Below, piece by piece: positions 1-64,000 of a stretch of 64,000 nt of DNA. Position 1 is the stretch's first letter. Each line of letters begins with the position of its first letter. Both the position numbers and the translations under genes were made by a program. Origin of the DNA: Octopus vulgaris (lineage: Eukaryota). The notes under the pieces were generated by a model. That model made no database searches and was not told the DNA's origin. It worked only from the letters and a program-made list of their open reading frames with translations. The stretch lies in contig OX597835.1 of the NCBI GenBank assembly GCA_951406725.2, positions 15,500,001 to 15,564,000 of the forward strand, given 5' to 3'.

Positions 1-94
1 ATGGGTAGTCATGATGGGTATACTGGGCTTCGTATATTTTACCCCAGTGTCACTTTGATGGCATGCACTGCTCTCTCACTCAATAATAATAATT

Positions 95-365
95 TTAATA
101 ATGAACTTATTGTGTACAGTGCTCAGGTGCTCTACAAATTATCAGAGAAAGTAACCAAAACTGCATGAACAGTACATAGAATACACACAGGAAGTAAACA
201 GCGAATAAATCTTAAAAATAAAAAGATGAGGTGCGGGACATCAGGTGTACTGTTGGTGAATTTCAAGAAGCATGGAAGTTTTGAAGGATGTAGGGTTTCG
301 ACAGCTAACTACTGATGTGGGTAGTTTATTCCATGCTTCAGCAATTCTGCGTGTGTAAAAAAAAT
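95..365 (-). mobile_element. CR1-like LINE 3' fragment
   Basis: minus strand FF..RIAEAWNKLPTSVVSCRNPTSFK matches the CR1-group C-terminal WNxLP...FK motif. Confidence 0.6.
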
Positions 366-459
366 TTTTTTCCGTATTGAGTTGACATAATATATTTTAA
401 TGTGACCTCGTGTGTACCATTGGCGATTTTTTTTTTTTTCCCTCTGTCTTTCCTTCTAT

Positions 460-494
460 GTTTCTGACGAAGAGCTCTGCTCGAAACGTTAAAC
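460..494 (+). ncRNA. Minimal type I hammerhead ribozyme motif (Penelope-type)
   Basis: GTTT-CTGACGA-A-GAGC-tct-GCTC-GAAA-CG-TT-AAAC: canonical core, 4 bp stems I and II, palindromic ACGU stem III. Confidence 0.7.
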
Positions 495-604
495 CCTCCT
501 TCTTTCCTGAGCGTCCAATAATACTATATTTGTTCCACATCCTCGCGTTGTCGTGTTTTTTTGTGCTTTCTTGTTTGGATTAACAATAATATATTTTATT
601 ACAG

Positions 605-700
605 GTTGGTCAGAATTTGATTGGAATTGTTAAAACGGTTGTTGATTATGGTATATTTGTTGAATTTCCTGGAGGTCTTCTCAGTTTTGCAGTCACTAAG
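605..700 (+). CDS. PDCD11: RRP5/PDCD11 rRNA biogenesis protein, internal exon (first in window; gene starts upstream)
   Basis: acag|GTT...AAG|gtaag; VGQNLIGIVKTVVDYGIFVEFPGGLLSFAVTK is an S1-domain start; phase 0/0. Confidence 0.9.
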
Positions 701-946
701 GTAAGATGGCATCAATAATCACCATTTTACAGCTGCTTTTAATATCTTTGTGTGTGTGTGTGTGGATAATTTGGTCATTAAGGGGAACATTTGAAACACT
801 TTGCTTTCCAGCAGTGTTTAAAAGCAGGTTAATTTTTACTAAATTATGCCCACAGCAATGTGGCAGAATGGCAGAACATTTATCAGCTTCATGCTGGATT
901 GGATTCCTTCCTATCACTAATCATTCTCAGTCTTCAAATTTGTTAA

Positions 947-1243
947 TCTTTATATATAAAGCTGAAGTTATGTGTGTGAGAGTCTGTCTCCTCCGATTTA
1001 GATTCCTAACTACTCCCACATTTTGCGGTGCAGTTTAACCAAAAGCAGGTATCTTATAGCCGTGATTCATATCAAGCCCTTCTGGGTATTAGCGTGTGTC
1101 TACGAAGAGTCTACGATTTAAAAAAAAAATTTACCATCATTTCTTCGTTTTTTTAATGCATTTTTTGCTCGGTTTATATAAGGGAAGTAACTCTCTAAAA
1201 ATGCTTATATAGTTATTTCCCTTACAAACCCGAGTAACGCCGG
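947..1243 (+). mobile_element. Helitron copy truncated at its 3' hairpin, abutting a mariner-like MITE
   Basis: Same 5' end and body; runs into GGGGTGCTAAAAAGTTCCTGG at ~1243. Confidence 0.75.
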
Positions 1244-1461
1244 GGGTGCTAAAAAGTTCCTGGCTTTACGGGTATTGCAAAAGGCTTGGTTAGAGGCCCA
1301 ACCTTCCAAATTCTTTTACAGGGCTTAGAATTTCTAAGCTCTGTAAGGGCTGCTGCAATAAGTGTATGAACCTGAGAGGGGAATATGTTGAATGAAATAA
1401 TAATTAACTGATCCTCCTGGATTTTCTTTTACCCAAAAGCCAGAATCTTTTCAGCACCCCC
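1243..1461. mobile_element. Tc1/mariner-like MITE
   Basis: Imperfect TIRs GGGGTGCTAAAAAGTTCCTGGCTTT / AAAGCCAGAATCTTTTCAGCACCCC; related copy at 11460-11667. Confidence 0.6.
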
Positions 1462-2298
1462 TTGTATGTACCTTTCTTTATGCACCCTTGTATATAACAC
1501 CAGCCATTTTACAGAGTACCCTGGGTGCTTATTACATAGCACTGGCATAGGGAGTGAGGGGCATGGCCGTAAAGGACATGCCTGTATGTATATGGGTGAC
1601 CATGATTTTACTTAGCTTACATCAATATTCTTTTACTTGTTTTAGTCATTTTGACTGGGACCATGCTGGAGCACCGCCTTTTAGTCGAACATATCGACCC
1701 CTGGACTTAATCTTTGTAAGCCAGGTACTTATTCTATCGATGTTTTCTGCCGAACCAATAAATTACAGGGACGTAAACACACCAACATTGGTTGTCAAGT
1801 GATGGGGTGGGAGACAAACACAGACACATACGTATATACATATATATATACTCTTTTACTTGTTTCAGTCATTTGACTGCGGCCATGCTGGAGCACCGCC
1901 TTTAATCGAACAACTCGACCCCAGGGCTTATTCTTTTGCAAGCCCAGTACTTATTCTATCGGTTTCTTTTGCCGAACCGCTAAGTAACGGGGACATAAAC
2001 ATACCAGCATCGGTTGTCAAGCAATGCTAGGGGGACAAACACACACACACGCATGTATATATATATATATACGATGGCTTCTTTCAGTTTCCGTCTACCA
2101 AATCCACTCACAAGGCTTTGGTCGGCCCAAGGTTATAGTAGATAACACTTGCACAAGGTGCTGCACAGTGGGACTGAACCTGGAACCATGTGGTTGGGAT
2201 TACTTGTAGCTTTTCTTGAACAGTTTCATTTCATGTCTGTCTAATATCTTTTTTTGGGGGTTGAATCAAATAAATGGAGTTTTTGAATCCATTTTCAG

Positions 2299-2515
2299 GA
2301 GATAGCAGCAGGTCCAGACATGAATCTACACAAATATTTTAAAGAAGGCATGACCGTTTCCACTCATGTGTGTGAAATTAATCAGAAAAAGCGGCAATTC
2401 AGAGTCAGCTTGAAACTCAAGAAAACTGACATTGACTCGGATTTTCAGCTAACCTACTTTCGCAATTACTTTAAGGAAAAAAATATCATCATAGACCATC
2501 TAAAATCTACGAAAG
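2299..2515 (+). CDS. PDCD11: RRP5/PDCD11 exon 2 in window
   Basis: ttcag|GAG...AAAG|gtaag; EIAAGPDMNLHKYFKEGMTVSTHVCEINQKKRQFRVSLK completes the S1 domain; phase 0/1. Confidence 0.9.
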
Positions 2516-3245
2516 GTAAGTGTGGGTTTGGAGGGTTTTTTTTGTTTGTTTCTCTAGTTTGTATTTTATTATTAATTGATTAAGGTGGCGAGCTAGCAGA
2601 ATCGTTAGCACACCGGGCGAAATGCGTAGCCGTATTTCGTCTGCTGTTACATTCTGAGTTCAAATTCCGCCGAGGTCGACTTTGCCTTTCATCCTTTCGG
2701 GGTCGATAAATTAAGTACCAGTTACGCACTGGGGTCGATGTAATCGACTTAATCCGTTTGTCTGTCCTTGTTTGTCCTTTCTGTGTTTGGCCCCTTGTGG
2801 GTAGTAAAGAAATATGTATTTTATTAATTGATTGTGGTCTTCCGTAAGAATGTGAATCTGAGAATTATATGACTCCCTAAGAGGCAATTTGTGACCTCTA
2901 CTCTCTTTCTCCCTTTCTCCCCATATATATATATATCACCGTGATCACCGTGACCGACCAGGCTATCAGATGTTGCTACACATCGCTGGTCACAATGCGT
3001 TACGCATTGTTTTAGCCTTTAAATGATACCACCTCGCTGGCTAAGCGAGCAGGCCAACAGAAGAAAGAGTGAGAGAAAGTTGTGGTGAAAGAGTACAGCA
3101 GGGATCGCCACCATCCCCTGCCGGAGCCTCGTGGAGCATTTAGGTGTTTTCGCTCAATAAACACTCACAACGCCCGTTCTGGGAATCGAAACTGTGATCT
3201 TACGACGGCGAGTCCGCTGCCCTAACCACTGGGCTATTGCGCCTC

Positions 3246-3291
<46 letters not shown>

Positions 3292-4154
3292 ACTCACGTA
3301 TGAGGGTTCGTCAATTTCTTACCAAACAACCACACATGATTTGTTTATAGTGATCAAATGTTTGCGTTGATATAATCTCACTCCCTCCATCAGATCAACA
3401 TTACCTGTACAGGTGCAACAAGTCCCACATGTCAAATGTCAAAATGATTGCAGAGGAACGTGAAATGAAGTACTTTGCTCAAGAACACAATGCAAGGCCT
3501 GGTCTGGGAATCGAACACACGATCTCGCAATTGTGAGTGCGACGCCTTAACTGCTAACCACTATATATATATATACTCTTTTACTTGTTTCAGTCCTTTG
3601 ACTGCGGCCATGCTGGAGCACCGCCTTTAGTCGAGCAAATCGACCCTGGGACTTATTCTTTGTAAGCCCAGTACTTATTCTATCGGTCTCTTATGTCGAG
3701 CCGCTAAGTGACGGCAACGTAAACACACCAGCATCAGTTGTCAAGCAATGCTAGGGGGACAAACACAGACACACAAACATGCGCACACACACACATATAT
3801 ATATATGTATATACATATATACGACGGGCTTCTTTCAGTTTCCGTCTACCAAATCCACTCACAAGGCTTTGGTCAGCCTGAGGCTATTGTAGAAGACACT
3901 TGCCCAAGATGCTACGCAGTGGGACTGAACCCGGAACCATGTGGTTGGTAAGCAAGCTACTTACCACACAGCTACTCATCGGAGATGCTTTACCCGATGC
4001 AGAAAGTGCAGGAGCTCTTCAGAGGTTGTGCAAACTCTTCTCAATTCATTGTAATGCTGGAAACCCTTCTGTATTGTCGGCAGATATTGCAGGGTCACAA
4101 GCATTTTATCCCTCAACCTGTATGCTTTGTCTGAGTGGGGCATTGAGGATTGAA

Positions 4155-4320
4155 CTAGCATTCAGCTATGGTGGGATTCCATTTGTGGTCTCTTGTCAAC
4201 CATTGCCACCTTGAGCTTGTTTCAGCTGCCATGCCTATCTCTTTGATGGCATTCTTCAGTTATTTGGGGTTCCAGACCTATCTTCTTCAGGAAACCTCAT
4301 ATCTTCTGCCCACTAAACCT
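4155..4320 (-). mobile_element. Possible Hero/NeSL-like LINE C-terminal fragment
   Basis: minus strand FLKKIGL / LKNAIKEIGMAAETSSRWQWLTRDHKW* resembles the AIK...AAE..SRWLW end of Hero elements (from memory). Confidence 0.4.
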
Positions 4321-4675
4321 CATTTCTGACTTATGTTAAATTTCATGTGATTAAATAGATGGTACATGTCATATATTAGACCTGCCTTACCTGTGTCGGC
4401 ACGTAAAAGCAGATATTAAATTGATAGGCGCGGGCATGGCTGTGTGGTTAGGGAGCTTGCTTCCTAGCTACATGGTTTCAGGTTCAGTCCCACTGCGTGG
4501 CACTTTGGGTAGATGTCTTCTGCTATAGCCCCGAGCCGACCGAAGCTTTGTGATTGAATTCGGTAGGCGGAAGTTACTGCCGTGTGTGTATGTGTGCGTG
4601 TAGGTGCTCAGTGCCTCTCCGAAAGAGAGAGAGATGATGGCGCTAATAACATCTAATTTCTTTATTCCTACCTAG

Positions 4676-4810
4676 ATTTTCCTTGGTTGTTTGAAGATTT
4701 ACACACAGGAGACTTGTGTAATGTAACTGTTACCAAAGTGGTTAAAGAAGGTGTGCACTGTACACTGGAATCAGGCGCTAAAGGTTTCATTGCCACACAC
4801 CACAGAAAAG
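4676..4810 (+). CDS. PDCD11: RRP5/PDCD11 exon 3 in window
   Basis: cctag|AT...AAAG|gtaag; DFPWLFEDLHTGDLCNVTVTKVVKEGVHCTLESGAKGFIATHHRK (S1-like); phase 1/1. Confidence 0.88.
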
Positions 4811-5379
4811 GTAAGTTTAAGCCATATTTTTTACAGGAGTATTACTGGTATTTTTTGTTTCGTAAGTGTTTGACTGCAATGGTATTTGAGCTTTTACTTT
4901 TTACATCAGATCAGGATTTCAGTGACGAATGACCGAGACCTTTGCCAATATGCCATGCTTGAGTAGAAGACCCATCAGGCCAAGTGAAATTATAGTCGTG
5001 GCAGATACTGGTGTCATGCAACTGGCACCTGTGACGGTGGCATGTAAAAGCACCCATTACACTGTCAGTGTGGTTGGCATTAGGAAGGGCATCCAGCTGT
5101 ATAAACATTGCCAGATCAGACAAGTCAGGTGCAGTCCCTCATCCTACCAGCTCTTGTTAAATCATCTAACCCATGGACAACAGGCATTAGGTGATGATGA
5201 TCATGATGATATATATATACATAAGTTTGCTTGTCCCTCTAATTATTCAGCCTGTAATTTGTTTGAAAGTTCATTCATGAACCTGGCTGTCTACTTGGAT
5301 GTCTATCCATCCAGCCTGTCTATCTATAATTGCTCATCTGCATTATCGTGTGTCCATTTTAAGTTTGTCATCATGAAAA

Positions 5380-5807
5380 TCAAAATCTAAATTGATCAAC
5401 ATCAATGGAAATTGCAGCTGTGATACCAGTGCCGGTGGTACGTAAGAGAATCCATCCGAACGTGGCCATTGCCAGCGCTGCCTCGACTGGCCTCATGCCG
5501 GTGGCACATAAAAAGCACCATCCGATTGTGGCCGTTGCCAGCTTTGCCTGGCCCCTGTGCCGGTAGCACGTAAAAAGCACCATCCGATCGTGGCCGTTTG
5601 CCAGTCTCGTCTGGCACCTGTGCCGGTGGCATGTAAAAAGCACCCACTACACTCACGGAGTGGTTGGCGTTAGGAAGGGCATCCAGCCGTAGAAACACTG
5701 CCAGATCAGATTGGGCCTGGTGCAGCCTCCTGGCTTCCCAGACCCCAGTTGAACCGTCCAACCCATGCTAGCATGGAAAGCGGACGCTAAACGAAGATGA
5801 TGATGAT
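5380..5807 (+). mobile_element. (GAT)n-tailed SINE/RTE-tail family C, representative copy
   Basis: GGCGTTAGGAAGGGCATCCAGC...CCCATGCTAGCATGGAAAGCGGACG + (GAT)n; more than 15 copies on both strands; source of the recurrent LRLDALPNANH ORFs. Confidence 0.85.
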
Positions 5808-6070
5808 GAGATGATGTCTCAGATAGATTTCTTTCTCATCAAGAAACATTAATTATTCAGCTGATTACAAATGCCAAGTGTTTTCTCTATGAAGAATATA
5901 CCTCTCAACATAATCTAGTAAATTAGCAACCTCAGGAAATGAGCTTTAGTTTTACAGAAACAGTTACACAACCTTCTACTCGGCAGGCAAAAATGAGTTG
6001 TACCTGTAACTCAAGAGGCCAGCCTCGTCACATTCTGTGTCACGCTGATACTCCCTGAGGACTAGATTAA

Positions 6071-6554
6071 CCCTTTCATTACTGTATTTATTTTGAGATG
6101 CTCTGTGTTTCTTTCAATCATTTTAAATATAACAAAGGATTTTGTAAAATAACTTAGTCATCATTAAGCTAGTGTTTGGAACATAAATTGTGACTAAGGT
6201 TTGGTGGTATATTTTAATGCAAAACTTATGAAAGCAGGACATATTACCACAGAGCCAGAGCCAGTTTTGGCCGGGTTAGTAACAAAAGGGTTAAGGATAC
6301 ACGTGTCTGTGGACTGCTCAACCACTTGCACATTAACCCTTTCATTACTGAATTTATTTTGTGATGCTCTGTGTTTCTTTCAATTATTTTAAATATAACA
6401 AAGAATTTAATAAAATAACTTTGTTATCATTCAGCTAGTGTTAGGAACATAAATTGCAAATAAGGTTTGGAAGATTTTAATTAAAAACTTATGGAAACAA
6501 GACATGTATATTAAAGAGCCAGAGCCGGTTTCAGCCGGGTTGGTAACGAAAGGG
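6071..6554. mobile_element. Two piggyBac-type MITEs (6071-6290, 6337-6554) nested in one SINE
   Basis: TTAA-CCCTTT...AAAGGG-TTAA ends (the second has TCAA on the right). Confidence 0.75.
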
Positions 6555-6680
6555 TCAATCTCATGAGCAGGCTGTTCTGTTGATGGGATCAGCTGGAACC
6601 TTTCTTGTTGTAACCAACGATGTACATTCTTTACATTCTTTACGAAGCAGTCTCTCCTTATGGTTTTTGTTTTCTTGTAG

Positions 6681-6814
6681 GTCTCACTGTTAAAAAAAGC
6701 ATGACAGTCCCAGCTGTTATTCTGGATCTGGATCTCTTGCAAGGAATTGTCCAGCTGATTGCATCACCTGTAGTTGTCAAACAGGTGATGAAAATGCAGA
6801 AAAAACCAGAAAAG
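6681..6814 (+). CDS. PDCD11: RRP5/PDCD11 exon 4 in window
   Basis: tgtag|GT...AAG|gtgcag; GLTVKKSMTVPAVILDLDLLQGIVQLIASPVVVKQVMKMQKKPEK; the donor is weak and an alternative in-phase donor exists after 6784. Confidence 0.8.
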
Positions 6815-7759
6815 GTGCAGTAAATGACTTTCTTTTTATATGTGTGTTTTTTCTTTATTGTTCTCAGTATTTTTGTTATTATTATTATTATTATTATTAA
6901 GGTGGTGAGCTGGCAGAATTATTAGCATGTCTTTATATTCTGAGTTGAAATTCCGCGGAGGTTGACTTTACCTTTCAACGTTCCGGCATCGATGAAATAC
7001 CAGTTGAATACTGGGGTCAATGTAATCGACTTACCCCCTCCCCCAAAATTTCAGGCTTTGTACCGTTTGTAGAAAGGATTATTATTGTTAAGCACGCTGG
7101 GCAAAATGCTACTAAGCATTTTGTCTGTGTTTCTACTTTCTGAGTTCAAATACTGCCATGGTCGACTTTGCCTTTCATAAGTACCAGTAAAACACTGGGG
7201 TCAATATAATCAATGAGTCCCCCACAAGAAAAAAAAAATTCAGGCCTTGTGACTTTAGTAGAATGGGTGGTGGTTGTTGTTGTTGTTGTTGTTGATGATG
7301 ATGATGATGACGACAACGACGACGCCACTGCAGCAACAGCAGTAGTGAGCTGGCAGAATCGTTAGCATGTCGGATGAAATACTTAGCAGCATTTTGTCTG
7401 ACGCTGCGTTCTGAGTTCAAATTCCACCGAGGTCACCTTTACCCTTCATCTTTTTGGGGTCGATAAATTAAGTACCAGTTGAGTACTGGGGGTCAATGTA
7501 ATCAACTATCTCGCCCCCTTCCACAATTTCAGGCCTTGTGCCTATAGTAGAAAAGATTATTATCATTATTATTATTATTAACTAATTATGATAATAATTA
7601 TTTATGGCTGTGTGGTTAATAAGTTCACATTGCAACCACATGGTTTCAGGTTCAGTCCCACTGTGTGACACTTTGGGCAAATATCTTCTAGTACAGCCCC
7701 AGGCTGACTAATTCACTTGACACAAACCACGTACAAGCCCCATCATGTATGTGTGTCTG

Positions 7760-7796
<37 letters not shown>

Positions 7797-8143
7797 ATTT
7801 GTGTTTGTGCCTTCTCTACCACTTGACAACCAGTGTTGGTTTGTTCACATCCCTTTAACTTAGTGATTTGGCAAAAAGAGATTGATAGAATAAGTACTTG
7901 AGTTGATTTGTTTGACTAAACACTTGAAGGGTGGTGCCCCAGCATGGGCATAGTCAAATAACTGAAACAAGTGAAAGATAAAAGATAGAAAGATGTATGT
8001 GTGTGGGAGTGTGTTTGTCTCAACATCCCATTCCAATATTCAATTCCGTTATTCTACAAAACCAGGTAATGTGGTGGAGGTCTTAAAACCAATTCTTTTA
8101 ATTTAGTTTTAAACGTTAATATTTGAAATTTGTTTATTTTTAG

Positions 8144-8257
8144 ATTCCAAAGAATAAAAGACTCAGGTCACATGTGCTGCTGGTCCGAAAGGAGTTTGTT
8201 ATCGTTTTGTTAAAGATGAAAGGAAAGGCAAAATTAGCTTACCTGTCTCCTAAAATG
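8144..8257 (+). CDS. PDCD11: RRP5/PDCD11 exon 5 in window
   Basis: tttag|ATT...ATG|gtaat; IPKNKRLRSHVLLVRKEFVIVLLKMKGKAKLAYLSPKM; phase 0/0. Confidence 0.82.
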
Positions 8258-8627
8258 GTAATATATATATTAATATATATATATTTATTTAATTTTCATT
8301 CAAATTAATGTTTATTATCATCATCATCATCATCGTTTAACGTCCGCTTTCCATGCTGGCATGGGTTGGACGGTTCAACTGGGGTCTGGGAAGCCAGAAG
8401 GCTGCACCAGGCCCAGTCTGATCTGGCAGGGTTTCTACGGCTGGATGCCCTTCCTAACGCCAACCACTCCGTGAGTGTAGTGGGTGCTTTTTATGTGCCA
8501 GGCGAGGCTGGCAATGGCCACGATCGGATTGGTGCATTTTACGTGCCAGGCGAGGCTGGCAACGGCCACGATCGGATTGGTGCATTTTATGTGCCACCGG
8601 CATGGAAGCCAGTCGAGGCTCATTATC

Positions 8628-8660
<33 letters not shown>

Positions 8661-9248
8661 AAAAATTTTTTTTAAAGGCCGCAAGCTGGCAGAATCATTA
8701 GTGCACAGAGCAAAATGATCAGCGACATTTCATTAGTCTTTTATGTTCTGAGTTCAAATTCCACTGGGGTCAATAAAGTAAGTACCAGTTGGTACTTACT
8801 TTATCGAAAGGTGGCAAGCTGGCAGAAACGTTAGCACGCCGGGCGAAATGCTTAGCGGTATTTCATCTGCCATCAAGTTCTGAGTTCAAATTCCGCCAAG
8901 GTCGACTTTGCCTTTCATCCTTTCGGGGGGTCGATAAATTAAGTACCAGTTACACACTGGGGTCGATGTAATCGACTTAATACCTATGTCTGTCCTTGTT
9001 TGTCCCCTCTATGTTTAGCCCCTTGTGGGTAATAAAGAAATAGGTACTTACTTTATCGACTTACTAATCAAGTTACCCCCACCTGCAAAACTGCCATCTT
9101 TGTGCTAAAATTTGAAACCATCGTCGTCGTCGTCGTCGTTGTTGTTGTTGTTGTTGTTGTTGTTGTTGACGACGACATACGTGTTGGCTCGATTAAATAT
9201 ACACTTTTCCCAACAAATATCTCACCTTGCTTGTTATTTCCATTGCAG

Positions 9249-9316
9249 CACATGAACGATGTCTTCAATTGGGATTATTACAAAGTAGGTGACACACTGT
9301 TTGTCCAGTATGTTCG
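9249..9316 (+). CDS. PDCD11: RRP5/PDCD11 exon 6 in window
   Basis: tgcag|CAC...CG|gtaag; HMNDVFNWDYYKVGDTLFVQYV resembles the HLNDTF motif I recall from vertebrate RRP5; phase 0/2. Confidence 0.85.
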
Positions 9317-11332
9317 GTAAGTCAGAACTACTTTCTCTTCTCTTGTTTGGGTAATGATGGCTCAGTAATATATTGCTTTATGTTACAGAGATCAAATACC
9401 TCAGCCAAATAGCCACACTGTTGAAACATACGTGGGGAATAGAATATATAGAGCTGTGTTTGTCATAATTTCTCCTACATTTGCTCTGTATATCATAACT
9501 AGTAACAAAAATGCTTCCGTAAAGACGGTGAAAATATTGTCAATTTCCCCAAACAGGGACACAATTCAATTTTTAAACAATAACCAAAGCCCCTTCTCCG
9601 AAAGGGGGAGGGTTACGGTTTACAATTATTTAACAAATGCAACACAACAACGTTTCCCTGACGAGGAACCAACAAACGTGATTACAATAGTCAAACAGTG
9701 ATAATAATAACAACAAACCTTTTTAATTTATCCCCATTTATGTGAAACCACTTGTTCAAGTCATTGATGCAATTTTATACAAATTACTAATACACACACA
9801 CACACACGCATAATAAGGGTGAAAAATTTAATATTAATTTGATTAGTATGAATTGAAAACCAGTGGTGTAGCATATAAGACCATAGCGGATCTTCTTCTA
9901 GCAAAATGGATGACCACTTGTTAATGGTTCATCCCTGTTCTTTAATAGTTTCAGTATTAAAGTGAAAGTGTCTGCATTACAAAAGAGAGATATTTTTGTT
10001 TCACTTTTAACACGTAATACTGAAATAGTGAAGATACGATATTGCTGTGGGGTCACCTAGGGAAAATGTTACGATTTTTTTTTTGCCGATGACACTCCCT
10101 GGACCTTAAGTAAGGCATGTGTAAAATTTGAATGAAATTGGTTGTGTAGTTCTCAAGTTTTAGGGAAACACACAGACAGACACACATTCACAGTTTTATA
10201 TATATAGAGATATATAGACTCTCCCACAGGGAGCTTTTGCTGACTGACCTACACTAATGGTTTGTTTATAGTGATTAAATGTATGTGTCATACATTAGCT
10301 TACTCTCTCCATCAAATTGAAGTTGCCTGAACTGATACACATGTGTGCTACATGTCGTCAAATGATTGCAGTGAAACGTGAGATAAAGTTTTGTGCATAA
10401 GACCACCCGGTCGAACAAATGAAAGCGCAATCTCACAGTTGTGAGTGCAGCGCTTTAACCACAAGGCCATTCATCCTCACAAATATATATATATACATTC
10501 TGTAAAGTTGTTGGTATGAGGGGTAGAAACCATTCCAAAACCGACTACCAGACCTGGTGCAGTTCCTGGCCTTGCCAACTCCTGTTAAACCATCTGACCC
10601 ATGCCAGCATGGAAAACATGTTAAGTCTTTATGCATCTGAGGATTGCCCTGCATTTAAATTGATGTAATTATTGCATTGTTCAATTAAATGGAGTTGCTT
10701 GAAACGATCGTACCGCATTACCTCTGGATATCCTTGTTGCTTATTTTGATTATATATATTTCTTTACTGCCCACAAGGGGCTAAACATAGAGGGGACAAA
10801 CAAGGACAGACAAAGTGATTCAGTCGATTACATCGACCCCAGTGCGAAACTGGTAATTTATTTATCGACCCCGAAAGGATGAAAGGCAAAGTCGACCTAT
10901 GCATATGTAAATACAGTGCATTTAATTTTACTGAATCATAGTAAAGGAGGCATTGGAAAATTATTAACAAAAGAAAGAGGGCAATAGTTTGTTTCATTAA
11001 TTAGAGCTCTGCTCTAGTTAATGAGACTGAGGTTTACTCATTCTATAGGCCACAAACCACTGTGGTCTATGGTCCAGGTAACTACTGACTGATTTGTATT
11101 TAGTAGCTATGTGTTGGCTATAGCTTAATGGTTGATGTTCTTTAGTCACAGGCCAGCCTTATGACCAAAGATCTTTTGAAGCCTTTTTGTCTTTTTTTTT
11201 TCTTTTTCTGACTAAGTATATCTAAGACTACATTATCCAATATGTTTTTATTAAAAGATAAAATGACGTATTCAATGTTCAATTCATTCATTTATTATTT
11301 TTTTTTGTTTTCTATTCTTTCTGTTATTTTAG

Positions 11333-11419
11333 ACGTATCAATTGTAAAAATATTGTCAAACTGTATGAGCCAGTCACACAAATCGCACGGCTTACAAAAA
11401 GATTACAGGAAACTACTAG
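11333..11419 (+). CDS. PDCD11: RRP5/PDCD11 exon 7 in window
   Basis: long polypyrimidine tract, tttag|A...AG|gttagt; open in phase 2/2: RINCKNIVKLYEPVTQIARLTKRLQETT. Confidence 0.75.
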
Positions 11420-11459
11420 GTTAGTACCTTCTTTGTCCATTTGATATAGTTTTGACATA

Positions 11460-11667
11460 TACGAGGGTGTAATAAAAAGTTCCTGGCTTTGGGTATAGAA
11501 AATACTGGAGAATCAGTTAATGATGATTTTATTCAACACATTCCCCTCTCAGATTTACACACTTATTGCAGCAGCCCTTCAGTTTTTCTAAGACTCAGAA
11601 GGCTGGGCCTCAAACCAGGCCTTTCGCGACACCCTTAAAGCCAGGAACTTTCCAGCAACCCCACGTG
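11460..11667. mobile_element. Tc1/mariner-like MITE
   Basis: TACGAGGG start, TIR-like AAAGTTCCTGGCTTT / AAAGCCAGGAACTTT. Confidence 0.6.
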
Positions 11668-13441
11668 TGTGTGTGTGTATATATCATATATATTTCTTTA
11701 CTGCCCACAAGGGGCTAAACATATAGGGGACAAACAATAACAGACAAAGGGATTAAGTCGATTATATCGACCCCAGTGCGAAACTGGTACTTATTTATTG
11801 ACCCTGAAAGGATGAAAGGCAAAGTCGACCTCGGCGGAATTTGAACTCAGAACGTAACGACAGACGAATGGTGTCACCCTTCTGGAGTGGGGGGAAGGTC
11901 AATATCCCCCACCCCCAAACAGAATGCTGGTCTCTTGCAAGGTTCCCATTTACAGCTGGGTGGACAGGATAAAGGATCAAATGCCTTCCCTAGTCATAGA
12001 GTCACAGGGCCAGTTTCTGCCATCATCATCATCATTATGTAACATCCGTTTTCCATGCTGGCATGGGTTGGACGGTTTGACTGAAAAAATAAGGCGGCGA
12101 GCTGGCAGAAACGTTAGCACGCCGGGCGAAATGCTTAGCGGTATTTCGTCTGCATTATGTTGTGAGTTCAAATTCCGCCGAGGTCGACTTTGCCTTTCAT
12201 CCTTTCGGGGTCGATAAATTAAGTACCAGTTACGCACTGGGGTCGATGTAATCAACTTAATACCTATGTCTGTCCTTGTTTGTCCCCTCTGTGTTTAGCC
12301 CCTTGTGGGCAATAAAGAAATAGGTTTGACTGAAAACTGGTAAGCCGGGGAACTGCACCAGGTTCCGATCTGACTTGACAAGGTTTCTACAGCAGGATGC
12401 CCTTCCTAACACCAACCCCTTTTTTTATGTGCCACCAGCATGACACTGGCATCGACCGCAACTATGGTCTCACTTGACTTCACAGGTCTATACAAACACA
12501 GTATATTGCCAAAGGTCTCAGTCACCTGTCACTGCTTCCATGAGGCCCAACACTTGAACAGTGCTTATTACGTGCCACCCGCGTGTGACATTTTTATTAC
12601 CCCCTTGATGGGATGCCGGTCCCTTGCAGTAATACTCAACTTCTGCCAGCTGTAGCTACATCAAATAAAGTGTTTTGCTCAAGAACACAATATATTACTC
12701 AGTCTGGGAATTGAAACCACAATCTTGCAATCATAAGTGCAACACCCTACCTACTAGACCAGTGGTTTCCAACCTGGGATCTGCGGACCCTGATGGTCCG
12801 CAAAGGCAGTACTGGGGGTCCATGAACTAAATTCAAAATTTCATATATACATCAAAATCAAATGGTAATGGTAGTTGTGGATGATGCCAGTGCCGCCTGA
12901 CTGGCTCCCTCTGTTGGTGGCCCGTAAAAAGCACCATTTGAACGTGGTTTGTGCCAGCCCCCTTGCCCCAACAGGCTCCTGTGCCGGTGGCACATAAAAT
13001 GCACCATCTAAACGTGGTCGATGCCAGTGCCACCTTGACTGGCTCCCATGCCAGTGGCACATAAAAAGCACCATCCGAACGTGGTCAATGCCAGCCCCTC
13101 CTGGCCCCTGTGCTGGTGGCCCGTAAAAAGCACCATTTGAACGTGGTTTGTGCCAGCCCCCTTGCCCCAACAGGCTCCTGTGCCGGTGGCACATAAAATG
13201 CACCATCCGAACGTAGTCAATGCCAGCCTCTCCTGGTCCCTGTGCCGGTGGCACGTAAAAAGCTCCCACTACACTCTCGGAGTGGTTGGTGTTAGGAAGG
13301 GCATCCAGCTGGATAAGCACTGCCAGATCAGATTGGAGCCTGGCATGGCCTCCCGAGTTCCCAGACCCCAGTCGAACTGTCCAACCCATGCCAGCATGGA
13401 AAACAGACATTAAACGATGATGATATGGATAAGCATATTAA

Positions 13442-13660
13442 CCCTTTAGTGTTCAGATTATTCAATCAAACATAATGCTTATTGATTCACATTGATTTGA
13501 ATTAATCATGAATTATCTCATATCTTCAAGATCTTGATGGTGTAATTACCTAATGTAGAATAACATTGTAGGGTAGGTGTGAGGGCCTGGATCTGGTCAG
13601 TTTGAACATAAAACAGATTAGCTATTTTGGCCGGATATGGCCGGTTTAAAGGCTAAAGGG
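13442..13660. mobile_element. piggyBac-type MITE nested in a hAT-like MITE (12760-13713)
   Basis: TTAA-CCCTTTAG...CTAAAGGG-TTAA; outer ends CAGTGGTTTCCAACC / GGTTGGGAACAACTG. Confidence 0.7.
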
Positions 13661-13861
13661 TTAAAAGGGGTCCATGGGAAAACTCATTTAAATAAAAGGG
13701 TTGGGAACAACTGTACTGAAGCACCCGCCTTCACACATGTTGCTTTGATAAGTAGAAATCGAGTTGATCAGACAACTAAATGCTCATCATTAAAATATAT
13801 TTTCTGTGTTTTTCCGCTGAGTAAATGCATCGAAAATGGATTTCGTTCTGAATGTTTTCAG

Positions 13862-14072
13862 TGAACCAAAAACTGCAAGAATTAGTGATAAAGGTAGTCA
13901 GCTGTTTGAAGCAATGGATGTTGATACTACAGACCCCACACTCCCGGAAAGCTCAAAGTCGAGGAAGAAGAAGAAAACAGCAACGAAACGAAAGTCTAAT
14001 GGTTACATTGATGGTGATGCTGATGATGATGCTGACGCTACTGGAAAGAAGTGCAAGCTGGACTCTGAAAAG
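13862..14072 (+). CDS. PDCD11: RRP5/PDCD11 exon 8 in window (charged linker, NLS-like)
   Basis: ttcag|T...AAG|gtaaat; EPKTARISDKGSQLFEAMDVD...KSRKKKKTATKRK...KKCKLDSEK; phase 2/0. Confidence 0.82.
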
Positions 14073-14171
14073 GTAAATTCTGTTTCAAAAAAATAAGGAA
14101 AGGTGGTGAGTGAGTGCAAAGCATCGCCTTATATTGCATGTGCCTGGCTGTGTATGCTATAAAATTGAATA

Positions 14172-15497
14172 TCTTTATATATAAAAGTCAAGTTGTGTGT
14201 CTGTCTCCTACGATTTAGATTCCTAACTACTCCCACATTTTGTGGTGCAGTTTAACCAAAACCGGGCATCTTATAGTCGTGATTCATATCGAGCCCTTCT
14301 GGGTATTAGTGTGCATCTACGATGAGTCTACGATTTAAAAAAAAATTTACCATAATTTTTTTTCCATTTTAATGCATTTTTTTCGCTATTATATAAAGGA
14401 AGTAACTCTCTAGAAATGTCTACGATAAGTCAACGATTTTTTAAAAATTTACCATCATTTTTTTCCATTTTTAATGCATGTTTTTGCTATAACTCTCTAA
14501 AAATGCTTATATAGTTATTTCCCTTACAAACCCAAACAACGCCGGGCGATACTGCTAGTCTTTATATATAAAAGTGACTGAAAAATATAAAAGAAAAAAG
14601 AAATCTTTATATATAAAAGTCAAGTTGTGTGTCTGTCTCCTACGATTTAGATTCCTAACTACTCCCACATTTTGCGATGCAGTTTAACCAAAACCGGGTA
14701 TCTTATAGTCGTGATTCATATCAAGCCCGTCTGGCTATTAGCGCGCGTCTACGATGAGTCTACGATTTTAAAAATAATTTAACATCATTTTTTATTCCAT
14801 TTTAATGCATAATTTTTCGTGTGTCGATGGCGGCGGAGTTGGCGTCCACGCTCAAACACCTACACCTGTGTTTGCTTCTCCCCCTTCTTCCCTCCCTCGT
14901 AAAGCGTTGTCAAGGAGACGAGCGTTCTTTTAGAACAACGACTTCATGGCTTGAAGACACCAAAACAATAATGGCTAAGAAAGCCTGAATTGGCATCTAT
15001 AAGGGAAGTAACCCTCTAAAAATGCTTATATAGTTATTTCCCTTACAAACCCGAGCAACGCCGGGCGATACTGCTAGTCTTTATATATAAAAGTCAAGTT
15101 GTGTGTCTGTCTCCTATGATTTAGATTCCTAACTACTCCCACATTTTGCGGTGCAGTTTAACCAAAACCGGGTATCTTATAGTCGTGATTCATATCGAGC
15201 CCTTCTGGGTATTAGCGCGTGTCTACGATGAGTCTACGATTTTAAAAAAATTTACCATCATTTTTTTCCATTTTAATGCATTTTTTCGCTATCATATAAG
15301 GGAAGTAACTCTCTAAAAATGTCTACGATGAGTCAACGATTAAAAAAAAAATTTACCATCAATTTTTTTTTCCCATTTTTAATGCATTTTTTTGCTGTTT
15401 TTTGGCTATAACTCTCTAAAAATGCTTATAACTCTCTAAAAATGCTTATATAGTTATTTCCCTTACAAACTCGAGCAACGCCGGGCGATACTGCTAG
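14172..15497 (+). mobile_element. Tandem head-to-tail cluster of non-autonomous Helitrons
   Basis: Units start TCTTTATATATAAAAG and end with hairpin CCCGAGCAACGCCGGG + ...CTAG; units 14172-14558, 14604-15077, 15078-15497; CTAG|TC junctions; A/T insertion site. Confidence 0.88.
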
Positions 15498-16680
15498 TTT
15501 CATATAATCTAGTGGTTCTCAACCATATTTTGCCCATGCACCCCTTTAATCTCTGTCTCACTCTACGAGACCCCCCACATTAAAAAAAAATCCTATTAAG
15601 AAGCTTGCTTCCCAACCACATGGTTCTGGGTTCAGTCCCACTACGTGGCACCTTAGACAATAGCCTCGGGCCAACCAAAGCGTTGTGAGTGGATTTGATA
15701 GATGGAAACTGAAAGAAGCCCATCGTGTGTATATATATATATGTATGTATGTGCTTGTCGTTTGTGTCTGTGTTTGTCCCCCACCACCATCACTTGACAA
15801 CCGATGTCAGTGCGGTTTACATCCCTGTCGCTTAGTGGTTTGGCAAAAAGAGACCGATAGAATGAGTACTAGGCTAACAAAGAATAAGTCCTGGGGTTGA
15901 TTTATTTGAACAAAGGTGGTGCTCCAGCATGGCCGCAATCAAATGACTGAAACGAGTAAAAAAGTAATTAAGTATTATCAGGAATTACGCTGCGCCGCAT
16001 AAAATACACTTGTGCCAGCACCCAGCACACTCTGTAAAATGGTTAACAACCAGCCACAGAAACCATGCCGAAACAGACAGCTCCAGCTGGCCAGCTCATG
16101 CCAATATGGAAAATGGGCGTTAAATGTTGATGATGATGATGTATTAAAAAATTGTTAAAATATTTTGTGTATTGTGTATAGGCGTAGGAGAGGCTGTGTG
16201 GTAAGTAGCTTGCTTACCAACCACATGGCTCCGGGTTCAGTCCCACTGCGTGGCACCTTGGGCAAGTGTCTTCTGCTATAGCCTCGGGCCGACCAAAGCC
16301 TTGTGAGTGGATTTGGTAGACGGAAACTGAAAGAAGCCCGTCGTATATATGATATATATGTGTATGTGTGTACATTTGTGTATCTGTGTTTGTCCCTCCA
16401 ACATCGCTTGACGACCGATGCTGGTGTGTTTACGTCCCCGTAACTTAGCGGTTCGGCAAGAGAGACCGATATAAGTCCTGGGGTCGATTTGCTCGACTAA
16501 AGGTGGCGCTCCAGCATGGCCACAGTCAAATGACTGAAACAAATAAAAGAGTATTGTAGGTCTGTGACCAATTCATTGCTCATAAGCTTTAACAACAAAA
16601 TCTTGTATGTGCCCCCATGGGTCATATGAACCCTGGTTGAGAACTAATGATCCAATCTCTATTATTACTTATTGATTGCA

Positions 16681-17295
16681 CAGGGTTGGCCAAAAGTCAC
16701 CTGACAGTAAGTGAAAACCATTTCATTCCAAGATTTATTTGTGTTTAACAACTGAATCGATTTAATATAAGCATCTGAATATGAAACATCATGAAAATTG
16801 TTTGAACTGAAGTCCTTCTTGAGCTACACATTTTCCTGTTCAAGTCATACAGAATTAAAGATAGTAGGCGCAGGAGTGGCTGTGTGGTAAGTAGCTTGCT
16901 AACCAACCACATGGTTCCGGGTTCAGTCCCACTGCGTGGCACCTTGGGCAAGTGTCTTCTACTATAGCCTCGGGCCGACCAATGCCTTGTGAGTGGATTT
17001 CGTAGACGGAAACTGAAAGAAGCCTGTTGTATATATATATATATGTGTGTTTGTGTGTCTCTCCCTAGCATTGCTTGACAACCGATGCTAGTGTGTTTAT
17101 GTCCCCGTAACTTAGCGGTTTGGCAAAAGAGACCGATAGAATAAGGACTGGGCTTACAAAGAATAAGTAAGTCCCGGGGTCGAGTTGCTCGATTAAAGGC
17201 GGTGCTCCAGCATGGCCGCAGTCAAATGACTGAAACAAGTAAAAGAGTATTTATGGAATTTTGATTTACTGTCGGCTGACTTTTGGCCAACCCTG
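16681..17295. mobile_element. Tc1/mariner-like MITE with a nested full-length tRNA SINE (~16866-17248)
   Basis: TIRs CAGGGTTGGCCAAAAGTCA / TGACTTTTGGCCAACCCTG. Confidence 0.75.
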
Positions 17296-17587
17296 TATTA
17301 ATCTCCTTCAGACCTGTCCTTTATGATTATTCATTATACTTTATTTTCTACATTTAATCCAAAGCACAGATATGACTGTGTGGTTAAGTGTTCACTTTGT
17401 AACCATGTGGGTTTGGGTTCATTCCCACTGAGTAACACTTTGGGCAAAGTGTTTTATAATGTATTTCCTTCCCCTACATAATTATTTGTGTGTGTGTGTC
17501 GTGTGTGCATCCTGTAGTGATGGGCATCAACTTAATGTCAACAAATACTCAGATCTTGTGTTTTTTCTCTTTTTTTTCTTTCTAAAG

Positions 17588-17725
17588 CCAATTGAAGTTA
17601 TGCCTCCTGTCTTCTTCAACTGGGATAATGAAGCCGTTGCCCCAACAACCCAGAACGGTCATGTCAGCAGCAGTGATGACGACGTTGAAATGAGCGAAGA
17701 CAAGGATGAAGAATCATCTACAGGT
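17588..17725 (+). CDS. PDCD11: RRP5/PDCD11 exon 9 in window
   Basis: taaag|CCA...GGT|gtaagt; PIEVMPPVFFNWDNE...SSSDDDVEMSEDKDEE has the F-x-W plus acidic stretch that precedes the HAT region. Confidence 0.85.
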
Positions 17726-17755
17726 GTAAGTATTTTTGATTTGTTTTCTTCATAT

Positions 17756-18371
17756 GCTAAGCCTCACTGAGGGTATGGCAAGGGACCAGGACTTATGGCG
17801 CTAAGCCTCACTGAGGGTATGGCAAGGGACCAGGACTTATGGTGCTAAGCCTCACTAAGGAGATGGCAAGGGACCAGGACTTATGGCACTAAGCCTCACT
17901 GATGAGATGGCAAGGGACCAGGACATATGGTGCTAAGCCTCACTGAGGAAATGGCAAGGGACCAGGACTTATGGCGCTAAGCCTCACTGTGGAGATGACA
18001 AGGGACCAGGACTTATGGCGTAAGCCTCACTGAGGGGATGGCAAGGGACCAGGACTTATGGTGCTAAACCTCACTGAGGGGATGGCAAGGGACCAGGACT
18101 TATGGCGCTAAGCCTCACTGAGGGGATGGCAGGGGACCGGGACTTATGGCGCTAAGCCTCACTGAGGGGATGGCAAGGGACTGGGACTTATGGCACTAAG
18201 CCTCACTGAGGGGATGGCAAGGGACCGGGACTTATGGCACTAAGCCTCACTGAGGGGGATGGCAAGGGACCGGGACTTATGGCACTAAGCCTCACTGAGG
18301 GGATGGCAAGGGACCAGGACTTATGGCACTAAGCCTCACTGAGGAGATGGCAAGGGACCAGGACTTATGGC
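17756..18371 (+). repeat. 44 bp minisatellite, 14 copies
   Basis: unit GCTAAGCCTCACTGAGGGGATGGCAAGGGACCAGGACTTATGGC. Confidence 0.95.
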
Positions 18372-18899
18372 GATTTGCTGTATTTGAGAAGACACATCAA
18401 GCTAAGAAAAATTGCAGCCCTCCATACATACAGGCATGTCCTTTATGGTCACGCCTCCACTCCCTCTCCGAGCTGAGAGGTGTTTGTCTTGCAGGGGCCA
18501 GTACCACATAAAACGCACTTGTGCCAATGCCACATAAATTGCAATTGAACCAGTGTCATGTAAAAAGCACCCAGCACATTTCGTAAAGTGGTTGGCATTA
18601 AGAAGGGCCTCCAGCCATAGAAACCTTGCCTAAACAGACAATCAGAGCCTGGACAGTGTTCCAACTGGCCAGCTCCATGCCGAACCGTCTGACCCATACA
18701 TACACACATATAAAGTGTTTGTAAAGTTATTGTGATGTTAACTTGATAAATCAGGACAGACTGACTCCTAACCAAATCTCTTACCTGTTCCTACCTCTAA
18801 TTGCATCTTCTTCATTTAAATCAATTATTGTTCGTTTATACACATCTCCTGTACAAATTATTGTTTTCTTATCTACCTGCAATGTTCTTAATTTTACAG

Positions 18900-18968
18900 A
18901 AACTTCTCAAGAAAAAGAAAGCTGCTAGGAAGCTTGAAAAAAAACAGGAAGAAGAAAGGTTATATGAA
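18900..18968 (+). CDS. PDCD11: RRP5/PDCD11 exon 10 in window
   Basis: tacag|AAA...GAA|gtaagt; KLLKKKKAARKLEKKQEEERLYE; phase 0/0. Confidence 0.88.
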
Positions 18969-19216
18969 GTAAGTACATAGGTTGTTTCTCCCTCATGAAC
19001 CCTTTCTATTCCATTATCTCATAGCTTTCAGATTTCAGTTATGTCGTTGTATACTTATAGAATGACATTGTTGGGTAGGTATGAGAGGCTGGATCTGGCA
19101 GCTTTGAACATAAAACAAGTAGAATATTTGAGCTGGTTCAACCCTTTAGCATTCAGTGTTTTGAATTAGTCATACGTTATCTCATAGCTTTTGATATTTC
19201 AGTTATGTGATTGTAT

Positions 19217-19382
19217 AGGCGCAGGAGTGGCTGTGTGGTAAGTAGCTTGCTAACCAACCACATGGTTGCGGGTTCAGTCCCACTGTGTAGCATCTTGGGC
19301 AAGTGTCTTCTGCTATAGCCCCGGGCCGACCAATGCCTTGTGAGTGGATTTGGTAGACGGAAACTGAAAGAAGCCTGTCGTA

Positions 19383-19431
<49 letters not shown>

Positions 19432-19625
19432 TTGTGTTTGTCCCCCTAGTATTGCTTGACAACCGATGCTGGTGTGTCTACGTCCCCGCCACTTAGCGGT
19501 TCGGCAAAAGAGACCGATAGAATAAGTACTGGGCTTACAAAGAATAAGTTCCGGAGTCAATTTGATCGACTAAAGGCGGTGCTCCAGCATGGCCGCAGTC
19601 AAATGACTGAAACAAGTAAAAGAGT
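19217..19625 (+). mobile_element. tRNA-derived SINE family A, representative full copy
   Basis: GGCGCAGGAGTGGCTGTGTGGTAAG...GGTTCAGTCCC head, internal (TA)n, tail GAAACAAGTAAAAGAG; other copies near 1851(-), 3577(-), 16180, 16866, 24745, 43808(-), 50012. Confidence 0.85.
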
Positions 19626-21373
19626 ATATTTTTAGAATGACATTGTAGAATAGGTGTGAAAGGCTGGATCTGGCTGGATAGGACATGAAACGAGTAGAAT
19701 ATTTGTCCCAGATATGGTTGGTTTAACCCCTAGCATTCAGATTAGTCTGTCCTTGTAGAATGTTTTTATTGACATTAGTTTGAATTAATTATGCAACATC
19801 TTTTAGCTTTGAGATCCTGATGATGTGATTGTATGCTTTTAGAATGACAGTCAAGGGTAAGTGTGAAAGGCTAGATCTGGCCAGTTTGAACATAAAACAA
19901 AAAGCATATTTGGGCCCTGAAATGGCCAGTTTCATCATCATCATCATCGTCGTTTAGCGTCCGTTTTCCATGCTAGCATGGGTTGGACGGTTCTACTGGG
20001 GTCTGTGAAGCCAGAAGGCTTCATCAGGCCCAGTCAAATCTGGCAGTGTTTCTACAGCTGGATGCCCTTCCTAACGCCAACCACTCCGTGAGTGTAGTGG
20101 GTGCTTTTTACGTGCCACCCGCACAGGTGCCAGACAGAGCTGGCAAACGGCCACGAACGGATGGTGCTTTTTGTGTGCCACCGGCACAAGGGCCAGGCGA
20201 GGCTGGCAACGGACATGAAACGGGGCGGTGCTGGCAACGGTCGCGAAACGGAAGGTTCTCTTACATGCCACCGGCACTGGTAACACATCTGCAATTTCCA
20301 TTGATCGATTTCCATTCTGATCAAGTTAAACATGGCCCTCTCTCAGCTTCTGTTTCTGTTTCATCTCATATTCATTCCAGTTGTAACCACTTTACATTAG
20401 TTTATAATTTGAATTTACTGGCTGCGAAGGTAAATGCTATGTGGTGTGTGTGGTTCCCATTTGCTTGGCAGATTGCCAGACCATCATTTAAAGATGTTTT
20501 TGTTGAATAAAATTTGTTGAAAATAGCCGCAGTAATTATGCACCAACCCAATATTATTATTAAGATGGCAAGCTAGCTGAATCGTTAGCACACCGGGCAA
20601 AATGCTTATCAGTGTTTCATCTGTAGCTACGTTCTGAGTTCAAATTCCGCTGAAGTTGACTTTACCTTTCATCCTTTCAGGGTCAATAAAATAAGCACCA
20701 GTGAAACACTGGGGTCAATGTAATTGACTCATCCCCCTCCACCAAAATTTCAGGCCTTGTGCCCATAGTAGAAAGGATTATCATCATCACCATCATCATC
20801 ATTATCATCATTATTATCATTATTATTATTAAGGCAGTGAGCTGGCAGAATCGTTAGCACGCCAGGCAAAATGCTTTGCACCATTTCATCTGCCCTTATG
20901 CTCTGAGATCAAATTGCACTGTGGTTGAATGTGCCTTTCATCCTTTCAGGGTCAATAAATTAAGTACCAGTGAAATACTGGGGTCGATATAATCAGCTTA
21001 CCCCCTCCTCTTAAAATTGATAGGCTTGTGCCAAAATTAGAAATTGTTTATAGTATTAATAAAAACAATGATGATGATGATGACCCTTTCTAATATAGGC
21101 ACAAGGCCTGAAATTTGGGGGTGGTGGGTAGTCAGTTTCATCAAACCCAGTACTCAAGTGGTACTTATTTTATCGACCCCAAAAGGATAAAAGGCAAAGT
21201 CGACCTCAGCAGGATTTGAACTCAATAATAATAATAATAATATCGTCAGAAATTGCTGAGCACTGATATTTAGTTTTGTTCTTTTATGTTCCTGAAATCA
21301 AACATTGACTAATCATTGTTGCTATCTTCATTATTATTATCCTTAATGCTGTTATCTTGATGACTTCCTTCAG

Positions 21374-21558
21374 ATTGAACGTCAACGGGTCATTGGAGAA
21401 AAACTGCCCGAAACTGCCGATGATTTTGACCGTCTTCTCCTCCATTCACCAAATAGTTCTATGTTGTGGCTACGGTATATGGCTTTCCATTTGGAGACAG
21501 CTGAGATTGACAAGGCACGATCCATCGCAGAGAGAGCTCTGAAGACCATCCTATTCCG
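21374..21558 (+). CDS. PDCD11: RRP5/PDCD11 exon 11 in window (start of HAT/TPR domain)
   Basis: [51 protein letters not shown] is the diagnostic RRP5 motif; ttcag|..|gtgag. Confidence 0.97.
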
Positions 21559-23638
21559 GTGAGATTTTTAGTAGTTCTTTGTACGTTTGTAGCCTATGGT
21601 AAGCATTTTAAGGAAGCTGTCCATACTTATAGACAGATCAATACATACAGGCATGGTAAGAAGCTTGCTTCCTAACCACTTGGTTCCGAGTTCAGTCCCA
21701 CTGCGTGGCACTTCGGGTAAGTGTCTTCTATTATAGCTTTTGGCTGACCAAAGCCTTGTGAGTGGATTTGGTAGACGGAAACTGAAAGAAGCTCATCGTA
21801 TATATATACACACACACACACCATTGACAACCGGTGGTGATGTATTTATGTCCCTGTAACTTAGCTGCTTGGCAAAAGACACTGATAGAATAAGTCCTGG
21901 GGTAGATTTCTTCAGATAAAAGACTTTAATGCAGTGCTCCAGCATGGCCGCAGTCAAATGCCTGAAACAGGTAAAGAAAATAAAAGAATATATATGTGTG
22001 TGGGTGTAATCTTGGGTACGACTTTAAACTGCATCCCTAGTTTGGGAGTTCCAGAATTTTGAGGAGTGCAGAAGCACCTGTTAGCCACTATTGATCCCAG
22101 GTCTATTCTGACCTGTAATAGTAGCACCTGTCAAGATCCCAGCTGTGGGTTAGTTAGCATATTAGGGCTTACTTGCCCCTATGTATGTAAAAACTGGATC
22201 CAGTGGACTCTGCAAAAGAAACCTCCATGTTTCAACATCATCATCATCATCATCATTTAGCGTCCGCTTTCCATGCTAGCATGGGTTGGACGGTTCAACT
22301 GGGGTCTGGGAGGTCAGAAGGCTGCACCAGGCCCAGTCTGATCTGGCAATGTTTCTACGGCTGGATGCCCTTCCTAACGCCAACCACTCCATGAGTGTAG
22401 TGGGTGCTTTTTACGTGCCACCAGCACAGGTGCCAGAGGGGGCTGGCAAACGGCCATGGTCGGATGATGCTTTGTACGTGCCACCGGCACGGGGAGAAGT
22501 GCAAAACAAGTACAGCCATGCATTGTGGAGTGCAGAGATCATGATGTGGCAAGTGAGACATCTTGATCATCCACTACATCAGTCTCCATCCCGGGTCGTT
22601 TTGACCCGGTCTTGTCACTGAACTGAAGATGACCATGAATGAGAGAGCAAGGTTGATGGTGTGCAACCCTTTTTCACTTTAAATGAATTCACTACGCAAG
22701 TCATCAGCCGTCCTAGGATGACAAGATGGCCCTTGTTGCTCCAACAAACATCTGCTTTCCATGCCAGCATGTGTTGTCCTTATCCATTGTGAGTTCAAAT
22801 CCTGCTGGGGCTCACTTTGATTCCCTTAACCTTCAAAAGTGAACAAAATATATATTTACTGAGCATATACTTGTGTTTATCAATCAAGTCATCAGCCATC
22901 CTTGGATAACTAGATGGCTCTTGTCTCTCCAACAAACATCACATATGTATGCATCTATGTATAAGACAGGCTTCCACATAGTTCCATCTACCAAATTCAC
23001 TCGCAAGGCAATGCTCAGTCCAGGTCTGTATAGTAGAAGGTGCTTGTCCAAGGTGCTGTGCTGTGGGATTGAACCTGAAACCATGTGACTGCAAAGCAGG
23101 TTTCTTAACCACACAGTCATGCATATGTCTAATAGAATTTTTTTTTCATTGGGCATAAGGCCACATGTTTGATTGACCAGACACACGTATCATCATCATC
23201 ATCGTTTAACGTCCGCTTTCCTTGATAGCATGGGTTGGACGGTTTGACCGGGGTCTGGGAAGCCAGGAGGCTGCACCAGGCTCCAGTCTGATCTGGCAGT
23301 GTTTCTACGGCTGGATGCCCTTCCTAACGCCAACCACTCCGCGAGTGTAGTGGGTGATTTTTACGTGCCACCAGCACAGGTGCCAGGAGAGTCTGGCAGT
23401 GGCCACAATCGGTTGGTGCTTTTAACATGCCACCGGCACCGGCGCTATGCTTAGTAAATGCCTATTTTATTCATTTTTGAAGGATAAGGGAATCAAAGTG
23501 AGCCCTAGCCGGATTCGAACTCACAATGGACAAGGACAAAACTAAATATTGATTTAATCTAATTTCTGCTATTTTCACTGCCCTTGTTAAATACACACAA
23601 ACTGAGTTATAGCTTCATTCCTGATTTTTTTTCTTTAG

Positions 23639-23807
23639 GGAAGAGCAAGAGAAATTTAATGTTTGGATTGCTTACCTGAACCTTGAAAACTTATATGGAA
23701 ACAAAGAGAATCTAAATGCAGTTCTGCAGAGAGCGCTTCAGCAAAACCAACCTCTGAAGGTTTACCAACAACTTGTGAATATATACATAAAATCAGGGAA
23801 AATTCAA
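23639..23807 (+). CDS. PDCD11: RRP5/PDCD11 exon 12 in window
   Basis: EEQEKFNVWIAYLNLENLYGNKENLNAVLQRALQQNQPLKVYQQLVNIYIKSGKIQ; tttag|..|gtaag; phase 2/0. Confidence 0.96.
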
Positions 23808-24129
23808 GTAAGAAATCTTTGGTTTAACTTTTTCGTTACTGAATTCTTGCTAAAATATACTGCCTTTTGCTTTAATTCATCATCGTCGTCGTCATCATTT
23901 AGCGTCCGCTTTCCATGCTAGCATGGGTTGGACGGTTCAACTGGGGTCTGGGAAGCCAGTAGGCTGTACCAGGCCCAGTCTGATCTGGCAATGTTTCTAC
24001 GGCTGGATGCCCTTCCTAACGCCAACCACTCCGTGAGTGTAGTGGGTGCTTTTTACGTGCCAGACGGGGCTAGCAAACGGCCATGGTCGGATGGTGCTTT
24101 TTACCTGCCACTGGCACGGGGGCCGCCAA

Positions 24130-24290
24130 ACTCTAATTGTGGAGGGAACTTGTGGAAGGGGTAGATCCAGGAAGACGTGGGACAAAATGGTGAGAAAGGA
24201 TCTTCGGATGTTGTGCCTCACAGAGGGGATGAAAAGGGATCGGAACTTGTGGCAATTTACCCTATGTGAGAAGACAGGTGAATCTCAGTA
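24130..24290 (+). pseudogene. RTE-clade LINE ORF C-terminal fragment
   Basis: VEGTCGRGRSRKTWDKMVRKDLRMLCLTEGMKRDRNLW matches the G.R.RGRP..TW...DR..W tail of RTE. Confidence 0.7.
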
Positions 24291-25241
24291 AAATCATCCA
24301 TACATATTGGCATGTCCTTTGCAGGTGCTGGTGCCATGTAAAAGGCTCTTGTGTCGGGACCATGGTGAATGCACTCATACTACTACTACTACTACATAAA
24401 TGTTGGTGGCACGTAAGAAACACCCAGCTCTACTCTGTAAAGTGGTTGGCATTAGGAAGGGCATCAGGCCATAGAAACCATGCCAAAACAGACAATTGGA
24501 GCTTGGTGCAGTTCTCTGGCTTGCCATCTCCTGTCAAACCATCCGACCCATGCCAGTTTGGAAAACAGACATTAAGCAATGACGATGGGGAATTTTAATA
24601 AAATAACTTTATTAAACTGGAGTTTGGAACATAAATTAATATGAAATTTTTATCGAATGTTTTAGTTTAGTTCACTTTAAGATTGGAAGTCTGTATCATA
24701 GATCCATGAGTGGTCTTGGGCAGTTTTGCTATAAAAAAGGTTAAGGCGCAGGAGTGGCTGTGTGGTAAGTAGCTTGCTAACCAACCACATGGTTCCGGGT
24801 CCAGTCCCACTGTGTGGCACCTTGGGCAAGTGTCATCTGCTATAGCCCCAGGCCAACCAATGCCTTGTGAGTGGATTTAGTAGATGGAAACTGAAAGAAG
24901 CCCGTTGTATATATGTGTGTATATATATATGTGTGTATATTGGCAGGGCTGGCCTGCTAGGTAGCCGGCCAGAATGCTAGAAGATCATCAACGATCAAAC
25001 TACAAGGGAATTCTCTAGAGGAAGAATTCAGCGAACACCAGAACCAAATTTGGCGGGCAGGACATATGAAAAATTAAATAAAAAACAGACTTAAATGCAT
25101 ACCTCGGTTTCGGTCTTAACAATATATGTGCCAATATACACATATATTTGAATTTTCTCTGACTCCTCAGATTTTTTGAATGCTGGACTACTGGTTTTAA
25201 ATTGATATTAAAATTAATATTAATTTATCTCCCTCAATTTT

Positions 25242-25278
<37 letters not shown>

Positions 25279-27112
25279 ATGTTTGTGTGTCTGTGTTTGT
25301 CCCCCTAGCATTGCTTGACAACCGATGCTGGTGTGTTTACGTCCCCGTTACTTAGCGGTTCGGCAAAAGAGACCGATAGAATATGTACTGGGCTTACAAA
25401 AGAATAAGTCCCGGGGTCGAGTTGCTCGATTAAAGGCAGTGCTCCAGCATGGCCACAGTCAAATGACTGAAACAAGTATAAGAGTAAAGAGTAAACCCCT
25501 CTGTCTGTCTGCCTCTCTCTCTTTCTCTTATGCATGCTAGTATACAGTTGCTATGTCTTCATTTCATGTTGATCCCACCATACGTCACTTCATAAACCTT
25601 GCATTAAATCAATTATCATCATGATCCAGTGTCCGGTTTCCCATGCTTGCACGAGTCGGGCGGAATTTGTAGAGGCAGGTTTTGTTTTGGCCGGATGCCC
25701 TTGCTGTTGCTAACCCTCACCTATTTCCAAGCAAGGTAACATTTCTCTCATGGCCAAATACATCATCGCAGAATATTCGAAATAAAATAATACAGCTTGT
25801 GTGGCTGTCACACTCATTTTACTCAGTTACAACTATCACGTGATGTCAAGCCAAGAAGATACAAACATGGGCTTCATTCAGTTTCCGTTGACTGAAACAG
25901 TCACAAGGCCTTGGTCAGCCCCAGAACTATAGTAAAAGACACTTGCTCAAAGCAAAGCACCACGCAATGAGATTGAACTTGAAACCATTTAGTTGGGGGA
26001 AAAAAGCTGCTTAACCACACGGCTTATGTCAGAACCCTTGCTTGTGTCACAGCTCCTCAGCTTACTGTAGTCCAGATCATAACCCTGCAACAACAGCATA
26101 CACACACATCCAGCACAAACTTCCTGTAAAAAACATAAATCATCATTCATCATCATCATCATCGATTAACATCCTTCCATGCGAGCATGGGGTGGACAGT
26201 TCGACAGGAGCCAGCCAGGCAGAAACCTGCACCACATACTTCTGTGTCTGTTTTTGGCAGGGTTTTTATGGCTGGGTGCCCTTCCTAACACCAACCACTT
26301 TGCAGAGTGGGCTGAATGCTTTTTACATGGCGCCAGCACAGGCCAGGTCTGTTTTGGCATGGTTTTTACCATTGGATGCCCTTCCTAATGCCAACCACTT
26401 TACAGTGTGGACCAGATGCTTTTAAGTGGCACCAGCACTGGCAGGGTCACCAAATATCTTCGCAAAACAAGGAACATTTGAGAGGAGTGGAGGCATTGAA
26501 ACAAAGAGTTAATAAAAATACAAATAAGAAAATGAGATAACAAAGGAGTAAACGATTGTCTTATGAGCTAATGAAATTCATAAGATATTCATTTGGCTTA
26601 GTGGTTAGGGCATCCGGTTCACAATTGGTAAGGTCGTGAGTTCAATTCCCGGCGACGCGTTGTGTCCTTGAGCAAGACACTTTATTTCACGCTGCTCCAG
26701 TCCACTCAGCTGGCAAAAATGAATTGTACCTGTATTTCAAAGGGTCAGCCTTATCACACTCTGTGTCACGCTGAATCTCCCTGAGAACTGCGTTAGGGGT
26801 ACACATATCTATGGACTGCTCAGTCACTTGCACGTTAATTTCACGAGCAAGCTGTTCCGTTGATCATATCAGCTGGGACCCTTGTCGTCGTAACCGAAGG
26901 AGTGCTCCCTTTTTTTCCCCTTATTAAGACTTTGTTCTGAAGCCTATGTATATTTAGTTCTGCCCAAGGTTATTAGCCATGCAATGCCTAAACAAAATGT
27001 TGACATCCAAATATGTAGACATGTATATAGAGACAGAGACAGAGAAAGGTTTGTGCTGTTGTAACTGTTGTTGTCAATGGTAAATGTAACAAAACTGTTT
27101 CCACTTTTACAG

Positions 27113-27266
27113 GCAGCAAAGGATGTTTATGATATTTTACTGAAACGGTTCCGTAAAGAGAAGGATGTCTGGATTCACTTTGCCATATTTTGCTACAAAA
27201 ATGGTTTCTTGGAGCAAGGAAGGGAACTGATTGAGAAAGCTGTACAAGTCATCGACAAGAAAAATC
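27113..27266 (+). CDS. PDCD11: RRP5/PDCD11 exon 13 in window
   Basis: AAKDVYDILLKRFRKEKDVWIHFAIFCYKNGFLEQGRELIEKAVQVIDKKN; tacag|..|gtaagt; phase 0/1. Confidence 0.95.
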
Positions 27267-28051
27267 GTAAGTCTTGACATTTCAATCTCATGCATTTTTA
27301 TTTAGATACACACACACACACACATATATATATATTTCTTTACTACCCACAAGGGGCTAAACACAGAGAGGACAAACAAGGACAGACAAACGGATTAAGT
27401 CGATTATATGGACCCCAGTGCGTAACTGGTATTTAATTTATCGACCCCGAAATGATGAAAGGCAAAGTCGATCTCGGCGGAATTTGAACTCAGAACGTAA
27501 CGGCAGACGAAATACCGCTAAGTATTTCGCCCGGTGTGCTAACAATTCTGCCAGCTCGCCTCCTTCATTGATATATATATATCATTTAACATTCACTTTT
27601 CCATGTTTGCATGGGTCAGACAGAATTTATTAAGGTGGATTTTCTAGAGCTGGGTGCCTTTCCTGTCACCAACCCTCATGTGCTTCCCAGCAAGGTGATG
27701 TTTCCCAATGGCCAGGCATGCTTTACGCAACAGACTGGTTGCTCATTTACAGCTATCACACAATTTCAAGACAAGGGAAAACAAGCATATACACACCTAC
27801 ATATACACACATTCACACAATCACACGCACATGCAAATCCACTCACGAGGCTTTGACCAACCGAAGACTATATTAGAAAACACCTGCCTGCTCATTGGGA
27901 TTGAACCCAAAACTCTCCGGTTGGCAACCAAACTTCTTAACCACACAGCCACGTCTCCTTACATTCATTACAAATACAACCGACTTCACTAAAGTACTAA
28001 CAACAACTTCCACATCTCTCTTGACTATAAGATAAAAACAAAACAAGAGAT

Positions 28052-29574
28052 GCAGCACGGATTTTTGTCAGTGAACAGGTTGCGCCCTTAAAGCGACGAA
28101 AATATTTTGACAAATTAAACTTAAATGTTGAAGTGAATCGAACGGCTTTTGTGTGTTTCTTAAATGGCTTACAAACACCTTCCACGCTGCAATTGTATAT
28201 ATATATATATATATAAACCTTATTCAGCATGGATTTTTGTCAGTGAACAGGTCGTGGTCTTAAAGCAACGAAAATATTTTGACAAATTAAACTTAAATGT
28301 TGAAGTGAATCGAACGGCTTTTGTGTGTTTCTTAAATGGCTTACAAACACCTTCCACGCTGCAATTGTATATATATATATATATATATAAACCTTATTCA
28401 GCATGGATTTTTGTCAGTGAACAGGTCGTGGTCTTAAAGCGACGAAAATATTTTGACAAATTAAACTTAAATGTTGAAGTGAATCGAACGGCTTTTGTGT
28501 GTTTCTTAAATGGCTTACAAACACCTTCCACGCTGCAATTGTATATATATATATATATAAACCTTATTCAGCATGGATTTTTGTCAGTGAACAGGTCGCG
28601 GTCTTAAAGCAACAAAAATATTTTGACAAATTAAACTTAAATGTTGAAGTGAATCGAACGGCTTTTTGTGTGTTTCTTAAATGGCTTACAAACACCTTCC
28701 ACGCTGCAATTGTATATATATATATATATATAAACCTTATTCAGCATGGATTTTTGTCAGTGAACAGGTCGCGGTCTTAAAGCAACAAAAATATTTTGAC
28801 AAATTAAACTTAAATGTTGAAGTGAATCGAACGGCTTTTGTGTGTTTCTTAAATGGCTTACAAACACCTTCCACGCTGCAATTGTATATATATATATATA
28901 TATAAACCTTATTCAGCATGGATTTTTGTCAGTGAACAGGTCGTGGTCTTAAAGCGACGAAAATATTTTGACAAATTAAACTTAAATGTTGAAGTGAATC
29001 GAACGGCTTTTGTGTGTTTCTTAAATGGCTTACAAATACCTTCCACGCTGCAATTGTATATATATATATATATATAAACCTTATTCAGCATGGATTTTTG
29101 TCAGTGAACAGGTCGTGGTCTTAAAGCGACGAAAATATTTTGACAAATTAAACTTAAATGTTGAAGTGAATCGAACGGCTTTTGTGTGTTTCTTAAATGG
29201 CTTACAAACACCTTCCACGCTGCAATTGTATATATATATATATATATATAAACCTTATTCAGCATGGATTTTTGTCAGTGAACAGGTCGCGGCCTTAAAG
29301 CGACGAAAATATTTTGACAAATTAAACTTAAATGTTGAAGTGAATCGAACTGCTTTTGTGTGATTCTTAAATGGCTTACAAACACCTTCCACGCTGCAAT
29401 TGTATATATATATATATATATAAACCTTATTCAGCATGGATTTTTGTCAGTGAACAGGTCGTGGTCTTAAAGCGACGAAAATATTTTGACAAATTAAACT
29501 TAAATGTTGAAGTGAATCGAACGGCTTTTGTGTGTTTCTTAAATGGCTTACAAACACCTTCCACGCTGCAATTG
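28052..29574 (+). repeat. Nine-copy ~172 bp tandem array, each unit carrying a minimal type I hammerhead-like fold (G3-C8 core variant)
   Basis: Cores GTGAACA at 28071, 28243, 28417, 28587, 28760, 28932, 29104, 29278, 29450; units joined by variable (TA)n. Confidence 0.95.
29271..29321 (+). ncRNA. Best-formed hammerhead ribozyme candidate in the array (copy 8)
   Basis: stem I TTTGTCA/TGACAAA; core GUGAACA+G; stem II GUCGC/GCGAC; GAAA; palindromic stem III AAUAUU; predicted cut after U29314. Confidence 0.65.
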
Positions 29575-29693
29575 TTTTTGTTTCAGCACACGATCTCAGA
29601 TCAAATCACTTGCTATGCAAGTACATCTCCAAAATTTTTTTAAAATTCACTCAAACATCAAAAGAAAAAATAAAACTTTTGGTTCTTCTTCAG

Positions 29694-29859
29694 ATGTAAC
29701 ATTGGTTTCTAAAATTGCGCAGCTGGAATTTAAATACGGAGACACCCAGCGTGGTACGACGATATTTGAAAATATCATCAGTAATTACCCACGAAGAACA
29801 GACCTCTGGTCCATTTATATCGATATGGCAATGTCACTGGAGGATAAAGAACAAATCAG
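29694..29859 (+). CDS. PDCD11: RRP5/PDCD11 exon 14 in window
   Basis: HVTLVSKIAQLEFKYGDTQRGTTIFENIISNYPRRTDLWSIYIDM; ttcag|..|gtttga; phase 1/2. Confidence 0.96.
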
Positions 29860-30600
29860 GTTTGACATATTTTGCTCTTTATTTGTTGTTTAATCTTTAA
29901 ATATTTAATCCGACTATATCCAGTTTGAATATTCTTGTTTTATACTTTAATTAATGAAGTTAACATTTTCGTAAACAATTTGACTTTTAAGTTAACCCCT
30001 TACCCAACAATTATTTTGAAAATAAATGTATTTTTTCAGACATATTTTTTAATTGTTTTATTTTACTATGTTTTGAATGGTGATTTCGAGGTATATTTCA
30101 AACCTTATTTATTATGAATTTTAATTCAATAATATTGATTTTAAATTACCGCTTTGGGCAGAAACGAGTTAACCCGTTTTTAGACGAAGGAACTCGTTTG
30201 CTGTCGATTTTGACGAGTTAACTCGCCAGATAGAAAAAAACGATTTCGGTCAAAACGAATATATTCGTTTCTGCTGGGTAAGGGGTTAACTTCAGAAATA
30301 ATTATTGGACTAATTAGCTTCAATTGAATTGAAGTTAACAGATTTTATAGTTTTGGTACTTTTTAAAGGTGTTTAGATGTGGTTTTAAAGCAAAAACTGA
30401 TTTTTTAATTATTTTCTATAATAAAAATTAACGTTAACAGTTTATCCATAATTTCCGTTACATTAGGAAATAATTAACTGATTAACAGTTATCAAAGTTA
30501 ACTTTTTGGTTAACAGATTAACAGTTAACTTTTCATTTAATGGCATCCACCTTTGGTTATTTTACATTAATTTCTCTTTCTTTTCTGACAATTCTTTCAG

Positions 30601-30757
30601 GCATCTCTTTCAACGAGTAACAAACCTGAGGCTTTCCTCTCGCAAAATGAAATTTTTCTACAAGCGTTATTTAGACTTTGAAGAGAAGAGCGGTGACCAA
30701 GAAAGCCAAGAGGCTGTGCGCGAGAAAGCAAAGCAATACGTAAATGAACTGGGTTGA
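30601..30757 (+). CDS. PDCD11: RRP5/PDCD11 terminal coding exon
   Basis: HLFQRVTNLRLSSRKMKFFYKRYLDFEEKSGDQESQEAVREKAKQYVNELG*; candidate AATAAA at 30934. Confidence 0.96.
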
Positions 30758-31094
30758 GCTGCTGTCACAGTAATTCCATTCATTGTTTGTAGATATTTCA
30801 TCACAGCAACAAAGTCATGAAAAATAAGTGTTGCTCGAAGCAGGATGGAGGGGAAGGATCTGATGCTGTTGGTATGGACATTTGGCACCAGATTTAAAAA
30901 AAAAAAAAAACAGACACAAAACAAAAGAAAGAGAATAAAATAAATATCTGAAGTCAAATTTTTGTTTTTGTTTTTTTGAAAACAGGTTTGGTTTAAGGGT
31001 GGGAAGGGCACCCAACTGTAAAACAGCTCAATTTGTGTGTGTGTATGTATGTATGTATGTATGTGCGTGTGTGTATGTATATATATATATATAA

Positions 31095-31125
<31 letters not shown>

Positions 31126-31301
31126 AACACACACACATAGGTGCAGACATGGTTGTGTGGTAAGAAGTTTGCTTGCTTCCCAACCACATGGTTCCAGGTT
31201 CAGTCCCACATAGCACCTTGAGTAAATGTCTTTTACTATAACTTTGGGCTGGCCAAAGTCTTGTGAGTGGATATGGTAGACAGAAACTGAGAGAAGTCTG
31301 T

Positions 31302-31336
<35 letters not shown>

Positions 31337-31796
31337 TTGTCCCTCACCACTGTATGACAACCGGTGTTGGTCTGTTTACGTCCCCACAACTTAGTAGTTC
31401 GGCAAAAAGAGACCAATAGAACAAGTGCTAGGCTTTGAAAAAAAAAAGTCTTGGGGGTCGACTTGTTTCACTAAAATCCTTTAAAGCAATGCCCCAGCAT
31501 GGCCACAGCCAAATGACTGAAACAAGTAAAAGATAAGATATATACATATGTGTATCTCTTTGTCTTTGTTCTCCACCATTACTTGGCAAGCAAAGTTGGT
31601 TTGTTTGTGTCCCTCATAACTTAGCTGTATAGCAAAAGTGATCAATAAAGTACCAGGGTTAAAATATAAGTACTGGTATTGATTTGTTTTACTAAACCCT
31701 TTAAGGCAGTGCTCCAGCATGACCACAATCTAATGACAAGTAAAAAATAAAAGAAAAAAAATAGTTAACCACCATTAGTAATCCTGTTTGTCTGCA

Positions 31797-32701
31797 TTAT
31801 TTACATTTGACGGATATTTGTCCTCATCTTGTTTGTTGTTAACACGTTTCGGCTGATACCCCCCCCCCCAGCCTTCATTAGGTGTCTTGGGGAAATTTCA
31901 AACTTGGGTTCTCATTCCTAAGGTTTTTTCAATATTATAATTATTATTGAGTGAGAGGGCAGTGCATGCCATCAAAGTGACACTGGGGTAAAATATACGA
32001 AGCCCAGTATACCCGTCTGATAAGGGTACACCAGGCACATGCATCACAACCATATGTGCGCGACATGATGATCTCATATCAAGATAAACAGCACATGACC
32101 TTGTAGGTGGGCCCCAGTTAGAATTTTCTTCAGGTTGAGTAGCCCATCCTGCTCAAAAGGTCCCTGAGTAAGGGTTGTTTAAGGATGTTGAACGAAACAC
32201 CCATGTTTCCAGAGGTGAATTATTCAAACCCCAAAGAATCCCTCTCAACACATGGCTATGATGCTCCCCCACTACTTCTGCCCATGATCAGAGATGCACA
32301 TATCGTCAGCCACTGAGGGACATGCTCAACTGGTTATGGTCAAACAACTGACAAGCAAATCTGTGGTATTGAGCAGAATATTTGCTGTAGCCCATCTTTT
32401 ATACCAAGACATTATAATTATTATTATTATTCAGGTCACTGCCTGGGGCATATGGCGTAGTGGTTAAGAGCGCGGGCTACTAACTCCAGGATTCCGAGTT
32501 CAATTCCAAGCAGTGATCTGAATAATAATATCAAAAAATACCTTAGGAATGAGAACCTAAGTTTGAAATTTCCCCAAGACACCTGATGAAGGCTGGAGGG
32601 TATATCAGCTGAAACATTATGTTAACAACAAATAAGATGAGGACAAATATCCGTCAAATGTAAATAATGAACATAATTCCTCATCTCTTGAATATAGAAC
32701 T
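31797..32701. mobile_element. Second inverted dimer of the same hammerhead SINE, with a nested retroelement fragment at 31949-32410
   Basis: Same arms as 42275-42718; nested insert flanked by duplicated ATTATAATTATTATT and related to window positions 1-95 (opposite strand). Confidence 0.7.
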
Positions 32702-33588
32702 CTACTGATTGTCTGTTTGAGATAATCTCCCTTATGTCAGTTGTTCTTCAACTTGTATATTTTGAGGGAATGAATTGTACCTGATGGACAGAACCACAGA
32801 GATTTTTAGCATGGGACAGAGGAGTAAAGGCTGATCTCAAAACGTGGAACCTTATGAAGGAGATGATAGAGTACTTGAGAAGACCTGCCCACTGCAACAG
32901 AATTGAGATTCTAAACCAAGGTTCCATTTAAAAAGCATGGTGTGGCTGCTGGTACCATGTAAAAAGCACCCAGTACACTCTGTAAAGTAGTTGGAATTTG
33001 GAAGAGCATCCAGCCATAGAAACCAAGCCAAAACAGACAATGGAACCCGATGTGGCCCCTGGCCTTGCTAGTGCATATGTCAACCGTACAGATCACAGAT
33101 TTGTGGTCTGTGTAGCTGAGAACTTTGAGCTGTTGCATTTAGGCTTGAACATGCAGTTCAACCCCTGTGTATTTATGAATGTACATATATATGAAAGATA
33201 ACAGATGTACATGTGAGCACCCACAAAGTAAAACAGAGGGTAGCATGCACACATGCACATACACACCTATGTACACCCATTGTCTTTCAGGTGCAGTCCC
33301 AGGAAGTTTTCGAAGGGAGGGCACAAGGTCAGAAGGGAATACCATTCCAGGAGAAAAGGGTTAATAACATAATTTAGAAGGGTACACTTCTTTTCTAGAG
33401 GGGAGGGCACGTGCCCCTCAGGCCACCTCTTAAGTCCGTCCTTGTCTTTCATATACACATACATACACGGTGTGGGTGAGCTTCACTATTCAAGTCATGA
33501 ATATGGAAGTCACCAAAGTAAATATATAAAAAAATTTCATGGAAATTACCAATTATTACAAGTCTGAGAGCGAAAACGAGGGATTGCC

Positions 33589-33625
<37 letters not shown>

Positions 33626-33653
33626 AAAAAAGCAACAAGAATGGATTAAAATC

Positions 33654-33737
33654 TTGGTACAATTGTTTCGTACGAGGACATCTTTAATAAGCTACAAAAA
33701 ATGCAGTAAATATAGATGGCTCGTACTCGTCAGCCGA
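33654..33737 (-). ncRNA. Type I hammerhead ribozyme motif with long loop II
   Basis: minus strand: cgg-CTGACGA-GTACGAG-(43 nt)-CTCGTAC-GAAA-CAATTG-TA-ccaa; 7 bp stem II, GUA site, short imperfect stem I. Confidence 0.65.
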
Positions 33738-34324
33738 AAAAACATCAGAGATTCCCAAACATGAAAAGGGGTAGATACAAATGAGGGTATAAGTTTAACT
33801 GCATTGAAGAAAGTTCGATTCCTGGAGATCTGATGAAAGGTCTTGAACTTACAGAATTTGTGCATGTCCATATATAGCTCATAGTGAATTGTTAATCAAG
33901 TTATGTGAAGAAATTTTGGATACAGTCATGCGAAATTTCTGAGAATCCGAGTAAGAAGCAAAGTGACTGTCATAACAATCTGTTCCTCTACACGATATGA
34001 CAATCGCAGACGAAATACCTATTTCTTTATTACCCACAAGGGGCTAAACATAGAGGGGACAAACAAGGACAGGCATAGGTATTAAGTCGGTTACATCGAC
34101 CCCAGTTCGTAACTGGTACTTATTTAATCGACCCCGAAATGATGAAAGGCAAAGTCGACCTCGGCGGAATTTGAACTCAGAACGTAGCGGCAGACGAAAT
34201 ACTGCTAAGCATTTCGCCCGTCGTGCTAATGATTCTGCCAACTCGAAGCCTTAAACGAATATATAGTGCGTGTGTTTATTTACCCCCACCCCACAAAATG
34301 ACCGTCCCGAAATACAACAATATA

Positions 34325-34825
34325 TCTTTATATATAAAAGTGAAGTTGTGTGTCTGTCTCCTACGATTCAGATTCCTAATTACTCCCACATTTTGCGGTG
34401 CAGTTTAACCAAAACCGGGTATCTTATAGTCGTGATTCATATCGAGCCCTTCTGGGTACTAGCGCACGTCTACGATGAGTCTACGATTTAAAAAATAATT
34501 TACCATAATTTTTTTCCATTTTAATGCATTTTTTCGCTATTATATAAGGGTAGTAACTCTCTAAAAATGTCTATGATGAGTCAACGATTTTTAAAAAATT
34601 TACCATCATTTCTTTCCCATTTTTAATGCATTTTTTCGCTATTATATAAGGGAAGTAATTCTCTAAAAATGTCTACGATGAGTCAACGATTTAAAAAAAA
34701 ATTTACCATAATTTATTTTCCATTTTTAATGCATTTTTTTGCTAATTTTTTGGCTATAACTCTCTAAAAATGCTTATATAGTTATTTCCCTTACAAACCC
34801 GAGCAACGCCGGGCGATACTGCTAG
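34325..34825 (+). mobile_element. Non-autonomous Helitron, complete copy
   Basis: 5' TC, 3' hairpin + CTAG, inserted between A and T; same family as 14172-15497. Confidence 0.88.
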
Positions 34826-34951
34826 TATATTATATTTGTAGAGCTATCTTTCTGAACATCGCGATAGTGGTGAGGTTTTCTTTTTTTCTTTTCTCTTTCG
34901 TTTCTAATTAAAAGTCAATTTCGTAATTCCTTAGTTACTTCCCTTGTTAAC

Positions 34952-35040
34952 ATGGCGAAGTTCCTCGATTCCCGGTTTTTACCAATTTTCTGTCGTTTAT
35001 CTCACAGAATTTATCGAAACTCCTTCAGATCTGTTTTACA
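34952..35040 (+). CDS. MRPS31: MRPS31 exon 1 (mitochondrial targeting peptide-like)
   Basis: aacATGGCG start; MAKFLDSRFLPIFCRLSHRIYRNSFRSVL is Arg/Ser/Leu-rich; CA|gtaagt; phase matches exon 2. Confidence 0.8.
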
Positions 35041-36419
35041 GTAAGTTTCAGTTTTTCCCCCAGGTATATACTAAATATATGCCTACCTGTCGTCTTGACA
35101 CGCCTTCTTTAATTCCTTCAGGTATTTCAAATGTAAAACCATAAGTAACCTTGAAAATGTTTTTGCTTAACAGAGAAAGTTGTCTTTAAATATATCCGAT
35201 GCTTTCTCGTTTAAAATTTCGATATTTTTTCTTAATTTAACATTTTAAAGAATAAAATATAAACAAAATTTGATTCTATCTGTATGTCCTGTTAATTTTA
35301 GAAAATTTTACCTGAAATATAACTCAATTATTTTACCTGTTAAACTTATCGGATGAACTGAGCCAGACTTTGTTTCCTCATAAGATTCAGAAAAATAGAT
35401 ATTTTATAATGAAAATTTATACAAATACCTTTCAAATGGTGTAGATTACAATTATAGCGGAATTTAATGTAAAAAGAAAATTGGTGGGGACTTATATATA
35501 TATATATACTCATACATATCACTTAATTTTTGTATTGATATAGATGTGATGTGTGTCAGTAAGAATGTCTACGCGCCTATTAATTTTCCGTATTAGAATT
35601 CGATACCATCGTAATATACACTATCCGAAAGGTATTGGTAGAAAATTTCATTAAAAAATATTCATTCTTATAAAAGTTATGAAGAAACGAAATCAGTGGG
35701 GCACACTTGTGTATGTATGCCAATGTTTAGATTTCTTTGTGTGTGTGTGTGTGTTTTCCTTTTAAAATAGAAAACAAAAATGTATTTTTATTATTATTAT
35801 TATTATTATTTATTATTAAATGAAGAGAGTAAAATATACTTTATGCTTTATATTTGAGACAGTATTTGAGGTGCAACACATCTTTATTTGGTCGCTAGGT
35901 ATCTCAGATTTGTACAACGTTTATCCGAATAAAAGACACGTGTTTTCTGCAGGGTTTTTAATATTACGATAATGTCTATAATATTCCTTTATTTTCCATT
36001 ATTTTAAAGTCGAATACTTAAAAGAAAACACCTAATTTTATCTAACATTTTATCTAACATTTGCTGACTCTATAAGTAAACAACGACTTTCTTCCATAGA
36101 AGCGACAAATTATATCCTTCACCCAATTAACAAAATACTACGATTAATTAAACCGCGTTAATTACTATGTTATTGTATATTTTATACAAGACAGAAAGCT
36201 GCTAATCTCAGTATTTTTGTAGACGTTTAGTTATTTATTCTATTCATAAAGTGTAAATAATAATAATAATACGTTATGGGAGACAATGAGGGAACCTGTC
36301 GTTGCTGAGACTAATGAAATTAACTTCATTACCATTTTATGCTATATTTTATAAAAAATATTAGACTTAGAATTTTTGTGGAGTTCAGCATGTTTGTATA
36401 TGGTCCCTCTTTGGCGGAG

Positions 36420-36647
36420 GTAAGCTGGCAGAAACGTTAGCACGCCGGGCGAAATACTTAACGATATTTCGTCTGCCGTTACGTTCTGAGTTCAAATTCC
36501 GCCGAGGTCGACTTTGCCTTTCATCCTTTCGGGGTCGATAAATTAAGTACCAGTTACGCACTGGGGTCGATGTAATCGACTTAATACCTATGTCTGTCCT
36601 TGTTTGTCCCCTCTGTGTTTAGCCCCTTGTGGGCAATAAAGAAATAG
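36420..36647 (+). mobile_element. tRNA-derived SINE family B, representative copy
   Basis: AGCTGGCAGAAACGTTAGC...GAGTTCAAATTCC...GCCTTTCATCCTTTCGGGGTCGATAAA; other copies near 2583, 8810, 12093, 27335(-), 34018(-), 61313(-). Confidence 0.85.
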
Positions 36648-36807
36648 GTAAAGAATACGTACACCACCCATTTTCGGTGCAACAAAAACCCTAATCCTAA
36701 CCCCAACACCGGGTGTACGTATTCATTACTTTCGCCCACCTCTTTTGTATCGAAGATCTTTGATTACGTTCATGCTTCGATAAGTTTACCGAATATTTTA
36801 TGAAAGA

Positions 36808-37226
36808 CTAGCAGTATCGCCCGGCGTTGCTCGGGTTTGTAAGGGAAATAACTTTATAAGCATTTTTCGAGAGTTATAGCCAAAATATAGCAAAAAAATG
36901 CATTAAAAATGGGAAAAAAATGACGGTAATTTTTTTTTTAAATCGTTGACTCTTCGTAGACATTTTTAGAGAGTTACTTCCCTTATATAATAGCGAAAAA
37001 TGCATTAAAATGGAAAAAAATGATGGTAAATTATTTTTTAAATCGTAGACTCATCGTAGACGCGCGCTAATACCCAGAAGGGCTTGATATGAATCACGAC
37101 TATAAGATACCCGCTTTTGGTTAAACTGCACTGCAAAATTTGGGAGTTGTTAGGAATCAGACAGCACACAACCTCTCTTTTACGTAGAAGACAGACAGCA
37201 CACAACCTCTCTTTTATATATAAAGA
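36808..37226 (-). mobile_element. Non-autonomous Helitron, minus-strand copy in MRPS31 intron 1
   Basis: CTAGCAGTATCGCCCGGCGTTGCTCGGG ... TTTTATATATAAAGA is the reverse complement of the family ends. Confidence 0.85.
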
Positions 37227-37347
37227 TTTATTAAATACGTTTCAAGCTTTCTTTCTTTTTTTATCATTTTTCGTTGTCTGCTTTGGTTTCGTCGGATTAA
37301 ATTTATTAACTGTCGTTTTAATTATATCGTAAAATGATTGTTTTCAG

Positions 37348-37467
37348 ATTGCAGCAACAGCAAACCCATCTATCTAAATGCAAAGCTCGGCACCTTTGCT
37401 TAAGTCCTGTTTTACAAAAAGAAAATCGAAACAAAATTTCTGACAAAGAAGAAGATACACCAAAAAA
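37348..37467 (+). CDS. MRPS31: MRPS31 exon 2
   Basis: ttcag|A...AA|gtaagt; LQQQQTHLSKCKARHLCLSPVLQKENRNKISDKEEDTPK; phase 2/2. Confidence 0.8.
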
Positions 37468-38081
37468 GTAAGTTTTAAATCTTAAATAAGGCCGGAGTTT
37501 TTTTTTTGGGGGGGGGGTGACATTTATTTCAGAACTGGCATAAATATCTTTTACCTTTTACTTGTTTTAATCATTAGACTGTGGCCATCCTGGAGCACCG
37601 CGTTGAAGGGTCTTTAGTTGGGCAAATCGACCACAGGATTTTTCAAAGCCTCAAATTGTGGCCGATGCCAGCCCCGCCTCGACTGGCTTCCGTGTCGGTG
37701 GCACGTAAAAAGCACCATCCGAATCGTGGCCGAAGCCAGTGCCGCCTCGACTGGCTTCCGTGCAGGTGGCACGTAAAATGCACCAATCCGACCGTGGCTG
37801 ATGCCAGCCTCGCCTGGCACCAGTGCAGGTGGCACGTAAAAAGCACCCACTACACTCACGGAGTGGTTGGCGTTAGGAAGGGCATCCAGCTGTAGAAACA
37901 TTGCCAGATAAGACCGGAGCCTGGTGCAGCCTTCTGGCTTCCCAGATCCCCGGTCGAACCGTCCAACCCATGCTAGCATGGAGAACGGACGTTAAACGAT
38001 GATGATGATGATGATGATGATGATACTTATTCTATAGGTCTCTTTTGTCAAATACTAATTTGTGTATAATTTCCACTTCAG

Positions 38082-38258
38082 AAATGTCGGTGACGTCAGC
38101 GAAGAATTGGCAACCGCTGCCAAAGAAGTTGCCGAGTCTTTACCAGGAGATCCTTTACAAACTCAGTCTCAGTTACTACAGAGGTTGCAGGCTCATAACG
38201 TGCTCTCAGAATCCCAAAAGACAAATGCAGCTGACGCGAAACCAAGCTTTAGCATTGA
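38082..38258 (+). CDS. MRPS31: MRPS31 exon 3
   Basis: ELATAAKEVAESLPGDPLQTQSQLLQRL matches the mS31 motif ELVxAAxxVAxSLP..xxxSELL; ttcag|..|gtaagt. Confidence 0.9.
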
Positions 38259-38620
38259 GTAAGTAAAAATTTCTGAATGTTACTTTTTTATTTCTGTATT
38301 TCAAAAGTCCATTTGTAATCATCTCATTTGATATTGTTAGATTAATCGTTTCATCATCATCTTCAAACGTCTGCTTTGAAATTGGGGCAACCTTTCTACC
38401 ACACCCTGTATTTCTTTATTAGTCTGGAAACTTCCTTCATATGCTGTTGTGTCTGGGGAGAGTCATTTTCTTTTTGTGCCATATAATTTAACACACTCAC
38501 CGGTAAAATTTCCACTTATTTCTTATTTTTATTTTCCTAAAATTTTCGTTGCATCTTGCAACCTTTACAATAAGTCTTGACTCTCATGTTAATGTATTTT
38601 TATTTTTTTTTATTTTTTAG

Positions 38621-38691
38621 AAATTTATTTGCTGGGATGAAAGTTATCAAAGAGAAAGCATCATATTCAGGAAAAGAAATGAAAACTGATT
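38621..38691 (+). CDS. MRPS31: MRPS31 exon 4
   Basis: tttag|A...T|gtgagt; NLFAGMKVIKEKASYSGKEMKTD; phase 2/1. Confidence 0.82.
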
Positions 38692-40084
38692 GTGAGTAAA
38701 ATTCTAAAAATGTCTTGAATGTATGTGCATTTATTAATCCTTTTGATACCAACTCGTCTGAGAGTACCCCTGGTTCTGTGACACAAACTTCAAGTCTTAA
38801 TGTGATCTAAATTAAAGCCTTCCCTCAAAATTTCATGTTAGTGTATGTTCCAAACACCAGCTTCATAATGACAGTTATTTTACTAAAGTCATCATTATTT
38901 ACAAAATTAATAGAAAAAAAAGCAGTGTATTTTAACAGAAATATGGTAACAAAAGAATTAAAGAGTGAAGAAAAAACATTTAGCATATAAAGCGCATCTT
39001 TCATATGGCTTTATCAGTGGAGCCATAACTGAAAAGAAAATTAGAGAGAAAGCTGCTTAGGTGATACAAACAGTTTTGTAATTAATTTTCAAGTTATGCC
39101 AGCATGGAACATGGACATTAAATGATAACATTCTGTCAAGGTGTTTAAGGCAATATTTATTACTATCACATAAAGAGGGCAGCATAACAGAGAAATAGAC
39201 CTCAATTTAAATTATATAACTGCATAAAAACAGAACATGGGGAAGAAGAAATAGAAATTACAAATGAATATTCCTATTATCTTACAATTGTAAAGATTCT
39301 CTACAATTAAAATTATAGATTTATGCCTTAAGGTTTCACTGTGTGTGCGTGCTTGCTTACAGTGATGGATTCGAAGGTTTCATTTACTTACGACTTGATT
39401 TCTTAATTTCACCAGAGTACAAATACCTATAATGGTGATAGTTAAAAAAAATTAATTAAAATAAAATGGAACTTATAAATTTCCCGATTAGCAAGTGGTC
39501 ATATTATTTTGTTCACTTTCTTTTGCATATGAATCAATCCTCGACTGTGTGTGTATAGATCATGGTGTACCTGTTCGCGTAGATACGTGTGTGTACACCG
39601 ATGGATTTGAGGGTTTCGTTTATTTACGAGTTGATTTCTGAACTTCACCAGAGTATAAATGATACTTTAAAAAAAAAAATTAATTCACTTCAATTAAAAA
39701 GCATGGGTAAGCAACACAGGGTATGCATTGCCCCTCCAATGCCTTTTTTCTTTTTTTTTTGTAAGTGTCTTTGTTGTAGTTGGTGGTGATATTGCTACAA
39801 TGACAGCTTAGTCATTGTTAGTATGACATGACACCTTTAGACACTAGGAAATCAAATGAATCACACATTTATTGAAATTACTCAATCATATAGTCAATGA
39901 AAGCATAGAAAAGATATTTTTAGTCCAGGGGACAACAAAAAGAATGGTGCTCATATTTCTTCTATTTTGGTGCATTGAATGCAAATCAAAACGCTGTATT
40001 TCTTTTAGAATTTCTTTGGAAGATATCCTTCCAGTGTCTTAAAATCAAAGTTAAATTTTCTTTTCCTCTTTCCTCACTGAACAG

Positions 40085-40145
40085 CTCAGACACCTCAAAT
40101 GAAGAGACAAATGCCCAAGTCAATCATCCATACTGAAACAGATAG
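40085..40145 (+). CDS. MRPS31: MRPS31 exon 5
   Basis: aacag|CT...AG|gtaac; QTPQMKRQMPKSIIHTETD; needed to bridge phase 1 to phase 2. Confidence 0.75.
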
Positions 40146-41592
40146 GTAACAGTAAATTTTACTATTTGGAATGTATGAGTGTGTGTGTGTGTGTGTGTGT
40201 CTAAATACACGTGTCTAAATAAATTCCTGTTCGAGTCAATACAGAATTACAGATAGTATTTATAGAATTTTGATTTACTGTCGGGTGACTTCTGGCCAAC
40301 CCTGTATATAAAACATATATTTTCGGAGACACCCTTCGGTCACGACACAGACCATGGGATTGCACCTAGAAAGTTACCCTCCTAGACAAGTCCGGGCGAG
40401 GTTGTTTATGGAAGACCAGCAGTCGCCCATGCATACCAGCCGCCCCTCTCCACGCCACCAGTGTTATCCAAGGGAAGGACAAAGGTCGATACAGCTTGGC
40501 ACCTGTGACGTCGCAACTCATTTCTACAGCTGAGTGAACTGGAACAACGTGAAATAAAGTGCCTTGCTCAAGAACACAACACGCAGCCCGGTCCGGGATT
40601 CGAGCTCACAACCTCGCAATTGTAAGCTCGACGCTCTAACCACTGAGCCATGCGCCTTCACATATATTTATTATTATTATTATTTATAAGGCAGCAAACT
40701 GGCAGAATTGTCAGTTTGCTGGACAAAATGCTTTGTGACAATCCATTCATCTTTATGCTCTGAGGTCAATTTCTACCAAAATGGGTTTTTCTTGTTCATC
40801 ACACTTTAGGGGTCGATACATTAAGTACCAATTGAATACCAGGGTCAACGTAATTGACTAGCCCCACCCCACCCCAACACACACGCACACACAAATTTCA
40901 GCCCCCATGCTTATTGTAGAAAGGATTATTATTATTGTTGTTATAATTAAGGTGGCAAGCTGGTAGAATCGTTAGCGTGTCGGGCAAAGTACTCAGCCAC
41001 ATTTCATCCATCATTATGTTCTGAGTTCAAATTCCACCGAGGTCAACTTTGCCTTTCATCCTTTCAGGGTTGATAAAATAACCCTTTGGTGTTTAAGCCG
41101 GCCATATCTGGCCCAAATATCCTACATGTTTTACATTCAAATTGGCCATATCTGGCCCAAATATCCTACATGTTTTACATTCAAACTGGTCATATCTGGC
41201 CCCTCACACCTAACCTACATTGACATTCTAAGAATAAACTATCACACCATTGAAACTTCAAAGCTGTAAGATAATGTATGATTAATTAAAAACAATTCGA
41301 GTGATAAAAGTATTACATTTAACAGATTAATCTGAACACTAAAGGGTTAAATACCAGTAAAACACTGGGGTCAATGTAATCAGCTAGTCTCCTCCCCCAA
41401 AATTTCAGGCCTTGTGCCTCTAGTAGAAAGGATTATTATTATTATTGTTATTATTATTATTAATGTAACCATATGTAATTTTTTTTCTTACCTGTGCCTA
41501 AATCATTATATGCTGGTTTCCCATGTTTCCTGAAATCTTCCAAAATTCCCAAGAATGTGAAATGTTTAATACATTCTCTTGTTTTTACACAG

Positions 41593-41660
41593 CACAAAGA
41601 TATTTTCTGCTCCCGGCCTTAAAATTTTTGACAAAGTTACACACCCTGCACCTGAACCAG
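41593..41660 (+). CDS. MRPS31: MRPS31 exon 6
   Basis: cacag|C...G|gtaatt; TKIFSAPGLKIFDKVTHPAPEP (IF..xxLxIFD motif); phase 2/1. Confidence 0.85.
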
Positions 41661-42274
41661 GTAATTTCTTTTTTGTTTTTCCTAAGTTGCTATTTCAGAA
41701 TTATTTCAGAGGGTGGGAGCTGCAAACCCTAATTACTGTCTACTAGTACATGACCCGATTTTTTTGAGCCTGAAATAAATTACCTTTTGTTTCACTGCAG
41801 TCATCATCATAACCATCATCATTTAATCTCTGTTGTCCATGCTGGCATGGGTTGGACAATTTGATCATAGCTGGCAAGCTGGAAGGCTGCACCAGGCTCC
41901 AGTCTGCTTTGGCATGGGTTCTACAGCTGGATGCCCTTCCTAAAGCCAACCACTTTACAGAGTGTGCTGGGTGCTTTTATGTGGAACCAGCACAGGTGCC
42001 ATTATACAGAACTGGCACAAGTGCTTTTTATGTCACATAGACACAGAACTCTTGTAGGCCAATCCTTTTCACCAGTGGGAGTGGCCTTAACACCTCAGCT
42101 GTATAGTACAGGTCTTGTTGAGTACAGCAAGGCGGCGCCAGGTATCTCAGTCTTTCGTCATCTCCTCTGTAAGATTCAGCATCCTGGGGTTGTCCTTCAG
42201 TGAAACGAAAGAAATATTTAATCGAACAAAATACATACCTTATTTTCTGGTATATAAGTCGACATAGTGTATCC

Positions 42275-42718
42275 TACAGTTCTATATTTAAGAGACGAGG
42301 AATTATGTATCTTATTTACATTTGACGGATATTTGTCCTCGTCTTGTTTGTTGTTAGCACAATATTTCAGCTGATATACCCTCCAGCCTTCATCAGGTGT
42401 CTTGAGGAAATTTCGAACCTGGGTTCTCATTCTTAAGGTATTTTTTGTTGTCATTATTCAGATCACTGCCTAGAATCAAATTCAGAATCTTGGGGTTAGT
42501 AGCCCATACGCTTAACTACTATGCCATGGGCATATGGCATAGTGGTTAAGAGCGCGAGCTACTAACCCCAAGATTCCAAGTTCGATTCCAGGCAGTGACC
42601 TGAATAATAATAATAATAATAATAATATCGAAAAATATCTTAGGAATGAGAACCCAGGTTTGAAATTTCCCCAAGACACCTGATGAAGGCTGGAGGGTAT
42701 ATCAGCCGAAACGTTGTC
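42275..42718. mobile_element. Head-to-head inverted dimer of a tRNA-headed SINE-like element carrying a hammerhead motif
   Basis: Arms mirror around ~42530; A-box TAGTGGTTAAG and B-box GTTCGATTCC; CTGATGA-A-GGCTG..CAGCC-GAAACGTT at 42680-42715 and a mirrored copy at ~42357-42401. Confidence 0.75.
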
Positions 42719-43274
42719 TGATAGGGAATTAACCTTGTCTTAAAGTGAAGGGGGAAAATCTACATTGGAGGGTTGCAGGCTGATACAGGAAGGGTCAGCA
42801 AATTATGCATTGTATCAATGCCAGTGATTTTACATGCTTTTATGAAAATGACTGAAGCACAGTTCTTGAAATTATCTATAAGAAATTGATCAACTATCTT
42901 TTTGAAATGATAGAATGAGAGGAACTGAGGTGAGTGGAAGTATTTATGAATCAAGGTTATTTGTGTGTTGGGAAGACTAAGGTCAGTTTGAGGTAAAAAT
43001 GTAGGTAAATGGAGTGATTGTTATTTATGTTTGATGTGTAGTTATTGTCGTGTGTGTAAGTGCTTGTGCCTCCTAACAGAGGAAATATATATACATATAT
43101 ATATATATCACTTGTTGATCCCATTTTCTCTACCACTACGAACTCTTCTCCACTAGACTTTTTACCTTTACGGACCTCTACAGATACTCTACCTCTCTTC
43201 ACTGGACTTTTTACCTCTATGGACACTTACCCTCTGGCTACACCTCTCCTACACATGGGTCACAGTGGCTATAC

Positions 43275-43305
<31 letters not shown>

Positions 43306-43656
43306 GTTTGTCTCCTCACCATCTTTGTAACTTAGCGATTTGGCAAAAGAGGCTAATAGAATAAGTACTAGGCTTACAAAGAATAAGTCCTGGGGTCGAT
43401 TTCTTTGACTAAAAACCCTTTAACATGGTGCTCCATTATGACTGAAACAAGTAAAAGAATATTTAAAATAAGTAATCTTTAGGTAAGGGTATAATGACAA
43501 GGACATCTAGCATATATTTCTCCAACCCTTACTAGCAGGAAAAAATGGATATGAAAACAAGCAATATAAATGCACTTTTTTTTTCTTTTCTTGCAGTCAA
43601 CCAGTTTCTTGAATGTTCTATGGCTGAGCTATTTAATTTTCTTTTCTTTACAACAG

Positions 43657-43794
43657 AGAAACAAAGCCTGTGGGATGAAATAAATGAAGAAACCTTAACT
43701 TCCACTCCTCTATTCCCTTCAAATGCTTTTGAAGAAATGGCTATTTGGACGAAAGAAGGAAAATACTGGACATTCCCAATCAATAATGAAGCCG
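43657..43794 (+). CDS. MRPS31: MRPS31 exon 7
   Basis: SLWD...NAFEEMAIWTKEGKYWTFPINNEAG, conserved mS31 C-terminal domain; aacag|..|gtcagt. Confidence 0.95.
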
Positions 43795-43975
43795 GTCAGT
43801 TTAATACTCTTTTACTCTTTTACTTGTTTCAGTCATTTGACTGCGACCATGCAGGAGCACCGCCAGTACTTATTCTATCGGTCTCTTTTGCCGAACCGCT
43901 AAGTGACAGGGACGTAAACACACCAGCATCGGTTGTCAAGCAATGCTAGGGGGACAAACACAGACACAAACACAT

Positions 43976-44014
<39 letters not shown>

Positions 44015-46349
44015 CATATATACGACGGGCTTGTTTCAGTTTCCGTCTACCAAATCCACTCACAAGGCATTGGTCGGCCCAAGGCTATAGTAGAAGACAC
44101 TTGCCCAGACACTTGCATGGCTGTGTGGTAAGGAATTTGCTTCCCAGCCACATGGTTTCAGGTTCAGTCTCACTGTGTGTCACCTTGGGCAAATGTCTTC
44201 TTCTACAGCCCTGGGCTGATCAAAGCCATGTGAGTGGATTCGGTAGATGAGAACTGAAAGAAGCCTGTTGTGTGTGTGTGTGCATATGTTACTGTCCTCT
44301 TGCCTTGATGTCACACAATAGCTGTAAACAAGGCTCACCATCATCCAAGCATTGTCCTTTGTTTCCAATCTTTTGTGAAAACATATCTGGTCAACAGGGA
44401 AATATTACTATTCTTGGAAACAGATATGGGTTGGTGACAGAAAGAGCATCTGGCCACAGAAAATCCACCTCAGCAAATTCTGTCTGACCCATACCAGCAT
44501 GGAAAAGCAGACATTTAACCCTTTAGCATTCAGATTAATTTCTCAAATGCAATGCTTATTTATCTACATCTTTTAAAATTAATCTTGTAGTAATCTTGTA
44601 GCTTTGAGATTTTGAAGATCATCATCATCATCATCATCGTTTAACGTCCGCTTTCCATGCTAGCATGGGTTGGACGATTTTGACTGAGGGCTGGCAAACC
44701 AGATGGCTGCACCAGGCTCCAATCTTGATCTGGCAGGGTTTCTACTGCTGGATGCCCTTTCTAACGCCAACCACTCCGAGAGTGTAGTGGGTGCTTTTTA
44801 CGGGGCCAGTCAGGCAGTACTGGCAATGACCTCACTCAAATCTTTTTACACATGCTACCGGCACAGGTGCCAGTAAGGTGACGCTGGTAACGATCACGTT
44901 TGAACGCCGCCTTTTACGTGCCACCAGTACGGAAGCCAGTTAGCCGCTCTGGCAACGATCACGCTCAGATGGTGCTCTTGGTACCCTATTAGCACAAGCA
45001 CAAGTGCCAGCAAGGTGATACTGGTAACGATCACACTCGAATGGTGCCTTTTATGTGCCACTGGCACGGAAGCCGGTTAGCTGCTCTGTCAACGATCACA
45101 CTCGTATGGTGCTCTTTGCACCCTGCTAGCATGGATGCCAGTCATCGAATTTGATTTTGATTACACTTGCCTCAACAGGTCTTCGCAAGCAGAGTTTAGT
45201 GTCCAAAGAAGGAAAAGGTAACAGCAGTATGGAAATAGCTAGAAATGTTGAAGAAATAAACTACCTCTGTATCTAACCCCACTGAAGCATAGCTGAGCTC
45301 ATTTAGTCAACAATGACTACAACAACAATGTGCTCTTACCTACAAAGATCTAGATCAGGTTTGGACGACCTTTTCCAAGAAGCAGACCATATAAGACATG
45401 GTTCAACAAACAGGCTACACTACTGGAAAAGTCAATGAAATTATTTGTTGGGTGTACCATTTAAAAAGTCCCCTACGCCACAGTTTGCTCATTACTGATC
45501 TAGACATAACAAAACACCAGAAATATACCACCAAACATACAAATATATATATACTCGCTTGGCCTCCGTGCCAGTGGCACGTAAGAAGCACTCTCCGATC
45601 GTGGCCATTTGCCAGCCTCGCCTGGCACCTGTGCCAGTGGAACGTAAAAAGCACCCACTACACTCATGGAGTGGTTGGCGTTAGGAAGGGCATCCAGCCG
45701 TAGAAACATTGCCAGATCAGACTGGGCCTGGTGCAGCCTTCTGGCTTCCCAGACCCCAGTTGCACCGTCCAACCCATGCCAGCATGGAAAGCGGACGCTA
45801 AACGATGATGATGATATATACACAAGGAATTAAACAATAAACAAGATGAAGATGAATAAAAACAACCAGATATCAAAATGAAATGAGAATATTTAAGGTT
45901 AAATCTCCTAACTTATTGGTAAGGGTATGTTTCAAAACAATAATTATTTTGCATCATCATCATCATTATTTAATGTCTGTCTTCCATGCTGAGTTTGATA
46001 GGGGCTGGCAAGCCAGAGGACTGCACCAAACTCCAGTTTTTGCATGGTTTTTATGGCTGGATGCTCTTCCTGATACCAATGTTATGCGTTGTTTCGTTCT
46101 GATGGGTGATGGCCAACTCAATTGAAGGCATATATCGTTTTATGTGTTTATTTGCTTTGCATGTTACACCAACTGTCCGACCCTCAGCATAGTGATACTT
46201 ATATACCTTAGACACAGCGTAGTAATACTTATAAAATAGTGCCAAAAGCGGGGACGCATTCCACACACGCATGCCCACGCATACACATAGATATGAATGT
46301 GTAACAACCAACTTATTTCTTTTTAATCTATTTATTTTGTTATTTCTAG

Positions 46350-46579
46350 GCTGGGAAGAAGAAATGAACACAGGATTCCACGAACATGTCTTTCTAGAAG
46401 ATCTGATTGCTGATTTCCCCTCAAAAGGACCAATTCGTCACTTTATGGAATTAGTCATTACAGGACTTTCAATGAGCCCTTATTTAACAGTCCAACAAAA
46501 GAAGGACCATATTTCCTGGTTTAAGAATTATTTTGAAGAAAAACGACACTTACTTAAAGAGGAATTGGCTTTAAAATAA
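46350..46579 (+). CDS. MRPS31: MRPS31 terminal exon, 28S mitochondrial ribosomal protein S31
   Basis: FHEHVFLEDLIADFPSKGPIRHFMELVITGLSMSPYLTVQQKKDHISWFKNYF is diagnostic; spliced CDS totals 954 nt; AATAAA at 46655. Confidence 0.96.
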
Positions 46580-48264
46580 TAAAAGAAAAATTCATAATCA
46601 ACAAAAAAATGCATTACAATATTGTTTCATTATTTGTTTTTATTTAAATTTGATAATAAATATTTAGAAAGAAATTATATTAATTTTTTGGGCTTTTTTT
46701 ACTTTTTAGTCATATTTAAAATTTGTAATTTTTATGTATGAAACAGATTTATTTTCTTAAGCTAATTGGAAATAGGTGTTTATCTGTTGACATGTTTCCA
46801 TCTAAACATTAATTTGCTTAAAAAATACAAGATACAGTCATAGTTGTGTGGTTAAGAAGTTTGCTTGATTAGGAATCATCATCATCATCGTTTAACGTCC
46901 GCTTTCCATGCTAGCATGGGTTGGATGTGTGACTGAGGGCTGTCGAACCAGATGGCTGCACCAGGCTTCAATCTTGATCTAGCAGAGTTTCTACAGTTGG
47001 ATACCCTTCCTAACACAAACCACTCTGAGAGTGTAGTGGGTGCTTTTACGTGCCACCGGCACGGGGCCAGTCAGGTGGCACTGGCGACGACATCGCTTGA
47101 ATCTTTTACACATGCCACTGGTGCAGCTGCCAGTAAGGCGATGCTGATAACGATTACACTCGTACGGTGTTATTTTACGTGCCACCGGCACGGAGGCCAG
47201 ATAGCTGCTCTGGCAACGATCACGTTCAGATGGTACTCTTAATACCCTACTAGCACAGAGCTCGAGTGCTAGTAGTGCGACGCTGGTAACGATCACACTC
47301 AAATGGTGCCTTTTAAGTGCCACTGGCACAGAAGCCGGTCAGCTGCTCTGTCAACGATCACATTCGTATGGTGCTCTTTGCACCCCGCTAGCACGGACGC
47401 CAATCATTGAATATCAGTAAGTAATAGTGAAGTGAAATTACAAATGCTGTGTCCTGTCAGTGTTAGTGCCGAAGTTCTGATGCTATATTACAGGAATGGA
47501 AAGCAACAGTAAGTAACGGTCCAATGAAATTACAAATGCTGTATCCTGTCAGTCAGATTTAGATTTACTTGTCTTGTATGTGTGTGTTATATAAGAGAAA
47601 AACATGTAATAATTGAACTAGAAAAAAGATGGATTTCATATATGAACTTTTGGTTGTTCCTCAAGTTGTAATCCAGTGACTAGTGTTTGGCTCTGGCTTG
47701 GTATTAACGCTCATATCAGAACTGAGAAGCTAGAAAAATGTGTGTATCATATAGAAGACTAGCTTTGAGGAATCCAGGTGACTGTGATGGCACTGAAAAG
47801 GTGGAGTGGAACATCCATTTGTCACTGTTCCTTTTGATGTTTGAATAGGCGGTATATCGTGAACGAAGCTAGAAGAATAGATTTAGGGAATCCAGGCGAC
47901 TGTGCAATGGCACTGAAAAGGCCATGGATGAAGTGGAAGACCCATTTGTCATGGTTTCTTTTGACATTTGAATAGGCTGTATGCCCAAGGAGAATTGAAA
48001 GATTCAGTTTCAAATCTGAAGCAGGGGGAGAGCAGAAATTCCAACACTTTATTACAGGAATGGAAGGCAAGGCAACAGTAATAGTCCAATGAAATTACAA
48101 ATGATGTAATTTCAATCTGTAGTAGAGGCGTAGGTAGAAACTCTATAAGATGTACCCAGTGTAAGCTATGGACACATAAGAGGTGCAATAATATCAAAGG
48201 AAGGCTAACTGGGAAGATAGTTTTTATATATGGCAGATACTCAAGAGCAATAAACACTGAAAAT

Positions 48265-48447
48265 GTGCAGAGAACATCTGCCACATTCCAGGGAGGAAGA
48301 CTAGAGGTAGTTGATAGCTTCCATTACCTAGGTGACCAAGTCTGTAGCGAGGGAGGGTGCGCTGAAAGTGTAGCTGCTAAAATAAGAATAGCCTGGGCAA
48401 AATTCAGAGAGCTCTTACCTCTGCTGGTGACAAAGGGCCTCTCTCAC
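48265..48447 (+). pseudogene. RTE-clade LINE reverse transcriptase fragment
   Basis: LEVVDSFHYLGDQVCSEGGCAESVAAKIRIAWAKFRELLPLL, RT/thumb F-x-YLG motif. Confidence 0.8.
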
Positions 48448-48715
48448 GACTGGATGTGTGTTGTGAACTGAAAGAACAGTTAGAAGTTGATCTTGACCTT
48501 TTTCCAAAGGTCATCACTGATGACAAAAGCTGCTGCTATGGCTATGACTTGGAAACGAAGCAACAATTAAGTCAATGGAAGTAAAAAAGCCTGTCAAGTG
48601 AAGTCCAATGTCAAGATGACTCTGATTTGCTTCATCAATGCAAAAGGAATTGTTGACACAAAATTTGTTCCTCCTGGTCAAACTGTTAACCAGAAATTTT
48701 CTTTGGCAGTTTTCA
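48448..48715 (+). pseudogene. Mariner transposase fragment
   Basis: KVITDDKSCCYGYDLETKQQLSQWK* and KSNVKMTLICFINAKGIVDTKFVPPGQTVNQKF match mariner ITGDETW..YDPETKQQS.QW and GQTVN motifs. Confidence 0.8.
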
Positions 48716-50421
48716 CAAATACCATTGTGGGTTCTTTCAGCCTCTCCCCATTGTCATGCCATTATAGTGTTGGCCACCTTTCACACCATGCTGCTCTCAA
48801 TAAAATCATAAAGTATGTCCTAGATTTCCCCTTCCCAGTTTGAGCCAGCAAGGCTAGACCAAAGGGGATGGTAAAAGGCCTGACAGCATGGTAATTTTCT
48901 TGTTCTGTGGTGATAGGCCCTTCTTCTGAGATGCCATGTGCTATGACATCTTATCCAGTGGCAACTTGGTGCGTTCAGCTGCCAGCCCAGTCTTTGTTGA
49001 TTGTCAGGCCAAGAAGGGCAAACTGGCAGGTTTGTGGTCAAGCCTGTGGCAGTTGACACTGCTGGTGTTCTTGGGCCCTGGGCCACATCCCTGCTCACTG
49101 CCCACTAGCGTAGCTAGAATGTGTGCTGCCCAGAGTGGGCCTTCAGTTTGCCACCCCCTCACAAATAATACAGCAGACCCAGAAGTGATGCCACTCTCAA
49201 GAAAATGTCATCTGGGGTAGACCGCTCCCTTTGCTCTCCTCTCTAGCTATGTTAGTATCATCGCCATTAGGGCGGAGAAGGCTATCCGCAAGTGCGAGCC
49301 CCACGAGAGAGAATGCTGCTGTTGCTGCTGAGCGAACGGTCTTCGTCCCAGAGCTTGCAAGATGGGAGAAGTCCGAAACGTGGTCCTTTGCTATTCATAA
49401 GACCCGCAGAAGAGAAAGTAGGTCAACTCCCGACACCGAGAGCATCGACGGATGGATGAATGCGCATCCAGGCTCAGCGGTTACGTAGGAAGTCGGGGTC
49501 AAGACAGGAAGAAAGAGTGAGAGAAAGTTGGAGCGAAAGAGTGCAACAGGGGTCGCCACCAGAGACTCGTGGAGCTTTAGGTGTTTCTGCTCAATAAACA
49601 CACACAACGCCCGGTCTGGGAATCGAAACCGCGATCCTCTAACCGCGAGTCCACTGCCCTAACCATTGGGCCATTGCACCTCCACTTGCTGCTGGTGCGC
49701 GTCCCCCTAGCCAACTCCCTTGCTATCCTTTCTTTTTATTCATTAATTGTATCAGTTTTTGATAAAGAAAAATGATAATAGCAACACCTTGTTGATGTAT
49801 AAAATATGTGGAAAACTTATTAAAAAGCTACGTTGTTAAAAAGATTCTACGAAATGAAAGTAAAAATTGATTGACGACGTAAAAAGAAAATAGCAAAAGA
49901 AATAAATAAAATAAATAAACAGGAAAGAAAAATACTTGAAGAAGAAAAGCAAAATTAAATAAATAAGATAAATGCAAAATATTACACAGAAAAGTAAAAA
50001 CAGTATATATACATGGCTGTGTGGTAAGTAGCTTGTTTACCAACCACATGGTTCCGGGTTCAGTCCCACTGCGTGGCACCTTGGGCAAGTGTCTTCTACT
50101 ATAGCCTCGGGCCGACCAAAGCCTTGTGAGTGGATTTGGTAGACGGAAACTGAAAGAAGCCCGTCGTATATATGTATATATATGCGTGTGTGTGTTTGTG
50201 TGTTTGTCCCCCTAGCATTGCTTGACAACTGATGCTGGTGTGTTTATGTCCCCGTTACTTAGCGGTTCGGCAAAAGAGACCGATAGAATAAGTACTGGGC
50301 TTACAAAAGAATAAGTCCCGGTGTCGAGTTGCTCGATTAAAGGCGGTGCTCCAGCATGGCCGCAGTCAAATGACTGAAACAAGTAAAAGAGAGAGAGTAA
50401 AGAGTATACATACATACATAC

Positions 50422-50459
<38 letters not shown>

Positions 50460-50461
50460 GT

Positions 50462-53321
50462 GGTACTTGTCAATTGTCGTGGTCCCGGTTTTGCACACGC
50501 GAATTCGCGCGCGCGCGCGCGCCAGACGTAGGTACTCGATACTCGAGATCCTACGAGGTGACTTGCGCATGCGCAGTGCAGAATTCGCGCGTGCGCGTTA
50601 AACCCCCCTAAAAAAAAAGGTGTTGGATTTCACTAAAAATATATATGTGTGTGTGTGTGTATATATAACATTTTCAATTTTACACAAAAAAATTACATAG
50701 TCGCTTTCCTCGCGGATTTACAGAGAAATGAATTAATTACTATTTTACAGAATAAAATTAATGAATTAATTATATAAATTAAATAATTCTTGAAAATTAA
50801 TTAATATTAATAATATTTTTTGAACAAAGTAAATAATTTATAAAACTTGGTTAATAATTTTTTTTACACAAACGCGAACGTATATAATTTGTGAAACTTT
50901 TTTTTTTTACAGACGTATATAATTTGGTAAACTTAATGAATTAATTTCTTCTCATCATCATCATCGTTTAACGTCCGTTCTCCATGCCAGCATGGGTTGG
51001 ACGGTTCGACCGGGGATCTGGGAAGCCAGAAGGCTGCACCAGACTCCAGTCTTATCTGGCAATGTTTCTACAGCTGGATGCCCTTCCTAACGCCAACCAC
51101 TCCGAGAGTGTAGTGGGTGCTTTTTACATGCCACGGTCGGATTGGTGCCAGTCGAGGCGGCTCTGGCATCGGCCACGATTCGGATAGTGCTTTTTACGTA
51201 CCACCAGTCCAGGGGTCCTGGCATTTGCCGGGTGCCACACTTGCCCCAACATGTCTTCGCAAGCAAAGGGGTTGGCATGGGTGCCTGTCGTGGGATGAGG
51301 TTCGATATCAACTTCGCTTGCCTCAACAGGTCTTTGTGTATAAATGTATAAATTTTTCGCACTAAATTCTTTCCGTAGAATTTATAAAAAAACGCGCAAA
51401 ATTATTCCGTAGACTTTATCAAATTAAAAAACGCAAAATTAATATATTTTTTGAAATTGCAAATTATTTAGAATATAAAACAAATTAAGTTAAATTTTAA
51501 AAATAAATGTCATATACTTATACTCTGTAAGGTGCTGTGTTCACACTTCAATTTACTATTTTCTAGAAATGTTGCTTTTCTAATTGAAACAATTTTTCTC
51601 AATCTCCATTTAAAAGTCCATAATGCCTCTTGAGCCATATCAAAATGAACAACTTTGAATTACCCGGTGGTGGTGTGAGGTTCTAATTTTTTTTCTGATC
51701 TCTCTTTGCCCCCTCTTTATCTCAGTTGTTCATTCAGCTAATATTTAGAAAACTTTTCGCGCCCAATTTTTGTTGTCGCGGGAAAAGATGAACGATTTAA
51801 AATAAATATATCTTAATTGTAGTGTGAGAAAGTATATATATTCTGATGACAAAATATATTATCTTTCAAAAACATCCCAAATTTATAGACTATATCGTGT
51901 AGGTTTAAGAAATATATATATATATATATATATATATAGATATAGATATATATATACATATATAGTAGAGAATGAAACATCTTTCATCTGTCTCCCCACC
52001 ACACCTCCATCTAGGGGGGCAAAGAGAGATCAGAAAAAAAATTAGAACCTCACACCACCACCACCACCACCGGGTAATTCAAAGTTGTTCATTTTGATAT
52101 GGCTCAAGAGGCATTATGGACTTTTAAATGGAGATTGAGAAAAATTGTTTCAATTAGAAAAGCAACATTTCTAGAAAATAGTAAATTGAAGTGTGAACAC
52201 AGCACCTTACAGAGTATAAGTATATGACATTTATTTTTAAAATTTAACTTAATTTGTTTTATATTCTAAATAATTTGCAATTTCAAAAAATATATTAATT
52301 TTGCGTTTTTTAATTTGATAAAGTCTACGGAATAATTTTGCGCGTTTTTTTATAAATTCTACGGAAAGAATTTAGTGCGAAAAATTTATACATTTATACA
52401 CAAAGACCTGTTGAGGCAAGCGAAGTTGATATCGAACCTCATCCCACGACAGGCACCCATGCCAACCCCCTTTGCTTGCGAAGACATGTTGGGGCAAGTG
52501 TGGCACCCGGCAAATGCCAGGACCCCTGGACTGGTGGTACGTAAAAAGCACTATCCGAATCGTGGCCGATGCCAGAGCCGCCTCGACTGGCACCAATCCG
52601 ACCGTGGCCGTTGCCAGCCTCGCCTGGCACCTGTGCGGGTGGCATGTAAAAAGCACCCACTACACTCTCGGAGTGGTTGGCGTTAGGAAGGGCATCCAGC
52701 TGTAGAAACATTGCCAGATAAGACTGGAGTCTGGTGCAGCCTTCTGGCTTCCCAGATCCCCGGTCGAACCGTCCAACCCATGCTGGCATGGAGAACGGAC
52801 GTTAAACGATGATGATGAGAAGAAATTAATTCACTAAGTTTACCAAATTATATACGTCTGTAAAAAAAAAAAAAGTTTCACAAATTATATACGTTCGCGT
52901 TTTGTGTAAAAAAAATTATTAACCAAGTTTTATAAATTATTTACTTTGTTCAAAAAATATTATTAATATTAATTAATTTTCAAGAATTATTTAATTTATA
53001 TAATTAATTCATTAATTTTATTCTGTAAAATAGTAATTAATTCATTTCTCTGTAAATCCGCGAGGAAAGCGACTATGTAATTTTTTTGTGTAAAATTGAA
53101 AATGTTATATATATACACACACACACACACACACATATATTTTTAGTGAAATCCAACACCTTTTTTTTTTAGGGGGGGGGTTTAACGCGCACGCGCGAAT
53201 TCTGCACTGCGCATGCGCAAGTCACCTCGTAGGATCTCGAGTATCGAGTACCTACGTCTGGCGCGCGCGCGCGCGCGAATTCGCGTGTGCAAAACCGGGA
53301 CCACGACAATTGACAAGTACC
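50462..53321. mobile_element. Foldback-type non-autonomous DNA transposon with ~1.25-1.3 kb terminal inverted arms
   Basis: 50462-51714 is the reverse complement of 52013-53321; termini GGTACTTGTCAATTGTCGTGG...CCACGACAATTGACAAGTACC; 9 bp flanking duplication TATATATGT (50453-50461, 53322-53330); ~300 bp non-coding spacer. Confidence 0.88.
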
Positions 53322-53904
53322 TATATATGTATATTGCTTTTACTTTTTTACGTAATATTATATATATATAAACGAATAAATAAAATATAAAAATAGAAAC
53401 CAAATATGTAAAAAAAGAAAAAAGTAAATTAAATAATTGAAAAACAACAAATTTACATAAAAAACAAAAGGAAAAAAGGAAAATAATTAAATAACAAAAA
53501 ATTAAATTACGTAAAACAAAAACAAAACAAAACAAAAGCAAAGAGTAAAATAAACAGATATATAAGTAAATAAATAAGTAAATAAATAATTAGTAAAATG
53601 CTAAAAAATTTTTAAAAAGTAGATAAATAAATAAATAAATAAATAAATAAAGAGACAGTTGCTGTTGAATGTGGTTTGGTGTTTGGTAGTAAAAACCAAA
53701 CCAAACCAAACCAAACAAAAGCAAAACGTAAAAATAAACAGATATATAAGTAAAAAAATAATTAGTAAAATGCTAAAAAATTAAAAAAAAGTAGATAAAT
53801 TTATAAATAAATAAAAAAAGGAAAAGAGACAGTTGCTGTGTTGAATGTTGTTTGGTGTTTAGTAGTCAGGAGGAGATAACTCCAGTGCGGTTTCTCGTCT
53901 TCAC

Positions 53905-53930
53905 GCCCCGCCTTGGCAGACAAGATGGCG
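53905..53930 (+). promoter_or_regulatory. GC box and YY1-type motif overlapping the UBR4 start codon
   Basis: gccccgcc followed by CAAGATGGCG (YY1 consensus), typical of housekeeping gene 5' ends; motif match only. Confidence 0.45.
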
Positions 53931-54037
53931 ACTCCTCCTGCGTCGTTATCTTACTGTTTAAAACCATTACTAGCTGCCTCCTATTCAGCGTTCAACAAGA
54001 ATGAAATACCAGATTTTTCAAGAGCCATTTCTAAGAG
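53925..54037 (+). CDS. UBR4: UBR4 (p600) E3 ubiquitin ligase, first coding exon; the rest lies beyond the window
   Basis: caagATGGCG start; MATPPASLSYCLKPLLAASYSAFNKNEIPDFSRAISK resembles the human UBR4 N-terminus as I recall it (VRPLLSASYSAFEMKELP); AG|gtaaaa donor; no exon 2 found before 64000. Confidence 0.8.
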
Positions 54038-54474
54038 GTAAAACTTGTTCCATCGTATATTCGAAATCACTCACCGTTTCGTCTTGTATTTATTTTATTC
54101 ACCACCCACCACAAAAAAAAAAAAAAAAAAAAAAAAATCGCCCCCCCTCCTCCTCTGATATAAATTTTTCGCTTTGTAATGTTGTAATGTATTCGCCTTT
54201 ATATTCGATATTAAACCCATTTTTTCCATTTCTTTGACGATTTCTTATCGATATTTCCAACACCACACATAAATATATATATTCTTACACTAATTAATTT
54301 CCACAAAACACAATATAATCCTTTATTTCTTTTGCTTAATCCATCCTATGTAAGATTTCCTATGTATAATTGCAAACACCCATTTCTTCTTCTTCATAAA
54401 TCTTATATATTTAATCTATCTTCCAGTTTATTTTGTTTTATCTCCTTTCTATATAAATCTCTGTCATGCAGACG

Positions 54475-55360
54475 GTTTTTTTTTTATTAAATACTTCCCC
54501 TAAATTCTCATCAAATGTCTAATTTATTTAATTAACTTCACATTACTCTAAATCCTAATCATACAAGATCCTTATATCTCTGTTTAATTTTTGTCCAAAC
54601 CCCCTTTTTTTCTATTTATCATTCTACAGAAAGGTTTTTTCTATTAAATACATTCTCTAAATTTTCATCAAATGTCTAATTTATCTAATTAACTTAATAT
54701 TACTCCAAATCCAAATCATACAAGATCCTCATATCTATCTTGTTACTGCTTTATTTGTGTCCAAACCCTTTTTTCCCCCCTTTATCATTCTACAGAAATG
54801 TCTTTTTTATTAAATACATTCTCTAAATTTTCATCAAATGTCTAATTTATTTAATTAACTTCATATTACTCCAAATCCTAATCATATAACATCCTTAATA
54901 TCTATCTTTCTCTCTGTCTCTGTTTATTAATTTTTGTCCAAACCCCTTTTTTCCCCCCTTTATCACTCTACAGAAATGTCTTTTTTATTAAACACTTCCT
55001 CTAAATATTTATCAAATGTTTAATTTATTTAATTAACTTCATATTACTCCAAATCCAAATCATACAAGACCCTTATATTTACCTTGTCACTGTTTAATTT
55101 TTGTCCAAACCCCTTTTTTTTCTCTTTATCATTCTACAGTAAGGTTTATTTTATTAAATACATTCTCTAAATGTTCATCAAATGTCTAATTTATTTAATT
55201 AACTTAATATTACTCCAAATCCTAATCATACAAGATCCCTATACCTATCTTTCCCCCTGTCTCTGTTTATTAATTTTTGTCCAAGATCCTTATATCTATC
55301 TTGTCACTGTTTAATTTTTATCCAAACCCCTTTTTTTTCCCTCTTTATCCATTCTACAGA
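54475..55360 (+). repeat. ~160-180 bp imperfect tandem repeat, about 5 copies, in UBR4 intron 1
   Basis: recurring TATTAAATACATTCTCTAAATTTTCATCAAATGTCTAATTTA ... GTCCAAACCCCTTTTT...ATTCTACAG. Confidence 0.85.
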
Positions 55361-56397
55361 AATGTTTCTAGACGATTCCACTTTAAATAATTACACTTGT
55401 TTACCTAAAAATTTACCATTAGCACATCTCGTCGATGACTTCAATAAAAACGCATCCTTGTTCAATAAAAGAAGGATGTATTCCAAACATTTGAAATATA
55501 ATCACTGATTAATTAATTATGTGGCTGTGATTCTTGGCAAAATTTGCCAAACACCGGGACCTTGAAGTAAAGAATATAACTTTATTTTCTGCGACCTAAT
55601 TGACTTTAATCAGATGTCTTTGATAAATGGTCAGAAATATTCTTGTTTTGGTGGAAGAAATCCATTTAAAACATTGCCACTGATTAATTATGTGGCTGCG
55701 ATTCTTACCAAATGCCGGGACCTTGAAATGAAGAATACAATCATATTTACCGTGGTTTAATTGCTTTTACTTAAAACTGTTATTGTTGGTGTGTCACGCC
55801 GATGGTTTTAATGCTAAAAATAATAATAATATATCTGTCTTTGGGGAAATAAATGCATTTAAAACATTATCATTGTTTAATTATGTAGCTGAGATTCTTA
55901 ACAAAATTTCCAAAAGACGAACACCGGATGAAAAGAAAGAATTTGACCATATTTTCTGCGATTTAATTAATTTCAGTCAGGTATTTTTGGTAAATAGTCA
56001 AAGATATCAGACCCCAAACTACTTGTAATAAATATATCGAGTCGAGTACCTAACCTTTTATTGCAGTCCTCAAATTTCGAGTTCGTATATTTATGTGTTG
56101 GCATATTTAGTTGGTTACTTTTCACGTGAAACTCCGATGTAATCGGAATCTGAGAGGTATTTGGAGAAAATTTCATTAAAAAAATACCCCTTTTTTCCCC
56201 TGAAAGTGATTAGAAAAGACAGTCGCGTGGGTGTGGGCATTATTTGCCTGGATAGGTATAGCCTACGTACTTAATAAACAAATTACGAGGTAATTATCAT
56301 TATTATTATTTTTACCTTTTATAATGAAAATTTACCTTTTTAGGATCTCCGAAGCGGACGCCTATACTTATATACTCAACATATACTCCCATCCACG

Positions 56398-56438
<41 letters not shown>

Positions 56439-56629
56439 ATAATATGTTACATTACTCGATAGTCGAAGAGATGTCGTGGATTCCGACTTCGGCATCTGAA
56501 ACTCAGAGTTTTATCTTGACTATCGAGTAATGTAACATATTATTTTATAGATAAATTTCCTCTATTTACATAATATTGAGGTCTCTTTCTTTCTTTTGTT
56601 ATCTTACCGTTTTACCAATATATATACAT

Positions 56630-56673
56630 ATATATATATATAAATAAATATACACGTATTCTATGTAGATGTT

Positions 56674-56705
<32 letters not shown>

Positions 56706-56746
56706 AATATACACGTATTCTATGTAGATGTTTGTGTATGTATGCA

Positions 56747-56790
<44 letters not shown>

Positions 56791-56827
56791 TACACGTATT
56801 CTATGTAGATGTTTGTGTATGTATGCA

Positions 56828-56861
<34 letters not shown>

Positions 56862-57031
56862 AATATACACGTATTCTATGTAGATGTTTGTGTATGTATG
56901 CATGTGTGTGTATATATATATATATAAATAAACACGTATTCTATGTAGATGTTTGTGTATGTATGTGTATATATATATATATATATAAAAATATACACGT
57001 ATTCTATGTAGATGTTTGTGTATGTATGTAT

Positions 57032-57062
<31 letters not shown>

Positions 57063-57176
57063 AATAAACACGTATTCTATGTAGATGTTTGTGTATGTAT
57101 GTGTGTATATATATATATATATAAATATATATATATATAAACACGTATTCTATGTAGATGTTTGTGTATGTATGTA

Positions 57177-57223
<47 letters not shown>

Positions 57224-57352
57224 AACACGTATTCTATGTAGATGTTTGTGTGTGTATGTATGTATATATATATATATATATATAAATAAACACGTATTCT
57301 ATGTAGATGTTTATGTATGTATGTATGTATGTATATATATATATATATATAT
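56630..57352 (+). repeat. Compound minisatellite, ~10 copies of ACACGTATTCTATGTAGATGTTTGTG plus (TA)n
   Basis: Directly visible; one inverted copy of the unit at ~59101-59140. Confidence 0.92.
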
Positions 57353-58246
57353 GATTAGTAGGGTTATCATTTGGACGAGCTATAAATTATCGTTAAATGA
57401 CAGACAGCAGCTATTCTTCACTCGATAGTTTAACCATGGAAACTGTTGCACCTTTTTTCCGATACATGCCTAGCTTAAAAATTTATTTGCGAAAGAGAAA
57501 GAAAATGGTGTTTGAATTATTAATATCTAGACTGACGAAGATTATAGTTACAGAGGCAGGGTTTTTTTTTGTATTTTTGTGGCACTTTCCCCACAAGAAA
57601 TTAACATTCTTCCCGATTTGAATTTAATGGTGACATACTGTAGCTTCTATTGCACAACGGTGGTTGACAGTGGATGGTTTATGTATTCCGTAGCATGGTA
57701 TATGATGGGATGTGTGTGTGTGTGTGTGGTTGACATTAATATACGAGTTGTTATTTATGTGACGATTCTTGTTGATGGGTTTTTTTCAATTCGCGGAGAC
57801 GCAAAAACTGATATAAATAAGTGTGACCTTGTCGGTCTAACAATTATATAGACACAGCGAAAAGTGGTAAAGTAGTGCAAGTTGCGAAGATTTATTTACG
57901 CCCCAGAACTAATCAAAACATCAAATTTTAGTTCGAGTGCTGGTACGACTGATCATTAATATGATAACGGTGTTTAAAAACCGTTTCTGCATTCATTAGT
58001 TATGCGTGGACCCCTCTCTGTTAATTACATAAATATTGGGTGAGGCCGAAAAAAAAAACAAAAACGGACGATATTAATAATCTAAAGCGATAGCGGAAAT
58101 CCTTTATTGTAATTTTGCCGGAGCATGGTACATATTTTTGGAATTTTAGCGACATTGAGCTAAAATTTAAATGCAGATGATTGCAGAAAATATAAATTAG
58201 CGAAAAAGAAAGAAAAATGGAATATAGATTTTTATATTTTTAAGCC

Positions 58247-58277
<31 letters not shown>

Positions 58278-58448
58278 ATTAGGGCTTAGTAAAATAAACT
58301 TGCTGAAGTTCAGTATGTGGCAAAGTAATTTATTTTACTAAGCCCTAATTATATAATGTAATATTTTGAATTCGCCTTAAATGGTCCTTTTACATACTGA
58401 ATACTTGGTGAAATTGATTAATAACTAATTAATTTTACACTCAATTTT

Positions 58449-58484
<36 letters not shown>

Positions 58485-59177
58485 GATCTTATCAGTTTTT
58501 TTAATCATTTGTTTGTTGCAATCAGTTCTCGTATCAGACTGGAACATAGAGGACTGGATAAAACTGCACCAGGTTGGCTAGTACCCAGCAATATAGTGTG
58601 AGAATGTAGTCAGGTGCGCTAAGTACCCGGCAAGAGATAGAATGTGTCAGCAGTTTTCTCGGTAGTACGCTAAGTTAGTTACATCGAGTTTACTACATAC
58701 AACGAACACTCCCTTTTCGCTGTCGACATCGGAAATACACAGAACTGGTTATTGGTTGTTCACCAATAAATATAATAAAATAAAATAAGCTCAGATTTTT
58801 TTTTTTTAAAGGAAACTGGTTATTGCAGAAAAACTGGTCAAAATATTGGACGTAATGTATATAAATACATTAAATAGTGACCCAAGTTCTCTTTCACTTT
58901 GTATAATGAAAGTAACGCGAAAAGTGAAACTTAATATTGTTCTCCGTAATGTTTTTCAGTCCAAATAGTGGCCTGCTATTTAATTAAATATAAATTTATA
59001 AATATGTTTTGTGTGAAATGATTTTGTAACATCCTGAAAAAATTAAAAGACCTTTCCTTTAATCATCCTGTATGAAAAATCGACTGAAATCGGTTGAGAT
59101 GCATACATACACAAACATCTACATAGAATACATGTATATTTATTTATATGTATATATATATTCGTCAGAAACTAGTG

Positions 59178-59367
59178 CAGTGTCTCTCAACCGGGGTTCC
59201 CCGGAACCTTAGGCTTTTGCAAAATGTTCCTAGAGGTTCCGCGAGAAAGAGTGAGATAAGCTAATGCTAATTTCATGATCATAATATTACTATACATGCA
59301 CAAAATATTATTGGTTATTGTAATATAGACATCATCCTATCTAACGTATTATGTTATCAAAAAAATA

Positions 59368-59416
<49 letters not shown>

Positions 59417-59457
59417 ATTTGACATGGGCGATTCTTTCTTGTGTATGTGTGTATATA

Positions 59458-59498
<41 letters not shown>

Positions 59499-59696
59499 CT
59501 TAGAATAACTTAGAAAGGTTTTGGCCAGTATTGGCCCAGGCCATGTCTGACTTAATAGCACCACCTATATAATATTTACCACGTGAACTACGGATGAAAA
59601 ATATATGAGAAAGATATATAAATTTTAAAATTTTTTATGCAGGGGTTCTTTGAGACATAATTATTTTAAGGGATACGCAAGGGTTGAGAAACACTG
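59178..59696. mobile_element. hAT-like MITE
   Basis: TIRs CAGTGTCTCTCAACC / GGTTGAGAAACACTG; degenerate 8 bp flanks AACTAGTG / CTCTAGTG. Confidence 0.65.
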
Positions 59697-61129
59697 CTCT
59701 AGTGAAACGAAAGTGAAAGAATTCTTTTACTCTGAAAATCAATTGAAAATGATAGATACCTGTTGTTACAAAATTGTAAATGTAAAGTGCCTTATTTATT
59801 TATTTTATATTATTTAAAAAAAATAATGAATTAAAATATAGGAATAAGTTTGGATAATATTGTCAAAGGCATTTAACAAGTTCTGGCAAATTTTTTTGTG
59901 CGTCTGTCGTCGATCACCCCCCATCTTAATCTTCTTTCCAGTTCCTCCCACCTACCATTATATTATATGAAGTAGCCATGTATCTCCTCTATAACAAGAC
60001 ACGTGTGCCGGTTCCATCATAATTTAGTCACCCAACACCCACCCAGCATTGAACCACCACCCCATCTCTCAAGTACTCTCTCATCCAGTCAACAGGGCTT
60101 TCCTTTTCTTGTCTTGTGAGTTACTTGGTGACCACAATAATGCTGGTGTCATGAAAGAAAGCATCTGATACACACTGTAAAATGGTTAGTTGTTAGGGAG
60201 GTCATCCATTGGCATTCGGTGTGTTGGTACCGGTTAAACCATCCAGCCTATGCCGGCATGGAAAACAGAACATAAAGTGATGATATATAAAGATTGAAGG
60301 GGTGCTACTATAGTATAATATCTACCATCCATTTTCTACTATAGCAGGATATCTACTATTAATTTTCTACTACAGTATATCTACTGACCGTTTGTAGCAT
60401 GAAATATGTAAAGAATCATTAAACATTTATTCTACAAAAACAAAGGAGCATAATAAACAGTTTGTAGTGTAAATTATATTAAAAAATCATTAACACCTTA
60501 GTATACAAAATTTTAAAAAATCATCAAATATTGATTTTAATGTTTATAGACTGATCTGATATCTTTTAGAAAAGCAATGAACGGGTCATTGTTTTTCCTG
60601 AGCATTTTTCCAATAATGGCACCTGTGTTGGTGGCACATAAAATCACCCACTACACTCTCGGAGTGGTTGGCATTAGGAAGGGCATCCAGCTGTAGAAAC
60701 ACTGCCAGATCTGACTGGGCCTGGTGTAGCCTTCGGGCTTGCCAGACCCCAGTTGAACCGTCCAACCCATGCTAGCATGGAAAGCGGACGTTAAACGATG
60801 ATGATGATCCAAATGCAATTGAAAATGTTGAGTAGATGTGCCTCTTTTTTTTTTTTCTTGAGTATTTCAATCTTGGCATCAAGCTACGATCACTCAATAG
60901 CTTGAATATGAGCTCCTGATGTCTGGTCCATCTAATTCACTTGATGATTGACAGTTTTGTGTTGATAGCTGATTTCCTTTAAGCAATGGTAGGTCGGCCA
61001 CTCAACGGAATGGCTCACGGCATGGTGCTAGTATGAACAACTAGGCTGGAATTAATTGCTGAAGACCGTAAGTGGGTTGTTTGGTAGAGTGCATTGTCAT
61101 TTATGATGGGTCGCAAATAGCAAGGTAGA

Positions 61130-62067
61130 TATCCTATAGTAGCACTGATTGAAGTGCTGTGCATGGCATGATACTTAATTTTTACATTGCTCCATGTCCC
61201 TTCAGTTGTGTCAACGTGGATAGCTCCATCTTTTGGATCTATAAAATTAAGATAATGATTTACAGTATCCTGGTTCCATAACTGTTGATAGATACAATAG
61301 CAGTTATAATACCTATTTCTTTATTACCCACAAGGGGCTAAACACAGAGGGGACAAACAAGGACAGACATAGGTATTAAGTCGATTACATCGACCCCAAT
61401 GCGTAACTGGTACTTAATTTATCGACCCCGAAAGGATGAAAGGCAAAGTCGACCTCGGCGGAATTTGAACTCACAACGTAACGCAGACGAAATACCGCTA
61501 AGCAGTTATAATACACATACCTGATAATATGGGATCAGTGATAGTTCATAATAATTAATATTGCAGTTTTACAACCAGGGACAGGTACAAGGACATACTT
61601 TAGGCTGCTGTGTTCAACCATGTCAAGAAGCCAGGAACCCTCTTGATAACGACCATGAGATATTTGTGGTGCATGGACTTCAATCTATGTCTCCACTCTT
61701 AAACCGTTTCTGCCAATCTAAACAGGATGGTCAGTACACCACGACTACACATACTTCTCTAGAATAGTTATATCAGTTCACTGTCGTTTCTCAACCGACA
61801 CCAAACTGCTCCGTAACAACATTGCTTGCAGTTAACTGCTGCCCTCCAATACATACAAGATGTACAAAGTGAAGCAGTGAGATATGAGACCCAAACAAGA
61901 AAGAAGCTGCCTCTAATACTTTGGTAATGCCTGCAGGCACAATTCTTCCGAGTTTTCCCATCAAAACATATGTGGCAATTTACCAAACATGTCATCTTAT
62001 CAGTGTTCTGCTGAATTAGGAATTCTAAAAATGCTAGACTTGTACTTCCATCATTGTCGTAATACAA
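61130..62067 (-). pseudogene. Degenerate Merlin (IS1595/IS1016-like) DDE transposase relic, interrupted by a SINE
   Basis: Ordered motifs across stops and frameshifts: SIRGSFF; TVN*YNYSREVC; IGRNGLRVET; GRYQEGSWLLDMVE; TVNHYLNFIDPKDGAIHVDTTEGTWSNVK. Confidence 0.75.
61313..61500 (-). mobile_element. 5'-truncated SINE family B copy with 14 bp target-site duplication
   Basis: AGCAGTTATAATAC at 61299-61312 and 61501-61514. Confidence 0.85.
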
Positions 62068-62936
62068 ATACCCTTTTTAACATATTTCCTTTCAGTTAGC
62101 TCATCACTGTTAATATCGTCTACACTTTTCACAGGTGCTTGTTGCATAAGAGGTTTAGCCATTTCTTCTATACACAAACAATTTTGAAATTAACTTTCAG
62201 TTTCAAAGAAAAACAATCTTCCACTCAAATTTCATTGCTAAGTTTAGTTGAGTACTACCAAGCATCATTTACTTTTTTTTTTCTATAATGTTGATCTCTG
62301 CCAACTTCAATGGTTTCACTTTCTGGATCATAAAATGAAAGAGTTCTCTGTTTTATGTGGAATAAGTCTCATCCTAGAAAAATTCAAGCAACAACATTCT
62401 AAATTTTATCAAAATCTTTTGGGATCTCTTACCATTTGTCTAAGAACATTTTATTAAGGTTTTCAATTCGCATGATGACCAAGTTACATAAATATGAGTA
62501 CCATATTTAAAGCATATAAAATGTACAGTTTTTGAAAAAAAAATAAGTCCCCAAAAGATCACCCCTGGTCCTATATGAAAATTTGGGCTTATGTTACATG
62601 TTCAATGCACTAAAAACTTCTTGCCAGAATATGTGCTACTGAATCTGGGGTGTGACCCAGATGTTTGTTTTTTTTTTTGTGTTTTTTTTTTTACTTCATC
62701 AGATATGATATCGTTCACTTGTTTCAATCATTAGACTGGCCATACTGGAGCACCATGAATTTTTTTTAGTTAAATGAATCAACTCCAGTACTTGGTTTTT
62801 TTAAAGCTTGATACTTACTCGTTTGGTCTCCTTTTGCCGCACTGCTAAGTTACTGGGACACAAGCACATCCACATCGGTGGTCAAGTGGTGAGAGACAGA
62901 CGCAAACACACACACACACATAGATATGTAAGCATA

Positions 62937-62969
<33 letters not shown>

Positions 62970-64000
62970 TATCATTTAATGTTTGTTGTCCATGATGGCA
63001 TGGGCTGGATGGTTTGACTGGGCTGGTATGCTGGAAGGCATACCAGTCTGATTTGGCATGGTTTTCTATGGCTGGATGCCCTTCTTAATGTCAACCACTC
63101 CAAGAGTAATGAGTGCTTGTACGTTCCACTAGCATGGGTACCATTTGTGTGACACCGGGGTGCGTTTATGTGCCAATTTGCATGACACGGTATCTGCCAT
63201 GACTGCGATTTTGCTCGGCTTGATGGGCCGCCTTCTTAAGCACAACATAATGCCAAAGGTCTTGGTCATTGCCTCCGTGAAGCCCAGCACTCGAAATATG
63301 TATCTATATATACACATACAATGGGCTTCTTTCTGTTTCTGTCTGCCAAATCCACTCACAAGGCCTTGGCAAGCCTGAGGCTATAATAGTAGATGACACT
63401 TGTCCAAAGTACTGCACAGTGGGACTGAACCTGGAACCATGTGGTTGAGAAGAAAGCTTCTTGCCACACAGTCACATCTATAAATGTATTTGGTATGCAT
63501 TTAAACTGGCCACATCAGCCCAAATAGCAGCTTTATACACAAACTGGCCAGATCCAGCCTCCCACGCACATACCCTACATCATTTGAAAAATAAATGATC
63601 ACATTGTCAAAATATTGTTGCTATGAGATAATGCATAATTAATTCAAACTAATGTGATTAAACAGAAATCTCATTAGACAGAGTAATCTGAATGTTAAAT
63701 GGTTAAATGTCTGCATTTGTAATTACATGGCCATGTTTAAGAAAATGAAACAACAGGCATTTCACATTTTCAGGAAATGAAACTGGATAATCTTAATCAT
63801 CATCATCATCATCATCATCATCGTTTAGCGTCCGTTCTCCATGCTAGCATGGGTTGGACGGTTCGACCGGGGATCTGGGAAGCCAGAAGGCTGCACCAGG
63901 CTCCGGTCAATGTTTCTACAGCTGGATGCCCTTCCTAACGCCAACCACTCCGTGAGTGTAGTGGGTGCTTTTTACGTGCCACCTGCACTGGTGCCAGGCG

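What the first reader, a model, noticed from the sequence alone, without database searches (positions are those of the whole stretch)
28052..29574. Nine tandem hammerhead-ribozyme-like units with a swapped G3-C8 core, sense-oriented inside an RRP5 intron (retrozyme-like array)
Seen: each ~172 bp unit reads TTTGTCA-GTGAACA-G-GTCGY-(9 nt)-GCGAC-GAAA-ATAT-TT-TGACAAA. This gives a 7 bp stem I, a 5 bp stem II, GAAA, a palindromic mini stem III (AAUAUU) and an NUH site. The core is GUGAACA rather than CUGANGA, so C3 and G8 are both changed, to G3 and C8. Established: positions 3 and 8 form a Watson-Crick pair in the active hammerhead, and the compensatory swap can rescue activity. Minimal type I hammerheads with palindromic stem III occur in Penelope-like elements and in tandem metazoan retrozymes, and work best as dimers, which a tandem array permits in cis. 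Inference: this could be a self-cleaving repeat that consensus CUGANGA searches miss, able to release ~172 nt monomers or circles from RRP5 pre-mRNA. It ends 120 nt before the next acceptor (29694).
Basis: partly seen in the sequence, partly recalled or inferred. Interest (0 to 1): 0.9.

Follow-up and report, generated by a model that had tools for sequence, protein, structure and literature searches.

The report
Swapped-core hammerhead in Penelope retroelement tips
Nine stacked copies of the end piece of a common jumping gene sit in an intron of the RRP5 gene; each carries a hammerhead-type RNA motif in which two paired core letters are swapped, a form found about 7,200 times in this genome that standard searches would miss and that likely, but untested, still cuts itself weakly.

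Summary
The array is real: 9 units in an RRP5 intron, sense strand. It is the 3' tip of the pseudo-LTR of a Neptune/Nematis-type Penelope-like retroelement (PLE). Longer copies lead into an RT + GIY-YIG ORF, 53 of 105 sampled insertions are head-to-head inverted, and the array ends in the first 29 codons of that ORF (full extent 28048-29630). The motif is that family's minimal type I hammerhead. G3-C8 is fixed (7,164 of 7,867 genomic matches; C3-G8: 1). At the same pLTR position four related families carry C3-G8 (three) or U3-A8 (one), with covarying stems. The swap is therefore a natural compensatory variant, which I did not find reported in the searched literature; this scan noted similar cores in two other genomes. 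Cleavage is unshown. Genomic 5' ends do not pile up at the cut site, the active dimer is not the favoured predicted fold, and copies 4-5 lack G12. The retrozyme/circle reading is weak: 24 of 26 linker-bearing arrays carry contiguous sequence that is absent from a 172-nt circle. RRP5 splices across this intron.

The parts
28048..29630 (+). Whole PLE-derived insertion: 9 tandem pLTR-tip units plus terminal tail
   Evidence: it starts at the family's modal 5' end (AGATG) and ends at the family's long 3' end (CATCTCC)
28047..28062 (+). 5' start of unit 1 (AGATGCAGCAC preceded by one G). It is not part of the 172-nt repeat. Inferred to be either a transcription start (cap-derived G) or a splice-acceptor boundary
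   Evidence: 69 of 160 pieces start at element positions 1-4; 748 copies extend upstream through CTAAC..TTTCTYAG; G precedes AGATG in 15 of 28 non-extended copies
28064..28114 (+). Hammerhead motif, copy 1 (G3 28071, C8 28076; stem II with a U-G wobble; predicted cut after 28107)
28236..28286 (+). Hammerhead motif, copy 2 (C-A mismatch in stem II)
28410..28460 (+). Hammerhead motif, copy 3 (intact)
28580..28630 (+). Hammerhead motif, copy 4 (G12A and stem II mismatch; predicted inactive)
28753..28803 (+). Hammerhead motif, copy 5 (G12A and stem II mismatch; predicted inactive)
28925..28975 (+). Hammerhead motif, copy 6 (intact)
29097..29147 (+). Hammerhead motif, copy 7 (intact)
29271..29321 (+). 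Hammerhead motif, copy 8 (fully paired stem II; G3 29278, C8 29283; predicted cut after 29314)
29443..29493 (+). Hammerhead motif, copy 9 (intact; predicted cut after 29486)
29403..29431 (+). Example inter-unit linker: (TA)n plus a fixed 10-nt piece; 8 such linkers in the array; marks a mobile tandem subfamily
   Evidence: 81 exact junction matches on 4 contigs; loci compared
29543..29629 (+). First 29 codons of the PLE ORF (MAYKHLP...QVHL)
   Evidence: in full-length locus L232 the same start reads on for 130 codons; aligns to the sister-family N-terminus, 0 of 2000 shuffles score as high
29575..29630 (+). Optional PLE 'tail' between the two 3' end sites; present only after the last unit
   Evidence: 3' ends at 146-152 (58 of 160) and 203-208 (88 of 160); tail on exactly one arm in 51 of 53 inverted insertions
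27065..27274 (+). Open frame holding the upstream RRP5 exon
   Evidence: a contig in run X4 joins its end to 29694 (loose-end table)
29694..29859 (+). Downstream RRP5 (HAT-repeat) exon

Best explanation
The array is nine tandem copies of the 3' tip of the pseudo-LTR of a Neptune/Nematis-type Penelope-like retroelement, inserted in an RRP5 intron, and the motif in each unit is that family's own minimal type I hammerhead with a natural compensatory G3-C8 swap, likely still able to cut weakly as a dimer (untested). Shown: identity with the pLTR tip and ORF start, PLE insertion hallmarks, a fixed G3-C8 core, and covariation across families. Inferred: the PLE protein copied a linear, uncleaved RNA that already held two or more units joined by a (TA)n linker, starting at the tail site and running to the element's usual 5' boundary. 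DNA-level duplication then likely raised the count to nine, since neighbouring copies 4 and 5 share private defects. Inferred: in the autonomous element the swap keeps the 3-8 Watson-Crick pair, so the ribozyme likely works like other PLE hammerheads: slow, dimer-dependent and possibly protein-assisted. At RRP5 the array is likely a passenger that is spliced out.
For: [quoted passage not shown] L232 reads pLTR-ORF-pLTR with the same motif in both repeats, 4,261 bp apart. In long copies L221, L231 and L232 a relaxed scan finds this motif and no other hammerhead. G3-C8 is in 7,164 of 7,867 matches and C3-G8 in 1. At the same place, sister family B (3,466 matches) and metagenome relatives L246 and L248 have C3-G8 and L245 has U3-A8. 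All five families share the bulged G, G10.1-C11.1 and a self-complementary stem III; stem sequences differ but stay paired. Among 103 copies chosen by a pattern outside the motif, alleles at 10% or more occur in 5 of 9 loop II columns and 0 of 11 core columns; the common stem I change gives a U-G wobble. 53 of 105 insertions are inverted and 51 of those 53 have the tail on one arm. Literature: the min-HHR consensus has an extra nucleotide after position 9, a palindromic stem III and often U17 (PMC4209133 text and Fig. S3). C3G/G8C partially rescues a PLE hammerhead, which cleaved only with PLE protein (PMC11167929).
Against: No cleavage data. Only 1 of 37 truncated copies in the unbiased subset begins within 2 nt of the cut site, so cleavage leaves no genomic mark. 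The constrained dimer fold costs 10-15 kcal/mol against the free ensemble. Family B mostly carries C9 instead of A9 (only 4 of the first 100 listed have canonical A9), and L245 has C9 too. These ribozymes tolerate core drift and may be weakly selected or inactive. Only five families were compared. L248 was read by eye after my scan missed it, and three other relatives with 3' flank (L247, L250, L254) gave no sense-strand motif. Clade assignment rests on motifs, not a tree. Units within a locus are more alike than units between loci (3.8 vs 6.7 differences), which fits DNA homogenisation but also rolling-circle copying.
Confidence: 0.78

Rival explanations
1. Nascent non-LTR retrozyme: tandem units self-cleave, release 172-nt monomers that circularise, and rolling-circle reverse transcription by the PLE protein builds the arrays.
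For: A linker-bearing tandem form has moved as such: 81 junctions on 4 contigs, with arrays of 2 to about 30 units. Unit size fits the 170-400 nt of metazoan retrozymes (PMC7229834). Units share locus-private variants. A 2026 preprint derives animal retrozymes from pLTRs.
Against: 24 of 26 linker-bearing arrays or arms examined carry, contiguous with the tandem, the 5' start (15) or the tail (15), neither of which lies in a 172-nt circle. The window's array has both. The ribozyme is minimal, not the canonical retrozyme type. In the preprint 8 of 9 tested retrozyme dimers did not cleave. No circle data.
Confidence: 0.13
2. Vestigial hammerhead: the motif descends from a PLE hammerhead but no longer cleaves. 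The fold is kept for another reason (RNP assembly, promoter, splicing), or G3-C8 rose with a successful master element without selection for cutting.
For: Ribozyme mutants did not affect PLE insertion in vitro, and no reads ended at the cut site (PMC11167929). No 5' ends pile up at the cut site here. A9C is common in family B. The dimer fold is disfavoured.
Against: A double change that keeps the 3-8 pair, seen twice (G-C and U-A), with an otherwise fixed core and a freely varying loop II, is what selection on the catalytic fold predicts. The 3-8 pair matters only in the active tertiary fold.
Confidence: 0.3
3. The array regulates RRP5 by cutting its pre-mRNA shortly before the acceptor.
For: Sense orientation; the element ends about 63 nt from the acceptor; six intact motifs lie in cis.
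Against: It is one of about 8,000 dispersed copies on both strands. Copies 2, 4 and 5 have decayed. Spliced RRP5 contigs are present in 4 of 4 laid runs, and one shows the join across this intron; those animals may lack the insertion.
Confidence: 0.04
4. Chance look-alike in an AT-rich satellite or MITE.
For: No Rfam hit. A relaxed descriptor does give stray hits elsewhere.
Against: The position and structure are homologous to textbook C3-G8 hammerheads in related PLEs, and the unit is physically linked to RT-EN ORFs.
Confidence: 0.03

Closest known systems
Minimal type I hammerheads (min-HHR) of metazoan Penelope-like elements (Cervera & de la Pena 2014, PMC4209133)
   Same: Sits in the pLTR; extra nucleotide between 9 and 10.1; G10.1-C11.1; tiny palindromic stem III; U17; mostly dispersed solo or inverted copies; expected to need dimers.
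   Different: Core pair is G3-C8. The representative rows of Fig. S3 that I read start CUGA or UUGA, none GUGA. The bulge is G where the consensus says H; stem I is longer (7 bp).
Natural U3-A8 hammerhead covariants (Perreault 2011, PMC3088659; Schistosoma Cercyon PLEs, PMC4209133)
   Same: Natural compensatory change at the 3-8 tertiary pair.
   Different: Purine-pyrimidine inversion (G-C), which I found in the searched papers only as an engineered double mutant.
Engineered C3G/G8C double mutant, including the Anolis Poseidon PLE hammerhead (Frangieh 2024, PMC11167929)
   Same: Identical core swap; the same paper explains the two 3' ends (tail) as two internal RT start sites.
   Different: Here the swap is the wild-type state of a young family with about 7,200 motif copies.
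Neptune/Nematis-clade EN+ PLEs (Craig 2021, PMC8557442)
   Same: RT then CX2-5CxxC linker then C-terminal GIY-YIG; partial tandems, inverted 5' copies, one-sided tail; many copies abut (TA)n.
   Different: Tail is about 57 nt rather than 30-40; clade not fixed by a tree; non-canonical ribozyme core.
Metazoan non-LTR retrozymes (Cervera & de la Pena 2020, PMC7229834; Li et al. 2026 preprint 10.64898/2026.07.22.740005)
   Same: Tandem units of about 170 nt, each with a type I hammerhead; pLTR-derived according to the preprint.
   Different: Minimal rather than canonical hammerhead; over 98% of copies are not in linker arrays (81 junctions vs 7,867 motifs); array ends come from a linear template; no RNA circles shown.

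Membership tests
EN+ Penelope-like element (Neptune/Nematis type) | Single ORF with PLE-type RT and C-terminal GIY-YIG endonuclease linked to the repeat | tested here: met
   (in other genomic copies; the window holds only the first 29 codons)
EN+ Penelope-like element (Neptune/Nematis type) | CX2-5CxxC linker and two Cys between GIY and YIG plus two His (CCHH) | tested here: met
   CQSNCAVC linker; VYQIKC..C..YIG; HL..HA in P0001; motif definitions
EN+ Penelope-like element (Neptune/Nematis type) | pLTR partial tandems, inverted 5'-truncated copy, optional one-sided tail | tested here: met
   53 of 105 insertions inverted; 51 of 53 with one tailed arm; L232 tandem
EN+ Penelope-like element (Neptune/Nematis type) | Placement in the Neptune versus Nematis clade on an RT tree | not tested
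   no named reference PLE sequences were held
PLE minimal type I hammerhead | Located in the pLTR just upstream of the ORF start | tested here: met
   cut site 56 nt before the ATG; 42-102 nt in four relatives
PLE minimal type I hammerhead | Core CUGANGA literally | tested here: not met
   GUGAACA in 9 of 9 window copies; G3-C8 in 7,164 of 7,867 genomic matches
PLE minimal type I hammerhead | Watson-Crick pair between positions 3 and 8; U4 G5 A6, A9, G12 A13 A14, A15.1-U16.1, H17 | tested here: met
   G12 lost in window copies 4 and 5
PLE minimal type I hammerhead | Extra nucleotide after 9, G10.1-C11.1, palindromic stem III, covarying stems | tested here: met
   five families
PLE minimal type I hammerhead | Site-specific self-cleavage, as dimer | not testable with these tools
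   indirect tests negative or neutral:
Non-LTR retrozyme | Tandem 170-400 bp units each with a type I hammerhead | tested here: met
   (6 of 9 intact)
Non-LTR retrozyme | Propagation through a monomeric circular RNA (arrays contain unit sequence only) | tested here: not met
   24 of 26 linker-bearing arrays or arms have contiguous non-unit 5' start or tail
Non-LTR retrozyme | Abundant linear and circular monomer RNA | not testable with these tools
   only contigs were served, no raw reads

The most novel reading that the evidence does not exclude
A retrozyme caught being born: a young Penelope-like family whose hammerhead runs on an inverted G3-C8 core has spun off a tandem pLTR-tip subfamily that transposes as multimers, cleaves in cis as dimers with help from the PLE protein, and releases 172-nt circles, here from RRP5 pre-mRNA. 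G3-C8 would mark a hidden class of natural hammerheads, possibly including some PLE families now listed as lacking one.
Probability: 0.15. Interest if true: 0.72.

Novelty: new variant of a known kind. Interest (0 to 1): 0.45.

Why it matters
Hammerhead censuses use CUGANGA, or UUGANAA. A wild-type G3-C8 core fixed in thousands of copies of a young retroelement, with C3-G8 and U3-A8 relatives at the same position, is natural covariation at the tertiary 3-8 pair. It suggests the active fold is selected in PLEs although cleavage was dispensable in vitro. It also means descriptor searches undercount PLE ribozymes. The linker subfamily gives a concrete case for testing how pLTR tips become tandem retrozyme-like arrays. 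For RRP5 itself the insertion looks ordinary.

Tried and rejected
Rfam at E up to 10: no hammerhead family. DNA search of the genome with the tail returned nothing because common words are skipped; exact patterns were used instead. A family search with a recalled Pfam accession failed. RNA evidence: no RNA holder listed as such and no raw reads. The laid contigs hold hundreds of family pieces but cannot show strand, ends, circles or locus of origin, so they are not used for or against cleavage. MITE or DNA transposon: the short inverted match between TGCAGCAC and GCTGCA was dropped once the RT-EN link, tails and inverted 5' copies appeared. Naiad: rejected, since the endonuclease is C-terminal. 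5' ends at the cut site, suggested by single loci (L018, L105): not enriched, 2 of 64 and 1 of 37. Target-site duplication at the window array: none evident, though some other copies show 9-12 bp repeats (by eye). An older C3-G8 subfamily of the same family: only 1 match, not inspected. Papers not held: Lunse 2017 and two PMC ids recalled for Hammann 2012 and Seehafer 2011. File 1 of the PMC4209133 supplement and part 3 of file 2 were not read. Any of these could list a natural G3-C8.

Full report
Observation. The array is real: 8.8 units of 172 bp at 28053-29575 with 97% matches and nine GTGAACA cores. Six motifs are intact (copies 1, 3, 6, 7, 8, 9). Copy 2 has a C-A mismatch in stem II; copies 4 and 5 have that mismatch and G12A. 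The host gene is RRP5 on the + strand. The exon after the array matches RRP5 structures at E 8e-14. Contigs in 4 of 4 laid runs cover it from 29694 and join it to the next exon over a GT..AG intron, and one contig shows the upstream exon joined at 29694, across the array's intron. Rfam gives no hammerhead match. The genome (G000, 2.8 Gb) is probably an octopus: a protein 55% identical to the element's ORF is labelled Octopus vulgaris, and the window's other repeats look octopus-like from recall.

The unit is a dispersed element. A core pattern with positions 3, 7 and 8 free has 7,867 matches against 2 for the reversed control; a pattern in the 3' part has 8,405. I mapped 160 pieces from 120 fetched loci of the first 36 Mb of contig C1 to a natural 208-bp copy. 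69 of 160 start at positions 1-4. 3' ends fall at 146-152 (58) or 203-208 (88). The pieces group into 105 insertions; 53 are head-to-head inverted, and 51 of those 53 carry the 57-nt extension on exactly one arm. Many abut (TA)n. These are the PLE hallmarks described by Craig 2021 (passages). Frangieh 2024 (parts 1-2 of the text) explains the tail as the stretch between two internal RT start sites.

The autonomous parent. 748 copies extend upstream. [quoted passage not shown] 42 of 150 scored copies are 100% identical over the last 132 residues, so the family is young. Locus L232 reads pLTR-ORF-pLTR with the same motif twice, and its ORF begins MAYKHLP..., the peptide encoded at window 29543-29629. 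The unit is thus the 3' tip of the pLTR plus the ORF start.

Is the motif a hammerhead? In long copies L221, L231 and L232 it is the only minimal-hammerhead match per repeat. G3-C8 is fixed: 7,164 of 7,867 matches; C3-G8 has 1. A sister family B (58-59% RT identity, intact 1,312-residue frames) has at the same place a C3-G8 motif (3,466 matches). Most listed B copies have C9; 4 of 100 have canonical CUGAUGA, and the one read has C17. Of 19 related metagenome loci, six had flank 3' of the endonuclease that I printed. L246 has C3-G8, L245 has U3-A8, L248 has C3-G8 with U15.1-A16.1 (read by eye; the scan missed it), and L247, L250 and L254 gave no sense-strand motif. Side by side, all five families share the bulged G, G10.1-C11.1, GAA, a self-complementary stem III and H17. 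Stems differ in sequence but stay paired, and 3-8 is always Watson-Crick: C-G three times, U-A once, G-C once. The cut site lies 42-102 nt before the ATG in all five. Within the family, among 103 copies selected by a pattern outside the motif, common second alleles occur in 5 of 9 loop II columns, 0 of 11 core columns and 2 of 28 stem columns; one of these is an A-to-G change giving a U-G wobble. The motif matches the min-HHR consensus of Cervera and de la Pena 2014 (text parts 1-2, supplement file 2 parts 1-2) except at 3/8 and the bulge letter.

Does it cut? Not shown. For: the same double mutation partially rescues a PLE hammerhead, and covariation points to selection on the active fold. 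Against: 5' ends are not enriched at the cut site (2 of 64; 1 of 37 in the unbiased subset). The catalytic dimer fold costs 10-15 kcal/mol and the monomer fold 6-12 against the free ensemble. Published min-HHRs cleave poorly even as dimers. The Anolis ribozyme needed PLE protein and was dispensable for insertion. Eight of nine Xenopus retrozyme dimers did not cleave. I put weak activity at about even odds or slightly better.

How the array arose. The (TA)n plus 10-nt linker occurs 81 times on 4 contigs, mostly C28 and one long array on C2, at loci with different flanks. The tandem form was therefore itself mobilised. Of 26 linker-bearing arrays or arms examined (three are one triplicated locus), 15 have the element's 5' start and 15 the tail. 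24 have at least one of these contiguous with the tandem; the other two have a tail only on an inverted arm. Neither end lies within a 172-nt circle, so the templates were most likely linear, uncleaved multimers. Shared defects in adjacent copies 4 and 5, and block repeats of variants in the C2 array, point to later DNA duplication. Units are more alike within than between loci (3.8 vs 6.7 differences over 17 arrays), which fits homogenisation but does not exclude rolling-circle copying. The sharp 5' boundary is unresolved. It looks like a splice acceptor (branch-like CTAAC, pyrimidines, YAG; in D. virilis the intron ends at helix I). An untemplated G precedes it in 15 of 28 copies (four may be junction microhomology and two are a duplicate pair), which would fit a capped start or a short first exon.

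Novelty. Natural U3-A8 is known (Perreault 2011, section read). G3-C8 appears as an engineered change in the papers I could see. Searches listed no paper that, on the listing or passages read, reports natural G3-C8. The representative rows of Fig. S3 have none. Lunse 2017 and two survey papers were not held, so absence from print is not established. A repeat-annotation paper for Octopus vulgaris has no occurrence of 'hammerhead' or 'ribozyme' (passages). This scan has two unchecked notes of G3-C8 cores behind PLE RTs in other genomes.

Verdict. A new variant of a known kind: a well-supported natural G3-C8 PLE hammerhead, in an otherwise ordinary PLE-tip array inside an intron. The retrozyme and RRP5-regulation readings are possible but not favoured.

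Noticed in passing
L222:1642-5577 and other hits: Sister PLE family B is very young: many intact frames of 1,310-1,312 residues with a long Asn-rich insert. Its hammerhead has C instead of the conserved A9 in most listed copies; a minority keeps A9.
   Followed up: partly
L245:2497 and L248 3' flank: Related PLEs in metagenome contigs carry other core variants: U3-A8 with C9, and U15.1-A16.1 with a TAGCTA palindrome.
   Followed up: partly
G000:C28 0.3-25 Mb; G000:C2:17908238-17913028: The linker-bearing tandem subfamily clusters on contig C28 (about 20 loci), which suggests a source there or local hopping; C2 holds an array of about 30 units.
   Followed up: partly
L018: A different tandem made of the 3' part of the element, whose unit starts about at the predicted cut site after a (TA)n run; a single case.
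   Followed up: no
L079, L046, L114, L115, L118, L119, L122: The same inverted-pair junction and flanks recur at 7 loci on C1, so this insertion was re-amplified inside another repeat.
   Followed up: no
window 43536-43946 and 46235-46576, + strand: Exon-like frames of a second gene downstream of RRP5; from recall they resemble mitochondrial ribosomal protein S31. Not tested.
   Followed up: no
window 17756-18372; 54480-55251; 51371-52366: Other repeats: a 44-bp x14 array, a 166-bp x4.6 AT-rich array, and an inverted duplication around 51.4-52.4 kb.
   Followed up: no
L172 and L186: Fragments of other GIY-YIG-type PLE families lie next to copies of this family.
   Followed up: no
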